DNA of 56,328 bases from a virus (Duplodnaviria; Caudoviricetes), in the IMG/VR virus record IMGVR_UViG_3300017963_000059, positions 1-56,328 of that record; one strand, given 5' to 3'. A model generated the notes under the pieces. That model saw only the letters and a list, made by a program, of their open reading frames with translations, had not been told where the DNA came from and made no database searches. The position numbers and the translations under genes were made by a program. Every line of letters starts with the position of its first letter. Within the stretch, counting starts at the first letter, position 1. Positions 1 through 56,328 of this stretch are shown piece after piece.

Positions 1-123
1 CCTGAAAAAGGGATGTATGCTGATGCGGCAACCCAAAATTTGACCCTCAGTGAGTTCCTGGCAAAACAGGAATTAGAGAAGGGTTTCGTTCCGTCAAAGG
101 ATACCGAGCTGGACGCTTATGAG
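1..123. repeat. Terminal direct repeat, left copy (circularisation overlap)
   Basis: 1-123 is identical to 56206-56328 and the capsid ORF reads through the junction. Confidence 0.97.
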
Positions 124-1008
124 CGGCAACTGGCAGCTCATGGGCTTAAAATAACCGGCAAGCAGGTCTCGCTGGTTGAGGATTTCTACAAGACCTCGGC
201 TTCAACGGTATTGTTTCCGGAGTATATCAACCGTCAGGTTCGCATCGGGATGGAGAAATCCCGTAACGAATGCATGATTGACGATATCATCGCATCGACA
301 TTCACCATTAATAGCGGTTCTTATGAATCCATATATGGTACGATCGATGACGATGAAACGGGAGCGCGTCGAGTAGGCGAAGCAGCCGAATTCCCGGTCA
401 TCATCATCACAGTAGGCGAAAAGCCTATCAAGCTGAGGAAAATCGGCCATAAAGTTATGCTAACCTATGAAAGCATTAGAAGGATGGCCATCAACCGGCT
501 TAACGCTCATTTCCAGCTTATCGGAGCCCGGTTAAGAAGAAATAAGGTTGCCTGGGCCATAGATGTGCTGATCAACGGCGACGGCAATACAAATCCTGCG
601 GGAATTTACGACCATCCTATTCTTGATTATGATGGCCTGGTTGATTTCGATTTCGAGTTCACCGATTTCGCGCCAACAGTTTATATCGCCACCAGCGCCG
701 GCGCGAAAGCGATATTGAAACTGACCGAGTTCAAAGATCCTCAGGCTGGATTTAATTACCAGAAAACCGGCCAAATGGTATCTCCTATGGGCGTGACTCT
801 GCGTCAGCATTCCGCAGTCGCGGCTGATAGCCTCATCGGCGTCGATAAAAGCTCGGCCCTGGAAATGGCTATGGAAACGGGCGCCAGCTTGATCGAGACG
901 GAACGGGTGATCGACCAGCAGTTTGAGAAAGCTGTTATTTCCGAAGTAGTTGGCTTCTCGAAGATCTATACCGCTGCGGCCAAGGTCTGGGATTATACCG
1001 ATGATTAA
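1..1008 (+). CDS. Major capsid protein (true start at 56179, wraps the origin)
   Basis: About 344 aa in total; follows the scaffold and decoration genes; HK97-like capsid motifs (ARRVGEAAEFP, LRKIGHKVMLTYESIRR). Confidence 0.88.
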   Translation, partial: PEKGMYADAATQNLTLSEFLAKQELEKGFVPSKDTELDAYERQLAAHGLKITGKQVSLVEDFYKTSASTVLFPEYINRQVRIGMEKSRNECMIDDIIASTFTINSGSYESIYGTIDDDETGARRVGEAAEFPVIIITVGEKPIKLRKIGHKVMLTYESIRRMAINRLNAHFQLIGARLRRNKVAWAIDVLINGDGNTNPAGIYDHPILDYDGLVDFDFEFTDFAPTVYIATSAGAKAILKLTEFKDPQAGFNYQKTGQMVSPMGVTLRQHSAVAADSLIGVDKSSALEMAMETGASLIETERVIDQQFEKAVISEVVGFSKIYTAAAKVWDYTDD

Positions 1009-1061
1009 TCGATTAGGATGACTAATTGGTTTAAAGGAGTCATTTAACAGGAGACAAATCG

Positions 1062-1598
1062 ATGCAATTAAATACGCAAGATCTCGCCGGTAAGCTGAGA
1101 GGCATTATCGGCGATGATGAGCTGGCAAGCGCCCTATGCGAAGCGGCTGAGAACGTTCATTTCGGAGACCAATTCGAGGGCGCTCCGGAGGAATTTGCCA
1201 AAGCTGTCACCGACAGAATGAAGGCGGACAATCCGAACTTAAAGTGGCCTTCCGGGGCTATCGCCAATCGTGCCAGAATGATTCTGGCGGAGGCATGGGT
1301 TGCAGACAGCCAGCATGAGGACGAGGATTCCGCTGATGATGAAAGTCCTCCGGAGGTAGTCCCTGCGCATGCCAAAGTAATCTCTGCGCCGGAAACGCAA
1401 GCTGATATTTCGGAAGAGGGCGAGGAACCGGAGACGATCCTGGTGGAGCTCCCGGATAAAATCAAAGCTTATGGCGGCGGTTTTTATGATGCGGAGCAGG
1501 GACTCTGGATTAAAGGGAAGGAACCTGTTGAAGTCAAGAAAACCAACTTCGTAATGCAGAAGATCGCTAATAAGGAGCTTCTGGAGGTTAAGCAGTAA
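1062..1598 (+). CDS. Hypothetical virion-region protein (acidic linker)
   Basis: 178 aa ORF with AGGAG RBS, directly after the capsid gene. Confidence 0.6.
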   Translation: MQLNTQDLAGKLRGIIGDDELASALCEAAENVHFGDQFEGAPEEFAKAVTDRMKADNPNLKWPSGAIANRARMILAEAWVADSQHEDEDSADDESPPEVVPAHAKVISAPETQADISEEGEEPETILVELPDKIKAYGGGFYDAEQGLWIKGKEPVEVKKTNFVMQKIANKELLEVKQ

Positions 1599-1601
1599 CC
1601 G

Positions 1602-2045
1602 ATGGCCGATCTCCCAACCATTCTTAAGTTAATTCAGAACCGTCTTCCGACTACGCATAAGATATCGAGTATTAAAAATGAAGATATCGTGGTCTTTCAG
1701 CAGGAAGTGATGGTCCGGAAGGGATTCAGTGATAATGACGCTCCTGTATCTGAAGATACTTTAACTCTTCTGCAGAAGGGGTATATCGCAGATCTGACCG
1801 CCATTGATATCCTAACCGCTCAGACAAACCGCTACATGGAAGACGCCAAGGTCAACACCGGCGGTGATGGAGTGATCACTGAACATCAGGATAAGCTGAA
1901 ATACATCAAGGAGCAGATTAAAAACTTAAGGGCAAATGTGAAGGAGAAGGAAGGAAAGCTGGGACTGACAGTCGGTTCTGGTGTTCCCACAGCTGTCATT
2001 AAAATAAGCGCCAGAGATGAAAGCGAGGATAACCTCTATGAGTAA
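1602..2045 (+). CDS. Putative head completion / head-tail adaptor
   Basis: Position after capsid; 147 aa helical protein; assigned by synteny. Confidence 0.55.
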   Translation: MADLPTILKLIQNRLPTTHKISSIKNEDIVVFQQEVMVRKGFSDNDAPVSEDTLTLLQKGYIADLTAIDILTAQTNRYMEDAKVNTGGDGVITEHQDKLKYIKEQIKNLRANVKEKEGKLGLTVGSGVPTAVIKISARDESEDNLYE

Positions 2046-2514
2046 TCTCTACGGCGATTGGGGAAAAATGAAGTCATTTATGGTCGGCTGTAATCCGAGG
2101 TTTCTGAAGGCTATGGACGAAGCGACTAACGAGAATCTTAAGTTGGGAGAGAGAGCGGTCGTTCTAAATCTTCGAAATCAGAAGTTCAGGAGCAGGTGGC
2201 CGGCATATACTCCGGAGTATCAAAAATACAAAGAGCGGAAAGGACTATCGTCTAAGATGCTGATTGCTACTTCGACAATGATGCGGAGTATTACATCGGT
2301 CAAGGAGTCTCCATTCGAGGGAGCGGTTGGAGTTCTACGCAGGACTAAATACCGGAATCGGAGCGGAAGGATAAACGTAGCTAACGTTGCCGCTATCCAT
2401 GAGTTTCGACGAAGGAAAGGCAGACCGCTCTGGAAACCGACCCTTGATGAGATTATAGATGAAGTCTTAGATAACCATGATAAAGCGATGCGAAAGGTAG
2501 TATTCGGTGGATAA
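2038..2514 (+). CDS. Putative neck / virion morphogenesis protein
   Basis: Basic protein with LIATSTMMRSI, AAIHEF and RPLWKP motifs typical of HK97 gp10 / Mu gpG-like neck proteins; ATG at 2038 overlaps the upstream stop. Confidence 0.65.
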   Translation: MSNLYGDWGKMKSFMVGCNPRFLKAMDEATNENLKLGERAVVLNLRNQKFRSRWPAYTPEYQKYKERKGLSSKMLIATSTMMRSITSVKESPFEGAVGVLRRTKYRNRSGRINVANVAAIHEFRRRKGRPLWKPTLDEIIDEVLDNHDKAMRKVVFGG

Positions 2515-3349
2515 GGTACTGACAGCCATAGGGACGGCAATCGCCTCCAAATTGACGGGAGTCAATGAAGACGGCGAGACCTTTTATCCGTTTGTTAATC
2601 GCTGGGATTATGGTTTTCCGGACGACGAGTTCATCGAGAACTGCGAGATTGCCAAATATAAGCCGTTCATGAGTGTCTATGGCAGTTTCAAATATGTCCG
2701 AGACTGGAGTCTGGTTGATAAAGATGGTACTCAATCTAAGAGTAATGTCGAACATGATGGGACTTCGGTTCTTAACTATGCCCTGGAGGGAGAACATCGC
2801 GGCAATAACGATTATGTCCTGGAAATTGTCACCGGGGGTGCGCTGGGAACGGCTCTATATAAACTGTCTAAAGATGGTGGAGAGTCATGGGGAGATCCCA
2901 GTATCGTACCGGATAATGGCAGGATAGTCATCAGCGATGGGACCACTTTAGTATTTACCGGGGTAGGTAGTTTAGTCACAGGGGACAGGTATTCATGGGA
3001 GACGGTGTCGCTGGTCAAGGAGACCTATCGGAGTTATCGCTTCGCGGGAACGGTCGATATCGAACTGCTTGCGGCAACCGAGATTGAGCTACTGGGCGAT
3101 ACCGAGACGGTCGGATATCTGGATCAGTTGGTAAATCTTTTCTCTGAGAAAGCCGGCGTAGTGATGGATTCGTTTTCGCATGTTATAACATCGATTAAAG
3201 AAATGCCTTCGCCCATAGGAGATATCAGAGTTGATAAATACCGGGGTGCAGTGGTCATCGATGTTGAGGGATGTCTTTATACCAGTAAGGATGTGCCTAT
3301 GATTGGAGAGATTGAGGTTACCGGAGAAATAGAATCTATGATTTCTTAA
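2507..3349 (+). CDS. Putative tail terminator/completion protein with an inserted beta domain
   Basis: Sits between neck and sheath; its internal domain resembles one in the sheath protein. Confidence 0.55.
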   Translation: MDKVLTAIGTAIASKLTGVNEDGETFYPFVNRWDYGFPDDEFIENCEIAKYKPFMSVYGSFKYVRDWSLVDKDGTQSKSNVEHDGTSVLNYALEGEHRGNNDYVLEIVTGGALGTALYKLSKDGGESWGDPSIVPDNGRIVISDGTTLVFTGVGSLVTGDRYSWETVSLVKETYRSYRFAGTVDIELLAATEIELLGDTETVGYLDQLVNLFSEKAGVVMDSFSHVITSIKEMPSPIGDIRVDKYRGAVVIDVEGCLYTSKDVPMIGEIEVTGEIESMIS

Positions 3350-3394
3350 AGTTAGCAGATTCTTTAATTTGTGAATTCTTAAATTAACAGAGGT

Positions 3395-3676
3395 ATGAAT
3401 ATGGAAAACGGATCATCGGGACAAGGATCCTCCGGAAAGAACAAGGGTTCGGCTCCCAGCAGTTCTCCGCCCAAGGCATCTTCTGACGGAAAGAAGACTG
3501 TCAAGATATGGTGCGAGGAGTTCGGATATAACGCCTTCAAGATAGGCGGGATAATGGCCTCCGGAGGTTGGGAGGAAGGTACGGAAGTATCTAAATCCGA
3601 ATTTCAGCGGACGGCAAATAAGTTTCTGAATGCGCCTCTGGGCGGTTCGGAAAAACAGCTACGGGAGGTGAAATAA
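3395..3676 (+). CDS. Small hypothetical protein upstream of sheath
   Basis: GAGG RBS; stop overlaps the sheath ATG (TAATG). Confidence 0.6.
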   Translation: MNMENGSSGQGSSGKNKGSAPSSSPPKASSDGKKTVKIWCEEFGYNAFKIGGIMASGGWEEGTEVSKSEFQRTANKFLNAPLGGSEKQLREVK

Positions 3677-5073
3677 TGCAAGGTTTACCGGGCGTAAGCG
3701 AAACAATCGTTGACGGCGGACTGGGGATACTGCCTCCTAACGCTCAGATACAGGGAGTAGTCGGCAACAGCGCCTATCCGACAGCGGAAGAGATAGTCAT
3801 CCTGGGAAGCCCGAGAGAAGCGATCAATCTTCTGGTGACAGGGACAGCGTTGGAGAAGATACTTGATATCTTCGCGGTGCGGAATGCTCCATCGAAAGTG
3901 TACTATGTGAAGCCGGATATGACCGGAGCGGCGGCGGCCGATGACGGTGTAGCCACCCAGACATCAGGGACGGGCAATGCCACCTGCGTCTCCGGAGGAA
4001 CTCCGACATGCGACCGGCATTTCAGGCTGGTAGTAACGCAGGGAGCAAGCGCGGATGTGGTCAATGGAAAGTATAGGCTTTCCGATAATGAGGGTCATAC
4101 CTACGGCGATGAGAAATCATTCCCGGCTTCGGGGTCACCCATAACCTTACCGGACGGCGCTACCATCACATTCACCAATAGCGGAACACCTCCGGAGTTA
4201 GTTGTCGATGATGTCTGGCAGTTATGGGTCAAAGAATCCAAGGCAACTACAGCTAAGATTCTTGACGCCATCACCGTTTTGACTAACGACAGGGATGTTA
4301 CCCGGGTATATGTTACCGAAGGCGTTGATGCGACGTTTGCGGCTTCGGTTTCGACAGGTAATGCGGTGTTGTTGGCCAACCATCAGTATATCACCTGGGT
4401 ACTGGAAGCTATCACGAAGACTTCGGCTCAGACAACCGCGGAATGGATTACGGCTATCCGTGCTGAATGGGCTTCATACTATGATTATACCGTCTGTGTC
4501 AATGCCGGCTTCGGATTCGTAGCAGATATCAGGGGTAATGTCAGATGGCATAATCTCGGTGGTATTCTTTGCGGACTGAGGGGATCTGCAAAAGTCCATG
4601 AATCTATCGGTTGGGTTCGTGGATTTCCTATTCCTGTGATAACCGGTCTGTATCCGATAGATCTCTCCGATACGCAGATTGAAACCCTGCATGATGATCG
4701 TTTTACGGTCTTCAGATACTGGGACGGTCATGGCTTCAGGTGTGTCCGGGTTCCGATGATGCATACGGAGACTTCTGATTTCCAAAGGCTGGAATGGGTA
4801 GAAGTGCTCTATAAAGCCGTCAGACTGGTTAGGGCGAAAGCTATTCCATGGGTTGAGGGGACAGGAGCTCCCGAGGACCTTATAGCCTTCCAGGAGGATA
4901 TTAAGCAGGGGCCGGAGAACATGAAGACCGCTGGGGAAATCTATGATTATGCTTTATCGATTCTTGATTCAGATGTTCTCGGTACCGGTGAATTACCGGC
5001 CCACATTGTTATCCAGCCGACATCGATCATCAAGAACATATCGTTAACATTCGGTCTCGGAAGAGTCTCATAA
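3676..5073 (+). CDS. Contractile tail sheath protein (DUF2586-like)
   Basis: 465 aa; N-terminal LPGVSETIVDGGLG; C-terminal SDFQRLEWVEVLYKAVR; precedes the tube gene. Confidence 0.85.
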   Translation: MQGLPGVSETIVDGGLGILPPNAQIQGVVGNSAYPTAEEIVILGSPREAINLLVTGTALEKILDIFAVRNAPSKVYYVKPDMTGAAAADDGVATQTSGTGNATCVSGGTPTCDRHFRLVVTQGASADVVNGKYRLSDNEGHTYGDEKSFPASGSPITLPDGATITFTNSGTPPELVVDDVWQLWVKESKATTAKILDAITVLTNDRDVTRVYVTEGVDATFAASVSTGNAVLLANHQYITWVLEAITKTSAQTTAEWITAIRAEWASYYDYTVCVNAGFGFVADIRGNVRWHNLGGILCGLRGSAKVHESIGWVRGFPIPVITGLYPIDLSDTQIETLHDDRFTVFRYWDGHGFRCVRVPMMHTETSDFQRLEWVEVLYKAVRLVRAKAIPWVEGTGAPEDLIAFQEDIKQGPENMKTAGEIYDYALSILDSDVLGTGELPAHIVIQPTSIIKNISLTFGLGRVS

Positions 5074-5085
5074 GGAGGTGATATT

Positions 5086-5526
5086 TTGGTAAACGGGAAG
5101 AAACACGACTTTGAAGATTTGAAGTTGTACTTCAATGGCGTGCAACTAATGGATCTTCAGGATATTAACTATTCCGACGAACAGGAATGGGAACTCTTGT
5201 ACGGTTCAGGAAGCAGGCCAAATGGTATGGGGCGTGGTCTTTATCGAGCCTCCGGAGATATAACTCTCTCCCGGGAAGACTTTGATACGATAAATAACGC
5301 CTGCAAAGTGGCAGGGAAAACACCCTTTGATCTGAAACCGTTTATGGTTATAGCCAGCTATGGCGCCAAAATAAGCGGAGACGATCTCTTTATCGAAACC
5401 CAGAACTCCCCACTGCATACTGATACATTGGTGAACTGCGTTGTGACCAAGAGAGATTTCGGAATTAAGCAGGGCGATAAGGGGAACACCGTGAAGATGG
5501 AGATACTGTTCGAAAAGATAATCTAA
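5086..5526 (+). CDS. Tail tube protein
   Basis: 146 aa after the sheath; VNGKKHDFED, INYSD and LYGSGSRPNGMGRG motifs; TTG start after AGGAGG. Confidence 0.85.
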   Translation: MVNGKKHDFEDLKLYFNGVQLMDLQDINYSDEQEWELLYGSGSRPNGMGRGLYRASGDITLSREDFDTINNACKVAGKTPFDLKPFMVIASYGAKISGDDLFIETQNSPLHTDTLVNCVVTKRDFGIKQGDKGNTVKMEILFEKII

Positions 5527-5556
5527 AAATCAGAACTTAAAATATTTGAGGTTGAT

Positions 5557-5931
5557 ATGGATAATACACTTGGCCAAGATGAAGGCCATGTAGAAAATAC
5601 TCAAGTCACTGATAGTAATCCCCAGAAGCCGTCAGATTCAAAAATTGAGGAGTGGAAGAAAGTTCATGGCGAAATCTTCGAGGTGATGGCTGGGGATGAT
5701 ATCTATTATTTCAGGGGGCCAACTCGACCTGAGTTCAAGATGTATTTCGATTCGCTTATAGATTCGAGGTATGACGCGCATATGCGGCTTCTCTCCGGCT
5801 GTATGCTTTACCCGCCAATCCATGAATATCAGGCGAAAGTGGAAAAGAAACCTGCGCTGGTGGCGGTTATGAGCTCGAAGACTGAGGAAATATTCGGCAC
5901 CAATGTGGATGTCTCAGTAAAAAAAATGTAG
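5557..5931 (+). CDS. Tail assembly chaperone (gpG-like)
   Basis: Between tube and tape measure; KIEEWKKVHGEIF motif; ends in an A8 slippery run. Confidence 0.8.
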   Translation: MDNTLGQDEGHVENTQVTDSNPQKPSDSKIEEWKKVHGEIFEVMAGDDIYYFRGPTRPEFKMYFDSLIDSRYDAHMRLLSGCMLYPPIHEYQAKVEKKPALVAVMSSKTEEIFGTNVDVSVKKM

Positions 5932-6107
5932 ATCGCTACGGAGAGGCCATAAAGAAATCTCCGTATGCGATCTATGACGTACTAATCAGGCATTATTTCG
6001 GGCTTGATCCGGATGGGTTGAGCGATGAGGAGTATTATAAACTTGCGGCAGGCGCACTACATATCGAAGAGCGGAACGCCCGTATCGCTTTCGGCGGGGA
6101 TAAGTAG
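5925..6107 (+). CDS. -1 frameshift extension of the tail chaperone (gpGT-like)
   Basis: A AAA AAA at 5919-5925; the -1 frame stays open for 60 codons (NVDRYGEAIKK...IAFGGDK*) with no start of its own, ending just before the tape measure gene. Confidence 0.8.
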   Translation, partial: NVDRYGEAIKKSPYAIYDVLIRHYFGLDPDGLSDEEYYKLAAGALHIEERNARIAFGGDK

Positions 6108-6115
6108 AGGATAGG

Positions 6116-7930
6116 ATGACCGGTGGCGGATTAGACAGACTCTTTGGCGTAGGCATGAAGTTTAGCGGGATTAACGCGTTTTCGGGTCCTGCTAAAACGG
6201 TCATGGGCAGTCTGAATAGCGTCATGAAAGGATTCGGCAATGCTGATAAAATGCTGATGAAATTCTCTGCCGGTGCGCTTGTTGGTGGTGCAGTACTTAC
6301 CGGATTGGCGATTAAGGCCGTTAAGGCTACAGCAGAAACGAAAACAGCATTGGGGGAATTAGCTTCAGTCGGAGTTAAGGATTTAAAGACAGTTGAAAAA
6401 GCGGGGCAGGATTTTTCAAATAAATGGTCGGGTTCAACAAAGGCAGATTTTATAAGAGCGGCCTACGACATCAAGTCCGGAATTTCATCATTATCAGATG
6501 AAGGAGTTGCTGATTATACACGGATAGCAGCCTTAACGGCGAAAGCAACAAAAGCGACAGTCGGAGATATGACATCATTGTTCGCGACCGGTTATGGGAT
6601 TTATAAAAATTATTATGGTGATATGACGGATATGAAGTTTGCCGAACTGTTTTCAGGGGGAATAGCTTCGGCGGTTCAGATGTTTAAGACAACCGGTCCG
6701 GAGATGGCAGCAGGTATTTCGTCATTGGGAGCCTCAGCTACTACAGCCAATATCCCATTAGAGGAGCAATTGGCAATTTTGGGAATGCTTCAAGCAACAA
6801 TGAGCGGTGCAGAGGCGGGAACCAAATACCAAGCATTTTTGAAATCGGTTGTAAAGGGTGGAGAGAAGATTGGGCTGCAGTTCACGGACGCTAATAATCA
6901 ATTACTATCCATGCCGGACATACTTGATACTATAAGGAACAAGTATGGAGATACGGTTGATGCCGTTGAAAGGTATGAGCTTCAGAAAGCGTTCGGCAGA
7001 ATTGAGTCATTACAGGCGATTGAATTATTAATTACTAAGACCGGAGATCTAAGAGAAAATATAGACATCATGTCAAGTTCTATGGAAACCGGTACCGAGA
7101 AGGCCTATGGAATGGCCAAGGCCATGGATGAAGGACCGGCCGAGAGCTGGGGAAGGATGAGACAAGCAGGTCATAATTTACTGGAAACAATTGGTAATAT
7201 AATCGAACCTGATGTTACTGAGGGTCTGGATAAGGTACATAAAGGGTTGGTTAAAATACAAGAAGACCTGGACAAGAATCCCGAAAAAGCTGAATGGATT
7301 GGTAAAGGACTACTCTATGGTGGCGGTGGATTAATGGGCCTCGGCGCTTTAGGATTATTAAAATCTATAGGAGGGTGGGGATTTTCAAAGATAGCTGGCG
7401 GAATTGGCCTAATAACAACAGCTGTCAAGGGGTTGGTGACCGTACTAACGACATTAGCATCTTCAGGCGGACTCGTAGCTCTATCGGGAATACTATCATT
7501 AGGTTTGATCGGATATGCAGGATGGGAAACATACAAAAAGCGGGATATAATTAAAGAGATGATCACGGGGTTTTTCTCAGGTGAGTATCTCTATAAACAG
7601 TTAGGAATTCCCGGATTATCCCATATCCCAATGCAAGACATGGACACACCCCGGAACAAGTTGCGTGCTCAAAAAGCGGCTGGCTATTCGATGGTTGATA
7701 GATATGAACAACTTGGCTTACCGGTCATGTCATATTATCCGTCAGGAAATAATATACCTGAAGTACCTGTACCCCCTATTCCTCAATTCAATCCGAATAC
7801 ACCGGAGATGAGACCGAGCAGGCCGATGCTGGTTATCGAGCAAATAAATATCACCGGTGATAGCGTCTCGGAAGACCAGGTTCGAGAAGTATTTGAAAAC
7901 GTTTTAGACGAGATGGTGACGGAAAATTAA
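6116..7930 (+). CDS. Tape measure protein (TP901-like core)
   Basis: 604 aa, Ala/Gly-rich helical; AAYDIKSGISSL and SGAEAGTKYQAF motifs; hydrophobic C-terminal segments. Confidence 0.9.
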   Translation: MTGGGLDRLFGVGMKFSGINAFSGPAKTVMGSLNSVMKGFGNADKMLMKFSAGALVGGAVLTGLAIKAVKATAETKTALGELASVGVKDLKTVEKAGQDFSNKWSGSTKADFIRAAYDIKSGISSLSDEGVADYTRIAALTAKATKATVGDMTSLFATGYGIYKNYYGDMTDMKFAELFSGGIASAVQMFKTTGPEMAAGISSLGASATTANIPLEEQLAILGMLQATMSGAEAGTKYQAFLKSVVKGGEKIGLQFTDANNQLLSMPDILDTIRNKYGDTVDAVERYELQKAFGRIESLQAIELLITKTGDLRENIDIMSSSMETGTEKAYGMAKAMDEGPAESWGRMRQAGHNLLETIGNIIEPDVTEGLDKVHKGLVKIQEDLDKNPEKAEWIGKGLLYGGGGLMGLGALGLLKSIGGWGFSKIAGGIGLITTAVKGLVTVLTTLASSGGLVALSGILSLGLIGYAGWETYKKRDIIKEMITGFFSGEYLYKQLGIPGLSHIPMQDMDTPRNKLRAQKAAGYSMVDRYEQLGLPVMSYYPSGNNIPEVPVPPIPQFNPNTPEMRPSRPMLVIEQINITGDSVSEDQVREVFENVLDEMVTEN

Positions 7931-7931
7931 G

Positions 7932-8573
7932 ATGACAATCGTAACTCCCAAAGATGTATTGACACTGGAAGCCGGCGCGGCCGGTTTGGCTTTAGGGATA
8001 TTCAGTAATAAAGATTATGTCTTCGGGCCTCATAGATACGGGGCGATTCAGATTAATGGCAAGAAGCTTCCTCTGCAGCCGATGGTAACAATTCGGATAT
8101 CCAAAATCATAGAAGAAACCCGGGTAGCTGGTTCGCCGCAGGATGAGAATTTACGGGGAGCTACGGTAAAGGAGATGATGGGAATAGGTGAAGCGCGGAT
8201 CGATATCGAAGGCGTATTAATGTCAACAGATCCGACTTTATCTCAGGGAATAATGAATATGGTGGGTGTTTCAAATCCCTCGGAAACCGATGCTGAGGAC
8301 GATTGGATTGAGAAGATAAGAGATATCAGGGATAATTTCGCTGCCGAATATGCTCTACCAATACAGGGAGTATATGATAATCAGGATTATGGACACAGTG
8401 TATCCAATGCCAGATCGATATTTCAGGAGTTAGGGATCGATATGGTTGTATTGCGAGATCTGACAATCCATGATATCAGAGGAGCTGATCGGAAGGGCTA
8501 CAGACTTAAATTAATTCAGGACAGGCCGCTTGAAATTACGAAGCTTCTACCTACCAAGGAGGACGAGGAGTGA
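7932..8573 (+). CDS. Putative tail tube initiator / baseplate-proximal protein
   Basis: Follows the tape measure; GATVKEMMGIGEARIDIEG motif; synteny. Confidence 0.6.
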   Translation: MTIVTPKDVLTLEAGAAGLALGIFSNKDYVFGPHRYGAIQINGKKLPLQPMVTIRISKIIEETRVAGSPQDENLRGATVKEMMGIGEARIDIEGVLMSTDPTLSQGIMNMVGVSNPSETDAEDDWIEKIRDIRDNFAAEYALPIQGVYDNQDYGHSVSNARSIFQELGIDMVVLRDLTIHDIRGADRKGYRLKLIQDRPLEITKLLPTKEDEE

Positions 8574-8779
8574 TTTATAAGGTCGTCGGTGATGTCGATA
8601 TCTTCCTGATTGCGCAGTGGTACTATGGGGACGCCGGTCTCTTTGATATAATCTATTACGCTAATCAGGAAACGATAGGTGATGATCCGGAGAATATATC
8701 TGCAGGAATGGAGTTGACTATACCTGAAATTGAAATAAACGAAGAGGAATACAGGATACCGACACCGGTTGGGATATAA
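8570..8779 (+). CDS. LysM-like baseplate protein (tail X-like)
   Basis: IAQWYYGD...IYYANQ...PENISAGMELTIP is a LysM pattern. Confidence 0.8.
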   Translation: MIYKVVGDVDIFLIAQWYYGDAGLFDIIYYANQETIGDDPENISAGMELTIPEIEINEEEYRIPTPVGI

Positions 8780-8991
8780 TGGTAAATTTCAGTTTAAAAG
8801 AGAAGGTCTTAGAGTATTACGGAAGCAGGCATTATTTGTTCCGGGTTGTTGCATCTAATGGATTCGATATGCCTGTTGAGTGGGAGTATGGCGACCTGAT
8901 TAAGCTTCCGCCCCGGGGAAGCCGAACCTCCTTGGTTGATGCTGAGCGTCGCAGAAAAACGATGACATATAATCCTCTGGGAGAACAATAG
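8779..8991 (+). CDS. Second LysM / tail X-like small protein
   Basis: YYGS...VVASNG...YGDLIKLP degenerate LysM pattern. Confidence 0.55.
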   Translation: MVNFSLKEKVLEYYGSRHYLFRVVASNGFDMPVEWEYGDLIKLPPRGSRTSLVDAERRRKTMTYNPLGEQ

Positions 8992-8992
8992 T

Positions 8993-10039
8993 ATGCCAGT
9001 GATCACACCATTATTTGATATCAGGATTAAAGGCAGTGATGCTACTTACCGCATCCCCGCGGTGAAGAGGATCAAGATTTACTCTTCAAGAGACATTACA
9101 CCCGACAGGGCGTTGGTGTCGCTTCCGATGATGAGCGGATTAGATCTCAATACTTTTAAAAAGGATGACGAGGTAACAATCCAATTAGGTCATAAGGAAG
9201 ATTCGTCATTAAAAACAATGTTTCTCGGATATATCACGAAGATCAGTCCCAACCTACCGGTAGAGATTGAATGTAAGGATGTCTGGTCGCGGGTGATGTT
9301 GAGGAAACGTTCATCTGAAAAGAATTATAAATCCCAGAAGTTCACGGCGATAGCGGAGGATCTGATTTCGGATATCAGCGACATCGATGGGATAGGAATA
9401 TTGACAAAGAATAAAGACAATTCCGAATCATTGGTGATGGATGACAACTTTCATGTAGATAAGCAGAGTTATCAAAGGGTGTTCGAATATCTTACTCAAA
9501 GCTCCGGATGGGATTTCTATGTGATTCCGGGAACCAAGACCTTTTATTTCGGACCGGGGTTATACCGTTATGAGCATAAGGAACAAACCGAGACACCGAT
9601 ACTCCGCAGGGGATTGAATATCATCAGGAGTCATTTCAAATGGATAGAGGGAGGCGATTACGACAAGGTTATTGTTTTCACTGCTGATAAGGAATTTAAA
9701 ACCCGGAAAAAGGATTTGACCGGTGAATATACCAGATCGGGAGTAACGAATCCCCAGAAGGTCAAGGAAAGATTCATTCCGGGAGTCAATAAAGAGAAAC
9801 TAAATATCAGGGCGAGGGAAGAATTCGAGAAGCTTAATAACTTTGGATTCGAGGGGAGATTCACAACGTTTGGGCAGTCAAGAGTAATGCATTCAGTGAA
9901 GAGCGTGATTGAGGGAGTGGATCATCGGCATCCGGAGGAGATAGTCTATCCGGAGAAAGTGGTTTATGATTTCGCACCTTATGTTGGTTTTAAAATGGAA
10001 GTTTATCTGGGGACGGATGTCGTCGCGGAGAGCGTATGA
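8993..10039 (+). CDS. Baseplate hub / late control D-like protein
   Basis: 348 aa; VTIQLG...MFLGYITKISP...IECKD and GFEGRFTTFG motifs. Confidence 0.8.
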   Translation: MPVITPLFDIRIKGSDATYRIPAVKRIKIYSSRDITPDRALVSLPMMSGLDLNTFKKDDEVTIQLGHKEDSSLKTMFLGYITKISPNLPVEIECKDVWSRVMLRKRSSEKNYKSQKFTAIAEDLISDISDIDGIGILTKNKDNSESLVMDDNFHVDKQSYQRVFEYLTQSSGWDFYVIPGTKTFYFGPGLYRYEHKEQTETPILRRGLNIIRSHFKWIEGGDYDKVIVFTADKEFKTRKKDLTGEYTRSGVTNPQKVKERFIPGVNKEKLNIRAREEFEKLNNFGFEGRFTTFGQSRVMHSVKSVIEGVDHRHPEEIVYPEKVVYDFAPYVGFKMEVYLGTDVVAESV

Positions 10040-10422
10040 GTGAGGATGTTTACGGCACAGATTTATTAATGGAAGAGAGCGACCTGGTAGTCAGTGATGA
10101 CGGGAACCTGGAATTGGTCACCGGCATTGACTGCCTGAATCAGGATCTGCTGAACGCTTTTCTGACACCGTATTATTTCTGGGGATTGGATCATCGGCAT
10201 GGTTCCAGATTACAGGAGTTTATTGAAGGAGCTGGAGACGGGCTTTATGCAATTGATTTGAAGCAAGCGATTAACGAGGTTTTCAAGAGCGATCCCCGCG
10301 TCAAAAAAGATTCGCAAAAGGTTTCATTCAATCGTTTAGCTGATGGCATCGAGATAACGGCATCTTATATCCCCATAGGGAGGAATACTCCGGAAGTTAT
10401 TAAATTCAAATTAGGAAATTAG
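10036..10422 (+). CDS. Baseplate wedge / sheath initiator (gp25/W-like)
   Basis: DLVVSDDGNLELVTGIDCLNQ, HGSRL and DPRV motifs. Confidence 0.8.
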   Translation: MSEDVYGTDLLMEESDLVVSDDGNLELVTGIDCLNQDLLNAFLTPYYFWGLDHRHGSRLQEFIEGAGDGLYAIDLKQAINEVFKSDPRVKKDSQKVSFNRLADGIEITASYIPIGRNTPEVIKFKLGN

Positions 10423-10424
10423 CT

Positions 10425-10970
10425 ATGGCTCTACCGACGATTAAAAGCCTTGAAGATATCTACAGCAACATGAAGACGAACTTGCAGACCGCTATTCCGA
10501 CCTTGACTAATTGGGGAAAAGGTAGTGTACCGGGGGCTATTCTACGGGTTGTAGCGGCCGGGATAAGGTTATGTTATGTTGTATTGGAGATAATTTATTT
10601 CAATCTCTTCCCCCAGGATGCTGACAGGGAAGGCCTTAAACGCGAATATGAAGAGTGGGGCTTGACTTGGGACGATCCGGATACGGAGGTGGCCAGGAAA
10701 ATAGTTCTAAATAAATACCAGGGAAGCGATGTACTCGGCACTAAGGATTGGTATGAAAATATCATTCTCAACAGTTTCAATACAGTAACAGAGGCGACCT
10801 GTTATCCTAACGCCCGGGGCCCGGGGACGGTCGATCTATATGTGAGGTATAAGAACAGTCCTCTGTTGGATTCGGAAGTTCAAGAGATTCAGGATTACTT
10901 CGACGATACGGACAATCACCCAACGGGAGCGGATATCTATGTTTATACGGCGGAGTTAGAGGCGGTATAA
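10425..10970 (+). CDS. Baseplate J-like protein (unusually short)
   Basis: GSVPGAILRVVA, FPQDA, GTKDWY and RGPGTVDLYV are baseplate J motifs, but the ORF is only 181 aa. Confidence 0.75.
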   Translation: MALPTIKSLEDIYSNMKTNLQTAIPTLTNWGKGSVPGAILRVVAAGIRLCYVVLEIIYFNLFPQDADREGLKREYEEWGLTWDDPDTEVARKIVLNKYQGSDVLGTKDWYENIILNSFNTVTEATCYPNARGPGTVDLYVRYKNSPLLDSEVQEIQDYFDDTDNHPTGADIYVYTAELEAV

Positions 10971-12034
10971 TGGCGGACAGGTTTTCACCTAATTTTAATA
11001 TCCTGACAGGGAGACAACCGGTAAAGAGATCTTCGGGAGGGAGCATATTCCGGGAAATAGCCGGTGTGGTTAAGACGGAATTGGACGATTTAATCGCGGC
11101 CATGAATATCGTTTATAACGGCAAAAGGATTACGACCTGCGATGAGGAATTCCTTTTAAAATTCGGCGTTCGGCAGGGATTGCCGATCAATGGCGGTGAA
11201 ACCTATGAAGACTACAGGGAAAGACTGCTTCTTGATTTCAGGAATGTGCCTGAAGGGATAAACGTTCAATCGATATATGATGCGATATTCGCGGTGACGG
11301 ATCCGGATGTTCCGGATATAATCCAGTGGTATCAATACAGGTGGGAATGGCCGGACCCTTATGAAGAACCGGAGCTATTGTATTTCGGGAATAACAGTAT
11401 CGGCGGTAGCTCGACAACGATAGGGACAAATACAAAGGTGGGCTGCAGATTCCAGATTACGGACCCCGGGGCATTGAAGACGGTCAAGGCTTACCTCGAA
11501 GCGGTGGGAGGCGGGGACAGGACGGCATATTGCGCTATCTATGATGATAATGCCGGAGCTCCCAATGATAAAGTAGCGGATGCCCAGGCGACGGTAACGG
11601 TCAATGATGCCGGATGGTATGAATTCAGTTTTGACAGCGAAGCTTTAACGGAAAATGATTACTACTGGCTGACTATCGATTTAAGCGGTGGTTCGTGGAA
11701 TATCTATTACGATACGGGCAGCGCCAACCAAGCGGCTTATAATACGGATACTCCGCCTCCGGAAGATCCATTCGGCGCGGTAGCCGGATATAACACCTTC
11801 GACATGTCAATATTCGCTGTTTATGTGGAGAGACATCCGGATTATGAAGCGAAGAATTGGTGCAATTCGATTCAAACCAGATTTACGGTTTCGGCGGTAT
11901 TGATATATGCTCCGAGCTCCGGAGAGCTTGATACGATAGAAGCGAATGTGATTCAGGTCAAGCCTGCGCATATGATGGTTCGAATAGTACAGACACGTCC
12001 CGAAGGACATGATTTATTAAGGGAGATATTATAA
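10970..12034 (+). CDS. Baseplate I-like protein with an inserted beta-sandwich domain
   Basis: GETYEDYRERLL at the N-terminus and VKPAHM at the C-terminus are gpI/gp48-like hallmarks; a beta-rich insert lies between them. Confidence 0.7.
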   Translation: MADRFSPNFNILTGRQPVKRSSGGSIFREIAGVVKTELDDLIAAMNIVYNGKRITTCDEEFLLKFGVRQGLPINGGETYEDYRERLLLDFRNVPEGINVQSIYDAIFAVTDPDVPDIIQWYQYRWEWPDPYEEPELLYFGNNSIGGSSTTIGTNTKVGCRFQITDPGALKTVKAYLEAVGGGDRTAYCAIYDDNAGAPNDKVADAQATVTVNDAGWYEFSFDSEALTENDYYWLTIDLSGGSWNIYYDTGSANQAAYNTDTPPPEDPFGAVAGYNTFDMSIFAVYVERHPDYEAKNWCNSIQTRFTVSAVLIYAPSSGELDTIEANVIQVKPAHMMVRIVQTRPEGHDLLREIL

Positions 12035-12035
12035 T

Positions 12036-12827
12036 ATGCCAGAATTTTGGAATTTTAATAATGCCAATTGCGTAGACGACCAGATTTACCATGAAGACCT
12101 GATGACGGCTTTTGATGGATTAAACGATCAAGCTAAGAATATCCTGAAGCATCTGTTGGCGCCTTGTATCATAGAGGGTTTCGTCGTCTATGATCCTTCG
12201 GGGAGTACGGTCAAGATTGCCAACGATCCGGATACGCCGACTTCGGGCGGGGTTGCTTATGATGAAGATGGCGATGTCATTATAGCCCTGGATCCAATAG
12301 TCAACATTCAGGTAGATACAACCAACGCGGCTATTAATTATGTCTGTGTCCGTCATACGACGCAGGAAAACGGAAACAGGGTGGCATATAAAACAGGGGT
12401 TAATTGGCCATCCCGGGTTAGCGATTACTATGAGGTAGTAGTCAGGACGGAAGCGCAGGGAATACTGGCCGGCGACGTTTGCCTTGCTACTACTACCGGC
12501 AACGGGACTACGGTGACTATTTCGACAGCGGACAGAACCACTCCGGATTATTCAGGCAGTTCGGATACGACAGGACCATCGAAAGTTACTGGGGTTGCCG
12601 TAACAACCGGAGTAGAAACCGGGAAGATAAACTCGGATATCCTGGCTGAGTTTGCTTTTGTAGATGATCCCCTGAGGTGTTGGATTAAAGTGGAGTGGGT
12701 CGATGTGACGGATCCTTCGGGAATACTCGGATATGAAATAGCGTTAGTTCCTCTCGATGATAGTTCTGATGAAAATATCGATGAGGTAGAGGTATTTACG
12801 ATGACCTATGACCAAGATGCGGCTTAG
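12036..12827 (+). CDS. Tail fibre / baseplate-attached protein ending in the N-terminal half of an FN3 domain
   Basis: Follows gpI; C-terminus reads DTTGPSKVTGVAVT...IKVEWVDVTDPSGILGYEI. Confidence 0.65.
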   Translation: MPEFWNFNNANCVDDQIYHEDLMTAFDGLNDQAKNILKHLLAPCIIEGFVVYDPSGSTVKIANDPDTPTSGGVAYDEDGDVIIALDPIVNIQVDTTNAAINYVCVRHTTQENGNRVAYKTGVNWPSRVSDYYEVVVRTEAQGILAGDVCLATTTGNGTTVTISTADRTTPDYSGSSDTTGPSKVTGVAVTTGVETGKINSDILAEFAFVDDPLRCWIKVEWVDVTDPSGILGYEIALVPLDDSSDENIDEVEVFTMTYDQDAA

Positions 12828-12838
12828 GAGGTATTGAG

Positions 12839-13006
12839 TTGAGCAAGAAAAGATTCTGGAGGGTCGTTTTTAATGATCCTGAGGTAAGTGCCGGATTAAA
12901 AGATAAGGATTCGGCTCTGGTGATAATGAATACAATTCCGGAAGCGGAATATATACTCAATATCAATTCCGGAAAGAAGATATTCAAACATAGTAAAAGG
13001 AAGTAA
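12839..13006 (+). CDS. Small 55-aa ORF (MSKKRFWRVVFNDPEV...KHSKRK), not in the ORF track
   Basis: AGGAGG at 12826-12831, TTG at 12839, TAA at 13004-13006. Confidence 0.55.
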   Translation: MSKKRFWRVVFNDPEVSAGLKDKDSALVIMNTIPEAEYILNINSGKKIFKHSKRK

Positions 13007-13012
13007 CCAGAT

Positions 13013-13459
13013 ATGGCACAAGAGGTAGTTAAAAATAAAAGGATTATTCATGGCCAGCTTCCGGGTTTGAGGGCTAATGTATATGTCAGGGCTATCGATG
13101 GCAACGGCAATAAGGGGGGGTGGAGCGAACCAGTAGAGGTCACTGCTGGAATGACCGGGCGCAGCCAATTGACAATGAGTGGAAGCCTGACTCTTGCTGC
13201 AGCGGCTCAGGGCGTTCGGGTATCATGGGATTCGGTGAGCGGGGCTTTCGGTTATATCGTGTTTGCCAATATCAATAATTTCAATTATCCGGATGTGGAT
13301 ACAATTGATGATATCTTCTATCAGGGCCGGTCAAGGAACATAATTATCCCGGTAGAGAGCGGCGATTCGGTCAAGGTCAGGGTTATGTGCTATGACGCTA
13401 TAGGATGGCGGTCATCTGATTACATTCAAGGAACGCAAACTTCGGGGACGCCGGCGTAG
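13013..13459 (+). CDS. Tail protein beginning with the C-terminal half of an FN3 domain, followed by a full FN3-like domain
   Basis: LPGLRANVYVRAIDGNGNKGGWSEPVEVT, then VRVSWDSVSGAFGYIV...VKVRVMCYDAIG. Confidence 0.7.
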   Translation: MAQEVVKNKRIIHGQLPGLRANVYVRAIDGNGNKGGWSEPVEVTAGMTGRSQLTMSGSLTLAAAAQGVRVSWDSVSGAFGYIVFANINNFNYPDVDTIDDIFYQGRSRNIIIPVESGDSVKVRVMCYDAIGWRSSDYIQGTQTSGTPA

Positions 13460-13465
13460 TAGGCT

Positions 13466-13963
13466 ATGAAAGAGGGAATTAAAAAGCTCAAAAAAGTAAT
13501 CACCGAGGAAGGTGGAAAAACCGTCGTAGCGACAGTGGAGGCGTATGATAGCCAGCTGTTGACTTGCGATGTGGTCTTCGAGGGAGAAGATATCATCCGG
13601 GAAAAGATTCCGCTGAGGATTTTTAATGACGAGGATGGATTGGGGGTAGCCTTTGTACCGTCGGTTGATTCTGAAGTCCTCGTTACATTTATCGGCGATA
13701 ATGAAAACCAGCCGCAGGTGATTAAGGTTCAAAAATGGGATTATACGATATTAAAAAGATCGGGGCTTGAAATCATCATCGATAAGGAGAATAATATTTC
13801 AGCGACTACGAATGGCAAGCTAACCGTTAAAGCTGATAAGTTTATAGTTATGAATAATGAATCTCAGAATTCAAGGGTGGTTACCACTCAGTGTTTATGT
13901 CCTTTTACGGGTAGTCCCCATATGCAGGGAAGTATAAGTGTTTTTGCGGAGGGTCCTGTTTAA
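13466..13963 (+). CDS. Baseplate central spike (gpV/gp45-like)
   Basis: OB-fold-like N-terminus (VPSVDSEVLVTFI), beta-rich middle, C-terminal CLCPFTGSPH. Confidence 0.7.
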   Translation: MKEGIKKLKKVITEEGGKTVVATVEAYDSQLLTCDVVFEGEDIIREKIPLRIFNDEDGLGVAFVPSVDSEVLVTFIGDNENQPQVIKVQKWDYTILKRSGLEIIIDKENNISATTNGKLTVKADKFIVMNNESQNSRVVTTQCLCPFTGSPHMQGSISVFAEGPV

Positions 13964-14211
13964 TGTCAATGAATAAGGATAGGCTCGGTACTAAGATGCA
14001 TGAGGCGGTTCAGAGAGTTCAGCGCGGACAGGGAACAGGTCCGGATGATGATATCGGCCTGAAGGTCTGGAAAGAGATTGCAGGTGAGATTATTAATGAA
14101 ATCAAACAGCATGCTACTATTGCATCTTTGGACACTACATCGATTCCAGCAGGCCAGGGACCGCATCAGCATAGTCCGGTAACTAATCAAACGACGGGGA
14201 AGATATCATAA
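13963..14211 (+). CDS. Small spike-associated protein
   Basis: Translationally coupled to the spike gene; HQH motif; ends TGKIS. Confidence 0.55.
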   Translation: MSMNKDRLGTKMHEAVQRVQRGQGTGPDDDIGLKVWKEIAGEIINEIKQHATIASLDTTSIPAGQGPHQHSPVTNQTTGKIS

Positions 14212-14229
14212 TGATAGAAGGGGAACTCA

Positions 14230-14448
14230 ATGTCAGAATTTGATCCGGAAAAATGTACTATAGGAGCTAAATTAACACAAGCCTTTAAAGACCAGACCGG
14301 TACTCTGAAGATAATTAAGGATGGCGTTGAGAGACAGAATGGGAGAGTCAGAGCTATTGAAAAATGGATGTGGGCGTTAAGCGGAGCTATTGGAATATTG
14401 ACGATAAAAGGAATTTTTAACTTTGCAGTTGAGGTGTTAAGAAAATGA
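14230..14448 (+). CDS. Holin-like / XhlA-like membrane protein
   Basis: Coiled coil (RQNGRVRAIEKW) followed by one C-terminal TM helix. Confidence 0.55.
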   Translation: MSEFDPEKCTIGAKLTQAFKDQTGTLKIIKDGVERQNGRVRAIEKWMWALSGAIGILTIKGIFNFAVEVLRK

Positions 14449-16169
14449 AAAAGAATTATTTAATCATTTTAATCGCTGTGCTAATGATAGTATTGGCACT
14501 GGCGGGCAATTCGTTTGCCTGGAAGTATAACCATATCAGGACGTCGGCGCTTTGCTATTCTCTGACTGATGTGATCGGGGCTGACTTTGTGGGGCGACAT
14601 TATGACATCGCTATCAATCCGTCAGGAGCAAATTTTACGGCAGTGAAAGCCGCAGACCCGGAAACAAAATGTTTATTGTATATAACAATGTCTTCATTGA
14701 GGGGCGGCGACCATGATTTGATTCAACAGTTTTGTGATGAGAGGGGATACGATTCGGACAAGATGTATCTATGGGCGGAGAATGATGTCTGTGTGGCATC
14801 GATTGCTCCTGCCGGATCTCCATGTACTGGAGGTGCTACCTGCACTGATTCGGGAGAACGACTAAGCGTCTGCGGATGGAACTCATATCGAAATCAACCG
14901 GATTTTAGATACCAAGGAATGTGGGAATACTATTGGTATAAATATAAGATTAAAATGGGTAGTCAATACGATGGTGTTTATGAAGATGAATGTACGTTCT
15001 ACTATCATCCGATATGGGATTATTATTCTCCAATGATGTGCTATCCTATGAAGCCGGATAAATGGACACAAGGATCAGCAAGTGATATCAGGGGTTGGGA
15101 AGGTTATTCACATGATGCCATCCGTGATAGTCTACTTAATTTAAAACAAAATGAGTGGCTACCCTCACTAATGGACTCAATGAAGACTCATAACAAATTA
15201 CGTTTCACAAATCCCGCGGCCTATGGGATTTGTGGAAGCGATGTTATCGATGATGTTGTATTGACCGGAACCGGTGTTTCTCTTGGTGAGGGAATGCATC
15301 TAAGGCCGACAGCTACCGGATTTCATCAAGCCGCCTGGGATGTAATGGATTTTATAAATGGTTCAAGCGGATATGCAATAGTCTGGACTGAGATAATGAG
15401 TGCCGATTCGGTAGCTTTGGGCAGTTGGAATAGATGCTTAATGGAGCGGCTGGGCTGGTATTACATGAAAGGGAATGTAAATAACTTCTATTTCATGGTT
15501 ACCGGCAATGAGGTCTGGTTAAGACATAATGATTATCAGGCTAAGGATAGTACATATAAGTGGCTACCGGCGTTTGAATTTGATATAGGTCAACCTCTTG
15601 GAGATATGTATACCGCACAATCGGGGACAGACGGCGCGGGACAGTCTTATACTTTGAGAGCGCGTGATTTCAGTAATTCAATTGTCCTTTATCGCGGGGC
15701 AAACGGCAGTAACTATAGTGATCAGTCGGCTATCGTTTACGAGCTTGATGGTGATTACAGATTACTTCAATATGATGGAGCTCTGGGGGAGACAGTAACC
15801 TCGGCCTCAATTAGAAACTGCGAGACCGTGATATGCGTTCCGGACTCGACCATTCCCCAACAGTTTAATGTTGATATAGATATGCGGCCGATGCAACTCG
15901 GGGTCCTCTACGATGGATGGATTAAAAATCTTAATATTGATACAACCTCAGCTGATGTGACGGTCTATATCGATACACCGGATAGCACGTTTGTGATATT
16001 GAAAAAGACGGTAAAAGATATGGCTCCCGGGTTTGAAGGAATTAGCAGGCACTGGCGGTCCGTTAGTGTTGAATATGGGCAGCAATACAGATTCAGGGCA
16101 TATAGTTATGACGGGGGATTAGTTACAGATTCGACGGCATTCTCGATTGGAGTTGAAAAGGAATATTGA
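14445..16169 (+). CDS. Exported putative glycoside hydrolase (GHL15-like TIM barrel)
   Basis: Sec signal peptide (…ALAGNSFA); VKAADPETKCLLY, YDGVYEDE, DIGQPLG and RDFSNSIVLY motifs. Confidence 0.65.
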   Translation: MKKNYLIILIAVLMIVLALAGNSFAWKYNHIRTSALCYSLTDVIGADFVGRHYDIAINPSGANFTAVKAADPETKCLLYITMSSLRGGDHDLIQQFCDERGYDSDKMYLWAENDVCVASIAPAGSPCTGGATCTDSGERLSVCGWNSYRNQPDFRYQGMWEYYWYKYKIKMGSQYDGVYEDECTFYYHPIWDYYSPMMCYPMKPDKWTQGSASDIRGWEGYSHDAIRDSLLNLKQNEWLPSLMDSMKTHNKLRFTNPAAYGICGSDVIDDVVLTGTGVSLGEGMHLRPTATGFHQAAWDVMDFINGSSGYAIVWTEIMSADSVALGSWNRCLMERLGWYYMKGNVNNFYFMVTGNEVWLRHNDYQAKDSTYKWLPAFEFDIGQPLGDMYTAQSGTDGAGQSYTLRARDFSNSIVLYRGANGSNYSDQSAIVYELDGDYRLLQYDGALGETVTSASIRNCETVICVPDSTIPQQFNVDIDMRPMQLGVLYDGWIKNLNIDTTSADVTVYIDTPDSTFVILKKTVKDMAPGFEGISRHWRSVSVEYGQQYRFRAYSYDGGLVTDSTAFSIGVEKEY

Positions 16170-17725
16170 AGAAATTTTTCACTAAAAATTGGCACTGGAT
16201 CATAGGAATAAGTTCCACGGTTTGGTTATTATTACGTACCGGGACCAATCCTAAGAGGGCAGTATATCCCTGTCAGAGAGCAGCCGCTCAAGCTTCTTTT
16301 AGTTGGTTATCTTCGCTGATATCTTTCTCACTAATTGGTATATTTATTAAGAAGAATATCAGACATTTTAGATATGCCATTCCGTTAATGGCTATATTTG
16401 GTGTTTTTATTACGTTTAACTACAATGCAATAGCTACCTACGTTCAAAAAAACATCCTATTAACCTACGATTACGTTGATGACGAATTATATTGCGGTGA
16501 TCGTAGTTTAATTCGACTGCCAACTTGGGAAGTTGAGAATCCAATATCAAAAATCATATGTATTGATTCCGTTTCCCACAATTCTTATTCATGTGCCGCG
16601 GGTGATTCTTCTGTTCCGGACAGTCATCTGGTGGATCCCGGGATCGATACATTGATCCTCTGGTTAGAACAGAAGGCTGGGATATACTTTTATAAGACTT
16701 TCCTGCATCCGGAAGGGATCGTCGCATCAAATTCGATTGTCGTGATCAAGCCCAATTTCATCGGACCACGACGTACAGGAACGAATACGGATCGCATTAA
16801 AGGATTAATCTGGAGGATCCTGCAACATCCTAATGGATTCACCGGGGAAATAATAATATGTGAAAACAATCAGATGTTCGAAACCTTGGATGGGAATGAA
16901 AATAATTCTGAAGATACTTTGCAATCAATCCTCGACGTTATTAATACTTTCAATGCCAAAGGATATCCGGTCAACGGATATGAATGGCGTATTATCCGCG
17001 GTGAAACTGTAGATGAATATGATCAGGGTGATTTTGATGACGGATATATCTATAATGACGTAACTAAAATAACTTATCCGAAATTCCAGACGCCGGCGCT
17101 CGGTTTGTATTGTTCTATGCGTTTCGGAATCTATGATGACATTTCCGAAGCCTATGACGAGGATCGATTGGTTATTATCGATATGCCGATATTAAAAGAT
17201 CATGGCTGGGCAGGGGCCACCATTGCCGTTAAGAATTGGGTAGGTTTATTATCTAATTTTGATACCCTTGCTAATGGAGACACTGTTGATTTCGTCACCA
17301 TAACAGGTCCGGGGGTGCGTTATGGGGAGTTCGTCGATTCCATGCACTATAAATTATACTGGAGTGATTATGCGTTAATTGCGCGGATCATGGATTATGT
17401 TTATCCGGATCTCTGCATCGTTGATGCTACATGGATTAATACGCTCGGGCCTATTGCTCCGGGGCATGCTACGGAATGCCGCCTGTTATTCGCATCGACC
17501 GATCCGGTGGCGGTTTCCTGGTATGCAGCAAAATTCGCATTGACTCCAATTGCGGAGAGACCGCTATTTACAAATCCGGATATCAATAATGGTGATAGCT
17601 CTTATGGTGCCAATCTCCCGAGATGGTGTTCATATCTGCAGTCTGCAGGCAAGCCGGTTACTATGGACTCATCGGAAATATCGGTTTATAGCAGGAATCC
17701 GAAAGTTATAGGAGTAAGGAAGTAA
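16166..17725 (+). CDS. DUF362 domain membrane-anchored protein
   Basis: WLLLRTGTNPKRAVYPCQRAA, VVIKPN, PILKDH..AGATIAVKNWVG and ASTDPVAV motifs. Confidence 0.8.
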   Translation: MKKFFTKNWHWIIGISSTVWLLLRTGTNPKRAVYPCQRAAAQASFSWLSSLISFSLIGIFIKKNIRHFRYAIPLMAIFGVFITFNYNAIATYVQKNILLTYDYVDDELYCGDRSLIRLPTWEVENPISKIICIDSVSHNSYSCAAGDSSVPDSHLVDPGIDTLILWLEQKAGIYFYKTFLHPEGIVASNSIVVIKPNFIGPRRTGTNTDRIKGLIWRILQHPNGFTGEIIICENNQMFETLDGNENNSEDTLQSILDVINTFNAKGYPVNGYEWRIIRGETVDEYDQGDFDDGYIYNDVTKITYPKFQTPALGLYCSMRFGIYDDISEAYDEDRLVIIDMPILKDHGWAGATIAVKNWVGLLSNFDTLANGDTVDFVTITGPGVRYGEFVDSMHYKLYWSDYALIARIMDYVYPDLCIVDATWINTLGPIAPGHATECRLLFASTDPVAVSWYAAKFALTPIAERPLFTNPDINNGDSSYGANLPRWCSYLQSAGKPVTMDSSEISVYSRNPKVIGVRK

Positions 17726-18798
17726 TGAAATTTCTGAAGATTCTTCTACTATCTATCATATCGCTCATCGTAATCAGCGAGAGTAGTTATGCCGTATTGG
17801 AAACTCAATACATTACTGAAAATATGGTTCTGACCAGGGGAAAGTCTTACGAATTAGTATTCAACAGCGTCGGTAATGCGAACTACGTAATGACAAAGAT
17901 TTATTATCCTACGATGGTTCACCCTACAGTATTCGATAGTTTAAGGATGACAGGGGCGGAAGCTTATGGATACCAGGTTATCGATTCACTTCCTAATGGA
18001 GTCCCCGATGCATCTTTATATGCCTTTCCTTATGTATTCGATTCGATAGGCCATTACACAATGGTTTTAGTATTTTATACTACTTTCCCGACGGGATATC
18101 ATACAATGATGACGGTCAATGTAACCGTTCTACCGAATCTTGAGGATATAAAGGCTAAAATTACAGAGGATTATGCCACCTTGCCGGAAATGATAAATGC
18201 TTTCTCCGGAATGGGAGAGAATATATGTAATTTCTATGTTCTTGATGGATCGGACTCATCGGCTGTTGATCAGTGCTGGTTGAGGATCTATAACAGCGGT
18301 ATGACGACATTAATGGCATATTGGAGGACAGATCCGAACGGTTTGATGGTTTCCAGTCTGTTGGATGGATCTTATAAAGTTATCCCATTCAAGTCGGGAT
18401 ATACTTTTTCCGGAATACCATATTCGATAACGGTAAGTGGGGGAATAAATGATACATTTTTCTGTGAGGCTTTTAATCCCCAGGCTCCTGCTGATCCGGA
18501 TTTATGCAATGTCTGGGGTGATTTTGGAGATAAAACCGGTACCGGGCAGCAGAATATCGAGATATCGATCACATGCGATACTCGAGTTTTAAAAGCTCCT
18601 GACGGTAGGATTATCATTGATTTGAAGAAGGAATTTGAATCTGACTCGTTAGGACATTGGGAAGTACCGCTTTATCCCAATTCGATTATGGACCCGGATG
18701 ATTCCAAATATATTTTTGTATTTAAACAGGGACGGGACGAATGGAAAAGAGAAGATGTCATAATTCCGGACCAGGATTCATGGAAGTTTGATTGGTAG
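17725..18798 (+). CDS. Exported beta-sandwich protein (transthyretin / carboxypeptidase-regulatory-like repeats)
   Basis: Signal peptide; TDPNG...LLDGSYKVIPFKSGYTF and SDSLGHWEVPL repeats. Confidence 0.55.
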   Translation: MKFLKILLLSIISLIVISESSYAVLETQYITENMVLTRGKSYELVFNSVGNANYVMTKIYYPTMVHPTVFDSLRMTGAEAYGYQVIDSLPNGVPDASLYAFPYVFDSIGHYTMVLVFYTTFPTGYHTMMTVNVTVLPNLEDIKAKITEDYATLPEMINAFSGMGENICNFYVLDGSDSSAVDQCWLRIYNSGMTTLMAYWRTDPNGLMVSSLLDGSYKVIPFKSGYTFSGIPYSITVSGGINDTFFCEAFNPQAPADPDLCNVWGDFGDKTGTGQQNIEISITCDTRVLKAPDGRIIIDLKKEFESDSLGHWEVPLYPNSIMDPDDSKYIFVFKQGRDEWKREDVIIPDQDSWKFDW

Positions 18799-19349
18799 CT
18801 GCAGCTGATAAATATATCCTCTTACCTCCGAATCTCGCGGAGTTGGGAGTAATGCGAGCGGTTCAGGAACCTGAACCGGACTTGATCACCATCTGGGAAA
18901 CGCCAAATCCGGTTTTAACCAACTATATAAAATTCTGCCGGGAAGCCGGTATTGAGGTATTCGCAGGCGGGGATTACAAACAACAAGGATCCAGTTCTAA
19001 GATTGGTTATATCACGTCCGGATATCGGGATGGCAGTGAGGGAGTAGGCACTAAGCACTCCGAACATGGATATGCCTTATGCATCGATGTCAAGATAGGA
19101 CCTATTAGGCGACAGATTCAATTATCAGAAATTGCCCTTAAATATTTTCCCCGGATCGGATTTTATCCCGAGGAGCAGATTATGCATTTCGGATTAGGAA
19201 ATGATGCATGGATAGATTGGGTGAGAAGACGATATAAGACTGTCTGTAAACAATTCTGGGTGAAGGTTTGGAAGGGCGATCAGTCCTTCTATAGGGGTTT
19301 TGATGAAATAGAAGATACCATTAAATATCTGGAGGATAATTATGGATGA
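18792..19349 (+). CDS. Endolysin, peptidase M15-like
   Basis: ITSGYR...SEH..ALCID...MH zinc-peptidase motif; followed by a holin. Confidence 0.75.
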   Translation: MVAAADKYILLPPNLAELGVMRAVQEPEPDLITIWETPNPVLTNYIKFCREAGIEVFAGGDYKQQGSSSKIGYITSGYRDGSEGVGTKHSEHGYALCIDVKIGPIRRQIQLSEIALKYFPRIGFYPEEQIMHFGLGNDAWIDWVRRRYKTVCKQFWVKVWKGDQSFYRGFDEIEDTIKYLEDNYG

Positions 19350-19548
19350 GAAAATCTGGCACAAGCTGATCAGCACCAGACTGATTTTCGGTCTGGTTAT
19401 CGTGATCCTGGCTTTCGTGGGATATATTCTTAAAAAGCCGGAATACCTGACTTTTGTTGGAGTATTGACCGGCGTTTACGGAACATATGTAATGGGCAAT
19501 ACACGCTCCAAGAATGTAGCTGCTCGAGAAGGAAGTGGTGAGCATTAA
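19342..19548 (+). CDS. Holin
   Basis: 68 aa, two TM helices, YVMGN motif, charged C-terminus. Confidence 0.7.
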   Translation: MDEKIWHKLISTRLIFGLVIVILAFVGYILKKPEYLTFVGVLTGVYGTYVMGNTRSKNVAAREGSGEH

Positions 19549-20107
19549 AGACGGACTTACAAAAGCCCTGATTGCTCTTGTAATTATCTTAGGGATAATT
19601 GCGTTCTATAAAAACGCCCAGCTCGAGAAGCGAGATATTAAAATTGCTGAATTAGAAAATGTAGCAACTGAGCTGAAGGGGAAAGCTGAAGCTCTTCCGG
19701 ATACGATTTATGGGGATACTATATATGTTACCCTGGAAGGGAAGCCAGTGCCGGTTAACAGTATCCCCGATTTTACATTTGAAATCAGGTCTCCGAAGGA
19801 TACGGTCAGTAGTTATGTTTCTTTCCGGGAGATCATTCTCAGGCCAATATTAAGTATCACCATCGATGAGGTCCTCGCCGGTAATTATAGAGTTCAGGGA
19901 GATCTGTTTGTCAATCGGTTTTCCGGAGACTATTCCGGAAAACTGAAGGGGATACCTCCTAAGTCTTCTCATAAACTCGAGTGGGGGGCTTTCGTAGGAT
20001 TAGCTTCAAAGCCGTTCGTTGGATTATATGGTCAATACAGGGGGCTTCTCATTGGTCCGACCTTCAGCGAGAAGAGAGTGGGGTTTCTCGTGGGATTTCG
20101 TCTATAG
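19535..20107 (+). CDS. Spanin-like lysis protein
   Basis: N-terminal TM helix, coiled coil, amphipathic C-terminal beta strands; last gene of the lysis cassette. Confidence 0.5.
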   Translation: MVSIKDGLTKALIALVIILGIIAFYKNAQLEKRDIKIAELENVATELKGKAEALPDTIYGDTIYVTLEGKPVPVNSIPDFTFEIRSPKDTVSSYVSFREIILRPILSITIDEVLAGNYRVQGDLFVNRFSGDYSGKLKGIPPKSSHKLEWGAFVGLASKPFVGLYGQYRGLLIGPTFSEKRVGFLVGFRL

Positions 20108-20239
20108 GTCAAAGTACACTTCGGGTACTCCTTTTCGCTTGACTTTGATATGCCAATGATATCATATATTCAGATAATTATCTAAGTTGGATGATAAGTT
20201 CATATTTATTGTAATTATCAATTCGGAGGAGGAGAAAAA

Positions 20240-20893
20240 ATGTCAATTTTATGGGCATTTATTGGAATAGTATTATTCGCTTTCGGGGGATTTATATCAA
20301 CAGATAATTGGAAAAATTTATCTAAAGAAAAATTTAAAATTCATAGCCGGTATTCTTTTTTCCTATTTATAGGTCTTATATTCTTGGTGGCTGGCGGCTT
20401 TTTATCTACGTTTTATTGGAATAAATACTTTCATCAACAAGAGTTTGAATCCCGTCGAGAGACAATGATAAAGGTATTGGCTGCAGAATTCTTGATTAAT
20501 AAGAGTACTTACGAAGATAGTACATATAGAGAACCTAATGATGAGAAATTGAAGAAATTTGTAGTTTTCCCGAAATTCAGGACTAATGTTCTACAGGAAG
20601 CTATTAGTAGCGGGCTTTTTATTTTAGAAAATGATAAGGTACTATTTACCGAAATAACGCATATCCATTCTATGCTCCTTACTCTTAATGATATGATTAA
20701 TTTGACTCAATTTCAAATTATGTACAATTCATCGCCTGATAGCATCAAATCGGTGCGAATGCGAATAAGAGATGGAGCTACTATGTCGTCAGTTAAGTTG
20801 AACTTAGAAATATATAGAAAATTATTATTATCAACAGGTGTCGTTAACGATTCCACATCATTTTATCTCGAAAATCAAAAAGATATCCATTAA
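20240..20893 (+). CDS. AT-rich membrane moron protein
   Basis: Strong GGAGGAGG RBS, two N-terminal TM helices, visibly lower GC. Confidence 0.7.
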   Translation: MSILWAFIGIVLFAFGGFISTDNWKNLSKEKFKIHSRYSFFLFIGLIFLVAGGFLSTFYWNKYFHQQEFESRRETMIKVLAAEFLINKSTYEDSTYREPNDEKLKKFVVFPKFRTNVLQEAISSGLFILENDKVLFTEITHIHSMLLTLNDMINLTQFQIMYNSSPDSIKSVRMRIRDGATMSSVKLNLEIYRKLLLSTGVVNDSTSFYLENQKDIH

Positions 20894-21025
20894 GAGGTCT
20901 ATGAGAGCATTATGGGCATACATTGAGATTGATGAAATTCGATATTCAGGTGTGTAGTAATTGGGCAGAAATACAAAGTTGAAATGTTAAGTTATGATAG
21001 GGTGTGCGAGGTTTGGCTGTTGTTA

Positions 21026-21038
21026 TAACCTACTGATA
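21026..21038 (-). promoter_or_regulatory. IHF-like binding site near attP
   Basis: Minus strand TATCAGTAGGTTA matches WATCARNNNNTTR. Confidence 0.45.
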
Positions 21039-21087
21039 TTGTGGTATTTAAACGTTAAATGATTGAAATATAAGGAGTAATAAATCC

Positions 21088-21110
21088 TACCCCCGGCAGG
21101 GATTGAACCT
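21088..21110 (-). other. attP core: 3' end of a tRNA gene (T-loop plus acceptor strand)
   Basis: Minus strand AGG-TTCAATC-CCTGC-CGGGGGT-A; AT-rich non-coding context about 300 bp downstream of the integrase; the 5' half of the tRNA is absent. Confidence 0.8.
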
Positions 21111-21411
21111 TACCGAGAGATTGTGAAACAATAACTTACAAATTCTGTGTGAATATTGGGTAGAAAATCATATTAGTTTGACATTAAATTTATTAGAATT
21201 TATCGTAAAAGTCTCACTGGGGGATGTTGAGTTGGTGACCATAGTTTCTGCATGAATTGGAGGAGGGATGAAAGCTTCCTGATGAGTATGATATTCTCGG
21301 ATCTCCGCAGGCCCATGTTTTGAATTAATTGTGATCACTATCACTATTATAATGTTTAGATAGATACTGTACTTCATAAAGTACTCCATGAATAGTATTT
21401 AAAATTTAGTC

Positions 21412-22512
21412 TTATTTTTTAGAGATGTCAATCTCTTTTGGTAAAAGGTTAAGATTCTCCATCACTGATCGCCGATGCCCAGGAGTCAGGTGAATGTATT
21501 TCATAGTTGTCTGAATGTCCGCATGACCAGCCAATTCTTTCACAGTAGTTATAGGTACTCCGGCCTGACAGAGCATACTTATATATGTATGGCGGAGCGT
21601 ATGAGCTCCAAATCCTTTTTTATATAATCCCGCTTTTTTTAAGACTTCATTTATTCTCTTGGTGTAATCACCGGGATCCTTATAGCGTTTACTTCCGCCG
21701 CCGTTGCAGAATATATATTTTCCATCCCGAGAGAGGTTATTAAAGAAATTCATACCTTCTTTACTTAAATCAATATAACGAACCTTGCGGGATTTAGGTG
21801 CGAAACCGTCTTTCGATTGTACGATAAGATGCCGGTTTTCCAGGTCAATATCGTCCCATTTCAGATTTGCCAGCTCCGATAGCCTGACGCCGGTTAATAA
21901 TATTAGTCTGATGTATTGTCCCGTATCATCATCAGCGGTCTCGAGGATTGTCTTAATCTCTTTTTTTGTAAAAGCTTTGCGGGAACGGACATTGGTTGTC
22001 TTTAGCATTTTAACCGCTTTAGCAGGATTCTTATTAATATAATCATAGTTGAAAGCTATATTCAATACCGTCTTCAATTGGATGATATAATCATTGGTGG
22101 TTTTAGGCGCCAATGATTGTCCAATTAGCCATGACTTCAGATCTTCTACTATTCTTAGAGTAATGTGCTGTAACTCTATACAGCCCTTCGATTCGAGATA
22201 ATCCTGAATCCTCTTGAGTCTAAAACGTTCCAGGCGACAATATTTCTCGGTCTTGCGCGGAGGTTTGCTGTGAGTATTAAGATATTCATTGAAAAACTCA
22301 TGGATGCGTATTGGCGTTTCTGGCGGTCCTTCGGCTTCGGTAGCCAATAAATGTTCGTAGCGGCGCTTGGCTTTGGCCAGATCGCGTGTCTTAAGCGATA
22401 CCCGGGCCGGTAATCCTTTTTTATATCTGGAGGGCAGCCAACCATAATATATGCCATTCTCGGAGCGCTTGAAAATGCCGTCGCGTTGGGAGTTGGGTTT
22501 GGGGGGGGACAT
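21412..22512 (-). CDS. int: Tyrosine integrase
   Basis: TGVRLSEL, K (PKSRK), HTLRH, LAGH and TTMKY catalytic motifs. Confidence 0.95.
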   Translation of the reverse strand: MSPPKPNSQRDGIFKRSENGIYYGWLPSRYKKGLPARVSLKTRDLAKAKRRYEHLLATEAEGPPETPIRIHEFFNEYLNTHSKPPRKTEKYCRLERFRLKRIQDYLESKGCIELQHITLRIVEDLKSWLIGQSLAPKTTNDYIIQLKTVLNIAFNYDYINKNPAKAVKMLKTTNVRSRKAFTKKEIKTILETADDDTGQYIRLILLTGVRLSELANLKWDDIDLENRHLIVQSKDGFAPKSRKVRYIDLSKEGMNFFNNLSRDGKYIFCNGGGSKRYKDPGDYTKRINEVLKKAGLYKKGFGAHTLRHTYISMLCQAGVPITTVKELAGHADIQTTMKYIHLTPGHRRSVMENLNLLPKEIDISKK

Positions 22513-23330
22513 TAATTATCTTCGTTCTTAATGATGTTAGTTGGGATTGAAGTATCCTTTTCATCAATTGATGAAATTGGGCTGGAGGATTCCTTCTTGG
22601 CTTGTAATTTTCTTTTAGATACCTTTTTGGCTGAAATTTTTATATTTAGAGAATCATCGAAAAGATCTCGGATTGTATGTCCTATTTTCATCAAATCAAT
22701 ATTATATCCTGTATTCTTCTTAATAACACGACGAACAGTTTTTAGAACATCTTCAGATAATAATGCTTTGGCGAGATTCGTATCCGAAAGCGAACTTATT
22801 TGATTCCAATAGGTTATAATTTCCTTTTTCTTAAAGCTTGTCTTTGTTAGATAATGGAGGTTTTTAGCGGCCCTTTTAATATCATCGGTCAGTATATTGA
22901 TAATGAAAACAAGATTTGTATCAATGGGTTTGGTAAATTCAATATGATACAATTGGAATTCAATACCATTGGTTAATAGACACCATTCTATGCCAGAATT
23001 CATAGCATAGGAGGCAGCTTGTCTCAAATGAGATTCTTTAAGGCTGACAGGCATGGCTTTTACTTCTATTAGGAATTGAAGCTTATTATTTATTCTAACA
23101 GCGTAATCGCAGTATGTAGAGCGGATAGCGAATTCCCTGGTGATATCGGTCATACGATCATATCCTAATACATTTGAAAGGAAATGACCGAAATGGAATA
23201 CCGTATCGGCTTCATTTAAGTCATTAGAATTTAGGGCTTCCACTCGTTTACGGTATATACGTATCTTTTTGGTAAATTCGGAATTACTCATTATATCTCC
23301 GACTTTAAAGTTTGGTTCGGGGGATTTCAA
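22512..23330 (-). CDS. Stand-alone HsdR N-terminal (PD-(D/E)xK) domain protein
   Basis: NEADT, LGYD, CDYAV, LIEVK, QAASYA and LTNG motifs; no helicase domain; start may be ATG at 23291. Confidence 0.8.
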   Translation of the reverse strand: MKSPEPNFKVGDIMSNSEFTKKIRIYRKRVEALNSNDLNEADTVFHFGHFLSNVLGYDRMTDITREFAIRSTYCDYAVRINNKLQFLIEVKAMPVSLKESHLRQAASYAMNSGIEWCLLTNGIEFQLYHIEFTKPIDTNLVFIINILTDDIKRAAKNLHYLTKTSFKKKEIITYWNQISSLSDTNLAKALLSEDVLKTVRRVIKKNTGYNIDLMKIGHTIRDLFDDSLNIKISAKKVSKRKLQAKKESSSPISSIDEKDTSIPTNIIKNEDN

Positions 23331-23340
23331 TATTTTTAAT

Positions 23341-24006
23341 TTAATGATTCTTTAATCGTTCAATATTAGCTTCTATTTCCGAAATTTCTTTTTGTTGCTG
23401 GATATCATCTATATTGTCAGTTTTTAGGAAATATAAAGCTTCTTGGTATTGATCAACTGCCTTCTTAATATTGCCTTTGAATTCAGCTTTCTTCGCTTCA
23501 TTAATAAATGAATTTATTTGGGTCTCATGAATAAAGGTGTTTAACTTTTTTTCAAGGTCATTGAGGGATGATGTTTTCTCGAGTTGCTTTTCCATTTCAC
23601 GAATTTTCAAGAGTGCCTTATTTATGGCATTAACCTTAGTATTCGTAGTGGTGGCGACTTCCGCTTTTGTAAGGGCGCTTTCAGCCATTTCGGTCATATG
23701 TTCCAAGATGATTTTGTCATGATAACCTTCGAGCTTTTTCAGTACTTCTTTGGCGGTTGGATTCATGACTTCTATTTGCTTATCTTCATATTGGACAATT
23801 ACTAATAGATGTTCTTTTACTAATTCGAGACGGGATAACCGGGTTTCCATTTTTTTTGAATTGTCAACAAGTTCAATAGATTCGTCGACGATTCTCATTC
23901 TTTGCTGAAAATCAAATATTATGATTTGTTGGCAACTATTACATAGTCCTTCATTGCTAACTTTTAGAAAAAATCCCTTCTTTTCACACCACTTACATTG
24001 AGCCAT
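23341..24006 (-). CDS. Zn-finger plus helical/TPR-like protein
   Basis: CKWC...CNSC N-terminus; AKKAEFKGNIKKAVDQYQEAL TPR-like helix pair. Confidence 0.65.
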   Translation of the reverse strand: MAQCKWCEKKGFFLKVSNEGLCNSCQQIIIFDFQQRMRIVDESIELVDNSKKMETRLSRLELVKEHLLVIVQYEDKQIEVMNPTAKEVLKKLEGYHDKIILEHMTEMAESALTKAEVATTTNTKVNAINKALLKIREMEKQLEKTSSLNDLEKKLNTFIHETQINSFINEAKKAEFKGNIKKAVDQYQEALYFLKTDNIDDIQQQKEISEIEANIERLKNH

Positions 24007-24020
24007 TTCACGATCCTTTG

Positions 24021-24389
24021 TTAATCATCATAAAATTTTATATCCAGAAGAGACCAGTTATCATTGCCGTTATATTTCACTTTGCAGTAATAATCAGTCC
24101 TGATCAAGGCTCCGAATGAGTTTTGGGAATCGACATAACCACTAACAGAATAAGTATTATCGCCCAGAAATTTGATCGATATGCCTCTCTCATGGTAATA
24201 AGGAAAATCTGCTGAAGCCGGAGACTTGAGACGTTCTTTTACAAAAGCATTTGCCATTACATAGGCATCAATATCGCCCTTACCGGCTTTAATCTGATTG
24301 TCTGTATAATTGGGATCTGTGTTACACTGGAGAAATAAAATAAGTGATACTAATATTAGCATTAATAATGGAATCTTTTTGCGTATCAT
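24021..24389 (-). CDS. Exported or lipoprotein, lysogeny module
   Basis: Signal peptide ending LFLQC; LKSPASADFP and VDSQNSFGA motifs often seen in prophage immunity-region proteins. Confidence 0.7.
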   Translation of the reverse strand: MIRKKIPLLMLILVSLILFLQCNTDPNYTDNQIKAGKGDIDAYVMANAFVKERLKSPASADFPYYHERGISIKFLGDNTYSVSGYVDSQNSFGALIRTDYYCKVKYNGNDNWSLLDIKFYDD

Positions 24390-24508
24390 GCTACCCTCCT
24401 TTTGATTAAGGTTTTGTCGATGGTTTGTTTGACGGTTTCGATTTGATTGGCATTTAAAGCCCCTAAGAGTTTGAGGATTAGCGTAAGTCTCTCCGTTTTG
24501 ACAGCCAT
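24386..24508 (-). CDS. 40-aa ORF (MAVKTERLTLILKLL...), not in the ORF track
   Basis: GGGAGGG RBS; stop overlaps the next ATG (ATGA). Confidence 0.5.
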   Translation of the reverse strand: MAVKTERLTLILKLLGALNANQIETVKQTIDKTLIKRRVA

Positions 24509-24562
24509 GGAAGCCCTCCCGTTGTCATTATTATTGTCCGTGTCCCCCTTACAATACCACGG

Positions 24563-24964
24563 TCACTTTTTGGCTGTTTTGATCAACTCCTCAATTAAGC
24601 TTTTATCTATAAACTTCAGTTCTTCGGCTATATTATTCATGATTTCGATAAACTCTTCGTCGGTACAGGTCATGAGGTCTTCCACTATTCCTCTAATACT
24701 GGGGTCGAGTTGGTCAAGATTAAGTTCGCTCTTTTTTTTTGTTTTCTTGCCGAGGAGTTCGTCGATAGTGATGCTAAATGCGGTGGCAAGTTTACTGGCG
24801 TTTTTGGTGGTTAAATTATCGCCGTCAATTTTTCCGGATAAAATTGCACTAATTGTACTCTGGGTTATTTTTGATTTTCGGGAAAGGTCAACCTGATTCC
24901 AACCCTCTGTATCCATTAATTCCTTTATCTTCCTTGACAGCATAATTTCAATTATAGTAAACAC
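24563..24964 (-). CDS. CI-like XRE-family HTH repressor
   Basis: WNQVDLSRKSKITQSTISAILSG helix-turn-helix; divergent from the Cro-like gene; true start probably ATG at 24943. Confidence 0.85.
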   Translation of the reverse strand: MFTIIEIMLSRKIKELMDTEGWNQVDLSRKSKITQSTISAILSGKIDGDNLTTKNASKLATAFSITIDELLGKKTKKKSELNLDQLDPSIRGIVEDLMTCTDEEFIEIMNNIAEELKFIDKSLIEELIKTAKK

Positions 24965-25011
24965 TTATATTAACGCACAATAAAAAAGTTGCAAAAAGTA
25001 AAAAAAAGTGC

Positions 25012-25040
25012 TTGACAAAATATCGAATATTCGATATACT
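25012..25040 (+). promoter_or_regulatory. Early lytic sigma70 promoter
   Basis: TTGACA (25012-17), 17 bp spacer, TATACT (25035-40). Confidence 0.85.
25020..25037. promoter_or_regulatory. Operator 1, perfect 18-bp palindrome ATATCGAATATTCGATAT
   Basis: Lies in the promoter spacer and overlaps the -10 element. Confidence 0.85.
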
Positions 25041-25102
25041 GAGTCCCGAAACAAGATTTACCCCCTGAATAACAGGAGGACAAGGATTTTTTTTGAAAAC
25101 AA

Positions 25103-25120
25103 ATATCGAATTTTCGATAT
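25103..25120. promoter_or_regulatory. Operator 2, ATATCGAATTTTCGATAT
   Basis: One mismatch to operator 1; just upstream of the Cro-like gene's RBS. Confidence 0.8.
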
Positions 25121-25138
25121 TCTAAAAGGAGACCAGTA

Positions 25139-25345
25139 ATGCAAAATAAGAAAAAGCGGAAGGATGTAGCGGATCCCGTTAAGGTTTCCAACATTCCGCT
25201 GGATGTCTACAAAGAGTTGGAGAAGGATGCCAGGGCGGATGCTATCGGGATCAGCACGCAAATCAGGATGCTTTTGATTAAGCATTATCGAAATGAATCT
25301 TCTGCTGGGAGTAATCCTTCGGCAATACCGATGGGGGCGAATTAG
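25139..25345 (+). CDS. Cro-equivalent, Arc/ribbon-helix-helix-like regulator
   Basis: VKVSNIPLDVYKELEKDARADAIGISTQIRMLL is an RHH pattern; first gene after the early promoter. Confidence 0.7.
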   Translation: MQNKKKRKDVADPVKVSNIPLDVYKELEKDARADAIGISTQIRMLLIKHYRNESSAGSNPSAIPMGAN

Positions 25346-25382
25346 AATGGTATCATTATATAGAAATTCACTAATGCACTCA

Positions 25383-25480
25383 CCGGAGGACCCGGGGAAT
25401 ACAGGGAGTTTTTTTAGGCGTGACAGCGGCCGCACGTCTTGCTTTCCCGTCGGGAGGGAGCCTGGTTTCCGGTCCTCCGG
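25383..25480 (+). ncRNA. Putative multibranch structured RNA
   Basis: CCGGAGGACC / GGTCCTCCGG closing stem extended by GGGAAT/GTTTCC and CAGG/CCTG, enclosing two hairpins. Confidence 0.5.
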
Positions 25481-25560
25481 GATTTTAAAAAGTATGGTCA
25501 TGATAATATGGTAAAGATGAACAAAGCAGTTGGCAATCCAATAATCGGGAGAGATTTGGA

Positions 25561-26031
25561 ATGAGGAACCAGGTCATACTTGCAAGAAAGGTCAGTGAGC
25601 TTGTCACGGCGTATTGTGTCGCGGAGAATTTATCTCGGGAAGCGATAGCGGAGAAGCTCGACTATACCAGGCATCAATTCAATGAGCAGATGTCAGGCAG
25701 GACGCGGTTCTGGACGGTAACCTTTGAACAATTATACTCCCTTTTCTATAAGACTCAACCGCAACTCGCTGAAAAGCTACTGGTGGAGGTTTTTGACGGA
25801 GAGATTCTGGTAATAGCCAGACCCAAATATTATAAGGACGGGAAACCGGAATCATTTAGAAGCGATGGCTTAAACATGGCTCATAGGATAGGTACTTTAT
25901 GTGGAGACCTCCAATCGGCTTTACAGGACAACAAGCTGGATCGGGGTGAGCTAAAGCTTCTTATAAAAGATGCTAAGGGGGCAATTATGTATTTGGAAGG
26001 TTTTCGGGCGAAATTAGAGGGAGCCTTATAA
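25561..26031 (+). CDS. CII-like HTH regulator
   Basis: LSREAIAEKLDYTRHQF HTH; ALQDNKLDRGE C-terminal motif typical of CII/YmfL-like proteins. Confidence 0.6.
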   Translation: MRNQVILARKVSELVTAYCVAENLSREAIAEKLDYTRHQFNEQMSGRTRFWTVTFEQLYSLFYKTQPQLAEKLLVEVFDGEILVIARPKYYKDGKPESFRSDGLNMAHRIGTLCGDLQSALQDNKLDRGELKLLIKDAKGAIMYLEGFRAKLEGAL

Positions 26032-26237
26032 TGGCGGCGGAATACATAAGTCTAAAAAGAGCACAGGATGATTTCGGGATATCGCCCTCGAAGCTGAGGG
26101 AGTGGATTAAGATAGGGGAGATATCGGCTTATCAGCCAACAAATAAATTGTTGATCAGTACTAAGGAATTAAGGCGGAAAATAAAAGAAAGCCAAATTAA
26201 TCAATCAGAAGGGAGATATAAATGCGGCAAAGGATAA
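26031..26237 (+). CDS. Excisionase-like HTH protein
   Basis: YISLKRA..FGISPSKLREWIKIGEI MerR/Xis-type winged helix. Confidence 0.75.
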   Translation: MAAEYISLKRAQDDFGISPSKLREWIKIGEISAYQPTNKLLISTKELRRKIKESQINQSEGRYKCGKG

Positions 26238-26356
26238 TTCTCAAATTAACAGACTTTGATAATCCGCGGTTGACGCTGGAGGAATCGGGAGAAAATAAAA
26301 ATGCCCCGCGGGCAGGCGAGGCAACAACAGAAAGCGTTGCATTAAGCAACAACTAA
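26222..26356 (+). CDS. 44-aa hypothetical protein
   Basis: GGGAG RBS and ATG at 26222; KNAPRAGEA motif. Confidence 0.4.
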   Translation: MRQRIILKLTDFDNPRLTLEESGENKNAPRAGEATTESVALSNN

Positions 26357-26400
26357 GCTAACTAAGTATAGCCCACCAGGGCGTGGAGGTCAAGTAAAAA

Positions 26401-26802
26401 ATGAAGATACATTATTTCACCGGTAGAAGGTTGGGAATGCAACCGGTTGTCTCAGAGATTCAATGCGATTCTACTGATGATATTCCGGATGTTATCCCGG
26501 CACTCAAACATATCGAATATCATTCATTAGATGGTTTCGAGTGGGGATATGGAGGTTCGGGACCTGCGGATCTCGCTTTGTCATTGTTGGTAGCGGTATT
26601 TATAGCTGATGCATATAAGGAAAAAGAAGCCTTCGAAAAGTCCTGGCTATATCATCATGCGTTTAAATTCGAAGTTATCGCCGGACTTGATGATAAGGAA
26701 TGGATGATCACCGCCAATCAGATTCGGGCATGGGTCCAGAAAAACGATACTCAATCTGAAATCGGTTTAGCAAAGAAGGGGGTAGCTCATGGTAGAAGTT
26801 AA
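26401..26802 (+). CDS. DUF6166-like protein
   Basis: HSLDGFEWGYGGSGPADLALSLL motif. Confidence 0.75.
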   Translation: MKIHYFTGRRLGMQPVVSEIQCDSTDDIPDVIPALKHIEYHSLDGFEWGYGGSGPADLALSLLVAVFIADAYKEKEAFEKSWLYHHAFKFEVIAGLDDKEWMITANQIRAWVQKNDTQSEIGLAKKGVAHGRS

Positions 26803-27574
26803 TAGAAACTGTTGGATCTTCGATCCGGAAATCCCAATGGAATACACTAAGAAAGTAGATTATGGTAAGAGGAAATATACGTCAATAAATCCTCATTACC
26901 AGATCATGCAGGCTACTGAGAAGTGGGGATCATATGGCGGTAAATGGGGGGTCAGGGACTGCAAACATTCCTATCGGGATGTCGTAATCGAAAAGACCGA
27001 CAGGAAAACCGGAGAGGTAACCGAAGAGACCAAGGCTCAGGAAATATGTCTTGATGCTGTTTTCTTCTATCCGGGAGATGATGGTCAGGAGATCAGTTTC
27101 GAGATCTCCGTGGATGCTATCTGGGTACCTCATGGTGATAACCGCAAGAAGCTCCTTACAGATTTAACAACGAAGGCTCTGAGTAAATTGGGTAGTGGTG
27201 CTTCAATATTCCTGGGTGAATTAAGCAATCCGGAAAACAGAAGGAAGCCATCTCCTGCAGGGCAGCAGGGCGGTAATGGAAAACTGGACCCTCAAAGTAA
27301 ATTCAAACAAATAGAAAGCTGCTTGACTGAAAAACAATTTAGCATGCTTATGGCTATCGTAAAAAAATCACCGCTGGTGCAGAGTGGAAAGCTTAAGGCC
27401 TATACTGCTTTATGCAATATATACCAAAACAAGTTTCCGGACGTCAAATTACCGGATAAGGATGGAGTTCTCTTGCTGAATCACATCACCAAAAACCAGG
27501 TAGATGCGATGAAAGCGGCGACGGAGTCATTTATAGAACAGGAGTTTGAAACTTGTGATGATTTACCATTTTAA
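26789..27574 (+). CDS. Putative Sak/Rad52-like single-strand annealing protein
   Basis: YTSINPHYQIMQATEKWG..GGKWG and KKLLTDLTTKALSKLG motifs; SSB-like DDLPF tail; adjacent to SbcCD. Confidence 0.65.
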   Translation: MVEVNRNCWIFDPEIPMEYTKKVDYGKRKYTSINPHYQIMQATEKWGSYGGKWGVRDCKHSYRDVVIEKTDRKTGEVTEETKAQEICLDAVFFYPGDDGQEISFEISVDAIWVPHGDNRKKLLTDLTTKALSKLGSGASIFLGELSNPENRRKPSPAGQQGGNGKLDPQSKFKQIESCLTEKQFSMLMAIVKKSPLVQSGKLKAYTALCNIYQNKFPDVKLPDKDGVLLLNHITKNQVDAMKAATESFIEQEFETCDDLPF

Positions 27575-27600
27575 ATCATCATTTTAAGATAGGAATAATT

Positions 27601-28749
27601 ATGATAAAAATAGCGCATTTTGCAGATTTACATGCTTCCCAGAAAAACAAAGAGGAAGCGATAAAAGCCCTGAAATTCATACTCGAAACCTGTGAGGAAA
27701 GGGAGGTCGATGCGATAGTCAACGCCGGGGACACCTGGGACGGAGCTATTACATTGAATGACAGCGGTCCGTTCAACGAGATTATAGGGCTTATTGGGAA
27801 CACCGCGCCGGCGCCTATGTATATCATTCAGGGAACGCCCAGCCATGATATACCGGGCAGTATTAATATATTCAGGCGGTTAAGTCAGCCCCATCTTGGT
27901 GATACACATCGTACTCTGATCTTCCGGGAAGCTTACGGACCTATGAGGATGATTACCAAAAAGGGAGAGTTGGGAACAATTTCACTTCTTCCCGCACCGT
28001 CTAAATCGATACTGGCAAAAGGCCTTGAAGCGTCTCCGGATGAAATAAATGAACTTATACGCAGTAATCTCAGGGCAATTCTGGCTGATTTCGGAGCTAA
28101 GGTTTCTGTAGACGATAAACCACACATTCTGGTCGCTCATATCACCGTAACCGGATCAGAAACATCGACAGGTCAGACGATGTATGGTGGGGATATACAG
28201 GTATCGACAGCTGACCTAACCTTGGCAAACGCTGATTATATAGCCCTGGGACACATACATAAATCCCAGCAAGATTCATTTCCTGATCATATTAGCTATG
28301 CCGGATCTCCTTATCATCAGAATTTCGGGGAACTGGAGCCGAAGGGATTCAAGATAGTGACCTTCAATGATAGCGGTAAACTTCAAGAGATCGAATTCAT
28401 AGAAACCCCATCCAGACCGCGGCAGGTGATCGATGCTCATATTGTAGACGGAAAACTCGAATATTCTGAGGAACCGTGTAAAGGAGCAGATATCAAGGTC
28501 AGGATTCATGCGGAGGCGCATCAGTTCAATCCGGAAATGGAAAAGGATGCCCACACCTGGTGTGAAACGGGCAACAGTACCATCATCGAGAAAATCACTT
28601 CACCATTGATGAGGATCAGGGCTGCTAATCTAACGGAAGCTAAAACACTCCGGGATAAACTCACCGAATACGCTGAAGTCAAAGAAGCAGAGGTTACTGA
28701 TACTTCATTGGAAAAAGCGGACATATTGGAAGAGGAGGTGAGGGTATGA
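27601..28749 (+). CDS. sbcD: SbcD/Mre11 metallophosphoesterase nuclease
   Basis: ADLH, AGD, GTPSHD, AH, LGHIH and YAGS motifs. Confidence 0.92.
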   Translation: MIKIAHFADLHASQKNKEEAIKALKFILETCEEREVDAIVNAGDTWDGAITLNDSGPFNEIIGLIGNTAPAPMYIIQGTPSHDIPGSINIFRRLSQPHLGDTHRTLIFREAYGPMRMITKKGELGTISLLPAPSKSILAKGLEASPDEINELIRSNLRAILADFGAKVSVDDKPHILVAHITVTGSETSTGQTMYGGDIQVSTADLTLANADYIALGHIHKSQQDSFPDHISYAGSPYHQNFGELEPKGFKIVTFNDSGKLQEIEFIETPSRPRQVIDAHIVDGKLEYSEEPCKGADIKVRIHAEAHQFNPEMEKDAHTWCETGNSTIIEKITSPLMRIRAANLTEAKTLRDKLTEYAEVKEAEVTDTSLEKADILEEEVRV

Positions 28750-31010
28750 GACTGATCAGCGTGACAATCAGAGGCGCCATCGGTTTAACGCCTTATGGCG
28801 AGACTGTGGTTATTCCATTTGAGAGGTTTGATCCGGGTCCCATAGCTTTAGTAGGTCCGAACGGCGCCGGCAAGTCGACGATACTCGAGAACCTGCATCC
28901 CTGGCCGAGAATGGTTACCTACTCGGGGTCTCTCACAAATCATTTTTATTTGAAGGATTCATTGAGGGAGATCAGGTTTGAGTATTCCGGACACATATAT
29001 ACATCCCGGTTTCTGATTGACGGTGAAAAGAATAAGATTGAGACCTATCTCTACCGGGAAGACCAGCCCCTTAACGATGGTAAGACTCCCAGCTATAAAA
29101 AGCTTGTTGATGAATTGTTCGGAGATCCCGATTTATTCTTTAAATCGATATTCCTATCTCAGAACGGAGACCGGATATCTACCCTGAAAGCAGGGGAGAG
29201 CAAGAAATTCTTTGCCGGACTGATGGGACTTGACAGGTATCAGCTATGGTCGTCTGATGCGAAGGAGAGGGCGTCGCAGTTATCCGAGACCAGGGCGGAG
29301 TTAAGCGGCAAGATTCAGCAGCTTGAGGAAACTATTAAGAATAGTGAAGGAAGGCTTTCCGAGCGAGAAATAATTGAAAGGGAAATTAGGAGTATTCAGG
29401 AGATTATCCGGGGTTGGGAAGCCGGTTTATCGGCAGTTGATAAAGAGATTAATGAAACTCAGGTTCAGGCTGTCGAGCGGCAATCCATTATACGACAGAT
29501 CGATGAACTTAAAGAGGAGATATCCTTCTTAAATACAGAACATGACGATCTGGTGGAAACCCACAAGGCCAAGACTAAAGAAATCGAATCAAAGCTCCAG
29601 GAAAGCCAGCAGGGGATGGAGAAGCAACATCAATATCTGGAGCATGCTGATACTATCAGAAATAAGGCTAAACGATTTAAGGAGCTACAGCAGCAAGATT
29701 CCGAACTCTCTGAATTGAAGCAAAGGGTTTCAGAGCTTAATATTGAAAGAAAATCCCGAACCATCAAGATTGAAAATGAAATTAAAAGCAGGACAGATCG
29801 AATAAACCTCCTTGCTCAGCAGATTATTATTAACGAAAAGGCCGCCGGCCAGTTGGATGTTGTTCCCTGTAACGACAATGAAAATTATGTTAAGACATGT
29901 CCCCTCATTGAGAACGCGCGGAAGGGCAGGGATGAGGTTGCTCGACTTAAAAAGGAGTTGGCCGAACTTGAAGCCCATAAAGATGATCCGATCCCGGAGC
30001 AATCCCAATTGGATACCCTTGATGTGGAAATCAAAGCAATTCCGTATGATATATCCCGACATAATGAGATTAGAGATGAGCTCAAGAAACTACGGGAGAG
30101 GGACTGGACTAAACTAATAAGTGACTTAGATAAAGCCGAGACGACCATTGAGGGTCTCGAGGTGGGGATTGAAAAGCTCGAAGATCGTCTAACTGAAATC
30201 GCTATGGATTATGATTCCCGATCTAAGGTAATTACTACCAAACGAATAGAGAAGGAGAAGGATCTCGAGCAATTAAATAAATCTCTCTCTCAGATGCCGG
30301 AAGTAAACATCACGAAACTCCAGGACAAGAAATCCGATATTCAAAACGCTCTGTCATACAACCGTACCAAGTTCGGTGAAGTTCAGGGGCGGCTTAAAAT
30401 GCTCGATGAGCTTGCTGAAACCAATGAAAAGCAGAAAGAGGAATTAAAGCAGCTGAGTACTAATCAGGATATCCTTAACAGAGATATCTCTGACTGGAAG
30501 TTCCTGGAATTAGCCTGCGGTAAAAACGGCCTTCAGGCGTTAGAGCTTGATTCGGCCATTCCCCAGATATCAAATATAGCTACAGAGATTCTGCAGGAGT
30601 TCGGCAGGGAATGGTCTATCGCCATCAGTACAATCCGGGATTCGTCTGACGGCAAGAAGGAGATAGAGGATTTCCGGATAATGGTTTCGCGTCCGGGGGG
30701 AGTTGTGGAACTCGATAAGCTTTCCGGTGGCCAGAAGGTCTGGATTGAGGAGTCTCTCCGAAAAGCGGTCACTATCTATCTGATAAAACATTCCGGGAGG
30801 GACTACAGAACTATCCTGCAGGACGAAGCGGATGGTCCCCTTGATCCGGATAGAGCGGAAGCCTTCCTGAAAACGGCATTTAAGGCTCATGAATTAACCG
30901 GGGCATATCATACGATACTGATCACCCAGCGTCCGGAGATCTGGAATCAGGTTCCTCAGAGGATTCACCTGAATCCGGAAACTGGTAAGATTGAGATGGT
31001 GATGAACTGA
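28746..31010 (+). CDS. sbcC: SbcC/Rad50 SMC-family ATPase
   Basis: Walker A GPNGAGKS, long coiled coils, LSGGQ signature, Walker B LQDEADGPLD. Confidence 0.92.
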   Translation: MRLISVTIRGAIGLTPYGETVVIPFERFDPGPIALVGPNGAGKSTILENLHPWPRMVTYSGSLTNHFYLKDSLREIRFEYSGHIYTSRFLIDGEKNKIETYLYREDQPLNDGKTPSYKKLVDELFGDPDLFFKSIFLSQNGDRISTLKAGESKKFFAGLMGLDRYQLWSSDAKERASQLSETRAELSGKIQQLEETIKNSEGRLSEREIIEREIRSIQEIIRGWEAGLSAVDKEINETQVQAVERQSIIRQIDELKEEISFLNTEHDDLVETHKAKTKEIESKLQESQQGMEKQHQYLEHADTIRNKAKRFKELQQQDSELSELKQRVSELNIERKSRTIKIENEIKSRTDRINLLAQQIIINEKAAGQLDVVPCNDNENYVKTCPLIENARKGRDEVARLKKELAELEAHKDDPIPEQSQLDTLDVEIKAIPYDISRHNEIRDELKKLRERDWTKLISDLDKAETTIEGLEVGIEKLEDRLTEIAMDYDSRSKVITTKRIEKEKDLEQLNKSLSQMPEVNITKLQDKKSDIQNALSYNRTKFGEVQGRLKMLDELAETNEKQKEELKQLSTNQDILNRDISDWKFLELACGKNGLQALELDSAIPQISNIATEILQEFGREWSIAISTIRDSSDGKKEIEDFRIMVSRPGGVVELDKLSGGQKVWIEESLRKAVTIYLIKHSGRDYRTILQDEADGPLDPDRAEAFLKTAFKAHELTGAYHTILITQRPEIWNQVPQRIHLNPETGKIEMVMN

Positions 31011-31267
31011 TGATCATAGAAGTTAAAAGAGACGGGGAACTTCATGTGAAGTTCGAGAAGGGAGATTTCCTTCGTAAGACACCTGACCGGAAGCTGGCCT
31101 GGGAAGAAGCCAAAGAAGCTATCAAGGAGCGGTTTCCGGTGGGAGACAGGAAGTACGACGGAGAATTGAAGGCATGGATTATACGGGATACGCCTCAGAA
31201 CCGTAATGGAATCGAAGCTATTCAGAGGCTGTACTTTAAGGATGAGAATCAGGAAGAGATATTTTGA
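31010..31267 (+). CDS. Hypothetical protein
   Basis: Coupled to sbcC (TGATG); RKYDGELKAWII motif. Confidence 0.6.
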   Translation: MIIEVKRDGELHVKFEKGDFLRKTPDRKLAWEEAKEAIKERFPVGDRKYDGELKAWIIRDTPQNRNGIEAIQRLYFKDENQEEIF

Positions 31268-31272
31268 TTAAT

Positions 31273-31336
31273 CAGTACAGTTGCGCGATCTGGTCGGGTT
31301 TCTAACCCCCCTCCCGGTCAATCGCGTACTGTACTG
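31273..31336 (+). ncRNA. Long hairpin RNA 1 with a C-rich loop
   Basis: CAGTACAGT/ACTGTACTG, GCGCGAT/ATCGCGT and TGGTCGGG/CCCGGTCA stems; loop TTTCTAACCCCCCT. Confidence 0.6.
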
Positions 31337-31350
31337 CATGTTTAATAAAA

Positions 31351-31417
31351 TCAGTTCGGGATCGCGCAGATGCGCGGGGTTCCAGCCCCCCTCCCCGCCA
31401 TCTCCGATCCGGACTGA
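31351..31417 (+). ncRNA. Long hairpin RNA 2 with a C-rich loop
   Basis: TCAGTTC/GGACTGA, GGATCG/CGATCC, AGATG/CATCT and GCGGGG/CCCCGC stems; loop TTCCAGCCCCCCT. Confidence 0.6.
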
Positions 31418-31429
31418 AAAGATTAAGGA

Positions 31430-31614
31430 GTCGAAGTGGCGGAATTCATAAAGACGCTAAGAGAATCTAAGGAGCAACGCCCGTGAGGAAGCAGAGTTGT
31501 AAAAAGCCCGACCGTAGCCGAGGATGCAGGTGGATTGGTAACGACGATCCTGAAACTCACGGTGTCCGGATCAAGCGCGCTCCGTGCAGGGGTGGAAGTC
31601 CCCTGCTTTCGACA
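31430..31614 (+). ncRNA. tRNA-like RNA with a greatly expanded variable-arm region
   Basis: Acceptor GTCGAAG/TTTCGAC+A; D-arm-like TGGCGGAATT..AGACGC; T-arm-like GCAGGGG-TGGAAGT-CCCCTGC; nested GGAGC/GCTCC and CCGTGAG/CTCACGG stems. Confidence 0.65.
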
Positions 31615-31624
31615 AAAAATATCA

Positions 31625-31704
31625 GCTGGCGGTCGAGGGTAACAATTTGTCGTCCTGGAATTAAGGCTGGGGCGGCAGCCAACATACCAGCCCTCTCCGC
31701 CAGC
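31625..31704 (+). ncRNA. Structured RNA 4
   Basis: Nested GCTGGCGG/CCGCCAGC, GAGGG/CCCTC, CTGG/CCAG and GGCTG/CAGCC stems. Confidence 0.5.
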
Positions 31705-31731
31705 CTTATTAGTAAACGGAGAATATAATGT

Positions 31732-31926
31732 ATGAACCAGAAGATGGTGGTTAATAAGATGATTGAATGTTCATGTTGTTTACGGGTTGTCGAGGATTTT
31801 AATACTCAGGCCTGTCCGACCTGCGGTCAGATAGTATGTGATGATTGTGTTGATCAGGATTCGGGGACCTGCGGACTATGCAACCAGCAAATAATCGGAT
31901 GCGGCAACCTGGAGTTTGAGTATTAA
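31732..31926 (+). CDS. Small Cys-rich zinc-finger protein
   Basis: Four CxxC pairs. Confidence 0.6.
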   Translation: MNQKMVVNKMIECSCCLRVVEDFNTQACPTCGQIVCDDCVDQDSGTCGLCNQQIIGCGNLEFEY

Positions 31927-31927
31927 A

Positions 31928-32410
31928 ATGGCTTATGCGGAAAACACAAGCGTCAGTGCTGAGAAATCCCGGTCAGAGATAGAGCGGACTCTCCGGCGTT
32001 ACGGAGCATCCGGATTCATGTATGGATGGGTGGATGGCAAAGAGGATGAGGAAGCGATGATCAGGTTTAAATTGAATGCCCGGCATATTGCTTTCCGTCT
32101 CAAGGTGCCTTCACAGCATGATAAAAAATTCAAACTGACAGAAAGAGGCCGAGCGCGTTCCGAATCTCAGGCTTATAGCGCCTGGGAACAGGCTGTCAGA
32201 CAGAAGTGGCGGGCGCTGGCTCTGGTTATCAAGGCCAAGTTGGAGGCCGTGGAATCCGGGATAACGAGCATTGAAGATGAATTCCTGGCGCATATCGAGA
32301 TGGCTAATGGACTGACTATCGGTCAGTATGTGATTCCGAAGCTGGAGGCTTTATATAAATGCGGAAATATCCCGGCGTTATTACCTGATTTGAGGGGAGA
32401 TCATGAGTAG
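31928..32410 (+). CDS. Conserved phage hypothetical protein
   Basis: YAENTSVSAEKSRSEIERTLRRYGA and WRALALVIKAKLEAVESGI motifs. Confidence 0.75.
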   Translation: MAYAENTSVSAEKSRSEIERTLRRYGASGFMYGWVDGKEDEEAMIRFKLNARHIAFRLKVPSQHDKKFKLTERGRARSESQAYSAWEQAVRQKWRALALVIKAKLEAVESGITSIEDEFLAHIEMANGLTIGQYVIPKLEALYKCGNIPALLPDLRGDHE

Positions 32411-32612
32411 AAAATTCAATGACCATCGATGCGCTAATTGCGGGGCAGTGAATCATCAGGGATTGCCTCCGGGCAGGTTCGCCCGCTGTAATGTTTTAAA
32501 AATAATAGTATATCTATGGAAGGGAAGGCGGCATTCAATGCCCTGTGATGTAGTTAAGAACAGGAATCTATGGAGACCTATAGAAGAGGAGTTAAAGTTA
32601 GTTGGAAACTGA
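32403..32612 (+). CDS. Small Cys-containing hypothetical protein
   Basis: GAGGGGAG RBS; CANC..C..C. Confidence 0.55.
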   Translation: MSRKFNDHRCANCGAVNHQGLPPGRFARCNVLKIIVYLWKGRRHSMPCDVVKNRNLWRPIEEELKLVGN

Positions 32613-33465
32613 ACCAAGGAAGACAGCAGGAAAAGGAAGTCCATTACCGGGTTCGAAATACTGGATGCATTCTAATAATCCGTTGAGAGATGTCAGGGGC
32701 GGCTTCCATTGCACTAAATGCGCTCCGGAATGTCAATATTGCTGGGCGGAGGGCTTTAATCTCCGGACCATGAAGGGGAAGCCTTACGACGGCCAGAAGA
32801 CCGAATTCTACATAGACGAGAAAGTACTTGCAAAACTTAGCATGGGGGGAAAGCCGAAGACATTTTTCGTCTGTGATATGTGCGACTTGTTTCATGAGGA
32901 CGTACCTTTTGAGCTTCAAGAGAGGATTCTGATGAACATCCCTATGTCGGTGTTATCAGAACATATCTATCTAATTACAACTAAGCGTCCGTATTTGATG
33001 TCAAGAACACTAAGAATCATGCAAAACAAGTATGAATACTATCGAGATAATTTGTGGCTGGGGGTTTCACTAATCAGTAATCAGTATGTTAGCCAGATAC
33101 TTACTGATAATTTACTTCGTATAGATGAAGTCAACCGCTGGCTGTCAATTGAACCCTTAATTGGTGCAATCGACCTAAGCTTCCTTTCGGAGCCAGCCCC
33201 CAAACGTTGGAGAATTGACACCACTATTACCTCAAAGGCAAAACGCATAGATTGGGTAGTCGTCGGCGCCGAATCGGGACATGAACGTCGACCCTCCAGG
33301 ATTGAATGGGTTCGGCACATAGTACAGCAATGTCAGGAGTTTGAAATCCCGGTGTTTGTCAAGCAGTTGGATATCGGAGGTAAGCTGATCAGGGATATAA
33401 ATAAGTTCCCGGAAGATTTGAGAGTTCGGGAGTTGCCATTTTTACAAAATTCGGAGGACAAATGA
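32602..33465 (+). CDS. DUF5131 / phage Gp37-Gp68 family (radical-SAM-like)
   Basis: CTKCAPECQYCWAE, MCDLFHE, TTKRP, SIEPL, IDWVVVGAESG and PVFVKQL motifs. Confidence 0.88.
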   Translation: METEPRKTAGKGSPLPGSKYWMHSNNPLRDVRGGFHCTKCAPECQYCWAEGFNLRTMKGKPYDGQKTEFYIDEKVLAKLSMGGKPKTFFVCDMCDLFHEDVPFELQERILMNIPMSVLSEHIYLITTKRPYLMSRTLRIMQNKYEYYRDNLWLGVSLISNQYVSQILTDNLLRIDEVNRWLSIEPLIGAIDLSFLSEPAPKRWRIDTTITSKAKRIDWVVVGAESGHERRPSRIEWVRHIVQQCQEFEIPVFVKQLDIGGKLIRDINKFPEDLRVRELPFLQNSEDK

Positions 33466-33725
33466 AGAGGCTATACTTTAGAATGTTGGTGGGAACAGTA
33501 TTAACGCTCTGTATTTGGATCGTTGTCTTGAGTATCTATATAAATCATCAACGAAACCAAATAACTACGCTTCAAAATACAGACTCCATTATGCTGGATA
33601 CGCAGGGGCTATATGCTCAGATATTGGCGAAAATGAATGGATTGGAATTTTTCGATGAAGATATTCATATCCGAGATATGCAGGCTCTAAGCAGGCTTGA
33701 TAGTTTGAAATTAAACGCTTTTTAA
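33462..33725 (+). CDS. Single-TM hypothetical protein
   Basis: GGAGG RBS; N-terminal hydrophobic helix. Confidence 0.6.
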   Translation: MKRLYFRMLVGTVLTLCIWIVVLSIYINHQRNQITTLQNTDSIMLDTQGLYAQILAKMNGLEFFDEDIHIRDMQALSRLDSLKLNAF

Positions 33726-33734
33726 ATATATGAT

Positions 33735-34628
33735 ATGCCTTTAATCAAATATAAAGATCACAAATTCACCGCTAAAAGCGAAGCCATTATAAGCATGGCA
33801 AATATCATACTGAATGAATATACGGAGCAGGGATTTGATTTAACCTTAAGGCAGTTATATTATCAATTTGTTGCCCGGGGCTACATTCCTAATACTCAGA
33901 GAGAATATAAAAAACTGGGTTCGATCGTGAATGATGCCAGGCTTGCAGGACTGATAGACTGGAATCATATATCAGACCGTACCAGAAACCTTCAGAAACT
34001 GACTCATTGGGGATCTCCTGACGAGATCATCCGCGCTGCTGTTGATTCATATAGGATTGACAAATGGAAGGACCATAACTTCCGCTTAGAGGTTTGGATT
34101 GAAAAGGATGCATTGGTGGGTGTAATCGAAAGTGTCTGTAACAAGTGGCAGGTTCCATATTTCAGCTGCCGCGGGTACACTTCACAAAGCGAGATGTGGA
34201 ATGCGGCAATGAGAATTGATGATCATTCTATAGAATATATTAACGGTTTAAGTGAAAATCGTAATTTCATTATTCTCCATCTTGGAGACCATGATCCCTC
34301 TGGTATAGATATGACCAGAGATATAGATGATCGTTTATACATGTTTGAAGCTGAGGCTACGGTTAAAAGGATTGCGCTTAATATGGATCAGATAGATGAG
34401 TACAACCCACCTCCGAATCCTGCCAAAATAACGGACTCTCGAGCGAATGAATACATCAACCGTTATGGCGGTGACAGCTGGGAATTAGATGCACTCGAAC
34501 CTGCGGTTATTGAATCATTAATAGAACAGCATATTAAAAACTATCTCGATGTGGAAAAATGGAAAGAAGCCATGGAAAAGGAGAAATCTGAGAAAGAGTA
34601 TTTAAGGAAGCTAATTGGGAAATCGTAA
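33735..34628 (+). CDS. Topo VI-A / JetD-like TOPRIM protein
   Basis: LTLRQLYY winged helix, EVWIEKDAL, HLGDHDPSG and WELDAL motifs. Confidence 0.8.
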   Translation: MPLIKYKDHKFTAKSEAIISMANIILNEYTEQGFDLTLRQLYYQFVARGYIPNTQREYKKLGSIVNDARLAGLIDWNHISDRTRNLQKLTHWGSPDEIIRAAVDSYRIDKWKDHNFRLEVWIEKDALVGVIESVCNKWQVPYFSCRGYTSQSEMWNAAMRIDDHSIEYINGLSENRNFIILHLGDHDPSGIDMTRDIDDRLYMFEAEATVKRIALNMDQIDEYNPPPNPAKITDSRANEYINRYGGDSWELDALEPAVIESLIEQHIKNYLDVEKWKEAMEKEKSEKEYLRKLIGKS

Positions 34629-34679
34629 AACTCTACGATTCTATAATTCTTTAATTTGATAATTCACAAGGTTTAAAAG

Positions 34680-34949
34680 ATGATAACCTGGAAAGAATAC
34701 TATAAAAAAACTCAATGGGAATGGATGGGTAAAAAGGTCAGAACCTTAAAGGAAATCAGTAACCACTGGTTTGTCATCCCGAAGGGACATATCCTGAAGA
34801 TCGTTAGAAAGTATAAAGGCTTTGAATTGGAGGGAATCGATATCTGCAAGCATTGTAATATTGGAAAGAGGATTAGTATTGAAGGAGTCGATCCGACGAA
34901 TCTGGAACTTGTAGTAGATGCCGAACAAGAGGAATTGCCATGCAAATAA
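34680..34949 (+). CDS. Hypothetical protein
   Basis: 89-aa ORF in the early operon; CKHC. Confidence 0.55.
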   Translation: MITWKEYYKKTQWEWMGKKVRTLKEISNHWFVIPKGHILKIVRKYKGFELEGIDICKHCNIGKRISIEGVDPTNLELVVDAEQEELPCK

Positions 34950-35263
34950 ACAGCTTCGTTATCGGAGAGGATCCGGGCAAAAACAGAGTCTCGATATTCG
35001 TAAACGATAAAGAGATTCGATTACCTCACAAGTCATGGCTGTGTCTTCAGAAGCTTGCAGCGGCTCGTAAGACGGGGGAGAATGAGGGTTGGCTGCATCG
35101 TCTTGATATTGAGGATGGAGACAATCAATACAGCTATTTCTATTTACATCGCCTGCATAAGCAATTGTTAGAGCATATTCGTGGCGCAGACGCTCTGATT
35201 GTTTCAGATAGAACCGGGAAATACAGGCTTGAAATAGATCCGTCAATAATAGAGATACTCTAA
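34940..35263 (+). CDS. OmpR-type winged-helix DNA-binding protein
   Basis: IRLPHKSWLCLQKLA...YLHRLHKQL...IVSDRTGKYRL pattern. Confidence 0.55.
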   Translation: MQINSFVIGEDPGKNRVSIFVNDKEIRLPHKSWLCLQKLAAARKTGENEGWLHRLDIEDGDNQYSYFYLHRLHKQLLEHIRGADALIVSDRTGKYRLEIDPSIIEIL

Positions 35264-35287
35264 ATAGACAAAAAGGAAAGGAACGCT

Positions 35288-37006
35288 ATGGAAGCTGTAG
35301 CAGAACAGAAGGAAACGGCGGTGAGATTTATCGCTATCAAGGATGTGATTATCCCCCCGGATTATACCCGGAAGGTTAAGTCAACCGACAAGGAGATCAA
35401 AGAATTAGCTGAAAGCATTAAAGGTACGAACGGGATCATAAATGCTATTATTGTAAGGCCGGACCCGAGTCATGCATCTGACGGGAAATTCGAGTTGATA
35501 TCAGGTAGACGCCGGCTAATGGCTTCTTTACTTGCCGGATTCGATGCTATCAAGGCCGAGGTCGTCAATGTCGATGATCGAATGGCCGGAATTATCAATG
35601 TAACGGAGAATCTTCAGCGCGAGGATCTATCGCCTCTCGATGAAGCCGAAAGCCTTCAGAAACTCATCGCCGCCGGCAAGGATAGTAAAGAGATATCGGA
35701 GTCGCTGGGGAAGACGGAAAGCTGGGTAGTACGGAGGTCTAAGTTACTGGAGTTGATCCCGGAGTGGCAGGACGCCATGAAATACGACGGACCTAATGTA
35801 TATCATAATCCTCTGAGTTGTTTTATAAACTGGTCGATTGGCCATTTCGAGTTAATAGCCAGATATCCGGAAGAAGAGCAAAGGGCGATCTTTGAGGAAT
35901 TAAGTGAGAATCACTATTCAGTAAATGATTCAACTATAAGTCAATTAGAGAAGTTTCTTGATGGTCGAATGATGCTGATCAGTAAAGCTCCATGGAAACT
36001 TGATGATGAATCCCTTTATCCGGATGCCGGTTCCTGCACCGAGTGTCAGAAGCGTTCCTGTCATCAGGCTATTCTGTTTCAGGGGGATCTTTCTCCGGAG
36101 GCAATCGGCAAGAACGATAAGTGTCTGGATGGCGGATGTTGGAAGCAAAAGTCCCAACTATATTTGGAAGGTCAGATATCCCAACACCGGAAAAAGCATC
36201 CGAATTTAGTTAAGATATCGAATTCTGGCTTCTATAATGGAAACGAGGGCGTTATCCCGAGTTACGAGTATACGAAAGCGAAGAAGAGCGATAAAAATGC
36301 TGTTCCTGCCATTGTTGTCGACGGTCCCGGATACGGCAAACTCAAATATGTCAAGCTTACAAGCAGCGGAAGATCAACAAGTTCGTCAGCGGCAAAATCA
36401 TCTAAGGACATGAATCCTGAAGCGAAGCTTAAGGCCAAGAAGGAACAACGCAAAAAGCGAGTGTATGCAAAGATTCTCACAGAGATCAGGTCGAAGCTTT
36501 ATAACATGGCTCCGGACGATTCGGGAGAACCGAAGTGCTCTTCACTTAAACAGTTCGAAGGATTGGTTGATTCCAAAGAACGAATAATGGCACTGGCTGT
36601 GGTATTCGGAACTAAGGATAATTCAACCTATTGCGCTAAGGATGAATGGAAGGAATGGGAAGACCTTACGGATCAGGAAGCCGGTGAAATCCATCAACAG
36701 CTATGGGAGGCAATGATCGGAGTATTTGCCGATCGTCTAAATTATCAACAACCTTCGAATATTGATGATCTTCGGGTTGAAGAAGCAAAACGGGTCTGTC
36801 GGCTGATCGGCCTTGACTTCAAAGGGCTCGAGGAAGCCGCTGAAGCATCAGTTCCGGTACCGAAGTCCTGGGCAAAAGAGGAAGCGGCCATCGCGCATAT
36901 GAAGGAACAGAAAGCAAAGAAATCTAAGAAAGTCAAGACCTCTAAGAAGAACTCGAAGAAGAAAGCATCCAAAAAGAAAAAGGAAACACCTGAGCAGGAA
37001 TCTTAA
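35288..37006 (+). CDS. parB: ParB/RepB/Spo0J-family protein
   Basis: ELAESIK..GIINAIIVR, ISGRRRLMA, ENLQREDLSPLDEA and an HTH; Cys cluster CTEC...C..GGC. Confidence 0.88.
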   Translation: MEAVAEQKETAVRFIAIKDVIIPPDYTRKVKSTDKEIKELAESIKGTNGIINAIIVRPDPSHASDGKFELISGRRRLMASLLAGFDAIKAEVVNVDDRMAGIINVTENLQREDLSPLDEAESLQKLIAAGKDSKEISESLGKTESWVVRRSKLLELIPEWQDAMKYDGPNVYHNPLSCFINWSIGHFELIARYPEEEQRAIFEELSENHYSVNDSTISQLEKFLDGRMMLISKAPWKLDDESLYPDAGSCTECQKRSCHQAILFQGDLSPEAIGKNDKCLDGGCWKQKSQLYLEGQISQHRKKHPNLVKISNSGFYNGNEGVIPSYEYTKAKKSDKNAVPAIVVDGPGYGKLKYVKLTSSGRSTSSSAAKSSKDMNPEAKLKAKKEQRKKRVYAKILTEIRSKLYNMAPDDSGEPKCSSLKQFEGLVDSKERIMALAVVFGTKDNSTYCAKDEWKEWEDLTDQEAGEIHQQLWEAMIGVFADRLNYQQPSNIDDLRVEEAKRVCRLIGLDFKGLEEAAEASVPVPKSWAKEEAAIAHMKEQKAKKSKKVKTSKKNSKKKASKKKKETPEQES

Positions 37007-37008
37007 TA

Positions 37009-37986
37009 ATGTCAGTTGAGGATATCAGGATTAAATTGGATTTCTACGACCATCCTAAGACGGTCAAGCTTAAACGGAAGCTGGGTATCAATGCTGTGGT
37101 ATCCCTTCAGCAGTTGTGGATATATGCCGCCCAAAACCGGTCGAAAGGGATACTGCACGGCCTGGACGACGAGGATATTGCAATAGCTTCCAGGTGTGAT
37201 GGTGATGCTGACAAGTTCATTAATGGCCTGATAGATGTGAAGTTTCTTGAAAAGGGAGAAGATGGGACACTGATTCTGCATGACTGGGAAGAGCATCAAC
37301 CATTCGCTTTTTATTCCGAAGAGCGGTCTAAACAAGCCAGAGCTGCAGCCGCGGCGCGTTGGGGAGGAGAGAAGAGTAATTCTCCGAATAGTCCCAACAT
37401 AATGTCACCGGCATGCGGTGAGGATGCGGACAGTATGCTGACAGCATGCGGGGAGCATACAGGGAGCATACAATCAGCAATGCTGAATCATTCAATCAGC
37501 AATGCCCCTATTCCTACTCCTACTCCTAAACCTAATCCTTCTCCTACTCCAGATATAAATAATACCTCCGGCGACAAAAAGACACATCCCGGAAGTAAAA
37601 ACAGCTCTCCGCCTCCGGCGGCATCTTTAAATCCTGAAGTTCAGAAGAACAGCAAGAAATGGTGGGATGGTGAAATCGAAGATATTCAAAAGAAAATCTT
37701 CGGCAGTGTTTGTCTCACATATCCCCAGATAGGCTTGCTAATCAACGAGTTTCAAAACGATAACGGTAAATTCGCTCATCCCGGATTCGGGGATCACGGT
37801 ACTCTGTGGCAGGCAATCTGCGAATGCGGAAAGAAGCCTGATAATCCATTTACATGGCTGCGGACGATTGCCGGTGATCAGCGGAGAGTAGAGGAGTTAC
37901 GGAAACGATCTCAGCAAAAAGCAGACTCAAATCCTTTTAAGCCGATGAGGATAATTATTCCCGGTATGGAGACAAATGAGCAGTAA
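37009..37986 (+). CDS. Replication initiator protein
   Basis: FYDHPKT...LWIYA...LHDWEEHQ N-terminal domain; internal iteron-like repeats; directly upstream of dnaB. Confidence 0.75.
   Translation: MSVEDIRIKLDFYDHPKTVKLKRKLGINAVVSLQQLWIYAAQNRSKGILHGLDDEDIAIASRCDGDADKFINGLIDVKFLEKGEDGTLILHDWEEHQPFAFYSEERSKQARAAAAARWGGEKSNSPNSPNIMSPACGEDADSMLTACGEHTGSIQSAMLNHSISNAPIPTPTPKPNPSPTPDINNTSGDKKTHPGSKNSSPPPAASLNPEVQKNSKKWWDGEIEDIQKKIFGSVCLTYPQIGLLINEFQNDNGKFAHPGFGDHGTLWQAICECGKKPDNPFTWLRTIAGDQRRVEELRKRSQQKADSNPFKPMRIIIPGMETNEQ
37411..37506. repeat. Iteron-like repeats, probable replication origin
   Basis: GCATGC/GCATAC units at about 11-bp spacing; GGGAGCATACA x2 (37451, 37462); CAATCAGCAATGC x2 (37471, 37493). 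Confidence 0.65.
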
Positions 37987-39349
37987 TAATCAACAAAAGC
38001 CGGATATGGCATGGGAAGCAGCTGTCGATGTCGAACAAGCGGTGCTGGGTGCGATGCTAATAGACAATAAGGCTGTAGCTGAAGCTGTAACAATACTTGA
38101 ATATAAAGATTTTTATCCCACCAAGCACAGGCTGATATTCAAAGCTATTAAAAAGCTATTCGATGAAGGGAAAGAAACAGATATTGTTACGATAAGTTCT
38201 CTTCTCGAGTCCAAACAGAAACTTGAAGAGGCTGGCGGTCGGGGATATATAACTAAACTCGTGGAGAATATAGGGACCTCAGCTAATATTCAAAGCCATT
38301 GTGAATTAGTTAAGAGGAAATCGCAATTATTGCAGATCAACAAACTGGGATTTGAAATGATATCCCTGGCTAATAACTCGAAGGATCCCGAGGATATCAT
38401 TCTCAGCGTTGACGAGAAGCTTCTTAACATCCACGAGAACAAAGACAAGGGCGGTAAGTGGCTTAAAGAACTGGCAGCTGTTGCCACCGAATCGATGGAT
38501 GGTTATACCCAACAGCATTCCGGATTAAGAACCGGATTTGATAATTTAGATAGTTACTTAAATCCATTTCGAGCTCCTGATCTGATAATCTTAGCGGCCC
38601 GGCCAACTGTCGGCAAGACAGCACTGGCCATAAATATCGGAGACCGCCTGGCCAGAACAAATAAGGTGGTTATGGTAGCATCGTTGGAGATGTCAAAAGT
38701 GGCCATCACCGAGCGGATTCTTTGCAGCAGGGCGGGAGTATCAGGTCTCAGACTCAGGCAGGGCAAACTATCGGATAATGAATGGATGAAATTAGCTCAG
38801 GCAGCCTCTGAATATTCCTCCGGGATTTCGCAGATGATAATCTATGACCGGGATATAAGCACGGTTACTAAAATCAGGGCTGAAGCTAAAAAGCTCCAGG
38901 CGCGAGTTGGATTAGATATACTGATAGTCGATTACCTGCAATTAATCAATTCCAAGGGCGAGACTCGGAATGAAGAGGTGGGAAGAATCAGCAGAGGTTT
39001 AAAGATGATAGCTAAGGACCTGAATATTCCTGTTATCGCTCTTTCCCAACTATCAAGAAAACCGGAAGACCGGGCGGATTCAAGACCTATATTGTCAGAT
39101 TTAAGGGAATCCGGTGATATTGAACAGGATGCTGATGTTGTTCTTTTCCTCTACCGCCCGATAATGCATAAACAAAAACCGCCAGAGAAATACAATATTA
39201 CTGAGAAGAATCATAAGAGATACGCAGAGATTATTATCGGAAAGCAACGTAACGGACCCGCTGGGATTGATATTCCGATGTGGTATTACGACGAAATGAC
39301 AAGATTTCACACAATGGATAAGGTTCATGAGCAGGAAAATGTATTTTAA
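37976..39349 (+). CDS. dnaB: Replicative DNA helicase
   Basis: EQAVLG, AARPTVGKT, SLEM, IVDYLQL, LSQLSR, DLRESGDIEQDAD and KQRNGP motifs. Confidence 0.97.
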   Translation: MSSNNQQKPDMAWEAAVDVEQAVLGAMLIDNKAVAEAVTILEYKDFYPTKHRLIFKAIKKLFDEGKETDIVTISSLLESKQKLEEAGGRGYITKLVENIGTSANIQSHCELVKRKSQLLQINKLGFEMISLANNSKDPEDIILSVDEKLLNIHENKDKGGKWLKELAAVATESMDGYTQQHSGLRTGFDNLDSYLNPFRAPDLIILAARPTVGKTALAINIGDRLARTNKVVMVASLEMSKVAITERILCSRAGVSGLRLRQGKLSDNEWMKLAQAASEYSSGISQMIIYDRDISTVTKIRAEAKKLQARVGLDILIVDYLQLINSKGETRNEEVGRISRGLKMIAKDLNIPVIALSQLSRKPEDRADSRPILSDLRESGDIEQDADVVLFLYRPIMHKQKPPEKYNITEKNHKRYAEIIIGKQRNGPAGIDIPMWYYDEMTRFHTMDKVHEQENVF

Positions 39350-39445
39350 AATGGATACAGCGCAACAAAACCCAAAAGTGAATACTAAGCGACATAAGGG
39401 ATTAATTTAAATACTGCGCTTTATTACGGAAAACCGAAAGGAGTT

Positions 39446-39583
39446 ATGAATATGAATACAGATTGGAATTGGATATTTGAGTTTGGAGCAGGATTGTTGG
39501 GAGCATTCTTCGTCATCGGGGTAGTTATTGCCGCGGTCTCGTTGCTACGGAAGATTGTGAAGGGCGGGCATATCTATGACTGA
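39446..39583 (+). CDS. Small membrane peptide (45 aa)
   Basis: AAGGAG RBS; single TM helix. Confidence 0.5.
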   Translation: MNMNTDWNWIFEFGAGLLGAFFVIGVVIAAVSLLRKIVKGGHIYD

Positions 39584-39719
39584 CCGTGAGAAATGCTATG
39601 ACGAGTATGTTAGATTGACGGAGCTTTATAATTCAGGATTATTGTCTCTCGACGATTTAGATTCGATTGCAGAGGATTTAAAGCAATTTATTTACAGTCA
39701 AGGAGGATATGCAGATTGA
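39576..39719 (+). CDS. Small hypothetical protein (47 aa)
   Basis: Overlaps both neighbours as in a coupled operon. Confidence 0.45.
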   Translation: MTDREKCYDEYVRLTELYNSGLLSLDDLDSIAEDLKQFIYSQGGYAD

Positions 39720-40192
39720 CCAACAAAGGCGCTGAATTCAGTCCATGTAGGAAGTATCGTTATCGTCTGTGGCGGAGATGGAATGATAATAAAGATTATC
39801 TTACCTGGTTACTTCTTAATCCGAGCACTGCGGACGCCAGTATTGATGATCCTACAATTCGACGCTGCATGAATTATGCCTATCACTGGAAATACGGTGG
39901 GATACATGTTATTAATCTTTTTGCATTAAGAGCTACAGATCCCCGTGAATTGAAGCGCGCACGGGACCCCATAGGTGATGTGAATGACAGCATTATTCAA
40001 AGTTATTCAAATCATGATATCATAGCCGGTTGGGGTAACCATGGCAGCTATCTCGATAGAGCAAAGCACGTAATAGAATTACTGAATTGCCCGATTTGGT
40101 GTTTGAAAGTAACTAAAGGCGGACACCCGCAGCATCCACTCTACTTATCAAAAGCATTAAAACCTATTCGTTACAGAGGATATAATGAATAA
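39716..40192 (+). CDS. DUF1643 family protein
   Basis: YRYRLWRRW, LNPSTAD...DDPTIRRC, NLFALRATDP and PQHPLY motifs. Confidence 0.9.
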   Translation: MTNKGAEFSPCRKYRYRLWRRWNDNKDYLTWLLLNPSTADASIDDPTIRRCMNYAYHWKYGGIHVINLFALRATDPRELKRARDPIGDVNDSIIQSYSNHDIIAGWGNHGSYLDRAKHVIELLNCPIWCLKVTKGGHPQHPLYLSKALKPIRYRGYNE

Positions 40193-40376
40193 ACGGATCT
40201 GTCTCAATTGCGGCAAAGAGCATAAACGGGATTCGGCTTTCTGTTGTCCGTATTGTAAGGGCGGTTATCTGGCTAAACAGGGGCAACCGAAACCGATTGT
40301 AATTAGTCAGTTTGAGGCGATGGCCATGTTTCCTGTGATGGCCGCTAAAATACGCCGGAGGTCGAAGAGGTCATGA
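40185..40376 (+). CDS. Small Zn-binding hypothetical protein
   Basis: CLNCG...FCCPYC. Confidence 0.55.
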   Translation: MNKRICLNCGKEHKRDSAFCCPYCKGGYLAKQGQPKPIVISQFEAMAMFPVMAAKIRRRSKRS

Positions 40377-40522
40377 GCCGGAATGAATTGTTATACGACA
40401 AGACAATTAGAGCCATTGATAAAGTAATGTCAGATACTTCTGTACCGGTAGAAGATACAAAAATATCATTAAACAGTATTATTGAACACTGTAATATCTG
40501 CTTAGATGCCCTGGGGGATTAA
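40373..40522 (+). CDS. Small hypothetical protein (49 aa)
   Basis: ATGA overlap with the upstream gene; GAGG RBS. Confidence 0.45.
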   Translation: MSRNELLYDKTIRAIDKVMSDTSVPVEDTKISLNSIIEHCNICLDALGD

Positions 40523-40524
40523 CG

Positions 40525-40788
40525 ATGAGTAACCCAAAGACCGAAGAAATCAGAAACCTGCTTGAAGAGCTATATAAGAAGTTCGGTGAATTCACCGACT
40601 ACCGCAAGCCGGAGGACGTGGCTCTGCTTATACAGCAGGATAAGCTTATCCGACGGAAAGATGAACAGATTAGGCAGTTCAAATCACACACCAGGTCGAT
40701 TATTAAGATTCTCAAATCACAGAGAACCAAAGAAGAAAAAACAGAGATGATAACCGAAATTTTAAAAGCGATGGGGGGAAGCCAGTAA
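40525..40788 (+). CDS. Hypothetical coiled-coil protein
   Basis: 87-aa ORF within the operon. Confidence 0.55.
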   Translation: MSNPKTEEIRNLLEELYKKFGEFTDYRKPEDVALLIQQDKLIRRKDEQIRQFKSHTRSIIKILKSQRTKEEKTEMITEILKAMGGSQ

Positions 40789-41112
40789 TTGAAAGCCCTC
40801 AGCATTAAGCAGCCCTGGTCGTCGATGATCGCCAGCGGCGAGAAGACTATCGAGACCCGGACTTGGGGTACGAAATACAGGGGTGAGTTGTTGATCGTAT
40901 CTTCCAAGAAGCCAGCTATTCCCGGCCTGCCTTCCGGACAGGCAGTTGCCATAGCAGATTTAACGGACGTCCGGAGAATGACTAAAGAAGACGAGGCCGC
41001 GGCTTGTTGTGGAGTGTATCCCGGGGTCTTCGCCTGGGTGTTGGAGAATGTTCGGGAGATAGATCCCTTCCCGGTAAGAGGACAACAAGGATTATATGAA
41101 GTAGATATATAG
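40789..41112 (+). CDS. ASCH domain protein
   Basis: KALSIKQPW..MIASGEKTIETR.W.T.YRG and RGQQGL motifs. Confidence 0.9.
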   Translation: MKALSIKQPWSSMIASGEKTIETRTWGTKYRGELLIVSSKKPAIPGLPSGQAVAIADLTDVRRMTKEDEAAACCGVYPGVFAWVLENVREIDPFPVRGQQGLYEVDI

Positions 41113-41200
41113 CTAACGATTAAGGGTTTACGAAGACCCAATGAGGTAATGAGCGTATTGAATAACGAGAGATAAGAGTGATATTAAGTGATAAACATAG

Positions 41201-41228
41201 ACCATATTCGTGCAGTCACGAATATGGT
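41201..41228. repeat. 28-bp palindrome ACCATATTCGTG-CAGT-CACGAATATGGT
   Basis: Perfect 12-bp arms; 19/28 identical to 44400-44427. Confidence 0.85.
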
Positions 41229-41240
41229 AGGAGGTAACGA

Positions 41241-41819
41241 ATGCCGGCACCAGTTAAAACATTTTATTTCGATCTGGAGACTACAGGTCTTAATCCAGAG
41301 AAGCATGCCATAATTCAGCTTGCTCATATCATCGACATCGATGGCGAAATTGTCGAGGAGGGTGAATTTCTTATCAGACCGTACGAAAAAGACTTAATTG
41401 ATGATGAGGCGCTTAAGGTCAACAAGCGTACCCGGGAGGAGATTGCAGGATTCGAGGATCCGGATGTAGTCTTCTGGGAAATAGTTAATGATCTGCTCGA
41501 TAAGCATATCGACCGCTTCGATAAAACAGACAAGTTCTATCCAGCCGGTTATAATATTGAAAGCTTCGACATCCCCTTTATGAGAGAGTATTTCCGCAAG
41601 GCCGAGAATCCATATTATGGATCGTATTTCAACTATAAACCGATCGATCCGATGCGGATACTCTTCTGGCTGAATTGGATGGGTAAAATAAACCTTCCGA
41701 ACCTGAGACTTGAAACCGTTTGTAATTATTGTGGTATCAAAATAAATGCTCATGATGCGGTGTCGGATACCAGGGCGGCCAGGGAGTTGATACTCAGGAT
41801 GAGGAAGGTGTTGAAATGA
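41241..41819 (+). CDS. DEDDh 3'-5' exonuclease (DnaQ-like)
   Basis: DLETTG, GYNIESFD and AHDAVSD motifs. Confidence 0.9.
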   Translation: MPAPVKTFYFDLETTGLNPEKHAIIQLAHIIDIDGEIVEEGEFLIRPYEKDLIDDEALKVNKRTREEIAGFEDPDVVFWEIVNDLLDKHIDRFDKTDKFYPAGYNIESFDIPFMREYFRKAENPYYGSYFNYKPIDPMRILFWLNWMGKINLPNLRLETVCNYCGIKINAHDAVSDTRAARELILRMRKVLK

Positions 41820-42301
41820 TTGAGCATTATAAAATGACTTACTCCGAAACCGCAAGTAGCTATCGGAAATACAAAAAAGAGCAATTAATACATTTGGTTG
41901 CTGACCTTACCAATGACAATAGGGCTTTGGTTGAGACCATCGAAAATAAAAATAAAACAATAGCAGAATTACGGAAATCGATTGAAAACGATACTTTCTG
42001 CGCTTACTGCGGCCAGAAATATCCGCGGGGGACGCCGAAGTCTCAGAATGCCGCCTTGACGGAGCATATCAAGGTATGTCCGAAGCATCCTATGCGGGAG
42101 GTGGAAGTAGTAATTGCTAAATTAACCGATAAGATTAGCCGGTATAATAGCATTTTCGTTGATATATATAGTCTGGCCCGCGACGGGGAAAGCGATGAAG
42201 GAACTATTGATTATGCAAAACTCAATTGCAACAAGATTAAAGGGATAGCGGATGAGGCAATGGTTAATCTTAGATTGGAGGCCGAACATGATCAGCAATA
42301 A
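41816..42301 (+). CDS. Coiled-coil protein with a C2HC zinc finger
   Basis: CAYCG...HIKVCPKHP. Confidence 0.6.
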   Translation: MIEHYKMTYSETASSYRKYKKEQLIHLVADLTNDNRALVETIENKNKTIAELRKSIENDTFCAYCGQKYPRGTPKSQNAALTEHIKVCPKHPMREVEVVIAKLTDKISRYNSIFVDIYSLARDGESDEGTIDYAKLNCNKIKGIADEAMVNLRLEAEHDQQ

Positions 42302-43199
42302 AATATTCGAGATGTCGAGGCCGACATTTCTGGAGAATTGGCCTAAAGAGCTTTATAAACTGTCGATATTTGAAAACCCCTATGGATTTCCGTTATCAAT
42401 CGGTTTGCCATTGTCATTCGAACAAATGGGAAACCTCCGGTCGAATATATTGGAACTCGGAGAATCTCCAAAGAAGCCCATCAATGATATTATAAATAGG
42501 ATCGATGAGCAAATCGCTATTAACTCGAAATTTAGGAATAATGGCGTTTTTGTGAAGCTGGGCAGCCGGTCTCCGAAGGATAGCTGGTTAGGTAAACGGA
42601 AGGGCTTCAAGGTAAAATCCGGCGTTCGTGCTGTTGAACTGCTTTGCGATTGTTCAGAGCGGATTTACGAAGACCTGACGATGGCTATCGACAACAATTA
42701 CAATGCGCATATCTGGCTTCGGCAATGGGTGAATATTACGAAGTGGGCGGAGTTCCGGTGTTTTATGAAAGATCGGGAATTGGTGGGAGTATCACAGTAT
42801 CATTATAATGAACATTTCGTTGAATTAGAAAAATGGATTGAAGACGTTCACGCGGATATTGGACATTCTAATCAATCAAGTATAGAAACATTTAAGGAGG
42901 TGTACATACTTCCTTACTTCAAGAACCATTTCGAGCCACTCTGTCATTTAGATTCTGTCGTATTTGATATATTCATCGACAGGGAATGCCTCAACGAACC
43001 GTACCGGTCTGTAAATTTAATTGAACTTAATCCCTTCTGCTCTTTGACGGATCCTTGCCTATTCAACTGGAAATCAATAAATCCTATCAATCCGACGAAG
43101 GAGGGTGATTTCGATGGGAGTTTCAGGTTCGTCCGGGAGCAGGATAAGATTGATGATACAAAGGAGTTTTTAAATTTTCAATCACAGGAAGAGGTATAA
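42288..43199 (+). CDS. CDC123/D123-like (R2K clade) ATP-grasp protein
   Basis: FVKLGSRSPKDS, SERIYEDL, EFRCF....LVGVSQY, VFDI and LIELNPF..TDPCLF.W motifs. Confidence 0.85.
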   Translation: MISNKIFEMSRPTFLENWPKELYKLSIFENPYGFPLSIGLPLSFEQMGNLRSNILELGESPKKPINDIINRIDEQIAINSKFRNNGVFVKLGSRSPKDSWLGKRKGFKVKSGVRAVELLCDCSERIYEDLTMAIDNNYNAHIWLRQWVNITKWAEFRCFMKDRELVGVSQYHYNEHFVELEKWIEDVHADIGHSNQSSIETFKEVYILPYFKNHFEPLCHLDSVVFDIFIDRECLNEPYRSVNLIELNPFCSLTDPCLFNWKSINPINPTKEGDFDGSFRFVREQDKIDDTKEFLNFQSQEEV

Positions 43200-43201
43200 G
43201 T

Positions 43202-43528
43202 ATGTATAAGTTATTAGTAATATTAGTGTTGGGGCTGTTGCTGATAGGATGTGCCGGCGAGCAATCTGCGGTAGTCAATCCGAGCGATAATCCGGATGTA
43301 TTTTTATCCTCCGGAAGCCCGGAATATTCTGGGCCATGCGAGGACGATGACAGCGTCATGCTGTATAAGGGGCAATATAGTTGGATGCGATCCGCCGAAG
43401 ATTCCACAAAATACCGGGTCAAGTATATCGACGCCGATTCGTATATCCTGCTGGTATCGGAATCCGGGGGAGAGGACATCATAATTAAATTAGATAATGT
43501 TTTACCGATAGCGGAACCATCGGAATAA
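43202..43528 (+). CDS. Lipoprotein
   Basis: Signal peptide with LLIG-C lipobox. Confidence 0.7.
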   Translation: MYKLLVILVLGLLLIGCAGEQSAVVNPSDNPDVFLSSGSPEYSGPCEDDDSVMLYKGQYSWMRSAEDSTKYRVKYIDADSYILLVSESGGEDIIIKLDNVLPIAEPSE

Positions 43529-43539
43529 GGGAGTAATCT

Positions 43540-44127
43540 ATGGCAGTTTTAACATGTGCCGTCAAGGGAGTTGTACCAGTAATCAACAAAGGCATTAACA
43601 ACGGAATTCGGATATCGCTGGCCTTCGTGGTCGATTATAAGGTGGAGATATTCAGGGACTTAATCCCTCCGGGAGTTTTTAAGATCATCGAGGACAACAA
43701 AGGACTGATACCGGGAGAATGTCATACGTTTAAGAATCAGCATATGCCACCTATACAGCTACTGTTGTATGAAGCGGAATCCTCTGGGGAACCGTTTTTC
43801 GATTATAAGATCAGGTTTATGGAAGACGCTTCTTTGAGTCTCGTGCAAGTGAATAAGGATTCTAAGCTTTTGAGATTGAATGTAAAGTTCGAAGAATTAC
43901 TTGAGAGGCTCGATAAAAAACTTCCCTTTACATTCTGCTGGCTGGCCGGCATGAATATCATCGGTACTATAATCAACATCGAGAAACTGCAGGGGACTAT
44001 CGAGGAGTCGGTTAAAAAGATGACCGACTGCGTTGATGGAGAGCATATTAAGTCAATGGAAATATCCCATGTTCAGGGTGGGAAGGTTCGGGATTCGGTT
44101 AAGATTACGAAGGACGGAGTAGTTTGA
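43540..44127 (+). CDS. Hypothetical protein
   Basis: 195-aa ORF with GGGAG RBS. Confidence 0.6.
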   Translation: MAVLTCAVKGVVPVINKGINNGIRISLAFVVDYKVEIFRDLIPPGVFKIIEDNKGLIPGECHTFKNQHMPPIQLLLYEAESSGEPFFDYKIRFMEDASLSLVQVNKDSKLLRLNVKFEELLERLDKKLPFTFCWLAGMNIIGTIINIEKLQGTIEESVKKMTDCVDGEHIKSMEISHVQGGKVRDSVKITKDGVV

Positions 44128-44312
44128 AGAGTTTGCGGAGGAGGCGCCAGATACCAATGAAGAGATATTTGATGCCAAGTATGATACTCTCGAGAATAGA
44201 TAATATCAACTTGAATGCTACCGGCATGTGGGGATCATGATAGAAGTCTTCGAACATGGAGTTAATAAGGTTGGCAAGGTTATGGAAGTCAATAGAAATA
44301 AGAAGCTTAACT

Positions 44313-44427
44313 TCAGTTGTCCGCTTTTCCCGGACAACCGAGATGTACGATAGTTTCGTACGACTGAAGTGTACGATTATATCGTACAGTTGAATTGCGA
44401 CCATTTTGCCGATGTCAGTAAAATGGT
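44313..44427. repeat. Tandem array of four palindromes of three types
   Basis: TCAGTTGTCCG-N7-CGGACAACCGA; GTACGA-N5-TCGTAC; TGTACGAT-N3-ATCGTACA; ACCATTTTGCCG-N4-CAGTAAAATGGT. Confidence 0.85.
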
Positions 44428-44459
44428 TTTGAAGGAATTGAGCGAGAAGGAAATCAAGG

Positions 44460-44621
44460 ATGAGATGTCCATATTGTAGCTCCGAAAAGACTTATGTGAG
44501 GCGGACTATTAAGCTGAAATCGAGCAATAAAATAATAAGAGAAAGACGATGCCGGGGCTGCAGGGGTATTTTCAAGACCGAAGAAAAAATATCGGAACCT
44601 GGAATAAAGTCTCGATATTAA
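44460..44621 (+). CDS. Zinc-ribbon protein (Ogr/Delta- or NrdR-N-like), possible late activator; not in the ORF track
   Basis: MRCPYCSSEKTYVRRT...IRERRCRGCRGIFKTEE, 53 aa. Confidence 0.7.
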   Translation: MRCPYCSSEKTYVRRTIKLKSSNKIIRERRCRGCRGIFKTEEKISEPGIKSRY

Positions 44622-44694
44622 ATATATGATATTTCTATAAGTTCATGAAAAAATAAGGATATGCCGATATAATAAGCGTAAGGTAAATATTTCC

Positions 44695-44724
44695 TTGACT
44701 TATTGTAAAAAGTACTTTTATTAT
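44695..44724 (+). promoter_or_regulatory. Putative promoter of the DUF5678-protease moron
   Basis: TTGACT, 18 bp spacer, TATTAT. Confidence 0.5.
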
Positions 44725-44745
44725 ATTATGGAACAGGAGCGGAAA

Positions 44746-44982
44746 ATGTTAGAAAAAGAATTTAAATATTATCGTGAGCACCAAAAAGAATTAGCCAAAG
44801 ACTATAATGAAAAATACATAGTAATTGTTGGTGAAGAGGTAATTGGCGTTTATGATTCTGAGATAGAAGCTTATAATAAAACAAAAGCAACACATGAGGT
44901 TGGCACATTTCTTATTCAATTCTGTTCAGCCGACCCCAATAACTATACTCAAACATTTCATTCCAGGGTGGGCTTTAGATAA
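44746..44982 (+). CDS. DUF5678-like small protein
   Basis: EFKYYREHQKELAKDYNEKYIVIVGEEVIGVYDSEIEA; ATG at 44746 after AGGAG. Confidence 0.75.
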   Translation: MLEKEFKYYREHQKELAKDYNEKYIVIVGEEVIGVYDSEIEAYNKTKATHEVGTFLIQFCSADPNNYTQTFHSRVGFR

Positions 44983-44997
44983 TTTGGTTAAGTAATA

Positions 44998-45549
44998 ATG
45001 CAGGGAAGTAGACCGAATATAAGGGCATTTACTTCAAGATATAAATATAGGATGAGAATCCTGGAAAATGAAGTTGAAATTGCCGAAGCTTTTGACCATA
45101 ACGATACATCAATTAAACCCAATTTAATTAAATATCAATGTATATGGGATACTGGGGCAACGGGTTCCGTTATTACAACAAAAGTAGTTAATAACCTTGG
45201 ATTACGACCAATAGGTAAGACGATTTGTCAGACCGTTGGTGGTCAAAAGGAGCAAAATGTATATCTTGTTGCAATCATGCTTCCTAATGGAGTTGGTTTT
45301 CCCAGCATTCCAGTTACCGAGGGAGAAATTGGAAATTATGATGTATTAATCGGCATGGATATTATAGGAGTAGGAGACTTTGCAGTTACCAATGAAGGCG
45401 GAAAAACTGTATTAAGCTATCAACTTCCTTCAACTGAGACAATCGATTTTGTAGAACAGCTTAAGAAATCATATCCACCACTACCCACCCCAGACGAGAA
45501 GCGTAAAGCAAGAAATAGGCGAAAAAGGGATAAACGTAAAAAGAAATAG
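44998..45549 (+). CDS. Retropepsin-like aspartic protease
   Basis: IWDTGAT catalytic motif and DVLIGMDII. Confidence 0.88.
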   Translation: MQGSRPNIRAFTSRYKYRMRILENEVEIAEAFDHNDTSIKPNLIKYQCIWDTGATGSVITTKVVNNLGLRPIGKTICQTVGGQKEQNVYLVAIMLPNGVGFPSIPVTEGEIGNYDVLIGMDIIGVGDFAVTNEGGKTVLSYQLPSTETIDFVEQLKKSYPPLPTPDEKRKARNRRKRDKRKKK

Positions 45550-45570
45550 ATATTAATAAGAAAAGTATAG

Positions 45571-45622
45571 AATAATGGTATATCTACCATTATTTTCATT
45601 TTAGGGTGGTATATCTACCATT
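45571..45622. promoter_or_regulatory. Duplicated palindrome TGGTATATCTACCATT upstream of a TTGACA
   Basis: Identical 16-mers at 45576 and 45607; the first extends to AATAATGGTA-TATC-TACCATTATT; TTGACA at 45638. Confidence 0.6.
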
Positions 45623-45750
45623 TCTTGCCTCACCCTATTGACAATCCCACATCCCAACAAATAAATTATTATCGTAATCGACACTTGGTTTTAAAAAAGG
45701 CCAATTGATAATGAAGAATTAGTTTAGAAAAGACGGTCAAAAATAATGAC

Positions 45751-45830
45751 CGGAAGTGAGCGGAGAGAATTAGGCCTCTCTCTACCGACCATGTGCACAA
45801 ACACATGATCACCCCGAAGGGTCACTTCCG
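45751..45830 (+). ncRNA. Four-way-junction RNA in the leader of the methyltransferase operon
   Basis: CGGAAGTGA/TCACTTCCG stem enclosing GAGAG/CTCTC, CATGTG/CACATG and CCC/GGG hairpins. Confidence 0.55.
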
Positions 45831-45917
45831 ATACGTGCAAAGATAAGATAGACCGGAAGCGGCATCTCGTCAATTAAAATTTCCATCGACCCTTCGGACA
45901 ATCATATTGGAGGCCTT

Positions 45918-46913
45918 ATGCTCCGACTATTCGCGGCAGCTCCCTCGTACTACGGAGGAAAAAGGAAGCTGGCCAGTAGGATTTTAAGTTATGCCGAAGG
46001 CGAAACATTCATTGATGCATTTCTGGGAGGGGGTTCAGTGTCACTCTTAGCGAAAGCGAAGGGATTCCGCGTTTTATGCAACGATATCGCTGACCGTTCA
46101 GCGGTAATCGGAAAAGCGTTAATCGAGAATCCTGATGTCAAGATCACCGATGCCGACATCTACCGGCTGTTCGAGCTCACCGAATCAGATAATTTCCTGA
46201 TCACGAACTACTCTCAATTTTATACAACCGAGATAGGGGAGTTTCTTGATACGGCCTGGGCGAACATAAAGAAGTTCGAGGATCCCACGAAAGCAGTTCT
46301 AATGAAGCTGTTATGGATTAAGACGGCGATATTTTATAGGCCGATGGGCGGATTTACACATACGAACGCTGTTGCAGAGATGCTCAAGGCAGAAAACGAC
46401 GCGGAGTTGACCGATACGCTATTAGATTTAAAAGAAGACTATTCCCGGCCATTGCTTCATGTATTGAAGGATCTCGCCGGACAGATAAACGATGGAGTGA
46501 TTGATAACGGTTTTGAAAACGAGTGTCACCAGCTGGACGTCTGCGAGTTCTTAAAGAAGGTTCAAGGGGATACGGTTTATATCGATCCGCCATATTACGG
46601 GGCTCAATCATACGAAAAACAGTATCACGTTCTTGATTGTCTACTGAAAAGGGCAGTTACGACTGCCGAAAATAGCCGCTTTAATGAGAAGAACGTGATG
46701 CAGAATACACTGGGGCTTTTCGAGGCAGCTGCTCATATCCCCAAATGGATTATATCGGTAGGGCAGAAAACCATCACCAAGATGGGATACATCGATATGG
46801 TCAAGCAATTCAAGTCGACTGTCCGGGATATCAAAATAGAGCACCGCTATACATTCGGGGGAAACGTTAAAGATGATGCCCACTGGCATGAAGTGCTTTT
46901 GGTAGCGAATTAG
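45918..46913 (+). CDS. N6-adenine DNA methyltransferase (Dam/D12-like)
   Basis: YYGGKRKL, DAFLGGGSVS (motif I), ND and YIDPPY (motif IV). Confidence 0.9.
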   Translation: MLRLFAAAPSYYGGKRKLASRILSYAEGETFIDAFLGGGSVSLLAKAKGFRVLCNDIADRSAVIGKALIENPDVKITDADIYRLFELTESDNFLITNYSQFYTTEIGEFLDTAWANIKKFEDPTKAVLMKLLWIKTAIFYRPMGGFTHTNAVAEMLKAENDAELTDTLLDLKEDYSRPLLHVLKDLAGQINDGVIDNGFENECHQLDVCEFLKKVQGDTVYIDPPYYGAQSYEKQYHVLDCLLKRAVTTAENSRFNEKNVMQNTLGLFEAAAHIPKWIISVGQKTITKMGYIDMVKQFKSTVRDIKIEHRYTFGGNVKDDAHWHEVLLVAN

Positions 46914-46923
46914 GAGACAGACT

Positions 46924-47577
46924 ATGGGACAGATTAAAATAACCAGAATAGAAGTAGAGAGGTTGGTTCCCAATGACTGGAATCCTAACCACCTGACAGC
47001 CCCGAAGCTAAAGAAGCTTCAGAGGAGCTTGTTAACCGATGGACAATTAATGCCGGTAGTAGTTCGTAAGCACCCATCAAAGCGCAACAAGTTCCAGATT
47101 ATTGATGGGGAGCAGAGGTATACAATCGCCATCGAGTTAAAATGGAACGAGATCGAATGCGTTATAATCGATGTTCCTGATGACCGCGCCAAGATACTAA
47201 CTGCTAATTTGAATTACCTGAAAGGGAATGCCAGACCTAAGGAATACGCACAACTCGTTCATTCACTAAACGAAAGTATATCACTCGACCAGTTATCGAT
47301 TGAGCTTCCGGAGACAAAGCTTCAGCTGCAGGACAGCTTAAACCTGCTGAAGCTTCCGGATGATTTAGATAAAACCCTTGAGGATAAAGCCGCGGCGGAA
47401 GCTAAGGAAAAACTGAACAGCATCACCATCCAAGTTACGGATGAGGAAAAAGCAATTATTGATGCGGCAATAAAATCCTCTGATAAGAAAAAACGGGGCG
47501 CAGCCATAGCGACATTTATTAAAGCCGGTATGGATGTGCTTAAAGATAAAAAGCCGGCGAGTAAATCACCGGCTTAA
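46924..47577 (+). CDS. ParB-N / Srx domain protein
   Basis: LVPNDWNPN, PVVVR and IIDGEQR motifs. Confidence 0.85.
   Translation: MGQIKITRIEVERLVPNDWNPNHLTAPKLKKLQRSLLTDGQLMPVVVRKHPSKRNKFQIIDGEQRYTIAIELKWNEIECVIIDVPDDRAKILTANLNYLKGNARPKEYAQLVHSLNESISLDQLSIELPETKLQLQDSLNLLKLPDDLDKTLEDKAAAEAKEKLNSITIQVTDEEKAIIDAAIKSSDKKKRGAAIATFIKAGMDVLKDKKPASKSPA
47548..47575 (-). terminator. Rho-independent terminator of the amidoligase gene
   Basis: Minus strand AAGCCGGTGA-TTTAC-TCGCCGGCTTTTT at the convergent junction. Confidence 0.6.
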
Positions 47578-47598
47578 TGCTCTTTGACAACTTCATAA

Positions 47599-48516
47599 TT
47601 AGACGTTGGAATCGAATTTCTCGGCAAGCCTGCGGAGCTCCTTGCGGATGCCTTTCATTTTATCGAGGTCTGCAATCCATCCGAATGCGGAGCAGGTAGG
47701 CTGACCGACATCTTTGCGGCCCAGGGTCCATCCAAGTAGAAAGTAAAGCCGGTTCAAACTTTTCAATCCATCACCGCCTTTATAGCATTGAGTTGCCGGC
47801 GGATTGAATGATACGCAGGTTCCGAGGGCTTTTTCGCAGAGTCCCAATACCATCTGGATGTGTCCGAGAACCTTTAATTTTGATAATGTTCCGGCAAATA
47901 CCCGGAATTCAGCAGTCATCTTGGAGTTAAAAAGGTTGGCTAAATTCAAAGTCCGATAGCGGTCGATACCCGAAACCTGTCTTTGCAGGACATCCCATTT
48001 TTTCTTTTTAAGTTCTTTCCGCTTATCGGAATCATAGCGGGCATGGATCGATTTTGTAAATCGGCATTCTTTAGCTCTGAATCTCGATCCGGTAGATGCA
48101 TATAAGGCAGTCTCATGCTGTCCGACTAAGTGAATCAGGTTGTTTACCCATCCGGCGACATCATCAGCTAAGGGTCCGGCAACCGATTTCGCTCCGACAT
48201 GGACATGAAATCCGCAGGTTCGGTTTACCTTGGCACCGAGTTCATTGAGTTTATCTAACACCGACATGACCTGATTTAATCCATCTTCGCCTTTCAGAAT
48301 CGGGCTAATGAATTCAACTCCCTTATATCCGACATACTGCGCTATCGAACTATCCTTGGATGACATCCAACCTTCAGGGAAATCGCCGTTTAGGAGTCTG
48401 GGGTTATGATAGTTTCCAACCGGAATTCTGGTTCTGTTAGGGATCATGCATTCGATTTCAACGCCAAATGTGAAGTCCCGGGCTTTTGTTGATTTTGTTT
48501 GTTGTTGTCTTGGCAT
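47599..48516 (-). CDS. Putative amidoligase (COOH-NH2 ligase family)
   Basis: TFGVEIE, DSSI, EFISPIL, CGFHVHVG, RY..LN and EFR motifs. Confidence 0.88.
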   Translation of the reverse strand: MPRQQQTKSTKARDFTFGVEIECMIPNRTRIPVGNYHNPRLLNGDFPEGWMSSKDSSIAQYVGYKGVEFISPILKGEDGLNQVMSVLDKLNELGAKVNRTCGFHVHVGAKSVAGPLADDVAGWVNNLIHLVGQHETALYASTGSRFRAKECRFTKSIHARYDSDKRKELKKKKWDVLQRQVSGIDRYRTLNLANLFNSKMTAEFRVFAGTLSKLKVLGHIQMVLGLCEKALGTCVSFNPPATQCYKGGDGLKSLNRLYFLLGWTLGRKDVGQPTCSAFGWIADLDKMKGIRKELRRLAEKFDSNV

Positions 48517-48697
48517 CTTAACCTCGTAAAGTGTTGGTGTTCATTGTGTTATCGTACTATACACGTTACACTAATAAAAGAATAAGTCAAGGGAAAAAGA
48601 CTTAAAAAGGTCAAATAAAGTGTTATTATTCAATAAGTTAGCGTATTCTATGCCGTATAGGTGTAATTGTTGGTTTATGGAGTTGGTGTAATGTGGT

Positions 48698-49507
48698 ATG
48701 GGCGGTCGTGGAGGAACAGATGATAAGATTGTACGGATTAATGTCAAAAAGAAGGCCGTTAAAAAGAGAGTTTTCAAGCGGAAGACCTCAAAGAAAGGTT
48801 CCAATGCGCCAAAATCAAAACCTCCGGGTGCTAAAAAGAAGGTCAAGAAGGCTGTTAGAAGAAAGCCTACCAGGCGAACTGCGGCGCAGTTGGAGCGGGA
48901 TTATAAGACTATTTCGCTTTTGTATTTTGTCCAGTGCTGGAAGGTGGCCGACATTGCGCAGCATCTGGATAAATCTGTCCGGACCATTGAAGGCGATATT
49001 AAAAAGATTCGGGAAGGCAAGCTCAAGATGGCTTCGCGAACGAAGCAAGATGAGCTACGCAATGATATTCTTGATGGCGTTCAGGAGAAGTATTCGGAGC
49101 GGGTCAGAAACCTCTGGAATGAGTATGTCGACCTCAGCAATCGGATTAATGATCTTGAGAAACCTAAAGATAGCGATTCTGAAAAGGACAAGAAACGGAA
49201 GGAAGGGTTCACTGCTGTTTCGCTCCGTAAAATGCGGCTTAAGGTTCTGGAGATTCTCCGGAGGGAGGACTCCGATCTTGTCGAACGGCTGCGAAAGATG
49301 GGGATATTAGAAGGTGAAATCGTTGGCGACGAGGATGAGAATGAAGTCCAAGCGGAAATCCGCAGGCGATATGAGCATATTCAAAAGATTCGAAGGGATG
49401 CTGTTGCGCCTCCACGCACAGAGAGCGAGGGTACTCGCATCCCTTCCGGCTATGCCGGTAATCGTCGCTCTGTTAATGGTGATACTGACAGCGGGGATAA
49501 TGAGTAG
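48698..49507 (+). CDS. terS: Terminase small subunit (HTH)
   Basis: KVADIAQHLDKSVRTIEGDIKKI HTH; directly upstream of terL; Lys-rich N-terminus. Confidence 0.7.
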   Translation: MGGRGGTDDKIVRINVKKKAVKKRVFKRKTSKKGSNAPKSKPPGAKKKVKKAVRRKPTRRTAAQLERDYKTISLLYFVQCWKVADIAQHLDKSVRTIEGDIKKIREGKLKMASRTKQDELRNDILDGVQEKYSERVRNLWNEYVDLSNRINDLEKPKDSDSEKDKKRKEGFTAVSLRKMRLKVLEILRREDSDLVERLRKMGILEGEIVGDEDENEVQAEIRRRYEHIQKIRRDAVAPPRTESEGTRIPSGYAGNRRSVNGDTDSGDNE

Positions 49508-51038
49508 CGCGAAAGCAAAAGAAAGTCAGACTACGGATTGGCTGGCGACTATTCCCGGTTACTGCCAGGGGCTGATGGAAACCCCAACAGGGCCGTTAGT
49601 GCTTGACGAGATGCAGGAAATCCTGGTGGACGACGATTCCAAGATGGCAGCGACGCTGAAGGCGCGGCAGTTCGGATACAGTTATACGGTGGTCAGCGCC
49701 AAAGCGGTAGCGAAGAGCCATATCCTCAACAATCATCTTTCGGTGTTCACGTCAATGAACCTTGAGGATGCCAAGGAAAAGATAAGGTATGCCCGGGAGT
49801 TGAGTTATTCCATACCGCGGCGCCACAGCCATAAATTGATAACCGACAACAAAATGGAATTAGAGTGGAGCAACGGCAGCCGGATAGTCTCAATGTTCAG
49901 GCCGAGGGGCAAGGGCCCCGGAGATGTATATCTGGATGAGTTTGCGTATCTGCAGGATCCCCGGGAAGCATTAAGGGGAGCGTTGGGTATAACCGCGCAT
50001 GGCGGGCAGGTGGTAATCGGTTCCACGCTCAAAGGCAACACCGGAATACCATATGAGATATTGACCGGGGATACCCAGCAACCTCAATTCCTGAATATTA
50101 AGCGTTACAGAGTTTACTGGTGGCAGTCATCGTTCTTATGTAATGACGTCAAGGCGGCAACCAGGCCCGTAGAAGTCCAGTCCGGCCAGTATGTGATGGC
50201 GGCGGATCTGCTATCGACCGAGGAGCGTGTCGATAAATGGGCTTCTGAGGACCTGAAGCTGATCTTCTCAATGATGCTGTTGGAGGATTTCCAGCAGGAG
50301 TTCGAATTAAAACCGTTGGAAGCCGAGGCGGCGTTTATCCCCTGGGAGTTGATATCAAGGTGTGCGGATAAGGACATTGAAGTCTATGATTCATATGAAG
50401 AACTCCGGGAAAACGTAAAGGGGGAGCTGTATGCCGGATTCGATGTGGGCAGGAGAAGAAATGCATCGGAATTGTTTATCTTCGAAAAATTCGGGGGTGT
50501 TTTCTATCAGAGGATGTTAAAGACATTCCGCAGGATGCCTTTCCCGGAGCAGCGGGCTAACCTTGGAGAAGCCCTGCGGGTACTTCCTATAGTACGTATG
50601 TGTATTGATGAGGGGGGACTTGGAATGCAGTTAGCCGAGGAACTTTCGATTGCATATCCTCATATAGTGGAACCGGTGAATTTCGCTTCGAGTATCGAAA
50701 CCGATGTTTATTCTCCGGATTTAAAATCCAAGAAGAAAAGCAAGAAGGGTGCGTCGAAAGGTACTGTCGGAGTTAAGGCAAGGATGGCGACGGATGTGAA
50801 GATATCAATGGAACGGGGCAGGATCAGGATATATCGGGACAGGGAATTGATGAATCAGATCTATTCCATAAAGAGGAATACGACCGCAGCGGGCAACATC
50901 CAATATGATTCGGACAAAAATGAAAAACATCATGCAGACCGGTTCTGGGCGATGGCGTTAGCGCTATTCGGAGGAATGACTTCCAAGCCCGGATTATTAG
51001 CGCCGATTATGGTGTTTCCCGGAGGGAAGACGGTTTGA
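49500..51038 (+). CDS. terL: Terminase large subunit (Mu gp28 / Terminase_6-like)
   Basis: KARQFGYS Walker A, VYLDEFA Walker B, FQQEF, GFDVGR, CIDEGGLG and HADRFWA; ATG at 49500 overlaps the terS end. Confidence 0.92.
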   Translation: MSSAKAKESQTTDWLATIPGYCQGLMETPTGPLVLDEMQEILVDDDSKMAATLKARQFGYSYTVVSAKAVAKSHILNNHLSVFTSMNLEDAKEKIRYARELSYSIPRRHSHKLITDNKMELEWSNGSRIVSMFRPRGKGPGDVYLDEFAYLQDPREALRGALGITAHGGQVVIGSTLKGNTGIPYEILTGDTQQPQFLNIKRYRVYWWQSSFLCNDVKAATRPVEVQSGQYVMAADLLSTEERVDKWASEDLKLIFSMMLLEDFQQEFELKPLEAEAAFIPWELISRCADKDIEVYDSYEELRENVKGELYAGFDVGRRRNASELFIFEKFGGVFYQRMLKTFRRMPFPEQRANLGEALRVLPIVRMCIDEGGLGMQLAEELSIAYPHIVEPVNFASSIETDVYSPDLKSKKKSKKGASKGTVGVKARMATDVKISMERGRIRIYRDRELMNQIYSIKRNTTAAGNIQYDSDKNEKHHADRFWAMALALFGGMTSKPGLLAPIMVFPGGKTV

Positions 51039-53338
51039 AGATATTAGGTTTTGAAATAAGACGCGCTTCGGAAAAGAAGGAACGCAATATCGGTGGAATA
51101 CCTGTACCGGTAGGCAGGCGTTCAGAGGCTCCGGATAGTTTCGGCAGTCTCATGGGAATGGCTAACGGTTTTTTGAGTTGTGTCGATCCCAAGGTGCCTT
51201 ATAACTTCTTAGAGATTATTTCCAAGCTATGTCTAACCAATCCTGATTTCTCACAGGCAGTTGATAATGTCGTATCGCTGGGCAACAACGGCCATCAGCT
51301 TTTGATAAATGCGGATTCGGCGCGGCGGATTGATAAAGCCTTAAAAAGACTGAACAAACTTGCCGACCGGATTATGATCGAGAATCTCATCAACAGGTTA
51401 TTCCGGCAGGCGGCAATATATGGGGCATTATCGCATGAATGGATAGTAAATAAAAGTCTTACCGAAATGCAAACCTATGCCATGGTGCCGGTTCGGGATA
51501 TCCGTTTTCAATATGATAAAGAACAAAGCCGGTATGTGTCGAGACAGTTGTCTTCCAAAGGGGATTTGATTGAGCTCAACGAAAACACATATACATACTC
51601 GGCATTAGAGCAAGACGAGAATTCTCCTTATGGCATACCTCCATTCGTAGCGGCTTTGCGTCATGCTATGGTGCAGATCGACGTAACAGATAATATCGCT
51701 TTCGTGATCAAGAAATTAGGACTCCTGGGCGTTTTCGATGTGGTGATGAAACAACCTCCGGCACAAGAGGGGGAATCTAATGATGATTTTATAAACCGCA
51801 TAACCTCCGAATTAAACAGCCTCGCCAATAATCTGATTGAGAATTACCGCAACGGCATGATGGCGCATTATGATAATATGGAATTGAATCATACGGCAGT
51901 CTCTACTGATATGCGCGGGGTTAAAGACCTCAATCAGATGATAGAAGAGCAGGTCATGTCGGGATTGAGACAGGACCCGGCCATGTTGGGTCGGGCTTAT
52001 TCGACGACGGAAACATATGGAGAAGTGGTCTACACCAAGATGGTTAATTCGCTTGATAACGTCCGCCGGCATGTGAAATTCGTTATCGAGAAAGGATACG
52101 AGTTAGACCTTCTTATGGGAGGTATCATCATATCCAGTTTAGCTATGGATTTCTCCGGGAATTCGAGCTTTAAGCCTAAGGAGCAAGCGGAGACCAGCCA
52201 GATAGCGACGGATACGGCTATTAGCCGTATGGATGCCGGTTTAATCAGTCCGGATCAAGCGGCACAGGAAATCGGATATGAGAAAGCATATTCTCAGGGA
52301 TTGCCATCGGATAGCGGCAGTGAGAGTTTTGGAAATCAGCTTTCGGTAAAATTCGTATATAAGGGCGGCAGATACAAATTAAGCAGGGAAAGCCTTGTCG
52401 TCATGAACTCCGATGCTATTATCCGGGATTCGTTGGCGGATGATGTCGGAGCGGTTCAGTTGGCTTCGGAAAAGGGGATTGAACGGCGTAGGCTGAGGTG
52501 GGTAGACAGCTATTTCAAACAGATTAAGGGTCTCGACGATAAGGCACGGGGGAAAGTACTGGAGAGAGTAGCGGAGAAACTTGGAAATAAGGAATTCTCG
52601 ACCGAGGGTCCGGACGAGTTTGCGAACGATGTCTTCGAATTTGTCTCAACAAAGTTTCCAGATGCATTGGCTGATCAAGGCCTCAAGGATAAGGTCAATC
52701 GCCGCATATATGATACATATTTCTATTACCGGGTACGGGATAAGATAGTCGATGTGAAGCGGATACCGTCGTTATTGAAGCTTCCGGATAAGAGGGCGGT
52801 GAAGTTTCTGAAGGGGCTGGATGATTTCTATTTCTCGAAGTACCTGCAGAATGATTCTGCGAAGAAACCGATGTTGAAATTCCTTAAAAAGGAATATCTG
52901 GAAGGCGGCTATACCAATATAAACGGATTTATCAAACGTTACGGAACGAATTTCGGGAATATCTCCAAAAGCCAGATTCAGCGGATAGTAGATACATCGG
53001 TTTCGAGGATACGCAACTGGGGGCATATCAGACAGATGTCTGAGTTTAAAACACAGTATTTCGAGATCGTAGAAGTTCTGGACCGGATAACCTGCCCTAT
53101 TTGCCTGGAAATGGACGGGAAGATATTCCCGGTGGGGAAAGCTGACGAGAAGGTGCAGAACCTTTCCGAGCTATCAGCTGAGGATTTCAATGAAAAAGTT
53201 TATAAGAATGCACCGGCGAAGACTCAAGAGGAATGGATCGAGTATGCGAAAGCAAAATCCGGGGAGGAAATGATAGCGGATAATATCGTAGGTCCCCCGT
53301 TTCATAGTAGGTGCAGAGGAAGGCAGGTAGCGAAATGA
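51035..53338 (+). CDS. Portal protein fused to a Mu gpF-like minor head domain
   Basis: Portal motifs (SPYGIPP, GLISPDQAAQEIG) in the first ~420 aa; C-terminal DRITCPICLEMDGKIF...PPFHSRCR is the MuF signature. Confidence 0.85.
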   Translation: MKILGFEIRRASEKKERNIGGIPVPVGRRSEAPDSFGSLMGMANGFLSCVDPKVPYNFLEIISKLCLTNPDFSQAVDNVVSLGNNGHQLLINADSARRIDKALKRLNKLADRIMIENLINRLFRQAAIYGALSHEWIVNKSLTEMQTYAMVPVRDIRFQYDKEQSRYVSRQLSSKGDLIELNENTYTYSALEQDENSPYGIPPFVAALRHAMVQIDVTDNIAFVIKKLGLLGVFDVVMKQPPAQEGESNDDFINRITSELNSLANNLIENYRNGMMAHYDNMELNHTAVSTDMRGVKDLNQMIEEQVMSGLRQDPAMLGRAYSTTETYGEVVYTKMVNSLDNVRRHVKFVIEKGYELDLLMGGIIISSLAMDFSGNSSFKPKEQAETSQIATDTAISRMDAGLISPDQAAQEIGYEKAYSQGLPSDSGSESFGNQLSVKFVYKGGRYKLSRESLVVMNSDAIIRDSLADDVGAVQLASEKGIERRRLRWVDSYFKQIKGLDDKARGKVLERVAEKLGNKEFSTEGPDEFANDVFEFVSTKFPDALADQGLKDKVNRRIYDTYFYYRVRDKIVDVKRIPSLLKLPDKRAVKFLKGLDDFYFSKYLQNDSAKKPMLKFLKKEYLEGGYTNINGFIKRYGTNFGNISKSQIQRIVDTSVSRIRNWGHIRQMSEFKTQYFEIVEVLDRITCPICLEMDGKIFPVGKADEKVQNLSELSAEDFNEKVYKNAPAKTQEEWIEYAKAKSGEEMIADNIVGPPFHSRCRGRQVAK

Positions 53339-53496
53339 GATGCCCGGAATGCAAGATAGGGGTTATGAAGTTGAATGAAAAGAGGGGCGTCATCGTATGC
53401 CCGAAATGCGGATATCAACATAATTTAAAAGATAAGGGAGGTAGTATGACGACTACTACGAGTTTGGCTAATCCAATAGAAAGGGCAAGAAACTAA
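53335..53496 (+). CDS. Small zinc-ribbon protein
   Basis: MRCPECK...VCPKCGY; ATGA overlap with the portal gene. Confidence 0.55.
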   Translation: MRCPECKIGVMKLNEKRGVIVCPKCGYQHNLKDKGGSMTTTTSLANPIERARN

Positions 53497-53540
53497 GGTT
53501 ATGAATAAAAGAATTTTATTTAAAAATATCATAAGAGGAG

Positions 53541-54605
53541 GTGGTTCCTATCTGTGAGATATGCTGGCAGGCTGAGAACAGCCTTGAACTAAAAAGGTGG
53601 AGCAGACATGAGATTAACGAGCTTCCCGATGAAGCGTTCGCGGTTATAGAACCGGCTTATGCGAAAGGCGAGACCAGAAACAAAAACGCCCGTCATTTAC
53701 CGCATCATCTTAAGAGTGTAAGGCGGGGCAGAGATTCACATGACAATATCGATGAGGCGCATATCAGAAATGCTTTATCGCTGGTGTCGCAAATAACTCC
53801 GGTAACCAATTCCATAGAGCCGTCGAGGTTAAGGCAGTTGGCGCGGGAGCATTTGAATAAGCATTCGCTTGATTTAAGTCTTAGCGCCAAAGAAACGAAG
53901 GGTACTTCACAATCGATGTCGCTGACGGCGGAGATGGCCGCAGACAGCAGGATTCAATTGCCTAAGGGGATTGAGTTGGTTGAGGGAAGTAGTGCACTCA
54001 AGATGACGCTGGTAGGATCGCTGTTAAAAACCGATATTTCCGGATTTGATAAAGCGCGCTTGCAGGCGGATGGAGAGAAGCCGTTTATCGATAGCATAGA
54101 ACCGCAGGAAAGCGATTTTATACTGGTTGATTTCAGGGCGATCTCCAAATCTATTCTTCCGGATTACTGGCTGAATTTTACAAAGGGTGATGTACTGAAG
54201 AACTCTTTGGGGATGTACAAAAACAAACCGGTATTTTTAAACCATCGCAAAGAAGTCGGCAAGGAAGTGGGGGTGGTTATCGAAGAACGGTGGGACGAAA
54301 CCGGAAATCCGGAGGGTATAAACACCAGATTTAAAATCGACGCTGTCGCTAATCCTCGAACCGCCAGAAGCCTATTATCCAAACCACCGTTAATCGGAAG
54401 TGATTCAATATCTTTTCATTTCGATTGGGAGAAGTCTCATCCGGATTTAGACGGGTATGAATTTTGGGAGAACCTGGGCAGGAAGGTTGATGGCGAGCTG
54501 GTAACAATTGATGTTACGGAAATGCTGCGGATTTTAGAGGTCTCGCTGGTATATGCCGGAGGCGATCCGGACGCAGTAATCAAGGGAGTTGTAAAGGCAA
54601 ATTAG
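53541..54605 (+). CDS. Prohead maturation protease with a DUF6582-like N-terminal domain
   Basis: PVFLNH, SDSISF and EVSLVYAGGDP protease motifs; N-terminal LPDEAFA...DEAHIRNAL. Confidence 0.75.
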   Translation: MVPICEICWQAENSLELKRWSRHEINELPDEAFAVIEPAYAKGETRNKNARHLPHHLKSVRRGRDSHDNIDEAHIRNALSLVSQITPVTNSIEPSRLRQLAREHLNKHSLDLSLSAKETKGTSQSMSLTAEMAADSRIQLPKGIELVEGSSALKMTLVGSLLKTDISGFDKARLQADGEKPFIDSIEPQESDFILVDFRAISKSILPDYWLNFTKGDVLKNSLGMYKNKPVFLNHRKEVGKEVGVVIEERWDETGNPEGINTRFKIDAVANPRTARSLLSKPPLIGSDSISFHFDWEKSHPDLDGYEFWENLGRKVDGELVTIDVTEMLRILEVSLVYAGGDPDAVIKGVVKAN

Positions 54606-54652
54606 ATAACCGGATAAAAGGGAAATTAAGATTTAACGAATAAGGAGAAATT

Positions 54653-55213
54653 ATGGGAGTTGGAAATATTCCAAGAACCGAAGCATCTGAACTGAGTAAT
54701 TTGGTTACCGATCTGAACAGCCTGAAAACATTGGTGAATGCGCTGAAGGCATCGCTTAATGCGCATATAGGCATGACCGGGGCGCATTTCAAGGTGGACG
54801 CTGATAATGTCATAGCCGCAGACGATGCGACAGATCAGGCGACGGCAATCACCTTGGCCAACGAACTGAAAGCTGATTATGACCTCCATAGAGCGAATGC
54901 ATATGGTCATATAGTCGCGGACTCCACAAACGATGTTACCTCAGCTGATGCCGATGATGAAGCTTCGTTAGTGACGCTGGTTAATGAAATCAAAGCGGAT
55001 TTCAATGCCCATAGGACGCATGCCGGGCATATCGCATCGGATACCGCCAATGAAATCACAACCGCTGATGCGACGGATGCAGCTTCAGCGATTACATTGG
55101 CGAACGATATCAAAGTGAAGTATTCGGCGCATCTTCTGCTTGTAGCAGAACATATCGTGCCGGACTCGACAAACACGGTGGCGACGGCAAATGCGGCGGT
55201 ATTAACCAGTTAG
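54653..55213 (+). CDS. Head-region helical repeat protein with regularly spaced His pairs
   Basis: Four repeats of about 40 aa, each of the form (AITL)xN(E/D)xKxxxxxH-x5-6-H. Confidence 0.65.
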   Translation: MGVGNIPRTEASELSNLVTDLNSLKTLVNALKASLNAHIGMTGAHFKVDADNVIAADDATDQATAITLANELKADYDLHRANAYGHIVADSTNDVTSADADDEASLVTLVNEIKADFNAHRTHAGHIASDTANEITTADATDAASAITLANDIKVKYSAHLLLVAEHIVPDSTNTVATANAAVLTS

Positions 55214-55266
55214 AAAGCCGAAAATTAAAAATTAAAATAGAACCTTAAATTAAGAGGTGTAAGAAA

Positions 55267-55758
55267 ATGCCATTAACGAAATCAGTAATTAATTTTCTGG
55301 GAACTGACGCCCCTACCGATGATGACTGGAATCAGAAGGTAGAGGAGATGCTTTCCAGGAACGACACCCTGGAGACCGAAAACCAAGGTCTTCTGGAAGA
55401 GAAGAAAGAGCTTCAGGGGTCCGTCGAGGAACTCGAGGAGTTGAAGCCAAGCGCGGAACTCGGTGATAAGTATCTGGCGGATACGCGGGAAGCGGCGCTG
55501 GTGGCCTACAAAAAGGCCAGAGGCGATGAAGCTTCAGAGGCGATGGAGAAAACCATCCAAAGCGCGGGGCTGGAGGAAGCCAAGGCTTTGAAGGAAGAGT
55601 TCGAAGCTGAAGTGGAGAAAAAGTTCCCGCTGAAATGTGAAGCTTGCGGAGTTATCGCTTCACTATCGCGAAGGTCTTCCGTGGAAGGCGATCCCGAAAG
55701 CGAGGGCGAAAGTTTCGATGAGAGTGAATACAAACTTGAGGATAAGAAGGAGGAATAA
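55267..55758 (+). CDS. Putative scaffolding protein
   Basis: Acidic coiled coil, CEAC motif, located between protease and decoration genes. Confidence 0.6.
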   Translation: MPLTKSVINFLGTDAPTDDDWNQKVEEMLSRNDTLETENQGLLEEKKELQGSVEELEELKPSAELGDKYLADTREAALVAYKKARGDEASEAMEKTIQSAGLEEAKALKEEFEAEVEKKFPLKCEACGVIASLSRRSSVEGDPESEGESFDESEYKLEDKKEE

Positions 55759-56138
55759 TGGCGAATCCATTTACCGTAGGATTTAAAGGTATCGGGCAGC
55801 GTCTTGTATCGTTTTTATCGGCGCTGACCAAAGGTACCGACGAGGAAAAAGTGGTTCGGCTGCATGCCACTACGCCTAAGACGGTGACTTTACCGGCGGC
55901 GGAAGCCAAGTTCATGGGCGTCCTGAAACAGGTTGATGCCGCCGATGGGGTTGCTTCTGTCCAGGTTGAGGGATACGTTACGGTTCCTTATACGGGGACT
56001 ATTCCGGGTATCGGCCACAAAGAGCTTGTAGCCAATGGCGCGGGCGGAGTGAAGACACCGACAACGCCGGGTACCGGTATTTTTTACTGGGTTGTTGACG
56101 GCGACGCGACAGCGGGAACCATAACTTTCAAACTTTAA
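55758..56138 (+). CDS. Capsid decoration / cement protein
   Basis: 126 aa, Gly-rich beta protein (ASVQVEGYVTVPY, LVANGAGGVK) immediately before the capsid gene. Confidence 0.7.
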   Translation: MANPFTVGFKGIGQRLVSFLSALTKGTDEEKVVRLHATTPKTVTLPAAEAKFMGVLKQVDAADGVASVQVEGYVTVPYTGTIPGIGHKELVANGAGGVKTPTTPGTGIFYWVVDGDATAGTITFKL

Positions 56139-56178
56139 AGGATTATCATCAGTAGGTAATTTAAGGAGGAAAACATAA

Positions 56179-56328
56179 ATGCCACCCAAAATCATAGATC
56201 TAAAACCTGAAAAAGGGATGTATGCTGATGCGGCAACCCAAAATTTGACCCTCAGTGAGTTCCTGGCAAAACAGGAATTAGAGAAGGGTTTCGTTCCGTC
56301 AAAGGATACCGAGCTGGACGCTTATGAG
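56179..56328 (+). CDS. Major capsid protein, N-terminal part (continues at the start of the window)
   Basis: AAGGAGG RBS; MPPKIIDLKPEKGMYADAA is in frame with the 13..1008 ORF. Confidence 0.9.
   Translation, partial: MPPKIIDLKPEKGMYADAATQNLTLSEFLAKQELEKGFVPSKDTELDAYE
56206..56328. repeat. Terminal direct repeat, right copy
   Basis: Identical to 1-123. Confidence 0.97.

Follow-up and report, generated by a model that had tools for sequence, protein, structure and literature searches.

Four butt-joined palindromes in a temperate phage match palindrome-encoded segments of Bro-N, RhuM and DinD genes

The whole stretch of DNA analysed here (the window), a virus record of 56,328 bp that is complete and has direct terminal repeats, carries four butt-joined palindromic units of two classes in an intergenic spacer. 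By pattern matching, the same palindromes are common to bacterial phyla, archaea and viruses, and they lie at one position inside genes of the Bro-N, RhuM and DinD families. The pairing of these hairpin elements inside Bro-N-fold genes is under selection, whereas the segment that bears the array in the phage is lineage-specific and non-coding. Tentatively, we favour the view that the array may offer mimic recognition sites for proteins of these families. A literature search, with supplements and subscription journals outside its scope, found no description of intragenic palindromes of this kind or of such arrays. New are the gene-free array of mixed classes in a complete phage, its status as an indel, a fifth unit in the same genome and the contrast between viruses and cells.

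The phage is a temperate myovirus according to its PHROG matches. These include a major head protein, tail sheath, tape measure, baseplate hub, terminase, portal, an integrase, an SbcD/SbcC-like nuclease, a replication initiator and a DnaB-like helicase. The array is positioned at the end of the DNA-metabolism block (Table 1), in a 332-bp gap between an ORF without a family match (43540-44127) and a gene for an NrdR-like zinc-ribbon protein, which lies directly 3' of the array. A promoter-like match, a consensus resemblance only, overlaps P4 and is found 36 nt 5' of the zinc-ribbon start codon. Scans of the whole window yielded no tRNA or tmRNA gene and no Rfam match at gathering score, no terminator-like site was found between 43400 and 45200, and blastn with a 2-kb region gave no match in GenBank phages.

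Table 1. Palindromic units, the segments that bear them and other features in the window (positions are those of the window).
Feature	Position	Strand	Details
Phage integrase	21412-22512	-	phrog_1 match, general phage tyrosine integrase family
Second indel, ~124 nt	41106..41229		absent from the relative G304; fifth unit at its end
Fifth unit, DinD-class variant	41201..41228		perfect 12-bp stem ACCATATTCGTG / CACGAATATGGT
Small hydrophobic (membrane) protein gene, ~50 aa	44105..44257	-	starts MFEDFY; from codon comparison with L002
Array-bearing non-coding segment, ~141 nt	44305..44445		absent from G304 (blastn, MAFFT)
P1, Bro-N/RhuM-class unit	44313..44341	-	arms GTTGTCCG / CGGACAAC at 44313-44323 / 44331-44341 (11 nt, 91% complementary), 7-nt loop
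P2, Bro-N-class unit	44340..44368	+	GTACGA-N5-TCGTAC then CTGAAG; reads EMYDSFVRLK
P3, Bro-N-class unit	44366..44394	+	diverged tandem copy of P2; reads EVYDYIVQLN; arms 44367-44377 / 44381-44391 (11 nt, 91% complementary), 3-nt loop
Promoter-like match	44395..44424	+	TTGCGA-18 nt-TAAAAT; consensus match only, 9/12
P4, DinD-class unit	44399..44428		ACCATTTTG...AAAATGGT; reads DHFADVSKMV; arms 44400-44412 / 44415-44427 (13 nt, 85% complementary, two non-Watson-Crick positions), 2-nt gap
NrdR-like zinc-ribbon gene, 53 aa	44460..44621	+	Pfam PF22811, E 3.5e-7; phrog_10675

An inverted-repeat search recovers all four dyads reported by a sequence-only reading of this DNA, and the peptides quoted there are read correctly from ORFs 44256-44393 and 44369-44479. 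P1 reads RLSGKSGQLKL on the minus strand, in the Bro-N frame, and SVVRFSRTT on the plus strand. P2 and P3 had been taken for diverged 26-bp tandem copies, and the core of P3 does lie 26 nt downstream of that of P2 (GTACGA-TAGTT-TCGTAC at 44345-44361), so that the two are diverged tandem copies, ~70% identical over 30 nt as counted by eye. Each unit corresponds to just a segment of ~10 codons, without neighbouring gene sequence. The 161-nt array stretch folds better than its shuffled versions on both strands (z of -6.2 and -7.8; 0 of 200 shuffles as good in either case), and in the plus-strand fold an outer helix closes the whole array and joins its flanks. The number of hairpins in the window (55, versus 30-57 in 20 Markov simulations) is by itself not decisive. 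The array is the window's densest hairpin cluster, with three in 130 bp, a density matched in one of the 20 simulations. What is decisive for its non-chance status is that every one of its units matches widespread elements elsewhere.

The first such matches concern P4. In a blastn search of the array against GenBank phages, nine of the 12 rows at E <=10 fall on this unit. Two unverified phage records have the match inside DinD genes (NCBIfam NF008573, E ~1e-105; Pfam Bro-N), where a perfect palindrome of 28 bp codes for KDHFADVSKMV; P4 and the DinD gene are alike in 27 of 30 nt, as judged by eye, and the peptide is identical. The DinD-class pattern has 21 fixed bases in the arms ACCATTTTG ... 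CAAAATGGT around a 4-nt centre and is readable as DHFxDVxKMV. P4 fits it exactly (44400-44427). It is present at no fewer than 120 genome loci, in many bacterial phyla and a methanogen, and among the matches listed 77 of 110 sites are in the DHF..KMV frame of an ORF of at least 150 aa. Codon pairs that change together in this class are GCT/AGC, GTT/AAC, GCC/GGC, GTC/GAC, GCG/CGC and GAT/ATC.

The remaining units belong to a Bro-N/RhuM class, defined by the arms (A)GTTGT[C/A]CG ... CG[G/T]ACAAC(T), a 5-7-nt loop and a CTGAA flank, with the peptides ExxxxxxQLK or SVVRxxRTT. P1, P2 and P3 fit this class; the arms of P1 differ from those of P2/P3 by a compensatory C:G -> A:T change, and thus P1-P3 form one class and P4 a second. 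The P1-class pattern occurs at 120 genome loci or more, with 86 of 122 sites among the matches listed lying in-frame in ORFs of at least 150 aa. Its arms are read in two frames, as [EQ]LSEKIGQLK in proteins of ~280 aa and as [SA]VVR[KN]FRTTA in proteins of ~340 aa. The P2/P3-class pattern, also at a minimum of 120 genome loci, reads mostly E[LV]YDKIVQLK in proteins of ~280-300 aa, and 82 of 127 sites among the matches listed are in this frame of an ORF of at least 150 aa. By rough estimates, the whole collection should hold ~0.3 chance matches of the DinD class, ~70 of the P1 class and ~17 of the P2/P3 class. When carriers were tested in Pfam, all eight of the SVVR form proved to be RhuM and all 14 of the other forms Bro-N; both DinD-type carriers tested are DinD by NCBIfam.

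All units match the gene families to which the sequence-only reading had likened them. The identity of P4 with the DinD-family DHFADVSKMV palindrome is borne out by blastn, the pattern scan and the DinD carrier genes, and that of P2 and P3 with the Bro-N-family E[LV]YDKIVQLK palindrome by the scan and the Pfam assignments of the carriers. P1 had been assigned to RhuM (SVVRxFRTT). It does have the arms of the RhuM form (SVVR[KN]FRTT), but its loop and flank are nearer to the Bro-N form ELSEKIGQLK, and it is inverted relative to P2 and P3. Exact variants of P1 and P3 are absent from species-representative genomes (0 and 0), so that none of these can have been the recent source of the array; in the metagenome loci L401 and L406, P1 recurs with 27 nt identical. 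With the palindrome segment of a Bacteroidota dinD as query, blastn gave no match in E. coli genomes. The phage was also said to lack RhuM, Bro-N and DinD genes, and this holds: a search for Bro-N and RhuM genes at E up to 1 found none, and it covers DinD as well, since DinD matched Bro-N in Pfam.

To what extent the palindrome is maintained within genes can be seen in a sample that was picked by the DinD protein profile and not by the palindrome (301 Bacteroidota genomes, 42 above the cut-off). In all 30 genes listed out of the 42, ten or more of the 14 pairs in the segment aligned to DHF..KMV are complementary, and in 25 of the 30 at least 12 are, the gene-wide mean being ~3.5. In 29 cases out of 30, no other 28-nt window of the gene pairs better. 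In an alignment of the segments, 93.1% of cells are paired, and two-sided changes affect seven of 13 pairs. The score for covariation, 0.384, is reached in 0 of 500 shuffles (0.143 in shuffles), and slid controls do not exceed 56.5% paired cells and a score of 0.149. Loop positions vary freely and stems covary. Amino acids are altered to keep the stem, for example in HFVEMHEMV, HFEDILEMV and HFSQVGKMV. The two-sided covariation of inner arm positions argues for intrastrand pairing and not for ordinary duplex recognition by a dimer. Beside the gene, a second DinD-class palindrome is present in none of the 30 profile-picked dinD loci, which weakens the analogy with operators; some other palindrome is found near the gene in only a few of the 30.

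A PDB sequence search with a DinD protein gave no match. In an AlphaFold model of one Bro-N-type protein (13-sequence alignment, mean pLDDT 84.6), the segment ELSEKIGQLK (residues 60-69) is predicted to form a short helix (61-64) and the first strand of a beta-hairpin (66-71). The earlier placement of such segments just before the wing is thus about right, the segment being a helical turn plus the first strand of the hairpin in the model. The best matches to this model among solved structures are Deinococcus DdrC chains (best E 1.4e-6, TM 0.39-0.49), a modest similarity that concerns this one Bro-N-type protein only. PMC11347143 presents DdrC as a homodimer that senses and binds pairs of DNA breaks. 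Carrier proteins also match the PADLOC candidate defence family PDC-S13 (E ~1e-119), and RhuM and dinD are named as neighbours in Type I R-M loci in PMC9881135.

Three neighbouring proteins led to no relative; the methyltransferase alone yielded a close one, the closest that was found (G304, contig of L002). Its virus record is complete at 66,374 bp, its methyltransferase is 91% identical, and an exact 20-mer of the conserved block matches only this contig. By blastn and MAFFT, positions 44170-44304 of the window correspond to L002 1628-1762 (82% identity) and positions 44446-44554 to L002 1764-1872 (72% identity). The relative has the conserved left block joined directly to the zinc-ribbon gene, whose product is 54% identical, and 44305-44445 are missing. 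Direct repeats AGAAG are present at both junctions (44301-44305 and 44445-49), and the borders of the segment are thus uncertain by a few bases. Neither unit class is represented in the relative (0 units), nor is a Bro-N gene. The sequence-only reading had proposed comparing the locus in related phages for gain or loss of units, and here the array-bearing segment proves to be an indel, so that the locus is variable; ORF 44256-44393 is without coding support.

The same comparison reveals a small gene on the minus strand to the left of the array. Counting from its Met at 44257, 29 core codons differ from L002 by seven synonymous and three non-synonymous changes, whereas the 15 codons upstream of the Met show no synonymous and 11 non-synonymous ones. 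This pattern places the array between two divergent small genes, with a spacer of ~202 bp in the window versus ~62 bp in the relative. P4 does not occupy the position of the segment in a DinD gene (residues ~65-75 of an NF008573 gene). Given that the phage has no Bro-N-fold gene and that P4 is non-coding and absent from the relative, P4 is a free-standing copy. Nor is the array a regular companion of the zinc-ribbon gene, being found upstream of it in none of four other viral loci with a homologous gene.

Pattern scans find no site of either class elsewhere in the phage, apart from a fifth unit ~3 kb upstream of the array. This DinD-class variant carries a compensatory T:A -> A:T change and fits a relaxed DinD-class pattern; a comparable gene-borne variant reads HFREVTKMV (locus L393). 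It ends 12 nt before the ATG of an exonuclease gene at 41241. The segment that it terminates is likewise missing from the relative, with GTAG at both junctions (41101-04 and 41227-30). The lack of both segments in the relative speaks for a recent origin of the phage copies.

Viral and cellular copies were compared with the same DinD-class pattern, which has at least 109 viral loci; sites near locus ends were left out of the counts. Among the matches listed, 13 of 84 viral sites versus 73 of 97 cellular ones are in a DinD-frame ORF of at least 150 aa, and 36 of 84 versus 14 of 97 have no covering ORF of at least 100 aa. Butt-joining to a different hairpin (gap <=20 nt) is seen at 22 of 98 viral and two of 111 cellular sites listed. 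Thus, the DinD-class palindrome is mostly free-standing in viruses and mostly in-gene in cells (71/84 viral sites listed not in-gene, 73/97 cellular ones in-gene). The butt-joined partner hairpins recur across viral contigs. Arrays comparable to the mixed-class one of the phage are also present in L153, with three Bro-N-class variants in non-coding DNA, in L116, with three palindromes upstream of a dinD-like gene, in locus L407 and in Fusobacterium phage phiFN37. In L403 the CGGACAAC half-site is tandemly repeated several times, ~11-12 nt apart. In viruses, the neighbours of free copies are mixed (helicases, replication initiators, a DNA-repair family, integrases, regulators, HNH endonucleases and tail fibres), and one copy adjoins the same exonuclease family as at 41241. 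Three genome scans gave 40 free-standing sites among 373 listed, with mostly housekeeping genes as neighbours. For copies beside an HTH-S24 gene we considered Bacteroidetes LexA-like boxes and rejected them, because the published motifs, given as GGA-N5-TCC and CTAA-N5-TTAG in PMC8565304, differ from the palindromes.

As to what the array may do, our best explanation, to be held tentatively, is that it could present mimic recognition sites, as decoy or sensor, for DdrC-like Bro-N, DinD and RhuM proteins. The units would work in the form of stem-loops, whether these arise by extrusion from DNA or by folding of single-stranded DNA or of a leader RNA, and they would be recognized by Bro-N, DinD and RhuM proteins, whose own genes carry the same element. 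A phage without carrier genes would then offer mimic sites of several classes. As a decoy, the array would soak up candidate defence proteins (PADLOC PDC-S13); as a sensor, it would make the expression of the two neighbouring genes depend on whether Bro-N, DinD or RhuM proteins are present. Because sequence and structure are kept across phyla and only the proteins of the carrier genes travel with the element, these proteins would be its simplest specific partner. Use as a site is hinted at by copies elsewhere: those of L116 precede dinD, in L023 and L051 a Bro-N/DinD-type gene is flanked by copies, and L403 has its tandem half-sites. Against mimic sites stand the relative phage, which manages without any unit, the absence of the exact P1 and P3 variants from species-representative genomes, the lack of a second DinD-class copy beside the profile-picked dinD genes and the neighbours of free-standing copies, which are heterogeneous in cells and viruses alike. 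A more general proposition seems unlikely to hold in full, namely that Bro-N-fold accessory proteins (DinD, RhuM and the PDC-S13 type) recognize a hairpin or cruciform made of their own codons and that phages collect gene-free arrays of mixed classes as decoys or sensors. The own-codon hairpin would in that case serve as a complete site for control or sensing, carried along whenever the gene is transferred horizontally.

Phage mimics of host defence RNA repeats are known in the form of pseudo-ToxI of phage phiTE and the RNA anti-CRISPRs. Like these, the array consists of phage-borne, gene-free copies of a unit from candidate defence loci, several of them arrayed, and it may act as a decoy as they can. 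By contrast, the unit of those systems is the known RNA partner of a known protein, whereas here its protein partners are putative, it is part of a protein-coding sequence, and the array mixes classes. Integron attC sites and gene-free attC clusters also bear a resemblance, attC sites being heterologous imperfect palindromes that are recognized in folded single-stranded form and occur as arrays in DNA rich in defence genes. However, no R''/R' core motifs are visible by eye, the stems are of 10-13 bp and not long, bulged bottom-strand folds, the phage unit classes lie inside codons, and the integrase of the phage matches phrog_1, a general phage tyrosine integrase family, with no integron integrase seen. 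The further suggestion of the sequence-only reading, mobile micro-cassettes that diversify the three kinds of genes, fits poorly: the phage has no target for them, and the palindromes are kept by compensatory change, not freely varied.

The units may instead be selfish or passively spread palindromes of the REP/BIME, PATE or MITE-like kind, without a specific role, which spread by transposition, template switching or illegitimate recombination and whose gene-borne copies are domesticated insertions. This is possible, though we regard it as doubtful. REP and BIME elements of enterobacteria and pseudomonads are short imperfect palindromes arranged head to tail and in mixed orientation, extragenic and probably transcribed; REP families are lineage-specific, number hundreds of copies per genome and depend on RAYT transposases. 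The joined imperfect palindromes of the phage recall the BIME architecture in their mosaic of both orientations and in a copy number that varies between relatives. In addition, direct repeats of 4-5 bp flank both segments that bear units, each an indel in comparison with a close relative, 42 of the 80 viral DinD-class sites listed are intergenic by ORF calls, many of them <30 nt from an ORF end or start, and the neighbours are heterogeneous. Short direct repeats, however, fit palindrome-stimulated deletion in the relative equally well, and the DinD-class unit is all that the two inserted segments have in common. MITE- and PATE-type elements have terminal inverted repeats, target-site duplications and further copies of the whole element. 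The array has a closing inverted repeat and the AGAAG direct repeats, but in metagenome and viral contigs the whole composite was found nowhere else: the P1...P4 pattern had eight metagenome matches and one viral-contig match, none with the same array. Free-standing copies in cells and viruses are not associated with a recombinase or with any single neighbour gene; the 115 neighbour proteins of free genome copies include one tyrosine integrase, one DDE transposase and one serine recombinase, and none recurs. Finally, in contrast to REP families, the phage has five units in 56 kb, no RAYT-like gene came to notice, the arms of the units are common to bacterial phyla, archaea and viruses, and their sequences double as codons in three gene families. 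The palindromic elements of Rickettsia (RPE), 100-150 bp long, are inserted in-frame in many unrelated genes of one genus. They share with our units the presence of palindromic DNA inside translated coding sequence. The units differ in being ~28 bp long, in occupying one fixed position of one protein fold, in their compensatory changes and in being also free-standing.

Another view takes the units for RNA hairpins, which, as a structured 5' leader or an element between cistrons, would stabilize or process the zinc-ribbon mRNA or gate its translation, with the fifth unit doing likewise for the exonuclease mRNA, comparable to REP stabilizers and phage RNase III sites. The strong fold with its closing helix and the freely varying loops on covarying stems agree with this, as do the distances to downstream start codons (32 nt from the end of P4, 12 nt from that of the fifth unit) and the location of many viral copies close to ORF boundaries, at distances from a few nt to tens of nt. 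Generic hairpins, however, need no sequence identity with elements in other phyla, and the relative has the same genes without hairpins. The minus strand folds equally well, the asymmetry between G.U and A.C in gene-borne copies is weak (14 versus 6 among 1368 pair cells), and the scans gave neither an Rfam family nor a terminator-like site. We consider it rather unlikely that the units are hairpins of this type.

It is improbable that the palindromes are recombination scars, left behind after Bro-N-, DinD- or RhuM-type genes were repeatedly gained and lost at this slot through palindromic breakpoints. The slot is variable, the window and L002 having different flanks to either side of the conserved block, and truncated palindrome-bearing gene pieces exist elsewhere, such as a RhuM-like gene fragment beside the solitary unit of L401 (read by eye). 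Yet the units are exactly the ~10-codon segments without flanking gene sequence, neither phage has a gene of these types, and several precise events would be needed to leave behind four units that fall into two classes and include an inverted one.

Most improbable of all are ordinary operators of a phage regulator such as the zinc-ribbon protein, or a short coding ORF (44256-44393 or 44369-44479): the position between two divergent genes, the promoter-like match over P4 and the open frames speak for them, but no array is found at the four other zinc-ribbon loci, the units recur in the phage only at 41201, and both ORFs have no family match (Pfam, PHROG), give only hits at E >=3 in tblastn against phages and are deleted in the relative. 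Intragenic and auxiliary operators such as lac O2 and gal OI are likewise dyads in or beside a related gene, and baculovirus hr palindromes, mentioned alongside bro genes in several baculovirus genome papers, are palindrome arrays in a BRO-family context. Operators differ from the present elements in lacking two-sided covariation of the inner arms, and no second DinD-class copy accompanies the profile-picked dinD genes.

If the units do serve as mimic sites for the carrier proteins, DinD, RhuM and the Bro-N-type PDC-S13 proteins, which are common but functionally obscure, would gain a testable handle in a ~28-bp hairpin. A hairpin conserved from bacteria to archaea would override the choice of amino acids, and phages would carry gene-free collections of hairpins from defence genes, a new class of anti-defence element made of the defence genes' own codons. 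Even if the units are selfish, a palindrome that serves as codons in some places and forms intergenic mosaics in others, in more than one domain of life, would represent a new kind of repeat.

Units of the array kind are also found around dinD- and Bro-N-type genes elsewhere. In one scanned locus (L116, 1696–1823 and 814–1674), two symmetric palindromes are located upstream of a dinD-like gene, and their half-sites, ACGTTTTGC and CCATTTTGC, are joined in the hybrid palindrome within the gene itself. The hybrid looks like a product of exchange between copies. In two other loci (L023, 656–5843; L051, 1490–2674), a Bro-N/DinD-type gene has free copies of its own palindrome, that is, copies outside any carrier gene, on either side and adjoins a repressor-like gene with HTH_3 and Peptidase_S24 domains; in L051, it also adjoins a gene for an ImpB/UmuC-type polymerase. 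This gene neighbourhood is an SOS-like cluster. A different arrangement is found in L235 (4976–5995), which encodes a fusion protein: a Fic/DOC domain is combined with the N-terminal part of RhuM, and the RhuM part contains the palindrome segment (Pfam E-values of 7.7e-23 and 5.6e-10).

A variable accessory slot follows the zinc-ribbon gene. The closest relative phage found (L002, 2068–4621) carries three ORFs of 192, 75 and 584 aa in this slot, in place of which the window has different genes, DUF5678-like and aspartyl-protease-like. The small hydrophobic-protein gene beside the array is under purifying selection, as judged by comparison with the relative phage; no family match was obtained when the long form of the ORF was searched, and the product may be a small membrane peptide. 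The SbcD/SbcC-like nuclease genes are noteworthy, since the same phage genome has long palindromes. One of the other long hairpins in the window, with TTCCGGA-type arms, may be another codon-embedded palindrome; the ORF that contains it (190 aa) has no PHROG match.

Other features of the window.
Position	Strand	Feature	Context
15203–15237		Long hairpin, 13-bp stem	Within ORF 14445–16169
19915–19946		Palindrome, 13-bp stem, TTCCGGA-type arms, 1 mismatch, 6-nt loop	Within ORF 19535–20107
27601–31010		SbcD-like and SbcC-like subunits of palindrome/hairpin-cleaving nuclease	phrog_100, phrog_77
44105–44257	minus	Small hydrophobic-protein gene, ~50 aa, MFEDFY...LGI core	Conserved with relative
45569–45596		Long hairpin, 12-bp stem	Directly past aspartyl-protease-like gene 44998–45549

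Half-sites can also be repeated. In L403 (~6–86, minus strand of the locus), several tandem repeats of the half-site CGGACAAC, spaced by ~11–12 nt, adjoin one full palindrome in an iteron-like arrangement. In unrelated viral contigs, the DinD-class unit is butt-joined to recurrent partner palindromes, for example, GTTCCCGAAAC...GTTTCGGGAAC and AATACCGCC...GGCGGTATT. The partner-palindrome loci fall into three groups (L419, L447, L449, L490 and L518; L477, L487, L495 and L509; L424, L430 and L453), and these recurrent partners may represent further classes of the same phenomenon.
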